DNA of 53,040 nt from Candidatus Nanohaloarchaea archaeon (GCA_042217585.1 JBDGSJ010000013.1:1-53040); one strand, 5' to 3'; positions 1 through 53,040 are shown, counted from the stretch's first letter. Notes: generated from the letters alone by a model not told the origin. Translations and numbers: made by a program.

Positions 1-74
1 AAGCAGTTTAAAGAGTTGAAGCCGTACCTGTTGACAGGTGGGTAACTATCGCTGAAGACGAACGAAGAGTTACT

Positions 75-2099
75 GTGACGTCGGCGCTACCGTACATCCA
101 CGGGGTGCCTCACCTGGGAAACATGGCGGCGTTCATACCGGCCGATATATTCCACAGGTACCTTGACGTCCGAGGAGTCAAAAACGAGTACATCTGGGGA
201 AGTGACGTCCACGGGACCCCGACCGAGCTCGAGGCGATGGAGCGGGGCGAGGACGTCGAGGAGATGATGCAGGAACAGCACGAGAAAGTGAAGAAGGTCG
301 CGGACCGGTTCGACATGGATTACTCGATATACTCACATACCCACTCCGACCACAACAGGAAACAGACCCACGACATGTTCGTGGAGCTTTACTGCAACGG
401 ATACATAGAGGAGAAGGAGCAGAACCTGCCGTACTGCCGGAACGACGAGCGTTTCCTGCCGGACCGGTACATCGAGGGAGAGTGTCCTCACTGCGGCGGT
501 CTCGCCCGGGGGGACCAGTGCGACGACTGCGGGAAGCTGGTCGAGCCCGAGGAACTCGTGGAGCCGGAGTGCCAGATATGCGGCGAGTCGGACATAGATT
601 TCAGGGACACCACCCACCTGTTCCTGGACCTGCCGCAGTTCAAGGACGAGATCGGGGAGTGGCTGGACCGCGCGGACCCGCAGCCGGTGCCGGACTCCTC
701 GCTGAAAGAGGTCGAGAACACCCTTGAGGAGACCGAGCCCCGCTGCATCACCCGGGATATCGACTGGGGATTCGAGATACCGGTGGACCGTGTCAACCGG
801 AGGATAGAGGAAGAGGACCTCGACGTGCCGGAACTCGATGAGGATGTCTACGGCGAGAAGGTCCTGTACGTCTGGTTCGATGCCCCTATAGGCTACATCG
901 GCTTCACCCGGGAGATGTTCGACGACGGCGAGGAATGGAAGGAGCACTGGTGCGGCGAGAACACCGAGGTCTACTACTCGATCGGGAAGGACAACACCAT
1001 CTTCCACAGCATTATCTGGCCGTCGATGCTGATCGGTTCAAGGACTGAGGACCGGGAGTACAACCTCCCGCATTACGAGTTCATCCAGCAGTTCCTGCTC
1101 GCGGAGGACACCAAGTTCTCCAAGAGCCGCGGGAAAGGGCTCTCCACGGAGGAGGCTCTGGACATGTACCCGACGGATTACTGGCGATTTTACCTCTCAA
1201 GGAACCTTCCGCAGGAGCACGACACCACTTTCTCGTGGTCCGACTTCGAGAAGGAGATCAACAACGTGCTAAACGACACGGTCGGAAACTTCGTGAACAG
1301 GACCGTCTCGCTTGCGGAGAAATGGTTCGACTCCGAGGTGCCCGATCCCGAGTTCACTGAGAGGGACGAGGAGGTCCTGGCCGAGGCAGAGGAACTCCTG
1401 AGAGAATACGAGCGGGAGTTCGAGGACCACAACCTGAAGGCAGGGCTGGAAAAGGCGCTGGAGCTCGCAAGGCTCGGCGACCGGTACCTGTCCGAGGAGG
1501 AGCCGTGGAACAGTGAGGACCGGAGAGAGGAGGTCATACACGTCGCGCTCCAGATAACCGCGGACCTGTCGACGGTGCTCTACCCGTTCATACCTTCGAG
1601 CGCGGAGCGGACCGCCGAGATGCTGAAGACCGGTATCGACACCTCGGAGGGCTACGACATGCTGAAGAACCCGGCGAGGCTTGAGCCGGGACAGGAAATC
1701 GGAGAGAAGGAGATACTGTTCGAGAAGATCGACACCTCGGACAGGCAGGAAGAGCAGGAAGAAGAGGAAGAGGACGAGATAAGCTTCGAGGAGTTCCAGG
1801 AGATGAATCTGAGGGTCGGAGAGGTACGGGAAGTCGAGGACCATCCGAACGCCGACCGGCTCTACAGGGTCCAGGTCGACGTCGGAGGAGAGGTCCTCCA
1901 GACCTGCGCCGGCCTCGTGGACCACTACGGTAAAGAGGAACTCGAGGGCAGGAAGGTCGTGGTGCTGGCGAACCTCGAGGAGTCCGAGCTCCGGGGCGAG
2001 AAGAGCGAGTGCATGATGCTTGCCGCGGAGGACGATGAAGGAAACGTTTCTCTGCTGGAGACCGATACGGAGATTGATGCGGGGAGCGAGATCAAATAA
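75..2099 (+). CDS. metG: Methionyl-tRNA synthetase with C-terminal tRNA-binding OB-fold
   Basis: TSALPY..G.PHLGN (HIGH), GSDVHG, Zn knuckles CPHC/CDDC/CQIC, YVWFDA, KFSKS, C-terminal LRVGEV..VEDHPNADRL OB domain. True start may be upstream at 48. Confidence 0.97.
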   Translation: MTSALPYIHGVPHLGNMAAFIPADIFHRYLDVRGVKNEYIWGSDVHGTPTELEAMERGEDVEEMMQEQHEKVKKVADRFDMDYSIYSHTHSDHNRKQTHDMFVELYCNGYIEEKEQNLPYCRNDERFLPDRYIEGECPHCGGLARGDQCDDCGKLVEPEELVEPECQICGESDIDFRDTTHLFLDLPQFKDEIGEWLDRADPQPVPDSSLKEVENTLEETEPRCITRDIDWGFEIPVDRVNRRIEEEDLDVPELDEDVYGEKVLYVWFDAPIGYIGFTREMFDDGEEWKEHWCGENTEVYYSIGKDNTIFHSIIWPSMLIGSRTEDREYNLPHYEFIQQFLLAEDTKFSKSRGKGLSTEEALDMYPTDYWRFYLSRNLPQEHDTTFSWSDFEKEINNVLNDTVGNFVNRTVSLAEKWFDSEVPDPEFTERDEEVLAEAEELLREYEREFEDHNLKAGLEKALELARLGDRYLSEEEPWNSEDRREEVIHVALQITADLSTVLYPFIPSSAERTAEMLKTGIDTSEGYDMLKNPARLEPGQEIGEKEILFEKIDTSDRQEEQEEEEEDEISFEEFQEMNLRVGEVREVEDHPNADRLYRVQVDVGGEVLQTCAGLVDHYGKEELEGRKVVVLANLEESELRGEKSECMMLAAEDDEGNVSLLETDTEIDAGSEIK

Positions 2100-2589
2100 G
2101 GTCCTCCATCCCCTTCCTCTCCAGTCTTCTCAGAGCCGACTCGTGGTCCCATGAAAGAATGTTCGAGAACCTCTCCATCGCGTCCTCCATGGGCTCTCCT
2201 CTCTCGTCGACGCCGGTCCAGTCATACGTGAACTGAGGGACAAGTCCGTAGTCTGTGGTCGGGTCTTCCTCCCTGAGGCTCGAGTATACTTTCTCTATCT
2301 CTTCAAGGCTTCCACCGGCGAAATCAACGCTGGGATGGTCCGCGAGCTCTCTCGCGTCGATGCGGTCCAGTCCTTCATCGTCGAACAGGTAGGTGTCGTC
2401 GTACTCGCCGAAGCCCTCCGTCGGGTCGGAAATGTACTCCACGTTGTTGGCCCTGAAGGTATCTCCCTGGTAGTCCGAGGCAAGCCTGAACACCTCATCG
2501 GTGCGGTCCCCTATCACGTCGTAGAGAGGGTTTACCACCACGAGGGCGCTCTCATCTCCTCCATCTCTCGTTCTCTGAACAGCTCTCAT
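2092..2589 (-). CDS. Hypothetical acidic protein
   Basis: Acidic ORF with genome-typical codon usage; ATG at 2589 preferred (ORF track starts 2616); no recognised motif. Confidence 0.6.
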   Translation of the reverse strand: MRAVQRTRDGGDESALVVVNPLYDVIGDRTDEVFRLASDYQGDTFRANNVEYISDPTEGFGEYDDTYLFDDEGLDRIDARELADHPSVDFAGGSLEEIEKVYSSLREEDPTTDYGLVPQFTYDWTGVDERGEPMEDAMERFSNILSWDHESALRRLERKGMEDLI

Positions 2590-2917
2590 GACTCTATCCC
2601 CACCAGTACCGGGCAAAAACTATAAACCCGGTAGTCCGGAGAGGACCCCTTCAGGCACCACCCTCAACCCGTCGTACGCCCTTCAGGGCTTTTCAGAGAC
2701 CCCATCGACCCGAATCAGGACGCCACGGGAGAAGATCTCGGGATGTCTCCGGTCGAAAGTGTATGGACCTCCCGCTGTTCACGCCGTCGCCGGAGGACCA
2801 TCGAACAGCCAGGCGAAAAAGTTCATCTGAACCCGGGAAGGACTCCGGATGTTTTCAGGCCTCCCTGTACCATTCTGGACTCCGGAAAAAGCTAAATTTA
2901 CCCTTAGGACCTCTCTG

Positions 2918-3664
2918 TCATCGTTCGATGATATCCTCTTCGCTCACGTCTGTTCCATCTTCCTCTAGCTCGTCCAGCTCCGCCCTAATCCCTCCGAGAT
3001 AACCGTCGTAGAACTCGTGGTCGGGGACGAGGTCCTGCTCCGACTCGGGCAGGAATCTGGAGGCGCGGAAATCGGACATCGGACCGTCTAATGGATACTC
3101 CCGGAACCTGTCTGTCTCTTCTGAGACCTCTGAAAGCTCCTCGCCGGAGAAGACGTAGCTGAAACCCTTGAATATGTCTTTACCGTACGGATCTATCTGT
3201 AAGGCTGCTGCGCCGCCCGGTCTGACCGCTGTCTCTATCAGATCCAGCGCCCGGGACTGGTCCCAGGGATCGATCTGCGGGAAAAGTGTCTTGGAAACCG
3301 CTATATCGTAGCTGTCCGGGTCCGGCTGCCAGTCCTGCACCCTGCCAGCCCTGCCCTCATCGATCCTGTCCTCCTCGAGCGCCTCCCTGAGTGGCTCGTC
3401 GCCGACGTCTATACCGATGACGTAGGTCTCCAGCCCGTAGACGTCCTCGAGATGGGATGCGAGCCTATCTACCGGCTCGCCGGTGGAGCTCCCGACATCG
3501 ACGATCCTCAGTTCTTCCCTGTCCGAGTAGTCGAACCTCGATGGCAGGACCTCTGAGAACTCCTCGTAGCGGTCGGGGTTGGTGGAGTGGTCCCACCACT
3601 CCCCCATGCTCCGCCCGCTCTGGATGTACTCCATCCTGTTCTGGTCCTTCTTTTCGTGAGTCAT
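2918..3664 (-). CDS. Class I SAM-dependent methyltransferase
   Basis: Motif I-like IVDVGSSTG, acidic strand-2 end (VIGID), YDIAVS, RPGG motif. Confidence 0.75.
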   Translation of the reverse strand: MTHEKKDQNRMEYIQSGRSMGEWWDHSTNPDRYEEFSEVLPSRFDYSDREELRIVDVGSSTGEPVDRLASHLEDVYGLETYVIGIDVGDEPLREALEEDRIDEGRAGRVQDWQPDPDSYDIAVSKTLFPQIDPWDQSRALDLIETAVRPGGAAALQIDPYGKDIFKGFSYVFSGEELSEVSEETDRFREYPLDGPMSDFRASRFLPESEQDLVPDHEFYDGYLGGIRAELDELEEDGTDVSEEDIIER

Positions 3665-3718
3665 GAAGTATGCCTCGTGAACAAGTGATAAATACGGGTC
3701 TCTCCAGACGCAGGTCCT

Positions 3719-3841
3719 TCAGTTCGTACAGAGCTCGACGTGGCGCTTCTCGACGTCGTAAACCGTGTCGAAACCTCCCTCAAGTTCCTCCACGGACTCC
3801 TCTATAAGACCGTCGTAAAAATCCTGGAACCCCTCCTCCAT
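3719..3841 (-). CDS. Small acidic hypothetical protein (40 aa)
   Basis: Manual translation MEEGFQDFYDGLIEESVEELEGGFDTVYDVEKRHVELCTN*; AT-rich TTTATAT element about 25 nt upstream. Confidence 0.4.
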   Translation of the reverse strand: MEEGFQDFYDGLIEESVEELEGGFDTVYDVEKRHVELCTN

Positions 3842-3926
3842 GTTTGTTACTACGTCATAACATCATATAAACTTTTCGGCGTTCGACGGAGGGACCGGGT
3901 CGAGAGAGTTCCCGTGAACCTTTCAG

Positions 3927-4778
3927 CTATCCGACTTCCTGGAGGGCTTTCTCGGCTTCCCGGGCCAGTTCCTCCGTCCGGCTCTGGACCAGTCTCTTCG
4001 CCTTCTCCACCTTTCCGGTGTCGTCCATCCCGGGCAGCACCTTTCCGAATCCTCCCATGAACCTTCTCCTGAGGTGGCGGTCGCCGGTCCTCCGCGGGAG
4101 GCCTATCCTGTCGTCCATCTCCTCCGCGGACCTGACGTACATCGGTGTGTTGATCCTCTGGGATGGCGTCCCGCGGCTCACGCAGTACGCGTTGGCGGCG
4201 ATGTTCTGTATCCTCTGGGCGAGCCTCTCCTCCTTCCTCTCGAGTTCACGGTAACTGGCCGCGGCCGGATGTTCGTCGATCTCATCCCGGTCGAGTTTCT
4301 CTCCTACCTCTTCCCTGACTATGTCTCCGAGCCTTCTCTGCATCTCCCTGTAATCCGTTTGCTCGAGGTGGGCGTGTACGTCCTCGTGGACCGTCCTTAT
4401 CGCCACGTGTGAGGGCTTCACAATATTGACGTACTCGGGGTTCTCCGGATCCCGGAAACGTGGCTCGTAGTTCTCCATCAGGATGTAGGCGGTGTCCCTG
4501 TCGTGGCGGTAGCTGGAGAAGTACCTGCCCGACAGGTGCTGGCCCAGCATGTCTCTTTCCTCTCTCCGGTCCGCCTCGTCCAGCCTCTCCCCCCTCCACG
4601 TCGAGGCGCCGTCGATACCGGCCCGGTCCTCGAACTCGTTCACGTACCCGTCTATGTCCTCCATCAGGGACCTGAACCTCTCCGGCGTCATGCCGTTCCC
4701 GCGGTTCAGGGAGCGGAACGGGTCCTCGCCGCCGCTCTCGAGCATCTCTTCGGCGCGGTCGGTGAGTTCAAGCTTCAC
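3927..4778 (-). CDS. Hypothetical protein with HExxH zinc-metallopeptidase-like motif
   Basis: TVHEDVHAH plus downstream EERLA; no signal peptide. Confidence 0.55.
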   Translation of the reverse strand: MKLELTDRAEEMLESGGEDPFRSLNRGNGMTPERFRSLMEDIDGYVNEFEDRAGIDGASTWRGERLDEADRREERDMLGQHLSGRYFSSYRHDRDTAYILMENYEPRFRDPENPEYVNIVKPSHVAIRTVHEDVHAHLEQTDYREMQRRLGDIVREEVGEKLDRDEIDEHPAAASYRELERKEERLAQRIQNIAANAYCVSRGTPSQRINTPMYVRSAEEMDDRIGLPRRTGDRHLRRRFMGGFGKVLPGMDDTGKVEKAKRLVQSRTEELAREAEKALQEVG

Positions 4779-4801
4779 GGGGATTAATTGGTGCTGAAAA
4801 G

Positions 4802-5623
4802 TTAAAACTCGGAGATTTTTATTTTGTCTCCGATCTCCGCGTCGAGCTGCTTCTCGGCGTTTCCTCCCCGCTTGACCAGTTCCATGTATGGGTCCTCGCC
4901 GCCCGAAGACCCCGGTGCGAGAACGAACTCTCCTTCTTCCACGCCGAATATCCCGTCCGCGACCCTTACCCTGGTCTCCGAGCCAGATACTGTTACCGTG
5001 ACCTCTCCCTCATGATCTATCTCGGATCTCCTGACCGTGGTCTTGAGGTTTCCGAATCCGTCAATATACGCCACCTCTGAACCTGGAGGCTCGGGTATCT
5101 CCCTGTCAATTTCACTGCCCAGAACCTCTTTCTCTCTCCTCAGAACTCGTGATACCGCTTCGGGGAAGATGTCCCTGGATCTGAACTGGCTACCGCCCCT
5201 CGGGACCTCGAGCGACCTCATCTCCTTGACGGACTCCCTCACGAACGAGAATATTTCACCGGAGTCAGTGGCGACTATGGGTACGCCTGATTCGAGCTCT
5301 GCGTAAACGAGTGGCTCACCCTCGTTCCTGTTCCTGGAGGACCTGTCATCCTTTCTCGGTGCCACGTTCACGTAGAGGGCGCGTCGACCGCTCGAGTGGA
5401 GACCCAGCTGTTCCACTATGAACCCGGCAGCAAGAGTCGAGAACGGGGGCACGGATACATCATTGACGTTGCGTATGCCCCGGTCCCAGAGAGCCTGGCG
5501 GACCTCAGTGAACGAGAGGTTTCGGTCCAGCGAATAATCCGCAACGAAGTGCAGAAGAAATTCTTCAGGTGTTTTACCCGATTCCTTTTCGTCTTTTTCT
5601 CGTGGTGGTTTCCAGGTCGACAC
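4802..5623 (-). CDS. SAM hydroxide adenosyltransferase / SAM-dependent halogenase family protein (DUF62)
   Basis: ADY near N-terminus, NVAPR, QFRSRDIFP, YIDGFGNLKT, ELVKRGGNA motifs. Confidence 0.85.
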   Translation of the reverse strand: MSTWKPPREKDEKESGKTPEEFLLHFVADYSLDRNLSFTEVRQALWDRGIRNVNDVSVPPFSTLAAGFIVEQLGLHSSGRRALYVNVAPRKDDRSSRNRNEGEPLVYAELESGVPIVATDSGEIFSFVRESVKEMRSLEVPRGGSQFRSRDIFPEAVSRVLRREKEVLGSEIDREIPEPPGSEVAYIDGFGNLKTTVRRSEIDHEGEVTVTVSGSETRVRVADGIFGVEEGEFVLAPGSSGGEDPYMELVKRGGNAEKQLDAEIGDKIKISEF

Positions 5624-5704
5624 CCCACGACCTTACCAGTTCAGCCCCAGTAATTTAAATGAAACGCTCCCGGCCGAGGCTTCCTCCGGGTCCTCGAGGC
5701 CCTG

Positions 5705-6274
5705 CTAGACCACCTCGACGTCCTCCGCCCCGAGGAGTTCCTCCTCCTTCTCAGGGACCTGTGAAAGATAGAACAGGTATCCTGCCGCGACGGCGGCTGA
5801 AGCGATCAGGACCGCTCCGATCAGCAGGTTTGGGTCCGAGAGCAGCCCCTGAGATGTTTCCGGGGCCGCCGAGGGCGGCTTTTCGGTCGACATTATTCCT
5901 ACCCCGGTCCCGGAACCGTTCTGCGGGGCGGGACTGCTCCCCCTGACGGGCGACAGGACCGTGATGGCGCCACCCGCAGCGGCCAGTACAACCGATGATA
6001 CGAGGGAGAACTTCATCTTCCTCTCCTTCTGGTTGGCTATTATCCTTCCCTCCCGGCTCGCGGAGTACGTGACCCTCCTCCTTCCCTCCTCCTTGTCCTT
6101 CTCCACGAGCCCAGCCTCGTGGAGTTTGTCGAGGTGAGCTGATATCGTGGACTTGCTGCGGTCGAACTCCTGGCTGAGCTCCGAGGTCGTCATCTCCCTC
6201 TCGACGAGGAAGTTCAGGAGTCGGACCCTCGAAGGGGATGAAAGGGCCTTGATGACCGCGAAGTCGAGTTCCAT
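5705..6274 (-). CDS. ArsR-family winged-HTH regulator with two C-terminal transmembrane segments
   Basis: IKALSSPSRVRLL..L..REMT.SELS....SKSTISAHLDKL.EAGLV, followed by two hydrophobic stretches. Confidence 0.85.
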   Translation of the reverse strand: MELDFAVIKALSSPSRVRLLNFLVEREMTTSELSQEFDRSKSTISAHLDKLHEAGLVEKDKEEGRRRVTYSASREGRIIANQKERKMKFSLVSSVVLAAAGGAITVLSPVRGSSPAPQNGSGTGVGIMSTEKPPSAAPETSQGLLSDPNLLIGAVLIASAAVAAGYLFYLSQVPEKEEELLGAEDVEVV

Positions 6275-6319
6275 CAGGACCGGTTTGTGGCTGGAAGTTT
6301 TTAGGAGAAACGGGGAGGG

Positions 6320-6339
6320 TGTTCGGTCTTCACCGAACA
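6320..6339. promoter_or_regulatory. Palindromic candidate operator TGTTCGGT-N4-ACCGAACA
   Basis: Perfect 8-bp inverted repeat in the 107-bp gap between the divergent ArsR gene and the 6382 gene, next to TATA-like TTTATA at 6352-6357. Confidence 0.6.
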
Positions 6340-6381
6340 GCTCCGGGCTGGTTTATAAGGTAAGAGGCGGAATCCGGTCAT

Positions 6382-6831
6382 ATGAGAAAGAAGTACCTTG
6401 CGGTCGCCGGCGTCGTCGCCGGCTTCCTTGTCGGCGGAGGAGTGGTAGGTGCGAGCCAGGTCATGACACAGCAGAGCTCGGCATACACCGGGCTGGTTTC
6501 CTTCCAGACCGGTGAGAACACCTGCGGACAGACCAACGCCACCTCGTCCTCCGTTATAAGGAAGGTGACCGCGGATGACGGCTCCATCGAGTACTCGATA
6601 GAGGGGACCGTCGTGACGAACAACCTCGCCAGGATGGTCAAGGGCAACTTCACGGTCCAGGAGGGGACCGCGAAGCTGAAGGTCTACACGGAGTCCGGAT
6701 CAGGGATGGGAGCGATGTGCATAGGGAACTCGAAGTACACGTCCCGGATCTCCGTCGATCCTGCCGAGATAGACCGGCTCAAGGTCTACCACAACGGCGA
6801 GGAAGTGCTTTCACGGCAGGTCCAGAGCTGA
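6382..6831 (+). CDS. Secreted or membrane-anchored hypothetical protein
   Basis: MRKK plus hydrophobic signal; two Cys; beta-rich; GAMCIG..Y resembles PrcB C-terminal-like domains (weak). Confidence 0.75.
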   Translation: MRKKYLAVAGVVAGFLVGGGVVGASQVMTQQSSAYTGLVSFQTGENTCGQTNATSSSVIRKVTADDGSIEYSIEGTVVTNNLARMVKGNFTVQEGTAKLKVYTESGSGMGAMCIGNSKYTSRISVDPAEIDRLKVYHNGEEVLSRQVQS

Positions 6832-6837
6832 TCACCT

Positions 6838-6864
6838 CTTTTTTCTTTCCTTCTTTTCTATTTC
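6838..6864 (+). terminator. Oligo-T archaeal terminator
   Basis: T-rich tract immediately after the stop at 6831. Confidence 0.55.
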
Positions 6865-6912
6865 ACTGGCGTATGGGAAACCGGTTAAAGCCCGGGAAAG
6901 GAAAGCACCCCC

Positions 6913-7845
6913 ATGAAGAGGAAAACTGCGGTGTTGTGCCTTTCCGCGCTGATGGTCCTCCCAGCCGTGTCCGCCCACCTCCCGAAGTTCCACTCGGGAG
7001 AGGACACGGTGAGGATCGAGGACCCCGGCTCTCCGAAGATAACGCTCTCAAAGCTCGACGGCGTCCGGGCGCATTACTACCGGATGACGCTGCAGAGCGG
7101 TGAAACCCTTTACGCCGGGCTGTATTTCCCGGAGAGGAACGGGGAACTGGACCTGGCTGTCTCGGGACCCGGCATCGAGTCAAGGGGAGATCCTCCGGAG
7201 TACCTGAGGGATATGCCCGGCGAGACCGCGGTCTTCCGGACCCGTGAGACCGACCCGCTCTACGAGCCTTTCACGCCCTCTGCACAGTTCTCGGGCGCCG
7301 CTTACAGGAAAAAGGTCGAGCAGGCAGGTACATACTATATCGCAGTCTTCGGGGAGTCTGGCTCGAAGTACGGACTGGCAACGGGCGGCGAGCAGAGGAC
7401 GCCGTCGGCGGGCTGGTGGACCTCACCATTCTTCCGTGTCAGGACCATGCTCTGGGAGGGAAAAAGTTTTTTCCAGATATTCTGGCCGGCCCTCGCGGTC
7501 CTGGCCGCAGGGTCATCCCTCATCTACCGGTACGGACCGGAGAGGGAGAAGATACCGGTGCTGACGGGCTCGCTGCTCTACCTTTCCACCGCCGCGGTCA
7601 CCTCTGTGCAGGGAATGAGGGCCCTGAACGCGACAGGTTTCCATCGGAACGTGCTCCTGACTGGGGGGATGGTCTTCTTCTCCTCAGGTCTCTCGTTCAT
7701 GCTGTTCCGTGAGAGAAAAAATTTAAGACCGTCAAGACTGGTCCTTTACGGCGTCCTGGGATTTATCGGCTGGACAGGTTACATCGTCGGACCTCTGCTT
7801 GTCACCGGCTACGGGGTCTTTCTCTGGGTCCAGGACCGGTCATGA
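6913..7845 (+). CDS. Membrane protein (signal peptide, extracellular domain, about 4 TM helices)
   Basis: Signal ending SAH, YEPFTP and GTYYIAVF motifs, C-terminal hydrophobic segments. Confidence 0.75.
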   Translation: MKRKTAVLCLSALMVLPAVSAHLPKFHSGEDTVRIEDPGSPKITLSKLDGVRAHYYRMTLQSGETLYAGLYFPERNGELDLAVSGPGIESRGDPPEYLRDMPGETAVFRTRETDPLYEPFTPSAQFSGAAYRKKVEQAGTYYIAVFGESGSKYGLATGGEQRTPSAGWWTSPFFRVRTMLWEGKSFFQIFWPALAVLAAGSSLIYRYGPEREKIPVLTGSLLYLSTAAVTSVQGMRALNATGFHRNVLLTGGMVFFSSGLSFMLFRERKNLRPSRLVLYGVLGFIGWTGYIVGPLLVTGYGVFLWVQDRS

Positions 7846-8037
7846 GCCGTCATGATGCCTGAGGTGCTCCCGCCACGACTCGAACATCACGAGGTAGACG
7901 AAGCCTATCCCCAGTGCCGCCATCATGAAGATGACGCCCGAGGTGATGCCTTCCTCCACCGAGACCCATGCGCTGCCGAGCACGAGGACCGCGAGAGATA
8001 CGAGGTAGACCTGCGATTCTACCATCTGCTGGTCCAT
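7840..8037 (-). CDS. Small membrane protein (2 TM)
   Basis: 65-aa ORF with two hydrophobic helices filling a gap between genes. Confidence 0.6.
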   Translation of the reverse strand: MDQQMVESQVYLVSLAVLVLGSAWVSVEEGITSGVIFMMAALGIGFVYLVMFESWREHLRHHDGS

Positions 8038-8108
8038 ACAGGGGATTCCCTCTCTGCGTTTTTCTTTCTTCCGGACGGTTTAAACCGCTGCTGGTATAAT
8101 TACCGGCT

Positions 8109-8693
8109 ATGGGCCGGACCCCGGGAACCGAGCTGTCGGGCAGGACCCTGATGCTTCTGTCGATGGCGCTGGTGTTCGGCCTGATATTCCTGGGCGCAGG
8201 GGTGTACGGCCTGCTCGGACTTGTGACATCCTCCGGTCACCGGACCCCTGGAATCAACGAGCACAGGATAGAGATGGAGATACACGAGAAGATAAACGAC
8301 AGGAGGACCGCGCGTGGACTGGAGCCGCTGGAGTACGACGTGGAGCTGGCGCAGATCGCCGGTAACTACAGCAGGGAGATGGCGGAGAAGGGTTTCTTCA
8401 GCCACACGAGCCCTTCAGGCGAGGACTTCCTGGACCGTTACCGGGAGGCGGGTTACAGGTGCAGAGTCAGGATCAGCGAGAGGCGGTACGCGAAGGGTGG
8501 AGAGAACCTGTACTCGCTCCACACCGACAGTTTCCACAACTGGACCGAGGAGAGGATAGCTTCTATGGCTGTTAAGGGCTGGATGAACTCGGAGGGCCAC
8601 AGGGAAAACCTCCTGAGGCCTTACTGGGAGAACGAGGGTATCGGGGTCTACATCAGGGGCGACCACTTCTTCGCCACGCAGAACTTTTGCTAA
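8109..8693 (+). CDS. CAP/SCP domain protein, membrane-anchored
   Basis: IND.R..RGL.PL, FFSH, GENL, WMNSEGHRENLL, GIGV, TQNFC. Confidence 0.92.
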   Translation: MGRTPGTELSGRTLMLLSMALVFGLIFLGAGVYGLLGLVTSSGHRTPGINEHRIEMEIHEKINDRRTARGLEPLEYDVELAQIAGNYSREMAEKGFFSHTSPSGEDFLDRYREAGYRCRVRISERRYAKGGENLYSLHTDSFHNWTEERIASMAVKGWMNSEGHRENLLRPYWENEGIGVYIRGDHFFATQNFC

Positions 8694-8726
8694 CAGTTTT
8701 TAGGATTGCCGCCCGGAGTATTTCCC

Positions 8727-9506
8727 ATGAAGCTGAAGTTCCTGGGAACAGGAGGAGGAAGGTACGTCACCGGAACACAGAGGAGGAAGACCGGAGGGAT
8801 AGTGGTCCAGACCGATGAAACACAGGTACATATAGATCCCGGGCCGGGCGCGCTCGTGAACTCGCATGAGATGCTGGAAGAGCCGCTTGAGACCGCCGGG
8901 GTCATCCTCTCGCACGCCCACCTGGACCACTCGAATGACGCAGAGGCGATAGTCGAGATGATGGTGGAGTCGGGGGACCAGCCCGGCGCGGTCTTCGCCA
9001 ACGAGACCGCTCTCCACGGGTACGGGGACACGGAGAAGAGGATATCGGACTACCACCAGGACCTGTGCCAGCGGGTCGAACAGCTGGAGGAGGGAGGGGA
9101 GTACAGCTTCCGGGACGTCGAGATAGAGTCGCAGCAGATGTTCCACTCCGACCCGAAGACCCAGGGCTTCACGCTGGAGACCGACGAGAAGAAGATCGGG
9201 TTCTGGACCGACACGGAGTTCTCGGAGGAGCTGCTGGACCTCTACACCGGATGCGACACGATGGTGATATACTGCTCGAGGCCGAAAGGAGCTGGGACTC
9301 CGCACCACACCGCTGTCTCGGATGTCCCGGACATCATGGAGGGACTGGATGCCTCGACCGCGATAATAACCCATTTCGGGTACAGGTTCCTTGACGGGGA
9401 CCTCGACGGGGAAAAGGACTGGCTGGATGAGGAGATCGAGGCGAAGGTCGTGTTCGCGGACGACGGGATGCAGTTCCCCGGCAACAGATCGCTGGGAGAC
9501 TTCTGA
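8727..9506 (+). CDS. Metallo-beta-lactamase fold hydrolase
   Basis: FLGTGGGR, IDPGPG, SHAHLDHSND, THFG. Confidence 0.9.
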   Translation: MKLKFLGTGGGRYVTGTQRRKTGGIVVQTDETQVHIDPGPGALVNSHEMLEEPLETAGVILSHAHLDHSNDAEAIVEMMVESGDQPGAVFANETALHGYGDTEKRISDYHQDLCQRVEQLEEGGEYSFRDVEIESQQMFHSDPKTQGFTLETDEKKIGFWTDTEFSEELLDLYTGCDTMVIYCSRPKGAGTPHHTAVSDVPDIMEGLDASTAIITHFGYRFLDGDLDGEKDWLDEEIEAKVVFADDGMQFPGNRSLGDF

Positions 9507-9540
9507 AACGACTTAACTCTTGAGACCCCATCCTTCCACC

Positions 9541-10089
9541 ATGAAACTCGAGTCCTACGGGGTCAGGGACCGGGAAAAGTTAGAGGAGGGAAACTGGTAC
9601 CAGCCCGTGAAGGGCGATGAAGAGGTCGGTGAACCTTTCAGGCTCGATGAGATCAGTTACGAACCTATGAAGATACCCCGGACCGATATAGGGTTCCTGA
9701 AACCCGTCGCACGGAAACTTGGCTTCACCAGGGAGATACCGAGATGGGACCTGAAGGGTGAGGACTACAGCGGCGGTTTCAGGCTGTACGAGATGACCTC
9801 CCGGGGGATAAGGGCGTACGCAAGAGAACCCGAGGGATGCCTCGCCCTGGTCCCGGCGCCCGGGAGAAAGACGGTGGAGGAGGTGACGGACCCGGACGAG
9901 CTTCTCGGTCCAGAGAGCCTGGAGGAGGGCATAAGGATCGACAGGAAGCTGGACCCCGAGGCGGGAGAAGAACCCGAGGAGAAGTCCCGGAGGGACGCTC
10001 AGCCGGACGAATGGGAGGCGAGGAAGTACATCAACCTCGAGCTCGGTCCCTCGGAGAGAAGGATGATGCAGGACGCCAAGAACTTTTAA
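9541..10089 (+). CDS. Hypothetical protein
   Basis: ORF with genome-typical codon usage; no motif recognised. Confidence 0.6.
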   Translation: MKLESYGVRDREKLEEGNWYQPVKGDEEVGEPFRLDEISYEPMKIPRTDIGFLKPVARKLGFTREIPRWDLKGEDYSGGFRLYEMTSRGIRAYAREPEGCLALVPAPGRKTVEEVTDPDELLGPESLEEGIRIDRKLDPEAGEEPEEKSRRDAQPDEWEARKYINLELGPSERRMMQDAKNF

Positions 10090-10305
10090 GATTCCCTCAA
10101 CAATCAAACTGTATGTTCAGCGGCTCTGACCTCCGGAAGGGTGGACGTTTTGTACCGGTCGGAGCTGCATCGATGTAGAACTCTTTCTGCGAGGCTGAAC
10201 TTCATGAGACCCGAGACCAACAGAGACAGCTCTATCGCCCCTGAAAAACCTCAAAACGGATTTAATACTTCCTCTCGCAACCGGTTCACAGGAGGACTGT
10301 AAACT

Positions 10306-12873
10306 ATGGACGGAGAATACGACGCTGAAACGGTCGAAGACAAATGGCAGGAAAACTGGGTGGAGAACAGGACCTACTCGTACGGCGGGGACGTCAACAT
10401 GGACGTCTACTCGATAGACACGCCGCCGCCCACCGTATCAGGCTCGCTCCACATGGGCCACCTGTACGGCATGACACTACAGGACCTGACAGCAAGGTTC
10501 AGGAGGATGATAGGGAACGAGGTCTTCTTCCCGTTCGGGTACGACGACAACGGGATCGCCTCGGAGAGGTTGACGGAGAAGGAGCTCGGTATCAGGCACC
10601 AGGACTTCACCCGGAGAGAGTTCCAGGAGAAATGCCGGGAGGTCTGCCAGGAGTACGAGGACGAGTTCACGGAGAAGATGCAGTCGCTCGCGCTCTCCAT
10701 GGACTGGGACAACACCTACAAGACGATCGAGCCACGCGTCCAGAAGATCTCCCAGAGGTCCTTCATCGAGCTCTACGAGGACGACAGGGAGTACAGGAAG
10801 CGCGCACCGGCGATCTGGTGCCCTGACTGCGAGACAGCCATCTCCCAGGTCGAGATGGAGGACGAGGAGAAGGACTCCCACTTCAACGACATAGAGTTCC
10901 CGCTGGCGACCGGCCACGGCTCCATCGTTATCTCGACGACCAGACCGGAGCTGCTGCCCGCCTGCGTCGCGATCTTCGTCCACCCCGACGACGAATCGAA
11001 CGAACACCTGGTCGGGGAGAAGGCAGAGGTCCCGCTGTTCGACCGCGAGGTCCCGATAATAGAGGACGAGCGCGTCGACATGGAGACCGGGACCGGGGTC
11101 GTGATGTGCTGTACGTTCGGGGACCAGACCGACATCGAGTGGTACCAGGCCCACGACCTCCCGCTCAAGGTCGCGATCGACGAGTCCGGCACCATGACAG
11201 AGGAGGCCGGGAAGTACGAGGGATTGAACACGAAAGAGGCCCGGGAGGAGATAGTCGACGACCTGGAAGAGGAGGGCTACCTGATGGACCGCCGCTCCAT
11301 CACCCACACGGTACAGGTCCACGAGCGCTGCGGGGTTGAAACCGAGTTCCTGGTCACGGAGCAGTGGTACGTCAAGCTGCTGGACAAGAAGGAAGAATAC
11401 CTGGAAGCCGGAAGAGAGATGGACTGGCAGCCGGAGAAGATGTTCACCCGTTACAAGAACTGGATAGAGGGACTCCAGTGGGACTGGTGTATCTCGCGCC
11501 AGAGGGACTCCGGGATACCTTTCCCGGTCTGGTACTGCGAGGAATGCGACCACGAGGTGATGGCGGATAAGGAAGAGCTGCCGGTCGACCCCATCGAGGA
11601 CGAGCCACCTGTCGATGAATGCCCGGAGTGCTCGGGGACCGACTTCCGTGCGGAAGAGGACGTCTTCGACACGTGGGCCACCTCGAGCCTGACACCGCTG
11701 ATAAACGCGGGCTGGGACGGCGACTCCATGGGCAGACCTGAACTCTACCCGATGGACCTCAGGCCGCAGGGCCACGACATCATCTCGTTCTGGCTGTTCC
11801 ACACCGTCGTGAAGTGCCTGGAGCACACCGGCGAGGTACCGTTCGACACCGTCATGATCAACGGGATGGTCCTCGACGAGAACAGGAAGAAGATGAGCAA
11901 GTCGAAAGGCAACGTGGTACAGCCCGACGAGGTCCTGGATGAGTTCCCGGTCGACGCCGCACGTTACTGGGCCGCATCCTCCTCTGTCGGAGACGACCTC
12001 CCGTTCAAGGAGAAGGACCTCGTGGCCGGAGAAAAACTGATGAGGAAGCTGTGGAACGCCTCGAAGCTGGTCGACCAGCTCTCAGAGGACGTGGAGGAAC
12101 CCGGGGAGCTGGAGGAGATAGACCGGTGGATGCTCGCCGAGGTCGACGACCTGATACAGGAGATGACCGCCGAGATGAAGGATTTCGAGTTCGCCAAGGC
12201 GAGGGACCGGCTGAGAGAGGTCTTCTGGCACACCTTCTGCGACGACTACCTGGAGATCACCAAGCAGAGGCTCGACAGGGAGGACTCGCAGTCCGCGGAG
12301 TACGCGCTCAGGACCGTCCACAGGAAGTTCCTGAAGCTCTGGGCTCCGATCCTGGTCCACATAACCGAGGAGATATGGCACGAGATGTACAGGGACACCA
12401 GCATCCACACCGAGGACTGGCCCGACCCCGAGGGAGTCGACGCGGACCTCGAAGCCGGCGAGAGAGCGATGGAGGTAATCTCCGCGCTCAGGAAGTACAA
12501 GACGGACCGACAGATGGCCCTCAACGAGGAACTCGACCATTTACAGGTCCACGGCGACATCGAGGGATTCGAGGACGCGATCAGCCAGGTCATGCATATC
12601 GACGAACTTGAGGTCCACGAGGGAGAACCCGAGACAGAGAAGAAGGTCGTCGAGATCGAGCTGAACTACGAGAAAGCCGGTCCGGAGTACGGCGACAAGG
12701 TCCCCGAGATCGAGGAGGCGCTGGAGAACAACGAATGGCACATCGACGCGGGACACCTCGAGGCCGCTGACGTCCACCTGGAGCCTGAGATGTTCGAGGT
12801 CCACGAGGAAAGGACCTTCACAGGCGAAGGCGAGATGCTGGAGACCGAGAACGCGATAGTGGTGGTCAGGTGA
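10306..12873 (+). CDS. valS: Valyl-tRNA synthetase
   Basis: IDTPPPTVSGSLHMGH, TTRPE editing domain, GTGVVM, DWCISRQR, KMSKSKGN; GGAGG SD upstream. Confidence 0.97.
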   Translation: MDGEYDAETVEDKWQENWVENRTYSYGGDVNMDVYSIDTPPPTVSGSLHMGHLYGMTLQDLTARFRRMIGNEVFFPFGYDDNGIASERLTEKELGIRHQDFTRREFQEKCREVCQEYEDEFTEKMQSLALSMDWDNTYKTIEPRVQKISQRSFIELYEDDREYRKRAPAIWCPDCETAISQVEMEDEEKDSHFNDIEFPLATGHGSIVISTTRPELLPACVAIFVHPDDESNEHLVGEKAEVPLFDREVPIIEDERVDMETGTGVVMCCTFGDQTDIEWYQAHDLPLKVAIDESGTMTEEAGKYEGLNTKEAREEIVDDLEEEGYLMDRRSITHTVQVHERCGVETEFLVTEQWYVKLLDKKEEYLEAGREMDWQPEKMFTRYKNWIEGLQWDWCISRQRDSGIPFPVWYCEECDHEVMADKEELPVDPIEDEPPVDECPECSGTDFRAEEDVFDTWATSSLTPLINAGWDGDSMGRPELYPMDLRPQGHDIISFWLFHTVVKCLEHTGEVPFDTVMINGMVLDENRKKMSKSKGNVVQPDEVLDEFPVDAARYWAASSSVGDDLPFKEKDLVAGEKLMRKLWNASKLVDQLSEDVEEPGELEEIDRWMLAEVDDLIQEMTAEMKDFEFAKARDRLREVFWHTFCDDYLEITKQRLDREDSQSAEYALRTVHRKFLKLWAPILVHITEEIWHEMYRDTSIHTEDWPDPEGVDADLEAGERAMEVISALRKYKTDRQMALNEELDHLQVHGDIEGFEDAISQVMHIDELEVHEGEPETEKKVVEIELNYEKAGPEYGDKVPEIEEALENNEWHIDAGHLEAADVHLEPEMFEVHEERTFTGEGEMLETENAIVVVR

Positions 12874-13607
12874 GGACCGGGTTCTCCATCGGTCCATTCC
12901 CGGACCGCGTCTCCGATGTCCCGGACGAGTTCGACTTCGTGGAGCTCTCGCTGGGAGAACACGAGATCCCGCCCGATGAGATAGACGCGGATGAGTTCCG
13001 GGGAGAGCTGGAAAAGGCGGGAAAGGACCTCGTGGTCCACCTTCCGTTCCGCCAGCCCGCCGCGACCTCGGTCCCGGCCTTCAACGAGGCGGAGCTGGAG
13101 TACATGGAGGAACTGCTCGAGTTCTCCGCCGAGCTAGGCGCAAGTAAAGCGGTCCTACACGGGAACGTCCGTGACGCCGCCTCGGAGGATGAACTGGAAA
13201 AGTTCAGGGAGCAGGTGGACCGGCTCGAGGAGATCAGCGAGGACCACGGGATCGAGATATGCTACGAGAACGTGGGACAGGTGAAGGGCGGGGTCGAACT
13301 CTTCACCCTGGGCGAGATACTTGAGGAGAAGAATGCTTCGATGACCTTCGACGTCGGACACGCCTACATGGAAGTGGGCCAGGACCGGATGGAGGATTTC
13401 CTCGACGAGTACTCGCACCTCGTCTCCCATCTCCACGTCCACGACTGCAGGGACCGGGGTGACTCCCATATCTCGGTGGGCGAGGGAGAGATAGAGTTCG
13501 GACCGGTCGCCGACATGCTTGAAAGCCCATCCATCTGTATCGAGGTCTTCACCGACGACGTGGAGTACGGAGTTGTCTCGCTGAGGAAGTTTCTGGAGAA
13601 ATTCTGA
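12870..13607 (+). CDS. Sugar phosphate isomerase/epimerase (xylose isomerase-like / AP endonuclease 2 TIM barrel)
   Basis: VHLPF, YEN, FDVGHA, HLHVHD, DSH..VGEGEI, IEVF. Confidence 0.85.
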   Translation: MRTGFSIGPFPDRVSDVPDEFDFVELSLGEHEIPPDEIDADEFRGELEKAGKDLVVHLPFRQPAATSVPAFNEAELEYMEELLEFSAELGASKAVLHGNVRDAASEDELEKFREQVDRLEEISEDHGIEICYENVGQVKGGVELFTLGEILEEKNASMTFDVGHAYMEVGQDRMEDFLDEYSHLVSHLHVHDCRDRGDSHISVGEGEIEFGPVADMLESPSICIEVFTDDVEYGVVSLRKFLEKF

Positions 13608-13656
13608 CCGCGGGGGCTGGGCTGGAGTTAAAAGAATTCAAGGAGCAGTCCTCTCC

Positions 13657-16389
13657 ATGAGCGACGGAAAACACTCGGAGATGTCCAAGTACCAGCTGAA
13701 GAAGCTTATCAACAGGCTTGAGGACATCCGCGGCCGCAACACGGAACTGGTCTCGCTGTACATACCCGCGGGGTACGACATGTCAAAGATCTCGGACTTT
13801 GTGACCTCGGAGCAGAGCGAGGCGGAGAACATCAAGTCGAAGCACACCCGGAACAACGTTCAGGATGCGCTGTCGAAGATCGGGCGGAAGGTGAAGGAGG
13901 AGCAGGAGACCCCGGAGAACGGTGTGGCGTTCTTCGCGGGAAATGTCAGCGATACAGAGGGCAGGCCGGACATCAAGATATGGGAGGTCGTGCCCCCGGA
14001 GCCGATCGAGTCCCGGCATTACAGGTGCGACAAGGAGTTCGTATTGGAGCCGCTGAAGGAGATGGTCGTGGACGACAGGGTCTACGGCCTGATAACTGCG
14101 GACAAGTCCGAGGCCGCCATCGGCTATCTCCAGGGGTCCAGCGTGAAGACCGTCTACACCATGAGCTCCAACGTCCCCGGGAAGACCAAGGCGGGAGGAC
14201 AGTGCCTGGACCCGGATTCAGTAGTCCAGATGTCTGACGGAGACCTGAAACGAATTGAAGAAGTTCAGGTTGGTGACAGCGTTAAGTCGGCAGATACTGA
14301 CTCCATGGAGCTGAGGGACTCTAAAGTCGTGGACAAATGGAGGGAAGAGAAGACAGTCTATAAGATAGAGACCAAGTTCCCGAGAAAGACCATAATGTGT
14401 TCTGGCGATCACGAAGTGTTCACTTCGACTCTGGAGAAGAAAGCTGCCGAAGACCTGGAGGAAGGGGAAAAACTTCTTTTCCCTGAGAAAATAGATACTG
14501 CCTCCAGAGAAAGAATACTGGATACAGAAAAATACTATAACTCTTTCAAGATATCGGAGAAAGGCAGAGAAAAGCTTAAAGAGGAGAGAAAAGAGCTAGA
14601 ATATTCTCAGAGCCGTCTAGGAGAAGAAGTAGGAGCAAGTCAGACAGCAGTATCTAAAATCGAGCTTGGGGAAAGAGATGTAGGAAGGGAACTTCTGCAG
14701 GATATCTGTGTGGAGCTAGGTATCGATTTCAGAGGTTTCGTACAGGACTACTGCAGAGGTAAGGAGTACAGTCTTCCAAACAATACAGGAAAGGATCTGG
14801 CTGAGATACTGGGATACTTCGCCGGGGACGGCAGCTTCGATTCGGAAAGGCTGAACTTCCATGAACAGGATAGAGAAGTAGCAGAATACTATCAGGAGAA
14901 ACTAGAGGATGTGTTCAAATGTGATACAAAGATCAGGTTCAGAGAGGATAAGAACTACTATCTGCTAAGAGCATTCGGTAAACCACTGGTCAAGTTCATA
15001 AAAGAGGAGTTCCCGGAGATCAAGAAATCAGGAGATACAAAAATACCTGAAAAAGTACTTGAAGCCGATGATGAGATACTTCACAGATTCATACAGGGAT
15101 TCTACGACGCAGAGGGACACTGCAGTGAAAACAGAGGCAGGATAGGACTATCAGCAAATAACAAAGTCCTGATACACCAACTGCAATCATCGCTACTCAG
15201 AGCTGAAGTGGTAGCATCTTTGACAACCTACGACAACAGAGAAAACCCGCATACCGACAACACAAGATACACTGTGAGCATCTCTGACCAGAAATCGATC
15301 CAAAACTTTGCCGAAAATATCGGATTCTGCAGTGAGAGGAAGACAAGAGAACTTGAAAAAATCTGCCAGCTAGATAAATCCAGGAATAACAACCGTCAGA
15401 TACTGAAAAACGGGGAAGAAGTCAGGGAAGTGCTCCAAAACAACGGTAGGAAATTTAATGACTTCAAAAAATCGAACATGTACTTACAGGGAAAAAGAGA
15501 GATAAGCAAGAAGAAATTCGATGAAAACATAAAGAAAGACACGGAGGGCACTCTAGAGAAAAAACTGGGAGAAATCCACAGCTCCGAGATACTTCCTGCA
15601 AAAATAAAGTCGATCGAAGAAAAGGAAGAACAGGAGGTAATAGATATAAGCGTAGAGGCAGGCAATTTCATAGCGAACAACCTGGTAGTTCACAACTCGG
15701 CCCAGAGGTTCGCACGCCTCAGGAAACAGATGCTGAAGTCCTTCCTGCAGGAGATAGCGGAGAAGGCGAAGAACGCGTTCCTCGACAAGGCCCGGGACGG
15801 GGACCTCCTCGGTATAGTAATCGGTGGACCGGGCTTCGTGAAGGACAAGCTTATCGACGACGACTACCTCCACCAGGAGCTGCAGGACAAGGTCATCACG
15901 TCCAAGTCAATCAGCCAGTCAGGGGAGGCCGGTCTCAGCGAACTGGTCCAGAAAGCGGAGGACGAACTCGAGGACTCACAGGCCGTGATGGAGAAACGGA
16001 TGGTCAACAGGTTCCTGGAGAACCTTAAAGAGGAGAACGGGAAGTCGGAGTACGGACTGGAACCGGTGATGAAGGCGATGAAGATGGGAGCGGTCGACAC
16101 TGTCCTGATATCCGAATCACTGGACATGTTCCAGGCAGAGTACGAATGCCCGAACGGCCACGAGGACGACGTTATCGAGGAGGAGCCCGAGATAGAGGAC
16201 TCGAAGGAATGCCCCGAGTGCAGCGAGGAGATGGACCTGGAAGAGATGAGCGACATAGTCGACGTCCTCGGGGAGAAAGCGGAGGAGATGAGTTCCGACC
16301 TCGAGATAATCTCCACGGACCACGAGGAAGGCCAGAGACTGGAGAACATGGGCGGTATAGCCGCCATACTCCGGTACAGGATACGCTGA
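13657..16389 (+). CDS. prf1: Peptide chain release factor aRF1, intein-containing precursor (910 aa; 412 aa after splicing)
   Basis: TELVSLYIP, NIKS, YRCDKEF, VPGKTKAGGQ|...|SAQRFARLR, GGPGFVK, C-terminal Zn-ribbon and GGIAAILRY. Confidence 0.96.
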   Translation: MSDGKHSEMSKYQLKKLINRLEDIRGRNTELVSLYIPAGYDMSKISDFVTSEQSEAENIKSKHTRNNVQDALSKIGRKVKEEQETPENGVAFFAGNVSDTEGRPDIKIWEVVPPEPIESRHYRCDKEFVLEPLKEMVVDDRVYGLITADKSEAAIGYLQGSSVKTVYTMSSNVPGKTKAGGQCLDPDSVVQMSDGDLKRIEEVQVGDSVKSADTDSMELRDSKVVDKWREEKTVYKIETKFPRKTIMCSGDHEVFTSTLEKKAAEDLEEGEKLLFPEKIDTASRERILDTEKYYNSFKISEKGREKLKEERKELEYSQSRLGEEVGASQTAVSKIELGERDVGRELLQDICVELGIDFRGFVQDYCRGKEYSLPNNTGKDLAEILGYFAGDGSFDSERLNFHEQDREVAEYYQEKLEDVFKCDTKIRFREDKNYYLLRAFGKPLVKFIKEEFPEIKKSGDTKIPEKVLEADDEILHRFIQGFYDAEGHCSENRGRIGLSANNKVLIHQLQSSLLRAEVVASLTTYDNRENPHTDNTRYTVSISDQKSIQNFAENIGFCSERKTRELEKICQLDKSRNNNRQILKNGEEVREVLQNNGRKFNDFKKSNMYLQGKREISKKKFDENIKKDTEGTLEKKLGEIHSSEILPAKIKSIEEKEEQEVIDISVEAGNFIANNLVVHNSAQRFARLRKQMLKSFLQEIAEKAKNAFLDKARDGDLLGIVIGGPGFVKDKLIDDDYLHQELQDKVITSKSISQSGEAGLSELVQKAEDELEDSQAVMEKRMVNRFLENLKEENGKSEYGLEPVMKAMKMGAVDTVLISESLDMFQAEYECPNGHEDDVIEEEPEIEDSKECPECSEEMDLEEMSDIVDVLGEKAEEMSSDLEIISTDHEEGQRLENMGGIAAILRYRIR
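14203..15696 (+). mobile_element. Intein (498 aa) with XRE-type HTH and LAGLIDADG homing endonuclease in aRF1
   Basis: Starts CLDPDS (block A), CSGDHEVFT (block B), LAEILGYFAGDGS and FIQGFYDAEGH (LAGLIDADG), VIDISV...NFIANNLVVHN|S (blocks F/G). DNA is visibly AT-richer than the flanks. Confidence 0.96.
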
Positions 16390-16431
16390 ACCGGGAAAGC
16401 TTTAACAGATTTCCACCCTCAATCTTCCTCT

Positions 16432-17013
16432 ATGGCGGATGAGGAGAAAGACGTGGTCCACAACGTGGACCTGACGAACGACACCTATACTGTCAAGCAG
16501 AGCCTTGTAAGGAACAAGTACAGCGTATACGGACCTGGCGGTGAACTGGTTCTGAAAGGCAAACAGAAGCTTTTCAAGATGAAGGAGGACTTCTCCCTCT
16601 ACAACTCGGAGGGAGACCCTGTTTTCCGGGTAAAGGCGGATTCGATAATGGACATAGCCGGCGACTACACCCTGACCGATGAGGCGACGGGGGAGCCGAT
16701 AGCGGTCCTGGAGAAGAACTTCACGGTATTCAAGCACAGCTGGAGGATTAAGGACCCTGACTCCCGCGACATGGTGGCGCGGATAGAGAGCAGAAGCACG
16801 ATAATCGACGCTTTGAGGGTTTTCTCCGACCTTGTATCCCTTCTGCCTCACAAGTACAGCATCGAAACTCCGGAGGGAGAGAAGATCGGAGACATCAAGG
16901 GAAGCTTCTCCCTGAGAGACCGGTACGAGGTCCACATAGAGGATTCCCGCGGGATACCGAAGGAGGCGCTGGTGGCTGCGACCCTGACCGTCGATGCGCT
17001 GGAGGGCAACTAA
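16432..17013 (+). CDS. LURP-one-related / scramblase-like (Tubby C-like) protein
   Basis: YTVKQSL.RNKY, KQKLFKMKEDF, FSLRDRYEVHI, LVAA.LTVDALE. Confidence 0.85.
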   Translation: MADEEKDVVHNVDLTNDTYTVKQSLVRNKYSVYGPGGELVLKGKQKLFKMKEDFSLYNSEGDPVFRVKADSIMDIAGDYTLTDEATGEPIAVLEKNFTVFKHSWRIKDPDSRDMVARIESRSTIIDALRVFSDLVSLLPHKYSIETPEGEKIGDIKGSFSLRDRYEVHIEDSRGIPKEALVAATLTVDALEGN

Positions 17014-17044
17014 CCTGATAAAGGACCGGTTCACAGATGGAAGT

Positions 17045-18049
17045 ATGAGGAGAGAGTTACGTGCGCTGGGACTTCTGACCTCAGTCATTCTGCTGTCTGT
17101 CACGGCATCAGGATACACTGTCCAGGAAACCGGAAACGGCTTCCAGGTGACGGGACTTTCGCTGGATGCTGACACAGGAGTATCGATAGATCTGGAGGAG
17201 ATAGATTCACCGGTCAGGAAACTCGTCATAAACTCGACGCAGGCCATATTCGACGAGAACCTGACCGTTAAGACAAGCGAAGACATTACGGAGAGCGATT
17301 TCCCGGACCTCCCCGCCAGACGCAAGCCCCTCCGGTCTATAAACGTCACCGGCTTTTACGCACAGGTCCAGATCCGGGTCGAGAAGAAGAACTCCAGCTC
17401 CGGCGTGTACGTGAAAAGGTTCTACTGGAGGGAGAAGAACTTTACAGGGAAAAAATACACGGTGAGAAGCTCCACGCCGTTCATACTCGTAGAGACCCGT
17501 CAGAAGTCCTGTAAATCTCCAGCTTACGCACTGACGCCGGATGGACAGACATGCGTGAGGTACCGGAACACCTGCCAGATACCGGAGGGCCATATAGAGT
17601 TGAGAAGCTGTTCCGTACAGGACGAGTGGAACCGGGCGAGCAAGTTCCTCGGGAACTTCTCGAAGAAGATGACCCCGAGGAGGGCAGAGCTTCTGGACCG
17701 GGCCAGGGATGCGTTCAGATCCGGGAACTACACGAAGACGATAGACCTCGTGATGAAGGCCAGGAGAGCCCCACCGTTCTCCATCACCTCTATTTTCGCC
17801 GTCCTGGCCGGTGTTCTCGTACTGGTGCTCGGGACGGGGACCATCTACCTGTGGATGACGAGAGACACCGAACCTGCGACCGGAGAAGCCGCAGAAATCA
17901 CGGAAGAACTGAGGTCCCTCCTGGAGGAGGCCAGCCAGGAAAAAAGGGAGGAGGTAGGCGACGAAGTGAGGGACCTGCGGTCAGCGCTGGAAGAAGGAGA
18001 GATCGAGGAAGCCGAAGAGCTTCTTCAGGAAATAAGAGAGAAACTCTGA
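17045..18049 (+). CDS. Surface protein with signal peptide, 4-Cys module, TM helix and acidic cytoplasmic tail
   Basis: MRRELRALGLLTSVILL signal; C-terminal half resembles that of the downstream protease. Confidence 0.8.
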   Translation: MRRELRALGLLTSVILLSVTASGYTVQETGNGFQVTGLSLDADTGVSIDLEEIDSPVRKLVINSTQAIFDENLTVKTSEDITESDFPDLPARRKPLRSINVTGFYAQVQIRVEKKNSSSGVYVKRFYWREKNFTGKKYTVRSSTPFILVETRQKSCKSPAYALTPDGQTCVRYRNTCQIPEGHIELRSCSVQDEWNRASKFLGNFSKKMTPRRAELLDRARDAFRSGNYTKTIDLVMKARRAPPFSITSIFAVLAGVLVLVLGTGTIYLWMTRDTEPATGEAAEITEELRSLLEEASQEKREEVGDEVRDLRSALEEGEIEEAEELLQEIREKL

Positions 18050-18065
18050 TTCCAGGAGAACTGAG

Positions 18066-21000
18066 ATGAAAAAGACCACGTTTCTGGTCCTGGCCTTCAT
18101 AGCACTGAACGCAGCAGCGGTTTCAGAACCTATAGAGCTAAAGGGAGGTGATATCAGACCTGGAAAGCAGCTTTCCACGTATTTCCTGCCAGATTTCCAG
18201 GGCGAAAGACACGTCATAATACAGCTGGACTACATACCCAACAGCACCCAGAAACAGATGCTGGAAGCGAGAGGTATCGAACTGCTCAGCTACATACCGG
18301 AGAACGCCTGGTACGCAACTGTCGAAAGCCGCGGCCTGAAAACAGCCTCCTCGATAACCTACGTCTCTGCTATCGATCCATCCCGGAAGATAACATCCCG
18401 GCTGAGAAGAGAGATGGATGGGAAAGGATACGTGAGGACCCGGGTGCAGTTCTTCGAGGACCTGAGTCATCCGGTGTCCAGGGAGATAGCTCAAAAATAC
18501 GGGGAGATTCTCAGGGAACCGGAAAAGAGAAACACCTGGCTTGTCAACGTCCCCGAACCGTTTATACGAAATCTATCCCGGCTGGACGACGTAAAACGGC
18601 TAAAAGCGCCTTTACCAGAGAAGAAAACCCTTAACGCAGATTCTAGGGCGCTGATGGATATAAACTACGTCCAGAACAGCCTCGGGCTCAAGGGAGATGG
18701 TACGGCGGTCGCCCTCTGGGACAAGGGCTGGGCAGGCCTTCACCCTGATATCAACTTCAGCTCCGACTACCATATCGGCGACAGGAACGGATGCGGTAGT
18801 TACTGCGAGGTGAAATACCATGCAACACATGTCGCAGGGACTATGGCAGGCAACGGCAACGTCACCTACAGTCTGAGAGGTATAGCTCCCAACGCGACCA
18901 TAGTAACTTATGAATGGCCTGATACAGTGAGCGAAATCTATGGGGAGATAAACGAATCCATCAATGACTACGGAGCGACCCTTTCACAGAACTCCTGGGG
19001 CTACGGTAATTCAAAAGCCTATGGGACGTACGACTCTGTTTCTCAGGTATACGATGATATGGTGCATGACGAGAAGTCACTGAAACGGAGCATACCGATA
19101 ATCTTCTCGGCAGGGAACTCTGGACCTGGATACAATACGACCACAGGACCAGGTGGGACTGCGAAGAACACGATAACGGTAGGTGCGGTGTACGCCAGCA
19201 ACAAGTCAGTTGTGAAGTTCTCATCCCGCGGCCCTGTTAACGGCGGAAGGATCAAGCCTGACGTGATGGCCCATGGTTACAGGGTGAAGTCCACTATGCC
19301 GGATGGCTCGGGATTCTATCCCTACGCAAGTATCAGCGGGACCTCGATGGCGGCGCCCGCGGTTTCCGGGGTCGTGGCGCTGATGAACCAGAAGTTCATG
19401 CAGCAGACTGGCGACTATCCACAGCCGGAGACCGTGAAGGCCATCCTTATCCACACTGCGAACGATATCAACCAGACCGGTCCGGATTACGTGACAGGCT
19501 GGGGTATCGTGAACGGGTCAAAGGCGATCAGCCTTATAGACGACAACGCCACCGGCTACCTGATAAAGAGAGGGAGACTGGCGGACGGGGAGCGGAAGAA
19601 CTATACTTTCTATCTGAAACCTTCGGAAGACGCCAGGCTCACCCTGGTGTGGAGCGATCATCCGGCCGATACGACAGCTTCAGACAAGCTTGTCAACGAC
19701 CTGGACCTCGTGGTCAGGAACGGGTCCGGCCACAGGTTTTTCCCGTGGACCCTGGACCCGGACAACCCTTCAGATCCGGCGGTGAGGACCTCCGAGGACC
19801 ACCGCAACAACCTGGAACAGGTCTATATACCCTCAGGAGCCTCCGGAGAGATAACTGTCTCGGTGCAGGGACATCAGATACCTCAGCCCGAACAGGATTT
19901 CACCCTCATCAAGTCCCGGACCCTCAGGAACGACCTGGAGGTGGAAATCAAGTCCCCCGATAACAGGACATACACCACCAGAGAGGTCAATTTCACTGTA
20001 TCGGCCAACAAGAAGCTTGATACCGGGAAATTCTGGCTGGACTACGGTTCGAACAGTTCCATGCAGAGGAGCGGGGACTACAGGCTCTACAACAGTTCCT
20101 ATCCTCCTATCGGCCAGGGAACCCACAACGTGACTTTCTGGGTGAGGGACAATGAAGGCGTCAAGGAGATGAAGACGAGGTACTTCTCGATCGATACTCT
20201 GGCACCCAACCTGACCGTCTACGAGCCACTGAACACCACTTATTCGACCAGAACCGTGAACCTGAGCCTCACGAACTCCAGCGACGTGGTCAACCTGACC
20301 GCGCAGTTGAATGATGGACCGCGGAAAGTTATCACAGGCAACACTACAAGGTCTCTGTCCTCTGACGGTTTCTACAGGCTTGAGATCCGGGCATGGGACA
20401 GTCATGGCAACGTAAATCTTTCCACGGTCCACTTCACCGTTGACACAGAGGAACCGGACCTGCAGATCCATAGCCCCTCAAGCAAGAATTACAGCACCTC
20501 TGATATCCTGATGAACGTCAGTTCTTCTGACAACAGCTCCATAACCCGTGCAGTTGCCCAGGTGAACTCCAGTAAGAACGTCACTCTGGTGAAGCAGAAA
20601 GGTTCCTGGGTAAACGATTCTCACAGCTTCCAGGAGGGTGACGGAGAAGTCACTTTCTACCTGAAGGATTCTGGAGGAAACGTGGGCTCGAGGTCGGTGA
20701 GGTTCCACGTGGACACACTGAGACCGGATCTGGAGCTTTACAGCCCGCGGAACAGGACCTATGCCAGAGAGACCGTCTGGCTGAACTACACCACCTCCGA
20801 TGACGTGGTCAACGTGACCTACAGGGCCGGGACAGGGCCTTCCAGGACCGCTGACGGCAACTTATCCCAGGACCTCAGCGATGGGTTCTACAACCTGTCG
20901 GTCACCGCCACGGATTCAGCCGGGAACCAGAACAGTTCAGAGGTCTCCTTCACCGTAGATACATCTCCCCCGTCCCTGACGATCGAGAACCCGGACAACA

Positions 21001-23357
21001 GGACCTATACCTTCAGCGATCCGGTGCTGAACGCCTCCGCCTCGGACTTCAGTGGACTGGAATCCGTCATTGCAGAAGTGAACGGGAGCCGGAACGTGAC
21101 CCTGGTCCTGAACAGCTCCTTTTATGTGAACGATACCTACAGCTTCCCAGAGGGCAGTCACAGGCTGTTCTTCTATGCCGGCGATACGGCCGGGAACACT
21201 GCGCGAGAGAACGTGAGTCTCGAGATTGACACTGTCGCCCCGGACCTGACAGTCATCTCTCCTGACCGGCTGGAGGATTCAAGGGATGTATGGTTCAACC
21301 TCTCGACGGATGAGAAGGCAGGAGATGCCTATGTGAATATCGATTCAGGCGGCAATCTCTCCCTGACCGCTAACTCCTCCGGAACAGGTTTCAGCCTGGA
21401 GAGGACAGTCTTCGAGGGGGAACATAACACGACTTTCTGGGTGAAAGACACCGCCGGGAACCTGAACTACAGTTCGCAGAACTTCTCAGTCATGATAGAA
21501 CCAGAGCTTGAAAGGTTCGGCTCAAGGACCTCCAACGGACTTGTGAATAAGACATTTAACATCACACTGAACGTGACTGAGCCGAACCTTGACGCGGTAG
21601 TCCTGAACGTAACTCACCCGAACGGGACCCGGTTCAGTCTCGGTATGGAGAACATCTCCTCACTGGACAGGAACTTCACCCTCTGGTACAGGGATTTCAA
21701 CCTCACCACCTCAGAGGGAAGTTACAGCCTGGAAGTCTTCGTAAACGACACGTTCGGCAATAACGCCACCGGCACGGACACCTTCAACGTCTCCCGTCCC
21801 GTCCGGTTCGATTCAGATGCGCGAGGGACAAGAGCTGTCAACCTTAGCTGGAGTATCTACTATCCCGGCACGAGCGACCTGAGGTACAGCGTAACAACAA
21901 ACTCCACGAATTTTACCCTTCCGGCCGGATACTGGGACCTTGAGCTGGGGTCCAGGGACGGCGAGATGAACGTCTCGGTGAGAGGACTTAACCTCTCCAG
22001 GGAGTTCAACGGAACCGTCAGATGGATGGAAAACGCCTCCACTTCGGGTTTCAGCCAGAGCGGTCTACGTCCCTGGAAGATCTCAGTTATCCGGCTGGAC
22101 CGGGGTTTCAGGTCCGCGACTCTGAACACCAGCTTCGACAGATCTGAACCCGAGAACGGTTTAAGCCTTTTCAGGTGCCGGAGCTGGAACTTTAGCTCCG
22201 GAAACTGCGACTCCACCTGGAGAAACTTCACGGAGAACACGACGTTCCACGCCGGGAAGGCAAGGATAAGTACGGCGGGTTTCTCGGCCTTCCTTATCGC
22301 CGAATCAAGGGATACCTCGGGAGGGGATGATGGCGGAGGTGGCGGTGGAGGAGGCTCGACCGGGTTCTTCGGAGGAGGCACATCGGTCCAGGAACCTGTC
22401 TATCCAGGACCGAGAGTCAGGGGTAATGCCACCTTCCTCAACATCTCCAGGATAAACATCTCAGGAGGAGAGGAAATCGATGTGGAACTTGCGAACGCCT
22501 CGGAGTTCCCCGTCGCCGAGCTGAACCTGACCTCGGAGACGAACGTTACAGGCGGATCTTTCCGAGCGGAGATATTTCAGGAACCTTCAAACGGTACTCC
22601 GCCGGAGTTCCGGGCCCTGAGATACGTGGAGATATCGGGCGACGTCGGGGCGGAGATCCTGGTCCGGAGCTCGAACGCTTCGGACCTTACGCTAATGCGG
22701 CTGAACGGTTCGTGGGAACTTATGAACAGGTCCGTGGGGGATAGTTACTGGCTGAACGTTTCAACGCCCCTGGTCTATGCGGAGGTCGTAAGGAAGGACT
22801 GCTCGCCGGCTCCATTCCCCGCCGTATCGAAGGGGAGCTGTACCGTTTACAGGAACAGCTGTAGAGCTCCAGAAGATGTGGAAAAGGTCCGGAGCTGCGA
22901 GGTCTGGAACGACAGGATGGAAGTCAGAGAGCTGATAGAAAACGCATCGGACCTCACTGAGACCGGGGAACAGAGGAAGATGTTACAGAAAGCCAGGGAA
23001 GAGCTCGAACAGGGCAACCTTTCTGGAGCCGAAGAACTGGCGAGGAAGGTGATGAGGAGGGAGCCGGAGATCAGGAAGAAAGGATTCAGGCCGCCACTTG
23101 GAATCGTGGGAACTATCCTTGCCGTACTGGCGGTATCAGGCGCCGTCTTACTCCACTGGAAGAGACGTAGAAGAAAGAGGAGGATGGTAGAGTTATCCGA
23201 AAGGCTGAAGGGATTAATCCGGAGCATGGACCAGGATAAACTGGACAGGTTTGAGGAAGATCTTAGGGAGGCGCATTCAGCTCTTGAAGAAGGCGATTAC
23301 CGGAAGGCTGATGAGGCGCTGGAGGGACTGCGAAAGGATCTGGATCAGGCCGAGTAA
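18066..23357 (+). CDS. Large membrane-anchored S8 (subtilisin-like) serine protease with Ig-like repeats
   Basis: Signal peptide, prodomain, catalytic WD / HATHVAGT / GTSMAAP, oxyanion SAGNSG, repeated DT.(A/E)P.L...SP.N.TY units, poly-Gly linker near 22320-22380, C-terminal TM. Confidence 0.93.
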   Translation: MKKTTFLVLAFIALNAAAVSEPIELKGGDIRPGKQLSTYFLPDFQGERHVIIQLDYIPNSTQKQMLEARGIELLSYIPENAWYATVESRGLKTASSITYVSAIDPSRKITSRLRREMDGKGYVRTRVQFFEDLSHPVSREIAQKYGEILREPEKRNTWLVNVPEPFIRNLSRLDDVKRLKAPLPEKKTLNADSRALMDINYVQNSLGLKGDGTAVALWDKGWAGLHPDINFSSDYHIGDRNGCGSYCEVKYHATHVAGTMAGNGNVTYSLRGIAPNATIVTYEWPDTVSEIYGEINESINDYGATLSQNSWGYGNSKAYGTYDSVSQVYDDMVHDEKSLKRSIPIIFSAGNSGPGYNTTTGPGGTAKNTITVGAVYASNKSVVKFSSRGPVNGGRIKPDVMAHGYRVKSTMPDGSGFYPYASISGTSMAAPAVSGVVALMNQKFMQQTGDYPQPETVKAILIHTANDINQTGPDYVTGWGIVNGSKAISLIDDNATGYLIKRGRLADGERKNYTFYLKPSEDARLTLVWSDHPADTTASDKLVNDLDLVVRNGSGHRFFPWTLDPDNPSDPAVRTSEDHRNNLEQVYIPSGASGEITVSVQGHQIPQPEQDFTLIKSRTLRNDLEVEIKSPDNRTYTTREVNFTVSANKKLDTGKFWLDYGSNSSMQRSGDYRLYNSSYPPIGQGTHNVTFWVRDNEGVKEMKTRYFSIDTLAPNLTVYEPLNTTYSTRTVNLSLTNSSDVVNLTAQLNDGPRKVITGNTTRSLSSDGFYRLEIRAWDSHGNVNLSTVHFTVDTEEPDLQIHSPSSKNYSTSDILMNVSSSDNSSITRAVAQVNSSKNVTLVKQKGSWVNDSHSFQEGDGEVTFYLKDSGGNVGSRSVRFHVDTLRPDLELYSPRNRTYARETVWLNYTTSDDVVNVTYRAGTGPSRTADGNLSQDLSDGFYNLSVTATDSAGNQNSSEVSFTVDTSPPSLTIENPDNRTYTFSDPVLNASASDFSGLESVIAEVNGSRNVTLVLNSSFYVNDTYSFPEGSHRLFFYAGDTAGNTARENVSLEIDTVAPDLTVISPDRLEDSRDVWFNLSTDEKAGDAYVNIDSGGNLSLTANSSGTGFSLERTVFEGEHNTTFWVKDTAGNLNYSSQNFSVMIEPELERFGSRTSNGLVNKTFNITLNVTEPNLDAVVLNVTHPNGTRFSLGMENISSLDRNFTLWYRDFNLTTSEGSYSLEVFVNDTFGNNATGTDTFNVSRPVRFDSDARGTRAVNLSWSIYYPGTSDLRYSVTTNSTNFTLPAGYWDLELGSRDGEMNVSVRGLNLSREFNGTVRWMENASTSGFSQSGLRPWKISVIRLDRGFRSATLNTSFDRSEPENGLSLFRCRSWNFSSGNCDSTWRNFTENTTFHAGKARISTAGFSAFLIAESRDTSGGDDGGGGGGGGSTGFFGGGTSVQEPVYPGPRVRGNATFLNISRINISGGEEIDVELANASEFPVAELNLTSETNVTGGSFRAEIFQEPSNGTPPEFRALRYVEISGDVGAEILVRSSNASDLTLMRLNGSWELMNRSVGDSYWLNVSTPLVYAEVVRKDCSPAPFPAVSKGSCTVYRNSCRAPEDVEKVRSCEVWNDRMEVRELIENASDLTETGEQRKMLQKAREELEQGNLSGAEELARKVMRREPEIRKKGFRPPLGIVGTILAVLAVSGAVLLHWKRRRRKRRMVELSERLKGLIRSMDQDKLDRFEEDLREAHSALEEGDYRKADEALEGLRKDLDQAE

Positions 23358-24004
23358 CGTATGAGGTACCTGTGGAGGTCCTTCAGCTTCCTGTACGCGA
23401 TGAACGATCCCACGGCCCCTGCTGTCAGGACGACAACGGCCGTGGAGAGGTGGTCTACCTGGGAGGCAAACCAGAGGATATCCTCCTTGACGTACCATCC
23501 CAGGAGGGCCAGGAAGAAGTTCCTCGGCAGCATACCTATGAAGCTCCAGACGCCGTACTGCTTCCACTCCATGCGGAACAGGCCGGCGGACCCCGAGATC
23601 AGCGAGAGAGGTACTATCGGTATCGCGCGGAATAAAGCGACGTAGAGATGCTCTTCGCCCGAAGTGAAGTGTTCCTCCATCTCACGGGCCTCCTCCCACC
23701 GTAGGTCCAGGAGATGGCCATATTTCTGCAGTATCGGCTTTCCGCCGAAGTATGCTATCCCGTAGACGAAGTATGAGCTCAGTACGGATGCTATCGACGC
23801 CGGCAGGGCGATCAGCATGAATATCTGGACCCCTGCAGGCAGCAGTGCCTCAGCCTCAACCAGTATGAAACCTGCCGCCATCGGCACGACCGGCGACGGG
23901 ACCGGCACTATCACCTCCTCGATGACCATACCGAGGACGACGGCGAGGACGCCGTTTTCCCGGATCATCTGGAGGAGGACCTCCTGCGTGAAGCCCAGCA
24001 CCAT
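23345..24004 (-). CDS. DedA/VTT family membrane protein
   Basis: IEEVIVPVPSPVV, FRAIPIVP..LIS..AGLFRM. Confidence 0.88.
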   Translation of the reverse strand: MVLGFTQEVLLQMIRENGVLAVVLGMVIEEVIVPVPSPVVPMAAGFILVEAEALLPAGVQIFMLIALPASIASVLSSYFVYGIAYFGGKPILQKYGHLLDLRWEEAREMEEHFTSGEEHLYVALFRAIPIVPLSLISGSAGLFRMEWKQYGVWSFIGMLPRNFFLALLGWYVKEDILWFASQVDHLSTAVVVLTAGAVGSFIAYRKLKDLHRYLIRYSA

Positions 24005-24041
24005 AGGAAAATCATGACACCTTTCCTTTAAAACAGGTAGC

Positions 24042-25529
24042 TCAGAAGAGGGATCTCAGGAAACCCAGGAAAGCCTCCAGAATCTGTGATACCGTATCAA
24101 GAAATGCTCTCAGGATTCCTTGGCTGTTTCTGATGTTGATGGAGGGGAATGAAGTGTTCAGGTTTCTGCGTTCATGGACGGAGCTGTTCCTGTCCGGGAC
24201 CTCAAGCTCTGTGACGTTGAGGGAGCTGCCGGTCCACTGCACGTTCTCGGCGGAGTAGACCGGGTAATCGTAACTGTTTATCCTGTCAAGGCACCGGTTG
24301 AACTTCTCTCTGGAACCGTACTTGCAGGGCGTGAGGTCCATGTGATGTGAGAGGATATTCCACTTGACATCGGGGTCCTTCACCTCCTTCCCGACTCTGA
24401 GCCTCTGGTAGAACTGTCTCAGAGAGCCGTTCATCCTGGCGATATAGTTCCTCACTATCAGCTCAGAGTACGCGTAACCGAACCTCCTGTACTCCGACGA
24501 CATCGGACTCCAGTTCTTCATGAACTCCCTGTCCTTGCTGTAGTAGTTCCAGAGTACGTCCCGGTCTCCTTTCGACGGGATCGTGTAGTACTCAGGGGTC
24601 GATGGGTGGGGGTCGAACTTCACCCGGTCACCGAACAGTTCCCGCGGAGGCCTGTCGATCCTTCCCTCGCCGTAGAGTTTCTTGTGGACCAGGAACCCGA
24701 TGTACTTGGAGATACCTTCATCGAGGTAGGAAGTCTCTGTCGCATCCCACCTGAACTCCCTGTCGTTCAGGCCGTGGGCCACTTCGTGTGCCAGGACCGG
24801 CAGATACCTGTCCCCGAGACCTGCACGTATCCTTATAACTCCCGCGACGTACTCTCCGGCACTCCAGGACGGGAGACTCCTGTTGTACTCCCCTCCCGGC
24901 ATCGAGGCGACAGGGAACCTCCTGAAACCCTGCCTGAGACCCAGCGTCCCCACCGGGACCTCGTAGGCGATCTCCGTCCTGTCCGGATGACTCCCGAAGA
25001 ACTCGAAGTACTCGGTCTCGTTGCCCTCACCGAACTTGAACCTGACCACCAGCGGTCCTCTCCCCTCGAACTCCATCCTATTGCCGGAGAAGGACTGGTT
25101 GAAGCCGAAACTGGTCCATCCGGAGAGCAGGTTCTCCGAGGTGACGGTACCTGAGGTCCTTACGTCCCGGATGCTCGGAAGCGATACCTGTCTCCTGTAC
25201 AGGTCCCCGTATATCCTTTCGGCGTCCCTTCTCAACAGGAAGGAGATCCTCGCGGTCTCCGTGTTGACAGGGAACTTGATCCTGGAGCCGATCACCGTGT
25301 AACCGTTTATCTCGCCGTTCGCGTCCTCCACGCGGTAAACCGTGGCGTTTTCAGGGACTATCCAGGACTGCCTGTAGTTACAGTTACCGGAACAGTCATA
25401 CCTGAGAGTGGTATTGATCCACATCCTGTCCGGGGTACTGGAAACCTGGTGAAAGACCCTGTCAAGCTGAGAGGCAGCAGGAGATAACATGAGAGAAAAC
25501 AGGACCACTCCAGCCAGCAGTTTCCTCAT
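24042..25529 (-). CDS. Secreted gluzincin-type metallopeptidase-like protein
   Basis: Signal peptide; AGEY, LAHEVAHG and downstream LDEG (HExxH...E); GYAYS. Confidence 0.75.
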   Translation of the reverse strand: MRKLLAGVVLFSLMLSPAASQLDRVFHQVSSTPDRMWINTTLRYDCSGNCNYRQSWIVPENATVYRVEDANGEINGYTVIGSRIKFPVNTETARISFLLRRDAERIYGDLYRRQVSLPSIRDVRTSGTVTSENLLSGWTSFGFNQSFSGNRMEFEGRGPLVVRFKFGEGNETEYFEFFGSHPDRTEIAYEVPVGTLGLRQGFRRFPVASMPGGEYNRSLPSWSAGEYVAGVIRIRAGLGDRYLPVLAHEVAHGLNDREFRWDATETSYLDEGISKYIGFLVHKKLYGEGRIDRPPRELFGDRVKFDPHPSTPEYYTIPSKGDRDVLWNYYSKDREFMKNWSPMSSEYRRFGYAYSELIVRNYIARMNGSLRQFYQRLRVGKEVKDPDVKWNILSHHMDLTPCKYGSREKFNRCLDRINSYDYPVYSAENVQWTGSSLNVTELEVPDRNSSVHERRNLNTSFPSINIRNSQGILRAFLDTVSQILEAFLGFLRSLF

Positions 25530-25582
25530 CGGTTCAGTATTCGGCGTGAAAGAATATAATACCCGGCCCGCAAAATACGTCT

Positions 25583-26167
25583 ATGACAGTTCTTTCCGAC
25601 AGGGACCTGAAAAAACTGGTCAGGAAGGAAAGCGCCGTAGAAGTGGAGGAGGGACCTGAACTGGAGTTCGAGAAACAGCTGGGACCCTCCTCTCTGGACC
25701 TGAGACTGGGCTACGAGTTCGGAGTGCTCGAGACCCGGAAAATAAAGGCTATCGACACGCACAGGATGGAGGACTACTCCGAGATAAAGACGAGCATGAG
25801 GAGAGGACCGGAGGAGGGGATGGTGGTCCACCCCGGCGAGTTCGTTCTGGGATCGACTCTGGAAAGACTGGACGTGCCGCGGGACCTGGTCGCCCGGATC
25901 GAGGGCCGGAGCTCGTACGCCAGGCTGGGGCTCATCCCTCACGCCGCCGCGGGCTTCGTGGACCCGGGTTTCGAGGGACAGATAACGCTGGAGATACAGA
26001 ACCTTGGAAACGTCCCGATAACGATCTACCCGGAGGACCGGATCTGCCAGGTAGTGTTCGAGACCATGACCTCGGAGGCGGAGAACCCCTACGGCGAAAA
26101 GACGGATTCCAAGTACATGGACCAGTCCGGCGCGACGGGCTCGAGGCTCGAGAGGGAGAAACGATAG
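25583..26167 (+). CDS. dcd: dCTP deaminase
   Basis: LSDRD, PSSLDLRLG, EGRSSYARLG, VDPGFEGQITLE, RICQ. Confidence 0.95.
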   Translation: MTVLSDRDLKKLVRKESAVEVEEGPELEFEKQLGPSSLDLRLGYEFGVLETRKIKAIDTHRMEDYSEIKTSMRRGPEEGMVVHPGEFVLGSTLERLDVPRDLVARIEGRSSYARLGLIPHAAAGFVDPGFEGQITLEIQNLGNVPITIYPEDRICQVVFETMTSEAENPYGEKTDSKYMDQSGATGSRLEREKR

Positions 26168-26168
26168 C

Positions 26169-27323
26169 ATGAAGGACTCGATATCGATCGAAAAAGTGGG
26201 GAAGGACCCCGTAAAGGACAGGAAAATCGAACTCGTGGAGAGGAAAGGTATCGGCCATCCCGACTCGATAAGCGACGGGATAGCCGAGAGCATATCAAGA
26301 AAACTGTGTCAGGAGTACCGGGACCGGTTCGGCAGGATACTCCACCACAACACCGACGAGGTCCAGCTGGTCGCGGGCGAGAGCGAACCGGAGTTCGGCT
26401 CCGGAGAGATGAAGAAACCGATCTACATGGTCCTCGCAGGACGGGCCACGAAGAAGCACGAGGGAGAGGTCATCCCGGTCGACGAACTCGCCGTCGAGGC
26501 GGCCAAGGAGTACATCGACGATAACTTCAAGAGACTGGACCCCGAGCACGTGAGTTTCGAGTCACGGGTAGGTGAGACCTCGGCCGACCTCAAATCGGTC
26601 TTCAACTCGGACGGAGTCCCGCTCTCCAACGATACCAGCTTCGGCGTCGGACACGCACCACTCTCCCCTGTGGAGAAAACCGTGAAGGAGCTTGAGCACG
26701 AACTCCACGGGGAGATGAGGGAGGTGGGCGAGGACGTCAAGGTCATGGGACTCAGGAGGAACGGCGAACTGAAGCTTACCGTTGCCGCCGCGCTGATAGG
26801 TCCGGAGGTCGAAAGCCCCGAGAACTACCAGGACGTAATCCGCGAGATCCGTGAAAGAGCGAAGGATAAGGCAAGGAAGGAGACGGACCTGGACGTCTCC
26901 GTGGACGTGAACGCCGCTGACAGCCCGGAGGACAACAGTTTCTACCTCACCGTGACCGGGACCTCTGCGGAGATGGGTGACGACGGCTCCGTTGGACGCG
27001 GAAACCGTGTCAACGGATTGATAACCCCGCAGAGATCGATGAGCCTGGAGGCGGCCTCGGGGAAGAACCCTGTGACCCACGTCGGGAAGATCTACAACCT
27101 GCTCGCGCAGAGGACCTCTAGGAGGATAAGCCGGGAGATGGATGGTTACGCCGGTGTCAGGATACTCTCACAGATCGGCAGTCCCATAACCGGTCCGCAG
27201 ACGGTCGACGTGGAGACGAGCGCCCCAGCCAGGGAGAAGGTCGCGGAGATCGTCGAGGAGGAGGTCCGGGACGCTCCCTCGATCACCGAGGAGGTCGTGG
27301 AGGGACGGCTGGACACGTTCTAG
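26169..27323 (+). CDS. mat: Archaeal-type S-adenosylmethionine synthetase
   Basis: [65 protein letters not shown]. Confidence 0.96.
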
Positions 27324-27862
27324 CGGGACACGTGGCGGTTGCCGGGGACGTAGAACCGGATCTCATGGTCGCTGTCCACCCCGACGCGGTCCGAGGTCCT
27401 GTACTCTTCTTCACTTCCCTCTTCCACGTGGAGAGGACCAGAGAAGAGGTCCTGCCCGTCCAGTTTTTTCGAGATGTCGAACGCCTCACAGAGCTTTCCG
27501 GGACCTGAGCAGAGCTCTCCCTCTTCCCGGACACCCCTGTTATCCCTCATCTCCTCGACACCCTTCAGCGGCTCCACGGCCCTTATCAGGACCGCGGACG
27601 GCTCCCCTTCCGTCCCGGTCACGAAGTTGAGCATCTGATGTACACCGTAACAGACGTAGACGTACGCGGTACCGGGCGGACCGTACATCGAGTCATTCCG
27701 GTCGGTCCTGCCGGAGGATGCATGGCTCGCCGGGTCCTGCTCACCGCGGTACGCCTCGGTCTCCACGATCCTCCCCTTCAGGCCGTCGCGGACCAGGAAG
27801 TCCCCGAGAAGGTCCCTGGCGACCCTGACCGGGTCACGGGCGTAGAAGCTTTCCTTTCTCAC
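27320..27862 (-). CDS. mpg: DNA-3-methyladenine glycosylase (MPG/AAG family)
   Basis: GRIVETEAY, DPASH, YVYVCYGVH, AVLIRAVEP, GPGKLC. Confidence 0.93.
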   Translation of the reverse strand: MRKESFYARDPVRVARDLLGDFLVRDGLKGRIVETEAYRGEQDPASHASSGRTDRNDSMYGPPGTAYVYVCYGVHQMLNFVTGTEGEPSAVLIRAVEPLKGVEEMRDNRGVREEGELCSGPGKLCEAFDISKKLDGQDLFSGPLHVEEGSEEEYRTSDRVGVDSDHEIRFYVPGNRHVSR

Positions 27863-27914
27863 GGCTCTGTTTCCTGGCTCGAATTTTTAATCTTCCCATC
27901 CCCTTTCTGGAAAC

Positions 27915-28664
27915 ATGAGACCTGTCGACGCCCACTGCCACCTTGACTTCGAGCACTACGAAGAGGACCGAGAGGAAGTACTGGAGAGATGCATGGAAGA
28001 ACTGGAGTTCGTGGTGAACGCCGGTACCGGGGTGGAGGGCAACCGGAGGACCGTGGAGCTCTCCGGGAAGTACCCGGAGTTCGTGGTCCCGGCGCTCGGG
28101 GTCCACCCGACCAGCGTGGACCAGTTCGGGGAACTGGACCGGATCAAGAGACAGGTCCGGGAGAACGACCCTGCCGCGGTGGGGGAGATAGGGCTGGACC
28201 ACTACCACGTGGACGAGGACGCCGCGAGGGAGCGGCAGGAAGGCGTTTTCAGGGAGATGCTGGAGCTGGCCGAGGAACTCGGGAAGCCTGTCGTGGTCCA
28301 CACGCGGGACGCCGAAGAGCTCTCCGTCGAAATTTTGGAGGATTTCGACGTGGATGCGATGCTACACTGCTTCAACGGCACGCCAGACCTGGCGGAGAGG
28401 GCGATCCAGGAGGGGATGAAGATAGGTGTGACGACCCAGGTCCTGTACTCGGACCGGGTCAGGAAGATCGCGGGGAGGATACCTCTCGAGGACCTGCTGC
28501 TGGAGACGGACTCGCCCTTCCTGTACCGGGGGGAGCGGAACTCTCCGGTGAAAGTCGGTGAGAGCGCGGAGGAGATAGCCGGTCTGAAGGACAGGAGCCG
28601 GGAGGAAGTCGTTGAGAAGACGACCGGGAACGCGGTCCGGCTCTTCCTCGAGGAGGAAGGTTGA
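27915..28664 (+). CDS. tatD: TatD family deoxyribonuclease
   Basis: DAHCHLD, GVHP, VGEIGLD, HTRDAE, HCF, ETDSPFL. Confidence 0.93.
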   Translation: MRPVDAHCHLDFEHYEEDREEVLERCMEELEFVVNAGTGVEGNRRTVELSGKYPEFVVPALGVHPTSVDQFGELDRIKRQVRENDPAAVGEIGLDHYHVDEDAARERQEGVFREMLELAEELGKPVVVHTRDAEELSVEILEDFDVDAMLHCFNGTPDLAERAIQEGMKIGVTTQVLYSDRVRKIAGRIPLEDLLLETDSPFLYRGERNSPVKVGESAEEIAGLKDRSREEVVEKTTGNAVRLFLEEEG

Positions 28665-28706
28665 AGTTTTATTCTTGGGGGCCGGTTGTACAGACAGGAG
28701 GTATTG

Positions 28707-29171
28707 ATGGTACTGAAGAAAATCAGGGGAAAGGTCAACCGCAAACCCAACGTCGCAGTCTTCGTGGACGGACCGAACATCGTCCGTAAGGAGTTCGACC
28801 TGAACCTTGATGAACTCCGGGAGGAGGTCGAGGCGCTGGGGGACCTGAAGGTCGGGAAGGTATTCCTGAACCAGTACGCCTCGGACAAACTGATCGAGGC
28901 GATAGTCTCACAGGGTTTCGAAGCGGCCCTCGGTCTCGGAGGAGAGAAGGACAAGGAGAGCGACGTGGACGTCTACATGGCGGTGAACGCGATGGAGTCA
29001 GTTTTCGACGACCACATAGACAAGATAGTGCTCGTGACCAGGGACACGGACTTCCTGCCCGTGATACAGAAGGCCAAGGAACACGGCAAGGAGACGGTCA
29101 TCATCGGGATGGAGCCGGGTTTCTCGACCGCCCTCAGGAACGCGGCGGACAAGGTAATAGAACTGGAATAG
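28707..29171 (+). CDS. NYN-domain protein (TIGR00288-like)
   Basis: FVDGPN, DVDVYMAV, LVTRDTDFLP, GFSTALRNAAD; GGAGGT SD. Confidence 0.9.
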   Translation: MVLKKIRGKVNRKPNVAVFVDGPNIVRKEFDLNLDELREEVEALGDLKVGKVFLNQYASDKLIEAIVSQGFEAALGLGGEKDKESDVDVYMAVNAMESVFDDHIDKIVLVTRDTDFLPVIQKAKEHGKETVIIGMEPGFSTALRNAADKVIELE

Positions 29172-29180
29172 GTGGTCCGT

Positions 29181-29486
29181 ATGAGAGCGGACCCTCTAGG
29201 CCTCTTTGACGTACTTACGGGATCATTGCTCCTTTTCACCGTTTCCGCGCTTCCCGATCAGGTGGCAGCGGTCCACGCCCTCTTTCTCATCTCCAAGGGG
29301 TTGCTGACCGTCATCAAACCCGATGTGATGCCGCACGCGATGCTTGTACTCGGCGGAGTAGCGGACCTGATGTCCGCCGCTATACTCTACTTCGGTATAC
29401 CGCCCGTACTGGTCGGTTTCCAGGCCTGGATCGCGGGCGTACTGTTCACGAAAGGAGTCTGGTCCACGCTCGGTATGATGGGTTAA
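29181..29486 (+). CDS. Small membrane protein
   Basis: Hydrophobic ORF with an internal repeat (D..T/A...L...KG); GGTGG SD. Confidence 0.7.
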   Translation: MRADPLGLFDVLTGSLLLFTVSALPDQVAAVHALFLISKGLLTVIKPDVMPHAMLVLGGVADLMSAAILYFGIPPVLVGFQAWIAGVLFTKGVWSTLGMMG

Positions 29487-29626
29487 TCCCCGTAGCGATC
29501 CCTTAGTTCCTCGAGAATCCTCTTCTTCATAGGATCGTCCTCCTCTGCGACCGCCTCGTCAAGCACTTCAGCTTTCTCCGACTCGTCCATCGACTCGAAG
29601 TCATCCGGAAGATCTTCTCTTACCAT
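29483..29626 (-). CDS. Small acidic helical protein (47 aa; not in ORF track)
   Basis: MVREDLPDDFESMDESEKAEVLDEAVAEEDDPMKKRILEELRDRYGD*; GGTGA SD upstream. Confidence 0.65.
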   Translation of the reverse strand: MVREDLPDDFESMDESEKAEVLDEAVAEEDDPMKKRILEELRDRYGD

Positions 29627-29655
29627 GTTGAAGGTTCATCACCCGGCGTTAAGTA

Positions 29656-30243
29656 TCATCTCAGGCTTCTCTGGATATCCTCCAGCAGCTCTATAATCCT
29701 CTGGTTCTGTGCCTTCAGGTCCTGTATATCCTGTTCGATGCTGCTCTCCGAGTCATCATCCCGGGTTATACCGGCGTTGCGGAGTTTCTGACGGGTCTCC
29801 TCGCTTACCTGCGGCGTGTCCTGCCCGCTCTGGGGTCTCCCGGCGTTCGGGTTCGGAGTCCTCCCTGAACTTGAGCTTCCGCCCGTGGACCGGTTTCCCG
29901 GTCTTCTGCCCGTGCCGGACCTGCCTCCGGCCGATCCCCGGTCCCTCGACTGGTTGCCGGCGCCCGACGGGCTACCCCGACCTCTTCCCGACGATCCCTT
30001 ACCGGGAGCAGGAACGTTCTGCGGACCTGTACTCTGACCCTGCTGACCCCCGGACCGGCCCTGTGAAGGGTTCTGAGATCCTCCCGGAGCGGTCCCGGGA
30101 GAGTCATCCAGTCCTGACGGGTCCGAATCCAGGTCCATGTCCTCCGAGAAGGAGTCATCGAAACCTGAATCATCGAAATCCGTGTCCGAACCGCCTGAAT
30201 CGGACCCGCTTATCGAGTCCTTTATGTCGTCAAAGACTCCCAT
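29656..30243 (-). CDS. Low-complexity disordered protein with C-terminal coiled coil
   Basis: MGVFDDIKDSI, D/S-rich then G/S/R/Q-rich region, IEQDIQDLKAQNQRIIELLEDIQRSLR. Confidence 0.7.
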   Translation of the reverse strand: MGVFDDIKDSISGSDSGGSDTDFDDSGFDDSFSEDMDLDSDPSGLDDSPGTAPGGSQNPSQGRSGGQQGQSTGPQNVPAPGKGSSGRGRGSPSGAGNQSRDRGSAGGRSGTGRRPGNRSTGGSSSSGRTPNPNAGRPQSGQDTPQVSEETRQKLRNAGITRDDDSESSIEQDIQDLKAQNQRIIELLEDIQRSLR

Positions 30244-30281
30244 GGGCTGGGTTTGTTGCCGCTTCCAGTTAAATCTTCCTG

Positions 30282-30812
30282 TCACTTCATCTCGAAGACG
30301 CAGCTATCGTCTCCCTCCGCGATACATTCTGTCTCATGGAAGACCACTTCCTCATCGAATATCTTCGATGCCGCACCGGTGAGGATTCCTCCCAAGAAGT
30401 AGCAGACGTGTCCATCCTCTCCGTAATCCTTCCTGTGGGCTTCCGCCGTGGGAGACGAACTGAAGCTGATGGACCCGTCCTCTACCTCGGGATGGGAGTA
30501 GCCGAGGAACTTCAGGAACCCGAGCACGTATCCGAACTGTCTCTGCGGGTCACGGTCCGTGTAGACTATGTCCACTATCTCCTCCCCGTAATCCCTTCCT
30601 GAGTTCTTGATTATCCCGCCTGCGCCCTCACCGTAGGTCTCCCTGAGGACCTCCAGTGTCCCGGCCATGAAGTACTCCGCACCCATTATGTTGAACCTCG
30701 GTCCCCCGATGGTCACGTTCCCCTCCTGGTCCGGTTCCAGGTCCTCAGTGTTCCTTAGGTCGCTGAATATGCTGTCTCTACCGTGTTCGACGGTCTTGGT
30801 CTCAAGCTCCAT
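30282..30812 (-). CDS. V4R domain protein
   Basis: LGY, CYFLGGILTG, ETECIAEGDDSCVF. Confidence 0.82.
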   Translation of the reverse strand: MELETKTVEHGRDSIFSDLRNTEDLEPDQEGNVTIGGPRFNIMGAEYFMAGTLEVLRETYGEGAGGIIKNSGRDYGEEIVDIVYTDRDPQRQFGYVLGFLKFLGYSHPEVEDGSISFSSSPTAEAHRKDYGEDGHVCYFLGGILTGAASKIFDEEVVFHETECIAEGDDSCVFEMK

Positions 30813-31422
30813 CTTTCTCCACCTTCATCAGGCAGTAGTCCTGGTCCTCAACACAGCTGCACTCTATCTCCCTGGACTTTAGCTCGTCCGGATCCCAGAA
30901 ATGAGACATTATTCCGTGGAGAGTTCCAAGGACGAACTGGCACTGGTTCTGGTCCGATCCCCCGTAGCTGAACGATTCTATGGTGTTGTAAAGCTCAAAG
31001 ACTATCTTCTCGTCCTGGCTGTATTCTCTGACCTCCAGCGAACCCATCCATCCCACGTGGGCTCCGTAGCCCAGTATCTTCTTGAACTGGGATAGGTCGT
31101 CCGTCGGTGTTATCTTTTTGAGCGACTTGACATCGAACCCTGACCTTATCAGCACCTTTATTATCTCGAAAGGATCGATGCTCTCGAAGTCCTCATCCAT
31201 CTTCCGTCCTATCGCCTCTCCTCCTTCTATCCCGAACTCCTTTATCTTCCCTCTAATCACCGGTCCCGTCACATCCTCCATACTGTCGAAGAGCGAGGAA
31301 AGCATCCGGGTCCTGAAGTACACGAATCTGCGCCCCGAGAACTCTATAACCCCGTTTTCATCCGGCTCGTTGTCTACAAGATACGGTGCAAGCCGAAAGA
31401 AGGCTTTCTGGACTTCGTCCAT
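30802..31422 (-). CDS. V4R domain protein
   Basis: G.IEFSGRRFV, GWMG, CQFVLG.L.G, EIECSC..DQDYCLM. Confidence 0.78.
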   Translation of the reverse strand: MDEVQKAFFRLAPYLVDNEPDENGVIEFSGRRFVYFRTRMLSSLFDSMEDVTGPVIRGKIKEFGIEGGEAIGRKMDEDFESIDPFEIIKVLIRSGFDVKSLKKITPTDDLSQFKKILGYGAHVGWMGSLEVREYSQDEKIVFELYNTIESFSYGGSDQNQCQFVLGTLHGIMSHFWDPDELKSREIECSCVEDQDYCLMKVEKDGA

Positions 31423-31480
31423 GGAAGGGATTTACCAGAGGGTTATTATTAGTTTATCGTAAAACACGCCGGGCTATACT

Positions 31481-33694
31481 TCACTTCCATCCCCTCAGTT
31501 TCCGGTAGCCGACCTCCGAGAGGAAGATGAGGAGAGCGACTGCCAGCAGGTAAACACCTGCATTTCTCTTCCTCAGGACCTTCTTTGAGCTGAACTCCCT
31601 CAGGTCCTCCACTATCGCCCCGGTCTGCTCCGGTCCGTAGACTTTGCCGCCCGTCGCCCTGACTATCTCCCTCATCCTGTCGCTGTACCCGACCTTCCTG
31701 ACCTCCCGGTCGTAGTTCGTGGCGTAGGGCACCCCCCTGAAACTGTGGAACCCTGTCCCGTTCACGCTGAGCTCCCTGGTGTAAAGACCCTCACCTTCCC
31801 TTTTCATGCCCTCGACACGGTAGTTGGCCCTGGCCACAGGACCTTCCCTGGTAACATGGATCTCCAGGTTCCTTTTCTCCTTCCTCTGTGGATCGCCCAC
31901 CGCCCATGTAACCGATCTTATACCGAGGACCGGGTCCTGGCTCATGATGGCGGAAAGGTCCCTGGTATCAGCCGAGTACGCCGCGACCCTGCCCAGTCCA
32001 TACCTCCACGCCGTCAGGATAGGATCGCCTCTTCTCGAGGAGACCAGCATCTCAGCGCCGCGGCGGGGACGGACCTGGTCTATAAGCGCCGGGTTAGCGT
32101 CCAGCGGGAGGCCTCGCGTGATGAAATGGTCCGGGTTGACGTTCACCACCTCGGCTATACCCCCTGCTCCTCCACCCGCGTCGAACATGAATGGCACCGT
32201 GTCAGCTATATCTGCGTCCCTGTACTCTCCGCCCGCTTTCCTCGCGATCTCCTTCAGGAACTCCTCGTTCCTGTGTCCTCCAACCCCTATAACGATGAGC
32301 CGGGGCTCCATGGTCCTGGCCTCACTGAACGCTTTCTGGCGGACCTTCTCGGGGTCCCTGGTGTACTCTCCTCCCTGCGGGAGATCCCCGTCCGATATCA
32401 TTATGATGTTGCCCTTGCCGCCGGCCATCTTTTTCGCGGCGGCCAGAGCTACCCCGTGGTAGGACTGTCCTGTGGATATCCTCGAGGCCTTGAGCCTCTT
32501 TATCTTGCTGACCAGCTCTTCACGGTTGTACGCCAGAGTGACCGGTTTCGAAATCCTGATGACATCCGCGTCCCTCGCCACAGGGGTGTAAGCCTGTATT
32601 CCCAGTTTCACGTTGCCCGGAAGGTTCTTCACCAGCAGAATCGCCAGCCTCTTCACCTTTTTCATGTTGTCACCCTCGGGGTTGGACTTGGTCAGGGTGA
32701 GGACTATCCTTGTGTCCTTCCTCTCACCAGCGTCCTCCTGCCTTACGACCGGGAGTACGTCCATCGGGTGGTCGTAGTCGCCCGTGTAGACCACGCCGTT
32801 ACCCCTTGAGACGTATGAAGTGAGGGAGTCCCGGGCTCTCTTCTTCAGGACGACAGCGTAGTACTTGGAGAGGTTTTCGGGGACGTTACCCGAGTATGAG
32901 ACGGAGTAGTAGTCGGAAAGCCTGTCCCCGAGGGATCCGCGGGGTCCCACCACAAGCACCTCCGGCTTCCTGGTGACCTCGACCACCCTGTAGTACCGGT
33001 CGTTGCTGTCGTAGCTGTCGTTGACCCGGAGCTCCGCCCTTATCCTGTGGTAACCTTTCTCGTCGAAGGTCCGGGTGAAGCTGAAAGAACTGTTCCTCCC
33101 GGAGTAGATAATCTCCGAGTCCATGTAAACCTTCATCCGTGGAGCTGAGAGGTTCTCCGTCGAGCTGACCTGGACGGTGAAACGGTTTTGGGCGCCGGGT
33201 ACGGTCTTGCCAGGTCCCTCCACCCTGACCGCGTACTCCCTCTTCACCGGGTAGCGGACCGCGCTGATGGAAGCGTTCAGTTTCTGCGCCTGTTCCACCA
33301 CCCTTTCCATCTCCCTGCCCTGGAAGTCGGAGACCGCGAGGTACGCCTGACCTGCCTCCATGTTCCTTATGAAGCCGTCCACGAGGCTCGAGCTGTTGCC
33401 CCTAGCTATCACCTTCCTCCGGACCTGCACGTCTTTCAGGGATAGCTGCTGTCGCTGTATCAGCTGGGCTGATCCGGATTCATCTGTGAGGACGGTCAGG
33501 GTCGGCTGCTTCATCCTCTCCTCCTGGACCGTAACCTGCGGTCCCGCGGCGGCCAGGCCCAGGAGAACGATCATGAGGAACCTTGAGGCGCCCACGATTC
33601 GGGACCTCGTGTTTCCACCTTTCAGAAGGAAGTATATACCCGGAGCCCCGAGGACCGTTATCAGAAGGAAGAGTGGTCTCTGGAACTCTATCAA
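31481..33694 (-). CDS. VWA domain membrane protein (GATase-like middle region)
   Basis: N-terminal F.RP..L TM pair, DESGS MIDAS, second degenerate VWA (ISDG, IGVG), WRYGLGRV, C-terminal TM. Confidence 0.82.
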   Translation of the reverse strand: MIEFQRPLFLLITVLGAPGIYFLLKGGNTRSRIVGASRFLMIVLLGLAAAGPQVTVQEERMKQPTLTVLTDESGSAQLIQRQQLSLKDVQVRRKVIARGNSSSLVDGFIRNMEAGQAYLAVSDFQGREMERVVEQAQKLNASISAVRYPVKREYAVRVEGPGKTVPGAQNRFTVQVSSTENLSAPRMKVYMDSEIIYSGRNSSFSFTRTFDEKGYHRIRAELRVNDSYDSNDRYYRVVEVTRKPEVLVVGPRGSLGDRLSDYYSVSYSGNVPENLSKYYAVVLKKRARDSLTSYVSRGNGVVYTGDYDHPMDVLPVVRQEDAGERKDTRIVLTLTKSNPEGDNMKKVKRLAILLVKNLPGNVKLGIQAYTPVARDADVIRISKPVTLAYNREELVSKIKRLKASRISTGQSYHGVALAAAKKMAGGKGNIIMISDGDLPQGGEYTRDPEKVRQKAFSEARTMEPRLIVIGVGGHRNEEFLKEIARKAGGEYRDADIADTVPFMFDAGGGAGGIAEVVNVNPDHFITRGLPLDANPALIDQVRPRRGAEMLVSSRRGDPILTAWRYGLGRVAAYSADTRDLSAIMSQDPVLGIRSVTWAVGDPQRKEKRNLEIHVTREGPVARANYRVEGMKREGEGLYTRELSVNGTGFHSFRGVPYATNYDREVRKVGYSDRMREIVRATGGKVYGPEQTGAIVEDLREFSSKKVLRKRNAGVYLLAVALLIFLSEVGYRKLRGWK

Positions 33695-35415
33695 CGGAGA
33701 TCACCTTCTCTGTAGAGGTAGGCCATCTCGATGAGGAGCAGGAGCACCAGAACTGCGACCGCAGAGGACCTGAGGCTTCTCTTCTCCTGTCTCTTTCCCT
33801 CAGTTTCACCATCGATTATGTACTCTGTCTCAGCGTAGGACTCATCGTCGCTGAGCAGGTTCACGGCGTAGGTCTCCGAGTCTATGCTGTAAAATCCTTC
33901 CTGTCTGAGCTCCACGACCCCGGTCCTGGTCCGTCCGCCGGGCGTGGTAACGTTTCCGCGGACGGTCTCTCCGGTCCTGATGTTCCTCTCTCCCACTGAG
34001 GGCACATCCGTGAGCATCTCGACCAGGTCCTTCCAGAAGACAGGGTAGAGGAAGTCGTTCCTGAAATCCCTGTTACGGATGTTGTAGAAGACGACCTCGC
34101 CGTCGCCGTGACTTCCTTTGACAAGGGCTCCAGCGGGTTCGCTCAGCGAATCCCCGGTAACCGTGACGTTGAGGACCGTGGTCATGCCGATGGTGACTTT
34201 TCTCGGCCTCTGGAAGACGACCGATCGCTCAACTGAACCCTCCCCAATCTTGACCGGCAGGGAGCCTATCTCCTTCCCCGCGAGGCCCTGACGCCCGAAT
34301 ACCACCATCGAGGCACCTCTCCGGACGCGCGACTCTATCGAGGAGAGGGTATCAGGAAGCACGTCCTCAGTCTTCCCGACGATGTAGACGTCAGAGCGAG
34401 GTAAATCCTGAACCGGCGGTCTCACCACCTGGACCTCGACCCCCTTCATCAGCTCAAACGCCTTCTCGAGGTATCTGTTCCCGCTGTCCGACAGCAGGAG
34501 TACCTCCACCGGGTCCCTCTCCGGGATGAAGACGTGTGCGTCGTTGTCGGGTCTGTACGGGTCCTCTGGTAGCCTGAACACGTGTTTCCCGGCCGGGGTT
34601 TCGAAAGAGACCTTTCGGGTCGCGCCGGGAGGTATGACTATCTCTCTGGCAACGTCGCCTTTCCGGACCCTTACAGTCCTCCTCTCCTGGCCATAGTTCT
34701 TCACCTCAAGCGTAGTGTTACTGCCCGGCCGGACCTCCACGATTCCCAGCCGGTTCTTCTCACCGGAGGAGAAAACCTTGGTCCTTCTCCGGGAATCTAT
34801 ATCCGACATCAGCTCGCCGGGGTCCTCTGAGTTCACGGTCTGGTCAAGGTCAGATGCGACCACCATCACTCCCCTGTGACCTCTCGCCGCCCTTAAACCT
34901 GCAGTTATGTCGGTCCGAAGAGCAACAGGCTCCAGGCCCTTGATGAACTCCTTTGCCCTCTGCTCCGGCACAGACTCCAGCGGGACACTGACCGAGTTGT
35001 CCACGACGACCACGGTGTTCCTCTCTCCCAGGTTTTCCAGTGCGAACTGCCGGACCTGGTCCCAGTCGTCGGACATGCTGGCGGACCTGTCGATCAGGAT
35101 GACCGAGCGGTCCGGGACGTTCTTCTGCATCACGTAGGGCTCGGCGATCGCCGCCGCGACCCCTGCCACCACGAGGACGTGGAGGAGAAGCAGGAGGTTC
35201 CTGAGGAGGCGGTCCAGCGCCCGCTTGATGACTCCGGAGTCCTTGCCCTCCATGAAGAACCTTATGGACGGCATCATCCTCTCATCAGGCTTCGGCTTCA
35301 CCAGGTAGAAGATGACAAGAGGTATCAGGCCGAGCAACGCGAGAAGCCCCACTGGTTCTATGAAATACTGTGAAGCGGTCTGCTGGAGAGCGTTCACCGA
35401 GCCCGGTATCGCCAT
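33691..35415 (-). CDS. BatA-domain / VWA membrane protein
   Basis: GLLALLGLIPLVIFYLVKPKP...PS (BatA), LIDRSASM MIDAS, YPVFW, C-terminal TM. Confidence 0.85.
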   Translation of the reverse strand: MAIPGSVNALQQTASQYFIEPVGLLALLGLIPLVIFYLVKPKPDERMMPSIRFFMEGKDSGVIKRALDRLLRNLLLLLHVLVVAGVAAAIAEPYVMQKNVPDRSVILIDRSASMSDDWDQVRQFALENLGERNTVVVVDNSVSVPLESVPEQRAKEFIKGLEPVALRTDITAGLRAARGHRGVMVVASDLDQTVNSEDPGELMSDIDSRRRTKVFSSGEKNRLGIVEVRPGSNTTLEVKNYGQERRTVRVRKGDVAREIVIPPGATRKVSFETPAGKHVFRLPEDPYRPDNDAHVFIPERDPVEVLLLSDSGNRYLEKAFELMKGVEVQVVRPPVQDLPRSDVYIVGKTEDVLPDTLSSIESRVRRGASMVVFGRQGLAGKEIGSLPVKIGEGSVERSVVFQRPRKVTIGMTTVLNVTVTGDSLSEPAGALVKGSHGDGEVVFYNIRNRDFRNDFLYPVFWKDLVEMLTDVPSVGERNIRTGETVRGNVTTPGGRTRTGVVELRQEGFYSIDSETYAVNLLSDDESYAETEYIIDGETEGKRQEKRSLRSSAVAVLVLLLLIEMAYLYREGDLR

Positions 35416-35451
35416 GTGGAGGAATGTGAAATGAACTAATTTAAGACCCTC

Positions 35452-38145
35452 TTACCCCTGGTCCTCTATCCTCTCCATGACCTGTTCGTGAAGCTTCTGG
35501 AGCCTCTCCTTCTTGTCCTCCATCTTGATGACGTCGGTGCTCCCCTGCAGGAGCAGGTTGTGGCTGAACGGCGAGGGAACGCCCCGGGACTCTATCTCCG
35601 AGAACGTGATCCGGCCGGACTCGATTCCCTCGATTACCTCCTTCGCGTGCCGGATATCCATCGCGTCCTCCATTATCTCCCGGTAGGTCTCCTTCACCAT
35701 CGGGAACTCCTCGTCGTACTGGTTCCGGACCGCGGATAGCAGGAAGTGGCCCTTCATCTGCTGCTGTCCGACGGTCTTCGAGTTCCCGGCGTAGTTCCTG
35801 AGTATCATGAGGGAGCGGCCGGCGACGTGGCGGAAACGCCTCTTCATGAGCTCTGTCTTCCGGACCGCGTTCCTGAGCTCTGCCTCGGGATCGCATTCCG
35901 CGAGCTGGTCCATCAGCTTGTCCAGATCGACGGGCCTCCTCGGGGTCCTGAGTATGAACCCGTTGTCGTCGATCACCATCCCGATGTTGGACCCGAACCG
36001 TTTCTGGAGGAGGTGTGCGAGTATCCGTGCGAGGGCGTCGTGGGCCCTCCTGCCGTAGATGGTGTGGAATATCAGGTTCTGCCTGTTCTCGTCGTCGATG
36101 TACTTCTCCACCGTTATGTTCTCGTGGTCCGCCACCTCTCCGACGTAGTCGTACTGCTCCTTAATGTAGCTGTAGATCGCCTCCGCGGTGTTCTCGTCGA
36201 GGTAGTAGTTCTGCATGACCCATCGGATGATCTCGTCGTCGGAGGCGTTCATCTCTATCTGCTTCCCCACGTCACGCCTGAACTTCCCTATCTTCACCCC
36301 GAGGTCGTAGCTCAGCGGGAGGCGCTCCGAGTACCAGGAAGGGACCGTCGGCGACTTCTGCGGCTGCGGATCGACAAACACCTTCATCCCCTTCGCGTAC
36401 CGGAACTCGTAGGTGGAACCGCCGAGAGTGAAGATATCGCCCTTGGTCAGCCGGTCAAGGAACTCCTCGTCAAGGCTGCCGACGTACTCCTTGTCTCCCC
36501 GCGTCACCACGTCGTAGCCGGTCTCGTCCGGTATCGTCCCGATGTTCGTCATGTAGATGACCCGGGTCATCTTGCCGGACCGGCCGAAACGGTTCTCATC
36601 CCGGTCCACCCATATCTTCCGGTACACGTTCTGGTCCTCGAGCTCGTACTCGCCGCCGAGGTACTTCAGCACCCGGTTCCAGTCCTCCCTTTCCAGGCCC
36701 CGGTAGCAGTAACTTTTTCTAACGACGTTGAAGGCGTGGTCGATGTCCCAGCGGTGGTTGCACGCCATCCCGACGACGTGCTGCGCCAGAACATCCAGGC
36801 ACCGGGTCGGTATCTGTATCCGGTCCAGCTCGTCCTCCTTCGCGCATTTCGTCAGGACCGAGCACTCCATCGCGTCGTCCCTGTCGCTCACGATCATCTT
36901 TCCCTTTGCGGTCTCCCCTATCCTGTGACCCGACCTTCCGATCCTCTGTATCCCTCTCGCAACACCCTTGGGCGAACCCAGCTGGAGGACCAGATCCACC
37001 GCGCCGATGTCCACCCCGAGTTCCAGTGAGGTCGAGGTCACGCCGACCCTCATCTCCCCCTTCTTCAGCCTCTCCTCGACCTCCAGCCTGTTCTCCCGGG
37101 ACATCGAGGAGTGGTGCGCGCCGATGTTTTCCTCGTAGCTGTCCGGGAACCTCTCCTTCAGGTTGTTGACCACCCGCTCCGTCGCCGACCGTGTGTTAGT
37201 GAAGATGATCGTGGACTCGTGGTCCTGTATCAGGTCGTGGAGCCGGTCGTACATCGCCTCATGGACCTCCTCCGGCGGCGTATGTATCAGGTCCCTTACC
37301 GGCGATATCGTCTCTATATCGATCTCCTTCGACGCGGCGACGTCGACTATGTTGCACCCACGGCACTCATAGTCATCGTTTTCAGCTTCATCCGCGGTCC
37401 TGATATCCTCGTACTCGGTCTCCTCCAGCTCGATGTCCTCCTCCGTGTCGTAACCGACCAGGTATTTCGCTATCTCGTCGATCGGTGCCTGCGTCGCGGA
37501 GAGCCCGATCCTGGTCGGAGAGGTGTTCGCCATCTCCTCAAGCCTTTCCAGCGAGAGCGACAGGTGTACGCCGCGCTTGTTCTCGCTCAGCGAGTGTATC
37601 TCGTCCACGATGGTGTACTTAACGTTCTTCAGCTTCTCCTTGAACTTCGGTGAGTCAAGAATTATGCCGAGGCTCTCCGGGGTCGTTATCAGAATATGAG
37701 GCGGCTTCTCCAGCATCTTCGACTTCTCAGCGTCAGTCGTGTCCCCGGTCCTGACCGCTGACCGGACCTCCGGCACCTCCCGCCCCATCTCCTCCGCCTT
37801 CTCCTTTATACCGGAGAGAGGGTCCTCAAGGTTCCTCTGTATATCATTGTTTAGCGCCCTCAGGGGTGAGACGTAAAGTACGTAGACCTCGTCGTCCAGT
37901 TCTCCCTCATCGCCCATGGAGAAAAGCTCGTTGAGGGCGGACATGAAGGCCGAGAGGGTCTTCCCGGACCCTGTCGGGGCGCATATCAGAGAGTTCTCAT
38001 CGTTGTGGATCAGGTCGAAGGCGTACTTCTGCGGCTCCGAGAGCGACGGGAACTGGTCGTTGAACCATCCCTTTACGTAGGGTTCGAAGTCCTCCGGCAG
38101 GTCCTCGGAGGCATCGGATTCATCGACAAATTTTACCTCAGACAT
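35452..38145 (-). CDS. lhr: Lhr-family ATP-dependent helicase (core form)
   Basis: APTGSGKT, YVSPLRALNNDI, TTPESL, DEIH, GLSAT, HHSS, LELGVDIG, QRIGRSGH. Confidence 0.95.
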   Translation of the reverse strand: MSEVKFVDESDASEDLPEDFEPYVKGWFNDQFPSLSEPQKYAFDLIHNDENSLICAPTGSGKTLSAFMSALNELFSMGDEGELDDEVYVLYVSPLRALNNDIQRNLEDPLSGIKEKAEEMGREVPEVRSAVRTGDTTDAEKSKMLEKPPHILITTPESLGIILDSPKFKEKLKNVKYTIVDEIHSLSENKRGVHLSLSLERLEEMANTSPTRIGLSATQAPIDEIAKYLVGYDTEEDIELEETEYEDIRTADEAENDDYECRGCNIVDVAASKEIDIETISPVRDLIHTPPEEVHEAMYDRLHDLIQDHESTIIFTNTRSATERVVNNLKERFPDSYEENIGAHHSSMSRENRLEVEERLKKGEMRVGVTSTSLELGVDIGAVDLVLQLGSPKGVARGIQRIGRSGHRIGETAKGKMIVSDRDDAMECSVLTKCAKEDELDRIQIPTRCLDVLAQHVVGMACNHRWDIDHAFNVVRKSYCYRGLEREDWNRVLKYLGGEYELEDQNVYRKIWVDRDENRFGRSGKMTRVIYMTNIGTIPDETGYDVVTRGDKEYVGSLDEEFLDRLTKGDIFTLGGSTYEFRYAKGMKVFVDPQPQKSPTVPSWYSERLPLSYDLGVKIGKFRRDVGKQIEMNASDDEIIRWVMQNYYLDENTAEAIYSYIKEQYDYVGEVADHENITVEKYIDDENRQNLIFHTIYGRRAHDALARILAHLLQKRFGSNIGMVIDDNGFILRTPRRPVDLDKLMDQLAECDPEAELRNAVRKTELMKRRFRHVAGRSLMILRNYAGNSKTVGQQQMKGHFLLSAVRNQYDEEFPMVKETYREIMEDAMDIRHAKEVIEGIESGRITFSEIESRGVPSPFSHNLLLQGSTDVIKMEDKKERLQKLHEQVMERIEDQG

Positions 38146-38226
38146 ATGACACGGCATTGATAGCAAGCTTTAATAGACTGAGAAAACCTCTCTCCGGGCT
38201 TCTGAACGGTTTGAGAGACCCTACCT

Positions 38227-39096
38227 TCAGAATTCGGCGGCGTCGATCCTGGAGAACAGGTAGGCGAAGAACGCCGTCATCAGGCCGACCACCGGCTGGA
38301 GCGATACAGCCAGCAGGACTATGAAAGGTACGAATACCGCCATGTACTTCCCGTGGAGCCTCTTGCGGACCATCTCGGAGATCGGGTCCTGAATATCTAT
38401 CCTCTCCGTGATGTTGTCGAGTCTCTGGGCCCTCCGCTTCCATTCTGTCATCACTATGCTGGAGATGTTGTAACGGGCTCTCTGGAACGACTGGAGGACC
38501 TTCCTCATCGCCGTCCTGCTGAGATTTTCATCCCTGAGATCCCTGAGAACCACATTCTGTGTCAGACGGACCGTTTCCTTCACGGTCCTGTTAACGTCGT
38601 ACTTCAGTCTCTCCCTCCTGTTCTGGAAGAAGTCGCTCTGCTCGTACAGTTTCTCAGCCTGCTGGCCTACTATCAGGGCCGTCCTGTTCTGGACCGTGTC
38701 GTGGAAATCCTGTGAGGAGCTGGACAGGGCGAAGAATGACGCCCCCGCTATTATCCCCATGAAGAGCAGTGGTATCCTCGTCGAGGCATAGAAATCCCTG
38801 AAACGGCCCCCTCCCGAGAAAACGGAGACGAAGACGTTCCCCGAGGCCACGATGCCCGCTCCTACGGCCATGAGCGGCCCCAGGGGAGCGAAAAGCAGTG
38901 CAGTCAACGACACCAGCGATTCCCTCCTGAAACCCGACATCGATATATAGGCCGTGTAGCCGAAGAGCGCGAAAACAGCGACTGCGCCTGCCATGGTCCA
39001 CGGCCGTGAAAAGTCTACTATGTAGGCCGATGAGGCGGCGAGAATGGTGAGCGACAGCTCCACCGCGTAGTCCGTGTACCTGTGAACTTTCTCCAT
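38227..39096 (-). CDS. Multi-pass membrane protein
   Basis: Several TM helices flanking a helical soluble segment. Confidence 0.7.
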   Translation of the reverse strand: MEKVHRYTDYAVELSLTILAASSAYIVDFSRPWTMAGAVAVFALFGYTAYISMSGFRRESLVSLTALLFAPLGPLMAVGAGIVASGNVFVSVFSGGGRFRDFYASTRIPLLFMGIIAGASFFALSSSSQDFHDTVQNRTALIVGQQAEKLYEQSDFFQNRRERLKYDVNRTVKETVRLTQNVVLRDLRDENLSRTAMRKVLQSFQRARYNISSIVMTEWKRRAQRLDNITERIDIQDPISEMVRKRLHGKYMAVFVPFIVLLAVSLQPVVGLMTAFFAYLFSRIDAAEF

Positions 39097-39138
39097 CCCT
39101 GTGTTAACTCCCTTCCCGCGGTTAATTAAATGTGGCCC

Positions 39139-40068
39139 TCATCCGCCGACCAGTTCGGAGTAAAGGGCCTCTGCGTGGCCGCGGTCCCTTGCCTCGACTA
39201 TCGCTCTCCCGGAACTGAAGAACGTGATCTCCCTTCCGTCGTACTCCAGGCGGACGAGATGCTCGTTCCGGGCGATAACCTCTGCGGACTCGAGCTCGTC
39301 CGTTTCCGGTGTGCCCTCTCCCCTGACCTGGTACTTTTCCTCACCGCAGACCGAGACCGTCCGGGCGTCTCCTTCCAGGTGTGGACGCTCGCCTTCCCCG
39401 CAGACCCGGCAACCCGGGCTCTCGACATCCAGCCTGTCGCCGGTGTGGACCACATCCAGTCTCTCCGGGACATCCTTCCCTGAAAGATGCTTCACGGCTT
39501 TCTGAGCACTCTTCAGACCTGTGCGGGCCGCGACCTCTCTCATTACGCCCTCTGTCTCACAGGTCCCGAGGTCCGGCATCTTTTCACCTATCAGGCAGTT
39601 GAAACATTCATCTCTGAAGAACATCGAGTAACCTTTCTCGGCTATCGCCGCGGTGTATATCCACGGGATTTCTCTCTCCCGGCAGTACTCGGAGATTATA
39701 TGCCTGGTCCTCAGGTTGTCGGTACCGTCCAGCACGAGGTCCACGCCCTCCAGAAGCCCGGTGCTGGAGTTACCGAGGCTGGCCACGTGGGATTCGATAT
39801 CCGTCATACCGGAGAGAATCTCCGCGGCCGCCCTGGCCTTGGGAAGAGATTCACGGCAATGCTCCGGGCCGTAGACAGAGGATGAGTAGACGTCTTTCTC
39901 CTCAAGATAGTCCCTGTCGATTAGGACCAGGTTCACGCCGTGCCGGGCCAGGCTATCCGCTACCACTGACCCTGTAGCCCCAAGACCGACTACAGCAACC
40001 TCTGAATCCTCCAGCATCCGCTGCTCCTTCTCCCCGTAACCCGAGATGGCCGTGAACCTGCTGTACAT
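39139..40068 (-). CDS. ThiF/MoeB/E1-like adenylyltransferase family protein
   Basis: VVGLGATG, DRD, PKA, DGTDN, CFNC, TCETEG, CRVC. Confidence 0.88.
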   Translation of the reverse strand: MYSRFTAISGYGEKEQRMLEDSEVAVVGLGATGSVVADSLARHGVNLVLIDRDYLEEKDVYSSSVYGPEHCRESLPKARAAAEILSGMTDIESHVASLGNSSTGLLEGVDLVLDGTDNLRTRHIISEYCREREIPWIYTAAIAEKGYSMFFRDECFNCLIGEKMPDLGTCETEGVMREVAARTGLKSAQKAVKHLSGKDVPERLDVVHTGDRLDVESPGCRVCGEGERPHLEGDARTVSVCGEEKYQVRGEGTPETDELESAEVIARNEHLVRLEYDGREITFFSSGRAIVEARDRGHAEALYSELVGG

Positions 40069-40157
40069 GGATGAAGATTGGAACTCCGGTTTTTAATACG
40101 GGGAGGCGGTCGGACCCTCCCGGAAATTTTTTGAAGATCGGGTGGGAGAACGACCCT

Positions 40158-40994
40158 ATGATCCAGTCTTTACAAGGCATTCTGACCGAAGTCAGAAGCT
40201 CCCTGATCTCATTCATGCCCAAGGTCAGCCCCGAGGCAGTGGCCTGGGCGGGAATAGTCCTCCTCCTCGGGCGAGGAGCCAAGAAACTGGTCAACATGGG
40301 CCTTACAAGGGTCCTGGAGGAGAGAGGGAGCGACGAGCACGCCATAAAATCGGCGAAAAAGGCTTCATCCTACACCGTCTACAGCCTGACTTTCATCGTG
40401 GTACTGGGGATATTCGGCGTGCCTCCCTCCGCTCTCAGCACGGTACTGGGACTGGTGGGACTGGGAGTTTCCTTCGCTCTGAAGGACATGATAGCGAACT
40501 TCATCTCGGGGATATTCCTCCTGGTCAACCGGCCCTTCAAGATCGGAGACCAGATAGAGGTTGACGGTGAGAGCGGCACTATCCAGGATGTCAAGATCAG
40601 GGCGACGGAGATAAAGACATACGACGGGAGGAAGGTGATAATCCCGAACTCTATGCTTTTCTCCGGCAAGGTAACCAACATGACAGCCTACGAGAAAAGA
40701 CGGTTCGCGGTCCTGGTCGGTGTCGGCTACGATGACGATATAGGGAGGGCGAGAGACCTCGCGATGGAGGCTATGGAGGAATCCGACGAGGTCGCGGACG
40801 ATCCCTCGCCCCAGGTCATCGTCGACGAACTCGCCGGGTCCTCGGTGAACCTGAAGCTGAGGGCCTGGACCCGTTCACAGAAGGCCGACATGGTCCGTGC
40901 CTCCTCCGAGATAACGGAAAAGGTTAAGGAGAAGTACGACGCCGAGGGGATCGACATACCGTACCCGATCCGGACGGTGCTTATGGAGGAGTAA
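40158..40994 (+). CDS. mscS: Small-conductance mechanosensitive channel
   Basis: GLGVSFALKD..ANFISG, RPFKIGD, IIPNS, GIDIPYP. Confidence 0.93.
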   Translation: MIQSLQGILTEVRSSLISFMPKVSPEAVAWAGIVLLLGRGAKKLVNMGLTRVLEERGSDEHAIKSAKKASSYTVYSLTFIVVLGIFGVPPSALSTVLGLVGLGVSFALKDMIANFISGIFLLVNRPFKIGDQIEVDGESGTIQDVKIRATEIKTYDGRKVIIPNSMLFSGKVTNMTAYEKRRFAVLVGVGYDDDIGRARDLAMEAMEESDEVADDPSPQVIVDELAGSSVNLKLRAWTRSQKADMVRASSEITEKVKEKYDAEGIDIPYPIRTVLMEE

Positions 40995-41031
40995 CCCTCC
41001 GATTATTAAGCGTGGAAGGAGAGGTGAAGGT

Positions 41032-41343
41032 ATGCCGACCGATATCACTCCCGATAAGCTTGAGGAGATACAGAACTCCGGAGAGACATGGATACTGGAC
41101 TTCTGGGCGGACTGGTGCCAGCCCTGCAAGAAACTGGCCCCCGTCTTCGAGGAGGTATCCGGGGATGTGGACGGCGTCAACTTCGGAAAGATCAACATCG
41201 AGGACCACCAGGACCTCGCACAGAAGTTCGGCGTGAGAGCGATCCCGACGATGGTTATCGTACGGGGCGAAGACGAACTTGACAGGAAGTCAGGTGCCCT
41301 CGGAAAGGAGGACCTCGAGAGCTGGGTCAGGGAGTACGCCTAG
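41032..41343 (+). CDS. trxA: Thioredoxin
   Basis: DFWADWCQPCK, GVRAIPT; GAGGTGA SD. Confidence 0.93.
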   Translation: MPTDITPDKLEEIQNSGETWILDFWADWCQPCKKLAPVFEEVSGDVDGVNFGKINIEDHQDLAQKFGVRAIPTMVIVRGEDELDRKSGALGKEDLESWVREYA

Positions 41344-41828
41344 ATCCTGTCGGTCCAGTCGACGTCCCCGTAACCGGAATCCCCTTCTTCTATCCTTTTC
41401 TCGACCTCTTCAGCCACTTCCCCGGGCTCTCTACCAGTGGTATCGACCTCTATGATGTTCTCCTGGATCTCGACAGCCTCCGAGAGCACGACATCAAGTA
41501 TCTCGGACTGGACGTTCTCCTCGATCTTCGTGTTGCTGTATCCCCTCTCCTTCAGCCTCTCCCTGAGCTCCTCCGGCTCACATCTCAGGACGACGCAGTA
41601 GTCCGCCGGGAAATGGTGTGAAAGATGTCCCTCCACGACTTTTTCCCCGTCGCCGAGCTCTGACTCCAGCTCTTCGACCATCCTGTCCACGTCGACGATG
41701 AACTCTTCCTCCTCGTGTCCTATCCCTCTCTCCTTCACGAACCGGGTGAGGTCCAGCACCTCGTGATCCATCTCCTCCGCGACAGAGGTCTTCCCGGTCC
41801 CCGGAGTCCCTGTAAGCGCTATTTTCAC
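41340..41828 (-). CDS. Adenylate kinase AK6/Fap7 family
   Basis: GTG start at 41828; ALTGTPGTGKT, VEGHLSH, RL.ERGY...KIEEN..SE. Confidence 0.88.
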   Translation of the reverse strand: MKIALTGTPGTGKTSVAEEMDHEVLDLTRFVKERGIGHEEEEFIVDVDRMVEELESELGDGEKVVEGHLSHHFPADYCVVLRCEPEELRERLKERGYSNTKIEENVQSEILDVVLSEAVEIQENIIEVDTTGREPGEVAEEVEKRIEEGDSGYGDVDWTDRI

Positions 41829-41903
41829 AACTCCCGGTTCCTGCTGAAAGCATAAAAAGATGGTATGGGCTGGTGATGATGTGACTCTGGAGGGTGACGA
41901 ATC

Positions 41904-42854
41904 TTGATATCTGTTTGGACCGAGAAGCACCGGCCCGAGACCCTGGATGAGGTCATAGGGCAGGAAAAGATAGTTGAAAGACTCAAGGCGTTCGTGGAGG
42001 AGGACTCGGTGCCGCACATGCTGTTCGCGGGACCTGCCGGGACCGGGAAGACGACCTCTGCCGTGGCGCTGGCGAAGGACCTTTTCGGCGACGACTGGAA
42101 GGACAACTTCAAGGAGACCAACGCCTCCGACGAGAGAGGTATAGACGTGGTCCGGGACCAGATAAAGAGCTTCGCCCGCACCAAACCGATAAACGCAGAC
42201 TACAAGATAATCTTCCTCGACGAGGCCGACGCGCTGACCTCGGACGCCCAGCAGGCGCTGAGAAGGACGATGGAGCAGTTCTCGGATAACTGCCGGTTCA
42301 TACTTTCCTGCAACTACTCATCCAAGATAATCGACCCCATCCAGTCCCGCTGCGCCGTCTTCCGGTTCAACAGGCTGGAGAAGGAGGACGTCGAGGACTA
42401 CATAAAGAGGCTGGGGAAAGAGGAGGACTTCAAGATATCAGGCGAGGCAATCGACGCGATAATGAGGGTCTCGGAGGGAGACCTCAGGAGAGTGACGAAC
42501 GTGCTCCAGACCGCGGCGATACAGAACGAGGAGATAGAGGAGAAGGATATATACGCAGTCGCGGCCTCTCTGAGACCGGACGAGATAAGGGAGATCCTTG
42601 ACAAGAGCCTCAGCGGAGATTTCATAGAGGCAAGGGAGGACCTCGCCGACCTCATGATCGAAAGAGGTCTTGACGGCCAGGACGTGATAAACTCGATTCA
42701 CAGGGAGATCTTCGACCTGGAGCTGGATGACAGGCAGAAGCTGAAGATAATAGAGAGCCTCGGAGAGTTCGAGTTCAGGATAGCCGAGGGCGGAAGCTCG
42801 GACATCCAGATCGAGGCCCTCCTCGCGAAGATCTCAGAGGTAGGACAGAGCTGA
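41904..42854 (+). CDS. rfcS: Replication factor C small subunit
   Basis: WTEKHRP, GPAGTGKT, NASDERGID, DEAD, QSRC; no intein. Confidence 0.96.
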   Translation: MISVWTEKHRPETLDEVIGQEKIVERLKAFVEEDSVPHMLFAGPAGTGKTTSAVALAKDLFGDDWKDNFKETNASDERGIDVVRDQIKSFARTKPINADYKIIFLDEADALTSDAQQALRRTMEQFSDNCRFILSCNYSSKIIDPIQSRCAVFRFNRLEKEDVEDYIKRLGKEEDFKISGEAIDAIMRVSEGDLRRVTNVLQTAAIQNEEIEEKDIYAVAASLRPDEIREILDKSLSGDFIEAREDLADLMIERGLDGQDVINSIHREIFDLELDDRQKLKIIESLGEFEFRIAEGGSSDIQIEALLAKISEVGQS

Positions 42855-42864
42855 GGTCCGGCAG

Positions 42865-44070
42865 ATGATGTGGGTCGAGAAGTACCGTCCGGAAACCCTT
42901 TCTGAGTACAGGGGAGCAAGCAACGAGAAAGAGGAGATAAGGGAGTGGGCGGAGAACTGGGAGCAGGGCGACAGACCGGTCCTTCTACACGGACAGGCCG
43001 GAACCGGAAAGACCTCGATGGTCGAGGCCCTGGCGAACGATCTCGGATACGAGCTTGTGGAGACCAACGCCTCCGACGTCAGGACCAAGAAGAAGCTGAA
43101 GAAGGAGCTGAAGGAGGCGACCCGCCAGGTGTCCTTCTACGGCGGGAACAAGATAATACTGATCGACGAGGTCGACGGCATGTCAGGGAACGCGGACCGC
43201 GGAGGAACCGCGGAGCTCCGTGAGATAGTCGATGAGACACGGTTCCCTGTGGTCATGACGGCGAACGATGCCTATGACTCCAGCATCAGGAGCCTGAGGA
43301 ACAGGTCAAAGATGATAGAACTCGGCTCGGTACACACCAGTTCCATAGCCGCGCACCTGAGGGACATACTGGAGGAGGAAGGGATCGAGTACGAGGACGG
43401 CGTGCCGAAGAGGATCGCGAGGCAGGCGGGAGGACAGATGAGGTCCGCGGTGAACGACCTGGAGGCAGTCGCACGCGGGAAGGAGAAACTGGTCGAAGAG
43501 GACCTCGAGGCGATCTCGCAGAGGGACAACAGGCAGGAGATATTCGACTCGCTGAAGATAATCTTCAAGACGATGAACGCCGACAACGCCCGCCAGGCGA
43601 CGGAGAACCTGGATGAGGACCCCGACACGTTCCTCGAGTGGGTCAGGGAGAACATCCCGCGGGAGTACAAGCGTCCCGGCGACACCTCGAGGGCGTACGA
43701 CTACATCTCAAGGGCGGACCTGTTCAACGGCAGGATAAGGAACACACAGAACTGGAAGCTTCTGAAGTACGTCTACCATTTCTCCACGATAGGGGTGGCG
43801 CTGGCGAAGGATGAGAAGTACAGCGGATGGACCAAGTACCAGTACCCTTCAAAGATAAGGCAGATGGGATCGTCCAGGGCATCAAGGAACACCCTTCAGA
43901 GCATATCCAGCAAGCTCGGCGAGGAGCTGCACCTGTCCAGTCGGGACGTGAAGAAGATGCTGCCGGAGATGTCGGTCTTCCTCGAGAACTATGAGGAGGG
44001 GCTCCAGGAAGAACTCGAGCTATCGGATGACGAGGTAGAGTTCATCCACAGGTTCAGGCCTGACGGCTAG
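42865..44070 (+). CDS. rfcL: Replication factor C large subunit
   Basis: WVEKYRP, GQAGTGKT, NASDVR, DEVDG; directly follows rfcS. Confidence 0.94.
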   Translation: MMWVEKYRPETLSEYRGASNEKEEIREWAENWEQGDRPVLLHGQAGTGKTSMVEALANDLGYELVETNASDVRTKKKLKKELKEATRQVSFYGGNKIILIDEVDGMSGNADRGGTAELREIVDETRFPVVMTANDAYDSSIRSLRNRSKMIELGSVHTSSIAAHLRDILEEEGIEYEDGVPKRIARQAGGQMRSAVNDLEAVARGKEKLVEEDLEAISQRDNRQEIFDSLKIIFKTMNADNARQATENLDEDPDTFLEWVRENIPREYKRPGDTSRAYDYISRADLFNGRIRNTQNWKLLKYVYHFSTIGVALAKDEKYSGWTKYQYPSKIRQMGSSRASRNTLQSISSKLGEELHLSSRDVKKMLPEMSVFLENYEEGLQEELELSDDEVEFIHRFRPDG

Positions 44071-44408
44071 GGTCCGACATCGACGCAGCGGAGGAAGAAG
44101 CTGGAATCCGAGCCGATCTCCTTGGAGAGAGTCACGTTGAAGCAGTCCGGCTGGCCGGTCCTGTTCCAGTAAGAAACCCGTGACCGGTAGTTCTCGAAGG
44201 ATGATATGAGGCGGCGATAGTTCTCTATCTCCCTCGGGTTGTCAGGGGAGACCTTCCCTGCCTGGTGCTGGGCCACCCATATGTAGTAGTCGTCGTTGTC
44301 AGTGCCGTAGTTCCGGGACTGGACCTGCGCCACCATCGTCCCGATGCTTACCATCATCACGCTTACCACTACCGCCGAGACCAGGAAGAACTGTCCCTTC
44401 CTTCTCAT
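44067..44408 (-). CDS. Pilin-like protein (class III signal peptide)
   Basis: MRRKG|QFFLVSAVVV; ATGA overlap with upstream gene. Confidence 0.75.
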   Translation of the reverse strand: MRRKGQFFLVSAVVVSVMMVSIGTMVAQVQSRNYGTDNDDYYIWVAQHQAGKVSPDNPREIENYRRLISSFENYRSRVSYWNRTGQPDCFNVTLSKEIGSDSSFFLRCVDVGP

Positions 44409-46891
44409 TTCTGCCACCTCAGTTCGATCCTGTAGGGCATGAAGACGTTCTTGTCCAGCGCGCCGAAGATCTTCGTGGACGAGACCTGCTGGGCTCCGGT
44501 GTAACCGCTTTCGAAACCGTACTGCTGTCCTGAAAGCCAGTAGATCAGTGAGGATACGAGCCGCCGGTCCGCGGGCTCGTAGGGATTCTCGTATGAAACT
44601 CTTGCCAGCCTCTCTCCCTGAAAGCCCCTGAAACTGGTCCTGTAGTTCACCACCTCGACCCTCTCCGAACCGTTGTAACCCAGATCGATGCAGCCTCCGT
44701 TACAGCTACCGGTTATGTAGATGTTGACGTTGTACCTCTTACCCCTCACGACCAGCCTGTCGCCGTTCAGCTTCGTCTCCTGGTCCTGAAGAGATCCATC
44801 ACCGTCTGTATCGACCTTTATCCCCCAGACATCCCTGAAGCAGTTACCGAGGTGGGCCGAAAGTATGTAGACGCCGGTGGACCTGCCATCCGCCGGGAAG
44901 TCGATTACTCCCTCCTTGTACTCGTTGCACTCACTGGGCGGAGCTCCCGGAGGAGGGTTCGAGGTCCATGAGAGACCCATGTTGGTGGCGTTCCACTGAT
45001 CCAGCCTGTAGCGCTGGAGAGGCGTGTAGGCGATCACGTTTCGCGAATGGAAGAACCTTGACATGTTGGATGACACCTTCCCCGCCGGGACCAGACTCAG
45101 GTTCCTGTAACTGTAACCCTGACCCACGGTGTAGGTGTTCACCTGGTCCGAGGCCTCCAGGCTCGAGTAACTTATACCGGGCATCGGGAAATCCCTCGTC
45201 ACATCGTAGAAGGTACCCTGACCGCCATCAGAGGATCCGGAGCCGCCTGAACGCGTCACTGAGATCGAGCCCAGTCCACCGGACCTCCTGACCATCAGGA
45301 CCCTGCCGCCGGCTCCCCCACCGCCCGGAGTCCCGGAGGGATTCAGGGAGTCGCCGCCGTTCACCGAGACAAGACCGGAACCCGACAACGTATCCGCCTG
45401 TAGCCTGACGCTACCGCCTGATCCTCCGCCGGACCCCGAGTTGCCGTCTCCACCCCTCGCTACTATCTCCCCGTCCAGGACCATCTCCTGGTTTGTGGTT
45501 ATCCAGACGCTTCCACCACCGCGTCCTCCCTCGGGTCCTCCCCCCGCTGAACCTACTCTCCTGGAACGGGAGGGCTGTCCGTAGGACGGTCCTCCGCCCG
45601 CGCCTCCACCGACTCCTCCGTAACCGGCTCCGCCATCCGGGTCACCGCCTGCGCCGGGACCTCCATACCTGAAGCCCTGCATCGAGGCGTTTATGGTTCC
45701 GTAGACCTCCAGCCTGTTCTCCACGAACACCTGAGGTGCGTACTTGCTGTATGGTACTGATGAGCATCCCACGCCGCCCTGAGAGCTGTCACATCTCCTC
45801 AGGTTGTTCTTGACGCGGATCTCGGCACCGGAGGTGACAGTCAGGCTGTCGTAGTGGTACGTACCGGGACCCAGCGTGCAGTCAGAGCTTATGACCACGT
45901 CTCCCCGGGTGGGGCAGGTTGTGTTCGGAGACGATGTGGAGAAATTCAGGTTCGACCACTCCAGACCTGTCTGGGGTATGAACCCCGAGCTGAAGTCCGA
46001 CTTCTGCAGATCCATGGCCAGGAGGACCGAGGTATTCCTCATCAGGTCCTTCAGCTCTCCGCTGTTGGCGTTTATCTCAGGTAAAGACGAGTCCTCCCGG
46101 AACACCATCACGTCCATCGTGCCCAGGCCATCCGTCGAGAAGTTGAATGTCCTGTAGTTCACCTCCGTCCTTATACCGTTCAACCTCTGGTCCGTCACCT
46201 CCTTCATCCTGAGGACCTGGTCCGCCCTGTGGAAGATACCTCTGCTCCTGTTCTCCTTGTAACTGTAGTGGTTCTCGGGGGCCGGGGTGGTGGCATCTCC
46301 CCACATGAAGAACTCCCCGATGTCGAAGGGGCCTTCCACGTTATCGAACTGGCAGGAGGTCCCGTTGTCCACCCAGAGACGGTCCAGGTCCATCCTCTGG
46401 TTATCGGTCAGAGCATCGGTGTCCGACAGGTAAAGTGTAACGCCGTGCCGGGCAGTCAGCCCTCCATCGGTCCTGTAGACCGGTCCCTCGTCCGCCTCAC
46501 GGGACACAGCATCGTCCGCGAGGTCCCCGTAGCAGGTGTCTCCGGGCTGGACCGGCCTGAGGTTCTCGTAGTATAGTCTTTTGCTGGAGGTGTAGAATCC
46601 CACCTCAGTATCTCTTATCGGAAGGTTGTACACAGTCCCGGAAATCTCCATATCCGTATCCGAGACCGTCCTCACTGTTGCCTTGAGGGACTGGAGGTCT
46701 GAGTTCTTGAGGAACCGGTTCAGATGTCCTGTTTTTTGAAGGACGTATCCGAGGTCGCTGGAGGCTATCTGGTTCTGGTAGTTCCCCCATTCCTCTCCGG
46801 CGGCCACGTCGAATCCTCCGATCCCGAAGACCAGTATGATGAATATCACGATTATGGTCTCGATGGCGTAGGCCACACCCTTCCTCTTCAC
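44405..46891 (-). CDS. Large pilin-like protein (about 828 aa) with glycine-rich domain; candidate pilus adhesin
   Basis: GTG start overlapping upstream TGA; MKRKG|VAYAIETIIVIFII; Gly-rich repeats at about 45200-45920. Confidence 0.75.
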   Translation of the reverse strand: MKRKGVAYAIETIIVIFIILVFGIGGFDVAAGEEWGNYQNQIASSDLGYVLQKTGHLNRFLKNSDLQSLKATVRTVSDTDMEISGTVYNLPIRDTEVGFYTSSKRLYYENLRPVQPGDTCYGDLADDAVSREADEGPVYRTDGGLTARHGVTLYLSDTDALTDNQRMDLDRLWVDNGTSCQFDNVEGPFDIGEFFMWGDATTPAPENHYSYKENRSRGIFHRADQVLRMKEVTDQRLNGIRTEVNYRTFNFSTDGLGTMDVMVFREDSSLPEINANSGELKDLMRNTSVLLAMDLQKSDFSSGFIPQTGLEWSNLNFSTSSPNTTCPTRGDVVISSDCTLGPGTYHYDSLTVTSGAEIRVKNNLRRCDSSQGGVGCSSVPYSKYAPQVFVENRLEVYGTINASMQGFRYGGPGAGGDPDGGAGYGGVGGGAGGGPSYGQPSRSRRVGSAGGGPEGGRGGGSVWITTNQEMVLDGEIVARGGDGNSGSGGGSGGSVRLQADTLSGSGLVSVNGGDSLNPSGTPGGGGAGGRVLMVRRSGGLGSISVTRSGGSGSSDGGQGTFYDVTRDFPMPGISYSSLEASDQVNTYTVGQGYSYRNLSLVPAGKVSSNMSRFFHSRNVIAYTPLQRYRLDQWNATNMGLSWTSNPPPGAPPSECNEYKEGVIDFPADGRSTGVYILSAHLGNCFRDVWGIKVDTDGDGSLQDQETKLNGDRLVVRGKRYNVNIYITGSCNGGCIDLGYNGSERVEVVNYRTSFRGFQGERLARVSYENPYEPADRRLVSSLIYWLSGQQYGFESGYTGAQQVSSTKIFGALDKNVFMPYRIELRWQK

Positions 46892-47751
46892 CAGACCAGC
46901 ACCTCCACCTTCATGGGCTGTAGCTCCGATGTGGGGTGATCGTAGGCCGCATACCGGTTTATCTTCTCCACCGTGGACCCGGGGTTCTCCTGACGAGTTC
47001 CCCCGAACCGCTTCACTTCCCTCTTGAGCACGAACGACCGGCCCCACTGGTCTATGCTTCCCCTGTTCATGATGTTCTCTATCACGAACTCGCGGCCGAG
47101 GTTGATGCTGTCACCGGTGGAATGCGGATTGGTCCCCGAGAAATCCCAGTCAGCCGAGTAGAATATCTCGTCATAGCCTTCGTCGTGCCGGACCACAAGG
47201 AACTTCCAGTCCTGTCCCAGCAGTGTTACATTGCCGTAATGGACCGTCTGCCTAGCGCTGGTGTAGGACGGATGTGAGGGCGGTACGATGGGGGGATCCG
47301 AGGGCGGCGTTCCCCTCCGGTAACTGTTGAAGGTCTCTACGACCGGATACCACGTGAATATGAACCTGTAGTTCTTGTCAGCTCCCGTGATATTGCGGAA
47401 CTCGAGGTAGCTCAGCCCTCCTCCCACGCTCTGGAGGTACCTGAGCTTCTCCGCATCGATCGTCTTGAAACCGGAGGCAAGACCAAACCCGTCGATGTTC
47501 GCCCTGGTGTTCGCCGTGCTCTCCCAGTCCGTCCCTCCGGAACCGTAATCGTGGTGACCGGGACTGGTTATCGCCTGGTAGGATATCCTGACAGCCTCCA
47601 GGTTCTCCGACAGGTCGGCCATCCTCTTCTCGTAAGCGTCCACGTCCGGCGCTGCGGTGACCACTACACCTGCGATGGCCAGGAAGTAGACTATGGCCGC
47701 GAAGAGGAACTCCAGGTTCATCTGGCCTTTCCTCATCCTCTGGCCTCTCAT
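46888..47751 (-). CDS. Pilin-like protein (class III signal peptide)
   Basis: RKG|QMNLEFLFAAIVYFL (Q+1, E+5). Confidence 0.8.
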   Translation of the reverse strand: MRGQRMRKGQMNLEFLFAAIVYFLAIAGVVVTAAPDVDAYEKRMADLSENLEAVRISYQAITSPGHHDYGSGGTDWESTANTRANIDGFGLASGFKTIDAEKLRYLQSVGGGLSYLEFRNITGADKNYRFIFTWYPVVETFNSYRRGTPPSDPPIVPPSHPSYTSARQTVHYGNVTLLGQDWKFLVVRHDEGYDEIFYSADWDFSGTNPHSTGDSINLGREFVIENIMNRGSIDQWGRSFVLKREVKRFGGTRQENPGSTVEKINRYAAYDHPTSELQPMKVEVLVW

Positions 47752-47753
47752 TG

Positions 47754-48770
47754 CTAAAACCCCATAGTCCTCACGAATATCATGAAAACCACGAACGCGA
47801 CCGGAAGCATCACCAGTGCGTGCTTCACTCCTGCGCTCGGTTTACCCCGGGTTATCTGTCCCGCGACCGCGGCGGTGCTGGCCCCCTGGACCATAAGCAT
47901 AGTGAACAGCAGGCCCTTGTAGTACGCCATCTTTCCCCATCTCTGGATGGTCCTCATGTCTGCGTCAGCCGGGATGAACCCGAACACCTTTGATACAGTG
48001 CAGAACGGCTCGGCCGCCGGATAGGCGCCCGAACAGTAGTTGATGTCGGCCGCCCCGCCGGTGGTTCCAACGTCCAGCTGGGAGAGAGCGCCGGGACCCT
48101 GACTTCCCAGGCCCAGCAGCTGGTTGAGAAGGATGTACATGACCACGCTGATCCCTATGAACAGCAGGAAAATGACGTACATGATCATCAGCTGCTGCTT
48201 CAGCTGTGAATCCTTCTCGTCCATGACCTCTTTCAGCTCGGCGGCATCGTCCGCCACCGCCTGTATCGTATTTGTTATACTGCCGCCGCTCTGGAAGCTC
48301 TGGATTATGATCGAAACGTTTTCCTGTATCAGGGACGAATCCTCCATCCTCTTCGAGAAACGCTCCATGACCTCGGGGAACGGTATACCCCATGTCAGCT
48401 CGTTATGTATCTTCTCGATCTCCTGGTTCAATCTCCCGTAATCGGTCTCCCTCGCGGATTCAAACGCCTTGATTATCGTCATGCCTCCACGGGTGGACTC
48501 CGCCAGGTCGTTCAGAAAAGAGGGGAACTGCTCCTCCATCTCGGTTATGGCCCTGTTCTTCAGGAAGGACATCAGCGCGTACGGAAGTATACCCGCCACC
48601 AGACCAAGGATTATCAGCATCCCGCCGATCTGGGTCGCACCGAAAACGTTCAGCAGTATGATGCCGGGCAACAGGAAGGCACCTCCCAGTCCCAGAGAGA
48701 GGAACAGGACCTTGTCCTCCAGTGTGTAACCCTGCACCAGCTCCTCCTCCTTGAAGAAGTCGATATTCAT
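47754..48770 (-). CDS. Type II secretion system F / PilC (TadC-like) membrane platform protein
   Basis: EEQFP.FL.DLAES...GM, YG.L..EI, WG.PF, multiple TM. Confidence 0.9.
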   Translation of the reverse strand: MNIDFFKEEELVQGYTLEDKVLFLSLGLGGAFLLPGIILLNVFGATQIGGMLIILGLVAGILPYALMSFLKNRAITEMEEQFPSFLNDLAESTRGGMTIIKAFESARETDYGRLNQEIEKIHNELTWGIPFPEVMERFSKRMEDSSLIQENVSIIIQSFQSGGSITNTIQAVADDAAELKEVMDEKDSQLKQQLMIMYVIFLLFIGISVVMYILLNQLLGLGSQGPGALSQLDVGTTGGAADINYCSGAYPAAEPFCTVSKVFGFIPADADMRTIQRWGKMAYYKGLLFTMLMVQGASTAAVAGQITRGKPSAGVKHALVMLPVAFVVFMIFVRTMGF

Positions 48771-49648
48771 CGGATACCACCCGGCGAAGCTCCTTCGACC
48801 ATTATCACGAACATCCCTGAGATAAGCGGGAGACCTATGAATATAAAGACAGCCTGTATCACGACGATGACGCTCGTCGGAAGAGCCTCCTGTGAAACGA
48901 AAGTACTTATGACCGCGCTCAGGGACGTGAAGATTATAGAACCTACAATCACCAGGACGATGTACATCTCGACCATCAGCGAGAGCGTGTCCGCGAACTC
49001 CTCGACCCTCCGGCGGTAATCGTTCATCAGGCGACCGGACCTCTGCCTGAGGAAGTCACGGAGCGAACCACCTGTGGTCAGGACGTGATTCATACCCCAC
49101 ATCAGTTCCTCGAAGTCCTCACTCGGGGTCCGCTCGGCCGCACGCCTCAGCGCCTCCGTGATGTCCATGCCGAAGGTATCCAGGTCCCTGGCGATCTTCT
49201 CCGCTTCCTTGGAGACCTCCCCGTACTCCTCCACATCGGCGAGGTTCTTGAATATCTCAGGAAGCGAGTTACCCGTACCCGCCAGTGTCGACAGATACAT
49301 TGTCGCGAACGGCATCGTGTCACGTATCTTCGCGGACCTGTTGTTCACGAGAAGGCTGGGAGCTATATAGAAACCGACAAAGGTTCCCACGGACGCTATG
49401 ATGCCTATAACCAGTCCCAGCACCAGGCCTGCCACCCCCATGCTCAGCGCCATCACCAGGCCCGCGAGCAGGGTCGAAAACAGGAACGCCGCCAGCGTAC
49501 TGAATATCATCATCGAAACGTACTCAGGCAGCGAAACACCGAGACCGGCCTTCTTGATCTGCGGCCTCAGCCCCTCGAACGAGTCAAGGACCTCCAGTGC
49601 ATAGGGACCGACCTGGTCAAACGAGAACTGGGCGTATTCATCAATCAT
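48767..49648 (-). CDS. Type II secretion system F / PilC (TadB/C-like) membrane platform protein
   Basis: PFA.MYLSTLA.TG, YGEVS.E, G.DI..AL...A.RTPS. Confidence 0.9.
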   Translation of the reverse strand: MIDEYAQFSFDQVGPYALEVLDSFEGLRPQIKKAGLGVSLPEYVSMMIFSTLAAFLFSTLLAGLVMALSMGVAGLVLGLVIGIIASVGTFVGFYIAPSLLVNNRSAKIRDTMPFATMYLSTLAGTGNSLPEIFKNLADVEEYGEVSKEAEKIARDLDTFGMDITEALRRAAERTPSEDFEELMWGMNHVLTTGGSLRDFLRQRSGRLMNDYRRRVEEFADTLSLMVEMYIVLVIVGSIIFTSLSAVISTFVSQEALPTSVIVVIQAVFIFIGLPLISGMFVIMVEGASPGGIR

Positions 49649-51341
49649 CCTTAATCTCTATTTCGTCACCTTCTGAATTAAATGTTTGGCTGGCCTTCTC
49701 CAGCACCGATTCGGGATCCGAGTAGTACCTGCTTATGAGCTCACCGACGTCACGGTAATGCTTGATCTGCTCCTCCTGCATGTAGTTCAGGACCATCTGC
49801 CTGTTCCTGAGCTCCTGCTTGATCTGCTCGTAGTCCATACCGCTCTGGTCCGCGATATCCTTCAGCAGGAAGGAGTTGTTCTCCACCACGTACTCGTCGG
49901 TCTGAGGGTCCCAGCCGAAGACCTTGTTCGCGTCAAGACCCGTGGTCTCGTCGTAGCCCTCGACCTCGTATATACCGTTGATACGCCTGATGTATGTGTC
50001 ACCACGCCTTATCCTCGATATAAGCATGATGCCGTCCAGCGTCTCGATGAGGCTTGGAGAGAGGTCGATCGGATCGGTAGTCAGGCGGTCCATAAGCATG
50101 TCAAGTGAGTCGGCGTGCAGCGTGGACATACCTGTGTGGCCCGTTGCCATCTGCTGGAACAGGATGTAAGCCTCTGCACCACGGACCTCACCGACGATGA
50201 TGTACTCCGGGCGCTGGCGGAGCGACTCCTTCAGCAGGTGGTCCATGGTTACCTCGCCGGACTCCTCGGCGCTGCTGCCGAACCCTGAACGGGAAACCTC
50301 GGGCACCCAGTGCTCGTGGGGAAGCCGGAGCTCCGGCGTGTCCTCGATAGAAACGATCTTCTTCTCCGGACGAATGAAGAGCGACAGCGCGTTCAGCTGA
50401 GACGTCTTACCTGCTCCCGTGGTCCCGCAGACAAGGAACGATTTTTCGTGCTCAACGACGGTCCACAGGTAGCTGAGCATCTGGGCGTTCTCCGTCTCGA
50501 AGTCCATCATGTGGATCGGAGTGAGTGGGTCCTCGGTGAAACGACGTATCGTGAAGTTGGACCCTTTCCGGGCGATGTCCGTCGCCAGAGTGGCCTGGAC
50601 ACGTGAACCGTCCGGCAGCGACCCGTCAAGGAGCGGACTTGAAACCGATATGGATTTTCCGCAGCGCTGTGCCAGTTTCATGACGAACCTGTCCAGGTCC
50701 TCGTCCTCCTCCCATATCAGGTCGGTCTTGATGGAACCGAACTTCGGGTTCCTGTGGTACACGTAGACGGGTATGTTTGAACCGTCACATGATATGTCCT
50801 CTACCTCGGTGTCGTTGAGCATCGGCTGGAGCTTCCCGAGTCCGGCGAAATCCCTCTTCGTGTAGTACCTTATCTTCTCCCTCTGCTCCTCGCCAAGATT
50901 TATACCGTACTTATCAACTATGTAGTCGACCTTCTCAGCCAGGTAGTCCTCCGCTTCCTCGTTCTGCATGTCCGTGAAGTTCACGTCGAAGGACCTCTCC
51001 ATTATGTCCTTGATCTTCCCGAGAAGCCTCTCCGTTTCCTCGTCAAGTTCAGGTTCTATGACCCTGTAAACGAGTTCTCCCTCTTTCTCGCTCCATGTTA
51101 TGTGCGCCCAGGCGTAGACCATCTCTCCCTCATCTGGATCCGCAGGCACCAGCGGATAGGTCACATCCACCTCGGTCATCTTTTCCTCGTCTTCGTCCTC
51201 TTGGACCATCTCAGGGCTGAACTCTCCGGGCGCCGGTACCTCTACACCTTCCTCTACTCCTTCCTCTTCCTCTTCTTCCTCGTACCATTCCGGATGCCTC
51301 AGTTTCCTGAGCCGGCCGATAAGTCCGTTCATGCTTCCCAT
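49641..51341 (-). CDS. Type IV pilus / type II-IV secretion ATPase (PilB/ArlI family)
   Basis: EDISCDG, LPDGSRV, FTIRRF, GTTGAGKT, IEDTPE, LRQRPEYIIVGEVRG, TGH...TLHA. Confidence 0.95.
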   Translation of the reverse strand: MGSMNGLIGRLRKLRHPEWYEEEEEEEGVEEGVEVPAPGEFSPEMVQEDEDEEKMTEVDVTYPLVPADPDEGEMVYAWAHITWSEKEGELVYRVIEPELDEETERLLGKIKDIMERSFDVNFTDMQNEEAEDYLAEKVDYIVDKYGINLGEEQREKIRYYTKRDFAGLGKLQPMLNDTEVEDISCDGSNIPVYVYHRNPKFGSIKTDLIWEEDEDLDRFVMKLAQRCGKSISVSSPLLDGSLPDGSRVQATLATDIARKGSNFTIRRFTEDPLTPIHMMDFETENAQMLSYLWTVVEHEKSFLVCGTTGAGKTSQLNALSLFIRPEKKIVSIEDTPELRLPHEHWVPEVSRSGFGSSAEESGEVTMDHLLKESLRQRPEYIIVGEVRGAEAYILFQQMATGHTGMSTLHADSLDMLMDRLTTDPIDLSPSLIETLDGIMLISRIRRGDTYIRRINGIYEVEGYDETTGLDANKVFGWDPQTDEYVVENNSFLLKDIADQSGMDYEQIKQELRNRQMVLNYMQEEQIKHYRDVGELISRYYSDPESVLEKASQTFNSEGDEIEIKDD

Positions 51342-51775
51342 CAGTCAACACTTATCATGTATTGATTACCTTGTTTTCGGATCTGGACGGTCGAAGTGGA
51401 GTCCCCGGTACCCCGGATCTCCACGCTACCCTCGAACACCGCGCCCTGACTGACTTCCTCAAGGGGCACCACGTAGGTGTCACTGTCGACCCTTATCTTT
51501 AGCTTATCATTCTCAATTAAAAGTTGATAGGCCGAACCCCCCAAGGAGGACGGCAGGTTCACCCTTTTCGTGCCCGAACCCTGGTCGATCATCTCAAGAG
51601 TATATATCGCTTTCACCACCTTCGCCTCCACAGCCTTCACCTCGCTCGCCTCGGAGTTCTCCGTTATATCATTCCGGGCGTAGTTAAAGACCGATATCGT
51701 GGCGGTAGCTATAAGGAGGCCTATAGAAAAGGCTGCAACAGTTTCAACCGCCAGGTACTGGCCTTTTCTGGACAT
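51341..51775 (-). CDS. Pilin-like protein (class III signal peptide)
   Basis: MSRKG|QYLAVETVAAFSIGLLI; LP..LGG..Y motif. Confidence 0.8.
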   Translation of the reverse strand: MSRKGQYLAVETVAAFSIGLLIATATISVFNYARNDITENSEASEVKAVEAKVVKAIYTLEMIDQGSGTKRVNLPSSLGGSAYQLLIENDKLKIRVDSDTYVVPLEEVSQGAVFEGSVEIRGTGDSTSTVQIRKQGNQYMISVD

Positions 51776-51781
51776 AGGAAG

Positions 51782-52462
51782 TCATCTCATTACAACTCGT
51801 ATCACAGTTCTCCTTCTCTCGTATCTCTGTCCGTCACTCGTCACTACGGCATCGTTACCGGTATCCATCTCCGTCCCCTGATTGGAGAACCTCAGAGTTG
51901 TAGGACCCGCGCTCTCCGTGGCGCCGGTGGCAACCAAGTCCACCCTCTCCAGTATTTTTCCTTGAGCGGATGCGGTCTCTCTCAGGAGATTCCTGAACTC
52001 TATCCTGTAAGTCACGACCTGGGAAGAAGTCCCTGCCGGTTTCGCTATCACCACGCCGGGCTGATCCCTGCTTCCCTGAGCGTAATCTCCGCTGAAAACA
52101 GATACGTTCTGCATGCTCCTGCCGCTCACAGGGCTCCATATATTCGCAGGGTAGGGTATATCGCTGGTGGCCTCTATCTCCACATCAATATAGTCCAGAG
52201 TTTCATTTATCTCCACGGAACGGACCTGCGCACCGATGTTCTGGAAACTGACCGTCGCACTGCCCGTCTCACCCTGCCCACCGTCCCGGACATCCACTAT
52301 CGTGTTGTAGACGCCGACAGCGCTCTGTTCAAAAGTATCAACATTTGCCTGACTCTGTCTCTTTTCGAGCAGGGGCACACCCCAGACATAAACTGATGCC
52401 ACGGACACCGCCATGACCCCCGCCAGCATGACATATACTACAGGTTGGTTCTGACCCTTCAT
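51782..52462 (-). CDS. Pilin-like protein (class III signal peptide)
   Basis: MKG|QNQPVVYVMLAGV...YVWGVPLLEK. Confidence 0.8.
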   Translation of the reverse strand: MKGQNQPVVYVMLAGVMAVSVASVYVWGVPLLEKRQSQANVDTFEQSAVGVYNTIVDVRDGGQGETGSATVSFQNIGAQVRSVEINETLDYIDVEIEATSDIPYPANIWSPVSGRSMQNVSVFSGDYAQGSRDQPGVVIAKPAGTSSQVVTYRIEFRNLLRETASAQGKILERVDLVATGATESAGPTTLRFSNQGTEMDTGNDAVVTSDGQRYERRRTVIRVVMR

Positions 52463-52512
52463 AACTACCTTTCTGTTAATCTATTCAGTTCGGCGTAATA
52501 TAAAGAATGGTG

Positions 52513-52541
52513 TCGGGCAGCGACCCGAAAAAGAAAAAAGA
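52513..52541 (-). terminator. Oligo-T terminator with adjacent short hairpin
   Basis: Minus strand CTTTTTTCTTTT followed by TCGGG-tcgctg-CCCGA just after the stop at 52550. Confidence 0.5.
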
Positions 52542-52549
52542 GGGGTTGA

Positions 52550-53040
52550 TCAGCAACCGACTGTGTTTGCTGTCTCCGGTTTACAGGTCTCTCTTGCCAG
52601 GACGTTACCGCTCCCTCTCTTAGTTATGACTAGATCCACTCTTCTGGTGGCGTTCGGGAACTCAAGTCCTGTATTGCAGTCGTACTTCTCGCCCGGTGAT
52701 ATGAGTTCGGACTTACCGTTGGCCAGGAACTGGTCGTAGAAACACATGTTGCCGTAGAGGTTTCCTCCCGGGCCTGCCGAACCGTAAAGTCTCGGAGTGG
52801 TAGAGCTTGAGATGGTCGCAGTCAGACCTACAGGACCTCCGGTTCCTCCGGGAACGAATCTCAAGGTAAAGGCAGATGTGTTCCACGTCTCCGAACCAGT
52901 GTTCCTTACGACAAGAGAAAGATTGTCCTGGTCGTTGTAGGCAGAGGTCACTGTCAGACCTACCGTGTTTGCCTGGGTGTCAGTGTTACTGATCATGTTC
53001 TGGATCTGCGGGTAAAGAAGTCCAACCGCCGCAACGGTTA
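52550..53040 (-). CDS. Archaeal type IV pilin (5'-truncated by window edge)
   Basis: Frame open to the window end with ..TVAAVGLLYPQIQNM hydrophobic N-terminal helix; VRNTGS and ISPGE motifs. Confidence 0.75.
   Translation of the reverse strand, partial: TVAAVGLLYPQIQNMISNTDTQANTVGLTVTSAYNDQDNLSLVVRNTGSETWNTSAFTLRFVPGGTGGPVGLTATISSSTTPRLYGSAGPGGNLYGNMCFYDQFLANGKSELISPGEKYDCNTGLEFPNATRRVDLVITKRGSGNVLARETCKPETANTVGC

Follow-up and report, generated by a model that had tools for sequence, protein, structure and literature searches.

The gene for the archaeal release factor aRF1 of a Candidatus Nanohaloarchaea archaeon is interrupted, directly behind its catalytic GGQ motif, by a 498-aa class 1 intein that carries a helix-turn-helix (HTH) and a LAGLIDADG homing endonuclease. 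We analysed a stretch of 53,040 nucleotides (GCA_042217585.1, JBDGSJ010000013.1:1-53040), hereafter the window, and judge from sequence comparisons that the insert is a selfish homing intein, with a probability of about 0.8.

Anatomy of the interrupted aRF1 gene

The aRF1 precursor ORF (13657-16389, 910 aa) lies on the plus strand, as do all the features of the gene given below. Its N-extein (13657..14202, 182 aa) comprises eRF1 domain 1 and the start of domain 2 (PF03463, TIGR03676) and ends in KTKAGGQ, and the C-extein (15697..16389, 230 aa) starts with the +1 serine (SAQRF) and comprises domains 2 and 3. The stop-codon recognition motif NIKS, the role of which is discussed in PMC3467058, is found at 13828..13839 (N58-S61; N58 and I59 are invariant in the alignment). 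The decoding motif YxCxxxF reads YRCDKEF (14020..14040) and is without an intein in this gene, and the catalytic GGQ occupies residues 180-182 (14194..14202), its glutamine occupying position -1 at the splice junction. With all three motifs present, the precursor scores 428 bits against the aRF1 equivalog TIGR03676 (cut-off 234.7). Among the matches listed, its closest named relatives are from Nanohaloarchaea.

The insert (14203..15696) runs from CLDPDS to NNLVVHN and matches the Pfam profiles Intein_splicing (PF14890; 71.3 bits, cut-off 35.8), LAGLIDADG_3 (75.2, cut-off 22.5) and HTH_3 (37.4, cut-off 23). The initial annotation had looked to a Hint-domain profile for confirmation, and the answer is split: Intein_splicing is well over its cut-off, but the Hint model itself gives 25.4 bits, below its cut-off of 29.7. 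For the residues we used the class 1 definition of PMC4031507 and 89 parsed proteins out of the 93 aRF1-intein matches listed, four being omitted as partial or GGW. Cys1, the first nucleophile (14203..14205), the block-B histidine H70, the block-F Asp481 and the terminal His497-Asn498 of block G (F and G, 15643..15696) are each invariant in 89/89, the +1 residue is serine, and the Hint fold is split by an insert. Block B has the form SxxH (14401..14412), in which position B:7 (S67 here) holds Ser in 85 of the 89 homologues and Thr in the other four; the less conserved block-F histidine (F:13) is missing from the insert.

The endonuclease has the expected two LAGLIDADG helices, each with a terminal acidic residue. 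Motif 1 (LAEILGYFAGDG; GYFAGDG) lies at 14797..14832 with D209, which is Asp in 80/80 endonuclease-bearing homologues, and motif 2 (FIQGFYDAEG) at 15088..15117 with E304, which is Glu in 79 and Asp in one. Both acidic residues are thus kept in every copy retaining the domain, at 30-80% identity. An XRE-type HTH (14575..14733; PF01381, 37.4 bits) precedes the endonuclease and is missing from relatives of 420-436 aa. Between the endonuclease and the C-terminal Hint part, the secondary structure of the model predicts a helical region with approximate boundaries 15358..15567, which seems to sit where solved archaeal inteins, as described in PMC8966425, have an accessory domain.

Excision of the intein in silico gives a 412-aa aRF1 with GGQS at 180-183, and the relatives hold 49 empty orthologues, most of them of 403-418 aa, as expected of an in-frame insertion. 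The profile matches, the residues and this restored product bear out the initial annotation, which had placed an intein at the GGQ motif and taken the conserved serine as the +1 nucleophile; the junction in the window indeed reads HN followed by S. That first reading overlooked the endonuclease and HTH anatomy, the size of the family, a second insertion site and an aVLRF1-like paralogue. The composition of the insert (GC 43%, GC3 49%) is foreign to the exteins (GC 58-59%, GC3 81-87%). An AlphaFold model of the precursor has a pLDDT of 87.8 and a pTM of 0.61, with pLDDT below 50 at residues 178-180, and Foldseek matches it both to aRF1/eRF1 structures (best 4af1) and to the inteins TliVMA (7qss), PI-TkoII (2cw7) and PI-PfuI (1dq3).

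A family of inteins at the GGQ site

Protein searches retrieved at least 388 distinct proteins; as the searches were aimed at carriers, the counts are not frequencies. An intein starts directly after GGQ, GGW, GGM or GGF in at least 211 of these proteins, both junctions were parsed in at least 201, and a GGQ-type site is empty in at least 148. HN followed by S is found in 201/201 fully parsed proteins, N-S having been required by the parser. At least 117 of these inteins exceed 460 aa, at least 38 have 251-460 aa, and at least 46 are mini-inteins of 250 aa or less. The only invariant cysteine of the GGQ-site inteins is Cys1. The names available for a minority of carriers include Nanohaloarchaea, Aenigmarchaeota, Woesearchaeota, Nanoarchaeota, archaeon GW2011_AR20 and Nitrososphaerales/Thaumarchaeota, and the inteins of DPANN and Nitrososphaerales hosts are homologous (26% identity, E 7e-37). 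Some automatic JGI names read "eRF1/intein/homing endonuclease", and automatic annotation often hides aRF1 inteins as "LAGLIDADG endonuclease" or "helix-turn-helix protein".

GGW, GGM or GGF takes the place of GGQ in at least 21 of the at least 201 carriers, and all 21 continue with SQ. The glutamine at -1 is therefore dispensable, and the intein follows the site rather than the glutamine. These aRF1-like proteins have the full architecture (P0085, P0090, P0103, P0110, P0116, P0169, P0192, P0205 and others), and at least seven further proteins of the same kind are free of an intein. Their motif suggests that the catalytic glutamine may be displaced by two positions, as in aVLRF1.

An acidic, unnamed aRF1 clade (P0208, P0226, P0331-P0363) holds mini-inteins of 135-186 aa alongside empty alleles, and P0208 has no viral or phage match. 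Among 34 IMG/VR loci considered as possible viral carriers, 18 have an uninterrupted GGQS, GGQC, GGWC or GGMC occurs in none, and nine were not readable in the frame tried; seven of the 34 contain inteins in proteins other than aRF1. One further protein, P0201, joins an aRF1 N-terminal part to the C-terminal part of a class I tRNA synthetase and is probably a misassembly.

A second insertion site at the YxCxxxF motif

A second family of inteins is inserted just before the cysteine of YxCxxxF, which becomes the +1 residue, in at least 70 proteins; the GGQ-site family counts at least about 200 clustered proteins. The YxC site alone is filled in at least 55, and both sites are filled in at least 15, which reach up to 1463 aa. 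Named members are Nitrososphaerales (for example P0131, P0134, P0219 and P0225). YxCxxxF is implicated in stop-codon recognition according to PMC3467058. Inteins of the two sites share 19-21% identity (E about 3e-4), and since this kinship is remote, aRF1 was the target of two invasions, one for each of its functional ends. Relatives of the YxC-site inteins (P0327, P0325, P0328, P0329) are found in ribosomal protein uS12, an RNA polymerase subunit, RtcB and a clamp-loader ATPase, the intein in uS12 adding one more core-translation host.

Proposed mechanism

For a selfish homing intein we propose that the 910-aa precursor is translated as a whole and that the Hint domain would then excise itself by the class 1 route set out in PMC4031507, through a thioester at Cys1, transfer to Ser+1, cyclization of the terminal Asn and an ester-to-amide shift. 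Gln182 would be joined to Ser+1 to yield an ordinary 412-aa aRF1, whose GGQ would be methylated and active in the ribosome. The glutamine of GGQ is reported to be methylated by Mtq2 in Haloferax (PMC6144793); in our organism, methylation would presumably be possible only after ligation. With a domain of 498 aa attached, the GGQ loop should be kept out of the peptidyl-transferase centre, and because GGQ has to enter this centre, splicing would have to precede aRF1 activity and the precursor would be inactive. Splicing itself would be constitutive.

The freed intein, with its endonuclease and HTH, could cut an intein-less aRF1 at the GGQ-S codons during DNA exchange between related cells, and repair of the break would copy the intein into the empty allele. 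For TliVMA, PMC8966425 describes a modulation of cleavage by HTH-like accessory domains. The GGQ-S site might be favoured because a near-invariant motif is hard to escape and requires exact loss, and because it offers a serine nucleophile. Inteins generally favour conserved sites (PMC2814812), so a parasite would be expected to settle in a catalytic motif, and the location alone does not point to regulation. Lineages would cycle through full, HTH-less, mini and empty states. The persistence of mini-inteins without an endonuclease, at least 46 of at least 201, counts against homing.

Occupancy and evolution in the phylum

From a phylum sample of 70 genomes the aRF1 locus was obtained for 59 and for the host genome (G000), 60 in all; the remaining ten yielded no aRF1 match for examination. 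The GGQ site is occupied in 11 of the 60, one copy being cut by a contig end, and empty in 49. The comparison of occupied and empty alleles proposed in the initial annotation has thus been carried out in the phylum, besides the at least 201 GGQ-site carriers retrieved. Four genera (g3, g15, g17 and g21) contain both states. All eight single-contig genomes are empty, which may explain why the intein has been overlooked. Mapped onto the extein tree, the 11 carriers imply 10 changes, of which strong branches make at least six unavoidable; with shuffled labels the mean is 10.4, and 223 of 500 shuffles need no more than 10. As occupancy is scattered like shuffled labels and genera are mixed, the pattern fits homing and loss and not a conserved checkpoint.

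The endonuclease is under purifying selection: between G000 and a second carrier, G048, the LAGLIDADG region has 81% identity, with pN 0.10 and pS 0.75 (saturated), and is as conserved as the splicing domain. A dN/dS ratio is not given because dS is saturated in most pairs. Intein identity is 78% for G000 and G048 and 62% for G048 and G067, although the extein of G067 is closer (81% versus 79%). The intein data from 21 full-size nanohaloarchaeal-type proteins reject the host grouping of G048 with G067 in an AU test (p-AU 2e-5). For the reverse test p-AU was 0.10, and for two other AU tests 0.04 and 0.14; the groups tested were picked with the trees already in view. The conflict between host and intein trees is partial and modest.

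At the family level the two trees agree, so much of the inheritance would be vertical, and the patchiness could reflect repeated loss. Taken to its end, this would mean an ancient vertical insertion that is now mostly being lost, with an endonuclease that no longer homes and patchiness from loss alone. Intein clades that track host clades at the family level and above speak for it, as do three of four AU tests that are weak or not significant and synonymous sites saturated in all pairs, so that no very recent jump of the intein was caught. We nevertheless consider such a history unlikely, since an idle endonuclease should decay but both catalytic motifs persist in 80/80 full-size copies, the intein data reject one host grouping, and the family spans both DPANN and Nitrososphaerales. 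The sequences indicate that the GGQ-site intein has resided in the phylum for a long time, with homing and loss on a local scale.

Flank identity among carriers was not clearly above background, and showed no clear tract of co-conversion. Directly after the site (15697-15711), Ser TCA/TCG together with a purine-ending Arg codon is present in 7/7 carriers and 12/38 empties (p 0.001; the pattern was picked after inspection, the best of 504 single-base tests has p 0.009, and related genomes do not count as independent). This bias might possibly reflect a target preference of the endonuclease and serves as a lead only.

Proposed dependence of termination on splicing

The host genome assembly consists of 38 contigs, 979,871 bases in total, with a completeness of 89.7%. 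The initial annotation had made the dependence on splicing hang on the lack of an intein-free aRF1 elsewhere in the genome; in this 89.7% complete assembly, neither tblastn nor profiles found a second canonical aRF1, and no other intein was detected. Two other matches, pelota (contig C4) and an aVLRF1-like protein (contig C33), are not canonical aRF1. A HemK-related methyltransferase with a score over cut-off is also encoded. The aVLRF1-like protein (G000:C33:25179-26063, L099:1680-2564) has 295 aa, no intein, the sequence GGFSQ, an acVLRF1 Pfam match over cut-off and a charged, coiled-coil-like stretch at its N-terminus, and it shares the GGxSQ motif with the aVLRF-1 family as described in PMC6514570. 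Conservation extends across nearly the whole family, to intein carriers and non-carriers alike, and the protein is probably a rescue factor. Given this intein-free paralogue, aRF1 may not be the sole peptidyl-tRNA hydrolase of that fold. The claim that aRF1 function needs splicing would thus stand for aRF1 itself, as it follows from the entry of GGQ into the peptidyl-transferase centre, while the paralogue may soften the dependence of termination.

Is the intein a domesticated switch, in which salt, temperature, redox or host contact would gate splicing and so tune active release factor and translation? Before splicing, the precursor might even sit on stop codons and leave the chain unreleased. 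The single canonical aRF1 and the lack of a further intein in the host genome are compatible with this, both functional motifs of aRF1 are targeted and filled together in at least 15 proteins, and several clades retain mini-inteins. Engineered reduction of RadA splicing alters physiology in Thermococcus, as reported in PMC11409957. In the aRF1-aEF1alpha complex described in PMC3467058 the GGQ loop is exposed, mobile and outside the aEF1alpha pocket, which might leave the precursor able to bind aEF1alpha. However, 49 of the 60 relatives are intein-free, including congeners of four carriers, and occupancy is unclustered on the host tree. Cys1 being the only invariant cysteine, there is no conserved redox partner for a switch. 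Endonuclease activity is apparently maintained although a fixed switch could do without it, and the genome encodes pelota as well as the aVLRF1-like protein that lacks an intein. We therefore regard a switch as quite improbable, and the conditional checkpoint on translation suggested in the initial annotation finds no support in view of the scattered occupancy, the intact endonuclease with its purifying selection and the lack of a conserved second cysteine.

A stronger version, which we hold to be very improbable, has splicing gate termination in some small archaea upon a salt, temperature or host-attachment cue, both aRF1 motifs having been hit repeatedly and independently for that reason. 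The precursor would bind aEF1alpha and the stop codon, could not reach the peptidyl-transferase centre and would hold ribosomes, which the aVLRF1-like paralogue would rescue; the mini-intein lineages would then be the domesticated cases.

Assembly of the junctions

Contigs, not raw reads, were compared from two salt-lake metagenome runs of the same study, of which X1 may be the source sample. A single contig of X1 spans 13824-17100 across both junctions with one difference, and in X2 each junction is bridged by one contig with no difference, which settles the concern about a chimeric assembly raised at first. Independent orthologues with 55-78% intein identity have identical junctions. No joint skipping exactly the intein, as an empty allele in the same population would give, was found in three runs; a joint of 14060-15757 in X2 (short side 35 letters) was rejected as such an allele and is probably from another organism. 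Among the runs listed as containing the gene, none is of RNA. An assembly chimera is already refuted and a fusion that does not splice is most improbable: although the host assembly is in 38 contigs and the comparison was by contigs only, the junctions are bridged in two runs, at least 201 proteins share them, and the splicing residues are all conserved.

Comparison with known inteins and release factors

The insert resembles TliVMA (7qss, 7qsu), PhoVMA (7qst), PI-PfuI (1dq3) and PI-TkoII (2cw7) in combining Hint, a two-motif LAGLIDADG endonuclease and an accessory region, and its best sequence matches to solved structures are 7qss (E 2e-11) and 1dq3 (E 2.5e-7). According to PMC8966425, TliVMA and PI-TkoII have HTH-like accessory domains. 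The insert differs from these inteins in its 13-19% structural identity, in its host, which is a release factor and not an ATPase, polymerase or reductase, and in the place of its XRE-type HTH, which precedes the endonuclease whereas the accessory domain of TliVMA follows it. The host protein is like the class I release factors aRF1/eRF1 (4af1, 3agk, 3vmf) in NIKS, YxCxxxF, GGQ and three domains, but its gene, unlike theirs, is interrupted between GGQ and S. As described for the inteins of Pho/Tko RadA and of mycobacterial DnaB and SufB, an essential host awaits splicing; unlike in those conditional inteins, no sensing feature is evident here.

Essential hosts in translation or RNA handling are also listed by Novikova 2016 (PMC4760082; aIF2-gamma/IF2, aEF2, RtcB) and Green 2018 (PMC5784728; eIF5B, ThrRS), but those factors are GTPases or ligases. 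A release factor is listed as an intein host neither in PMC4760082 (main text and two of three supplementary files) nor in the main text of PMC5784728 nor in PMC10710043 (main text and two supplements), and the word intein has zero occurrences in the main text of the release-factor survey PMC6514570. In agreement with the initial annotation, which knew of no characterised example, we found no release-factor intein in the literature searched, a prior listing in a table or subscription paper being conceivable. The splicing mechanism is textbook, and what is new is the host protein and the two insertion sites, which apparently have not been described before. A core translation factor joins the intein hosts, against the view expressed in PMC4760082 that core translation components hold few inteins.

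The aRF1 inteins provide a full decay series (HTH and endonuclease, endonuclease only, mini), new natural mini-inteins, some of them salt-adapted, a marker of gene flow for DPANN symbionts and a case in which parasite and switch can be tested directly against each other in an essential gene outside replication. When aRF1 from these genomes is used as a marker gene, the insert must be removed.

Other features of the window

A sigma-70 scan is uninformative for archaea. A gap of 216 bases (10090-10305) precedes valS. Downstream of aRF1, a 1763-aa ORF (18066-23357) resembles, on visual inspection, a secreted protease of the subtilisin type that has repeated Ig-like domains and is anchored in the membrane at its C-terminus, and the C-terminal portion of what 16994-18049 encodes is similar to that of this large ORF.
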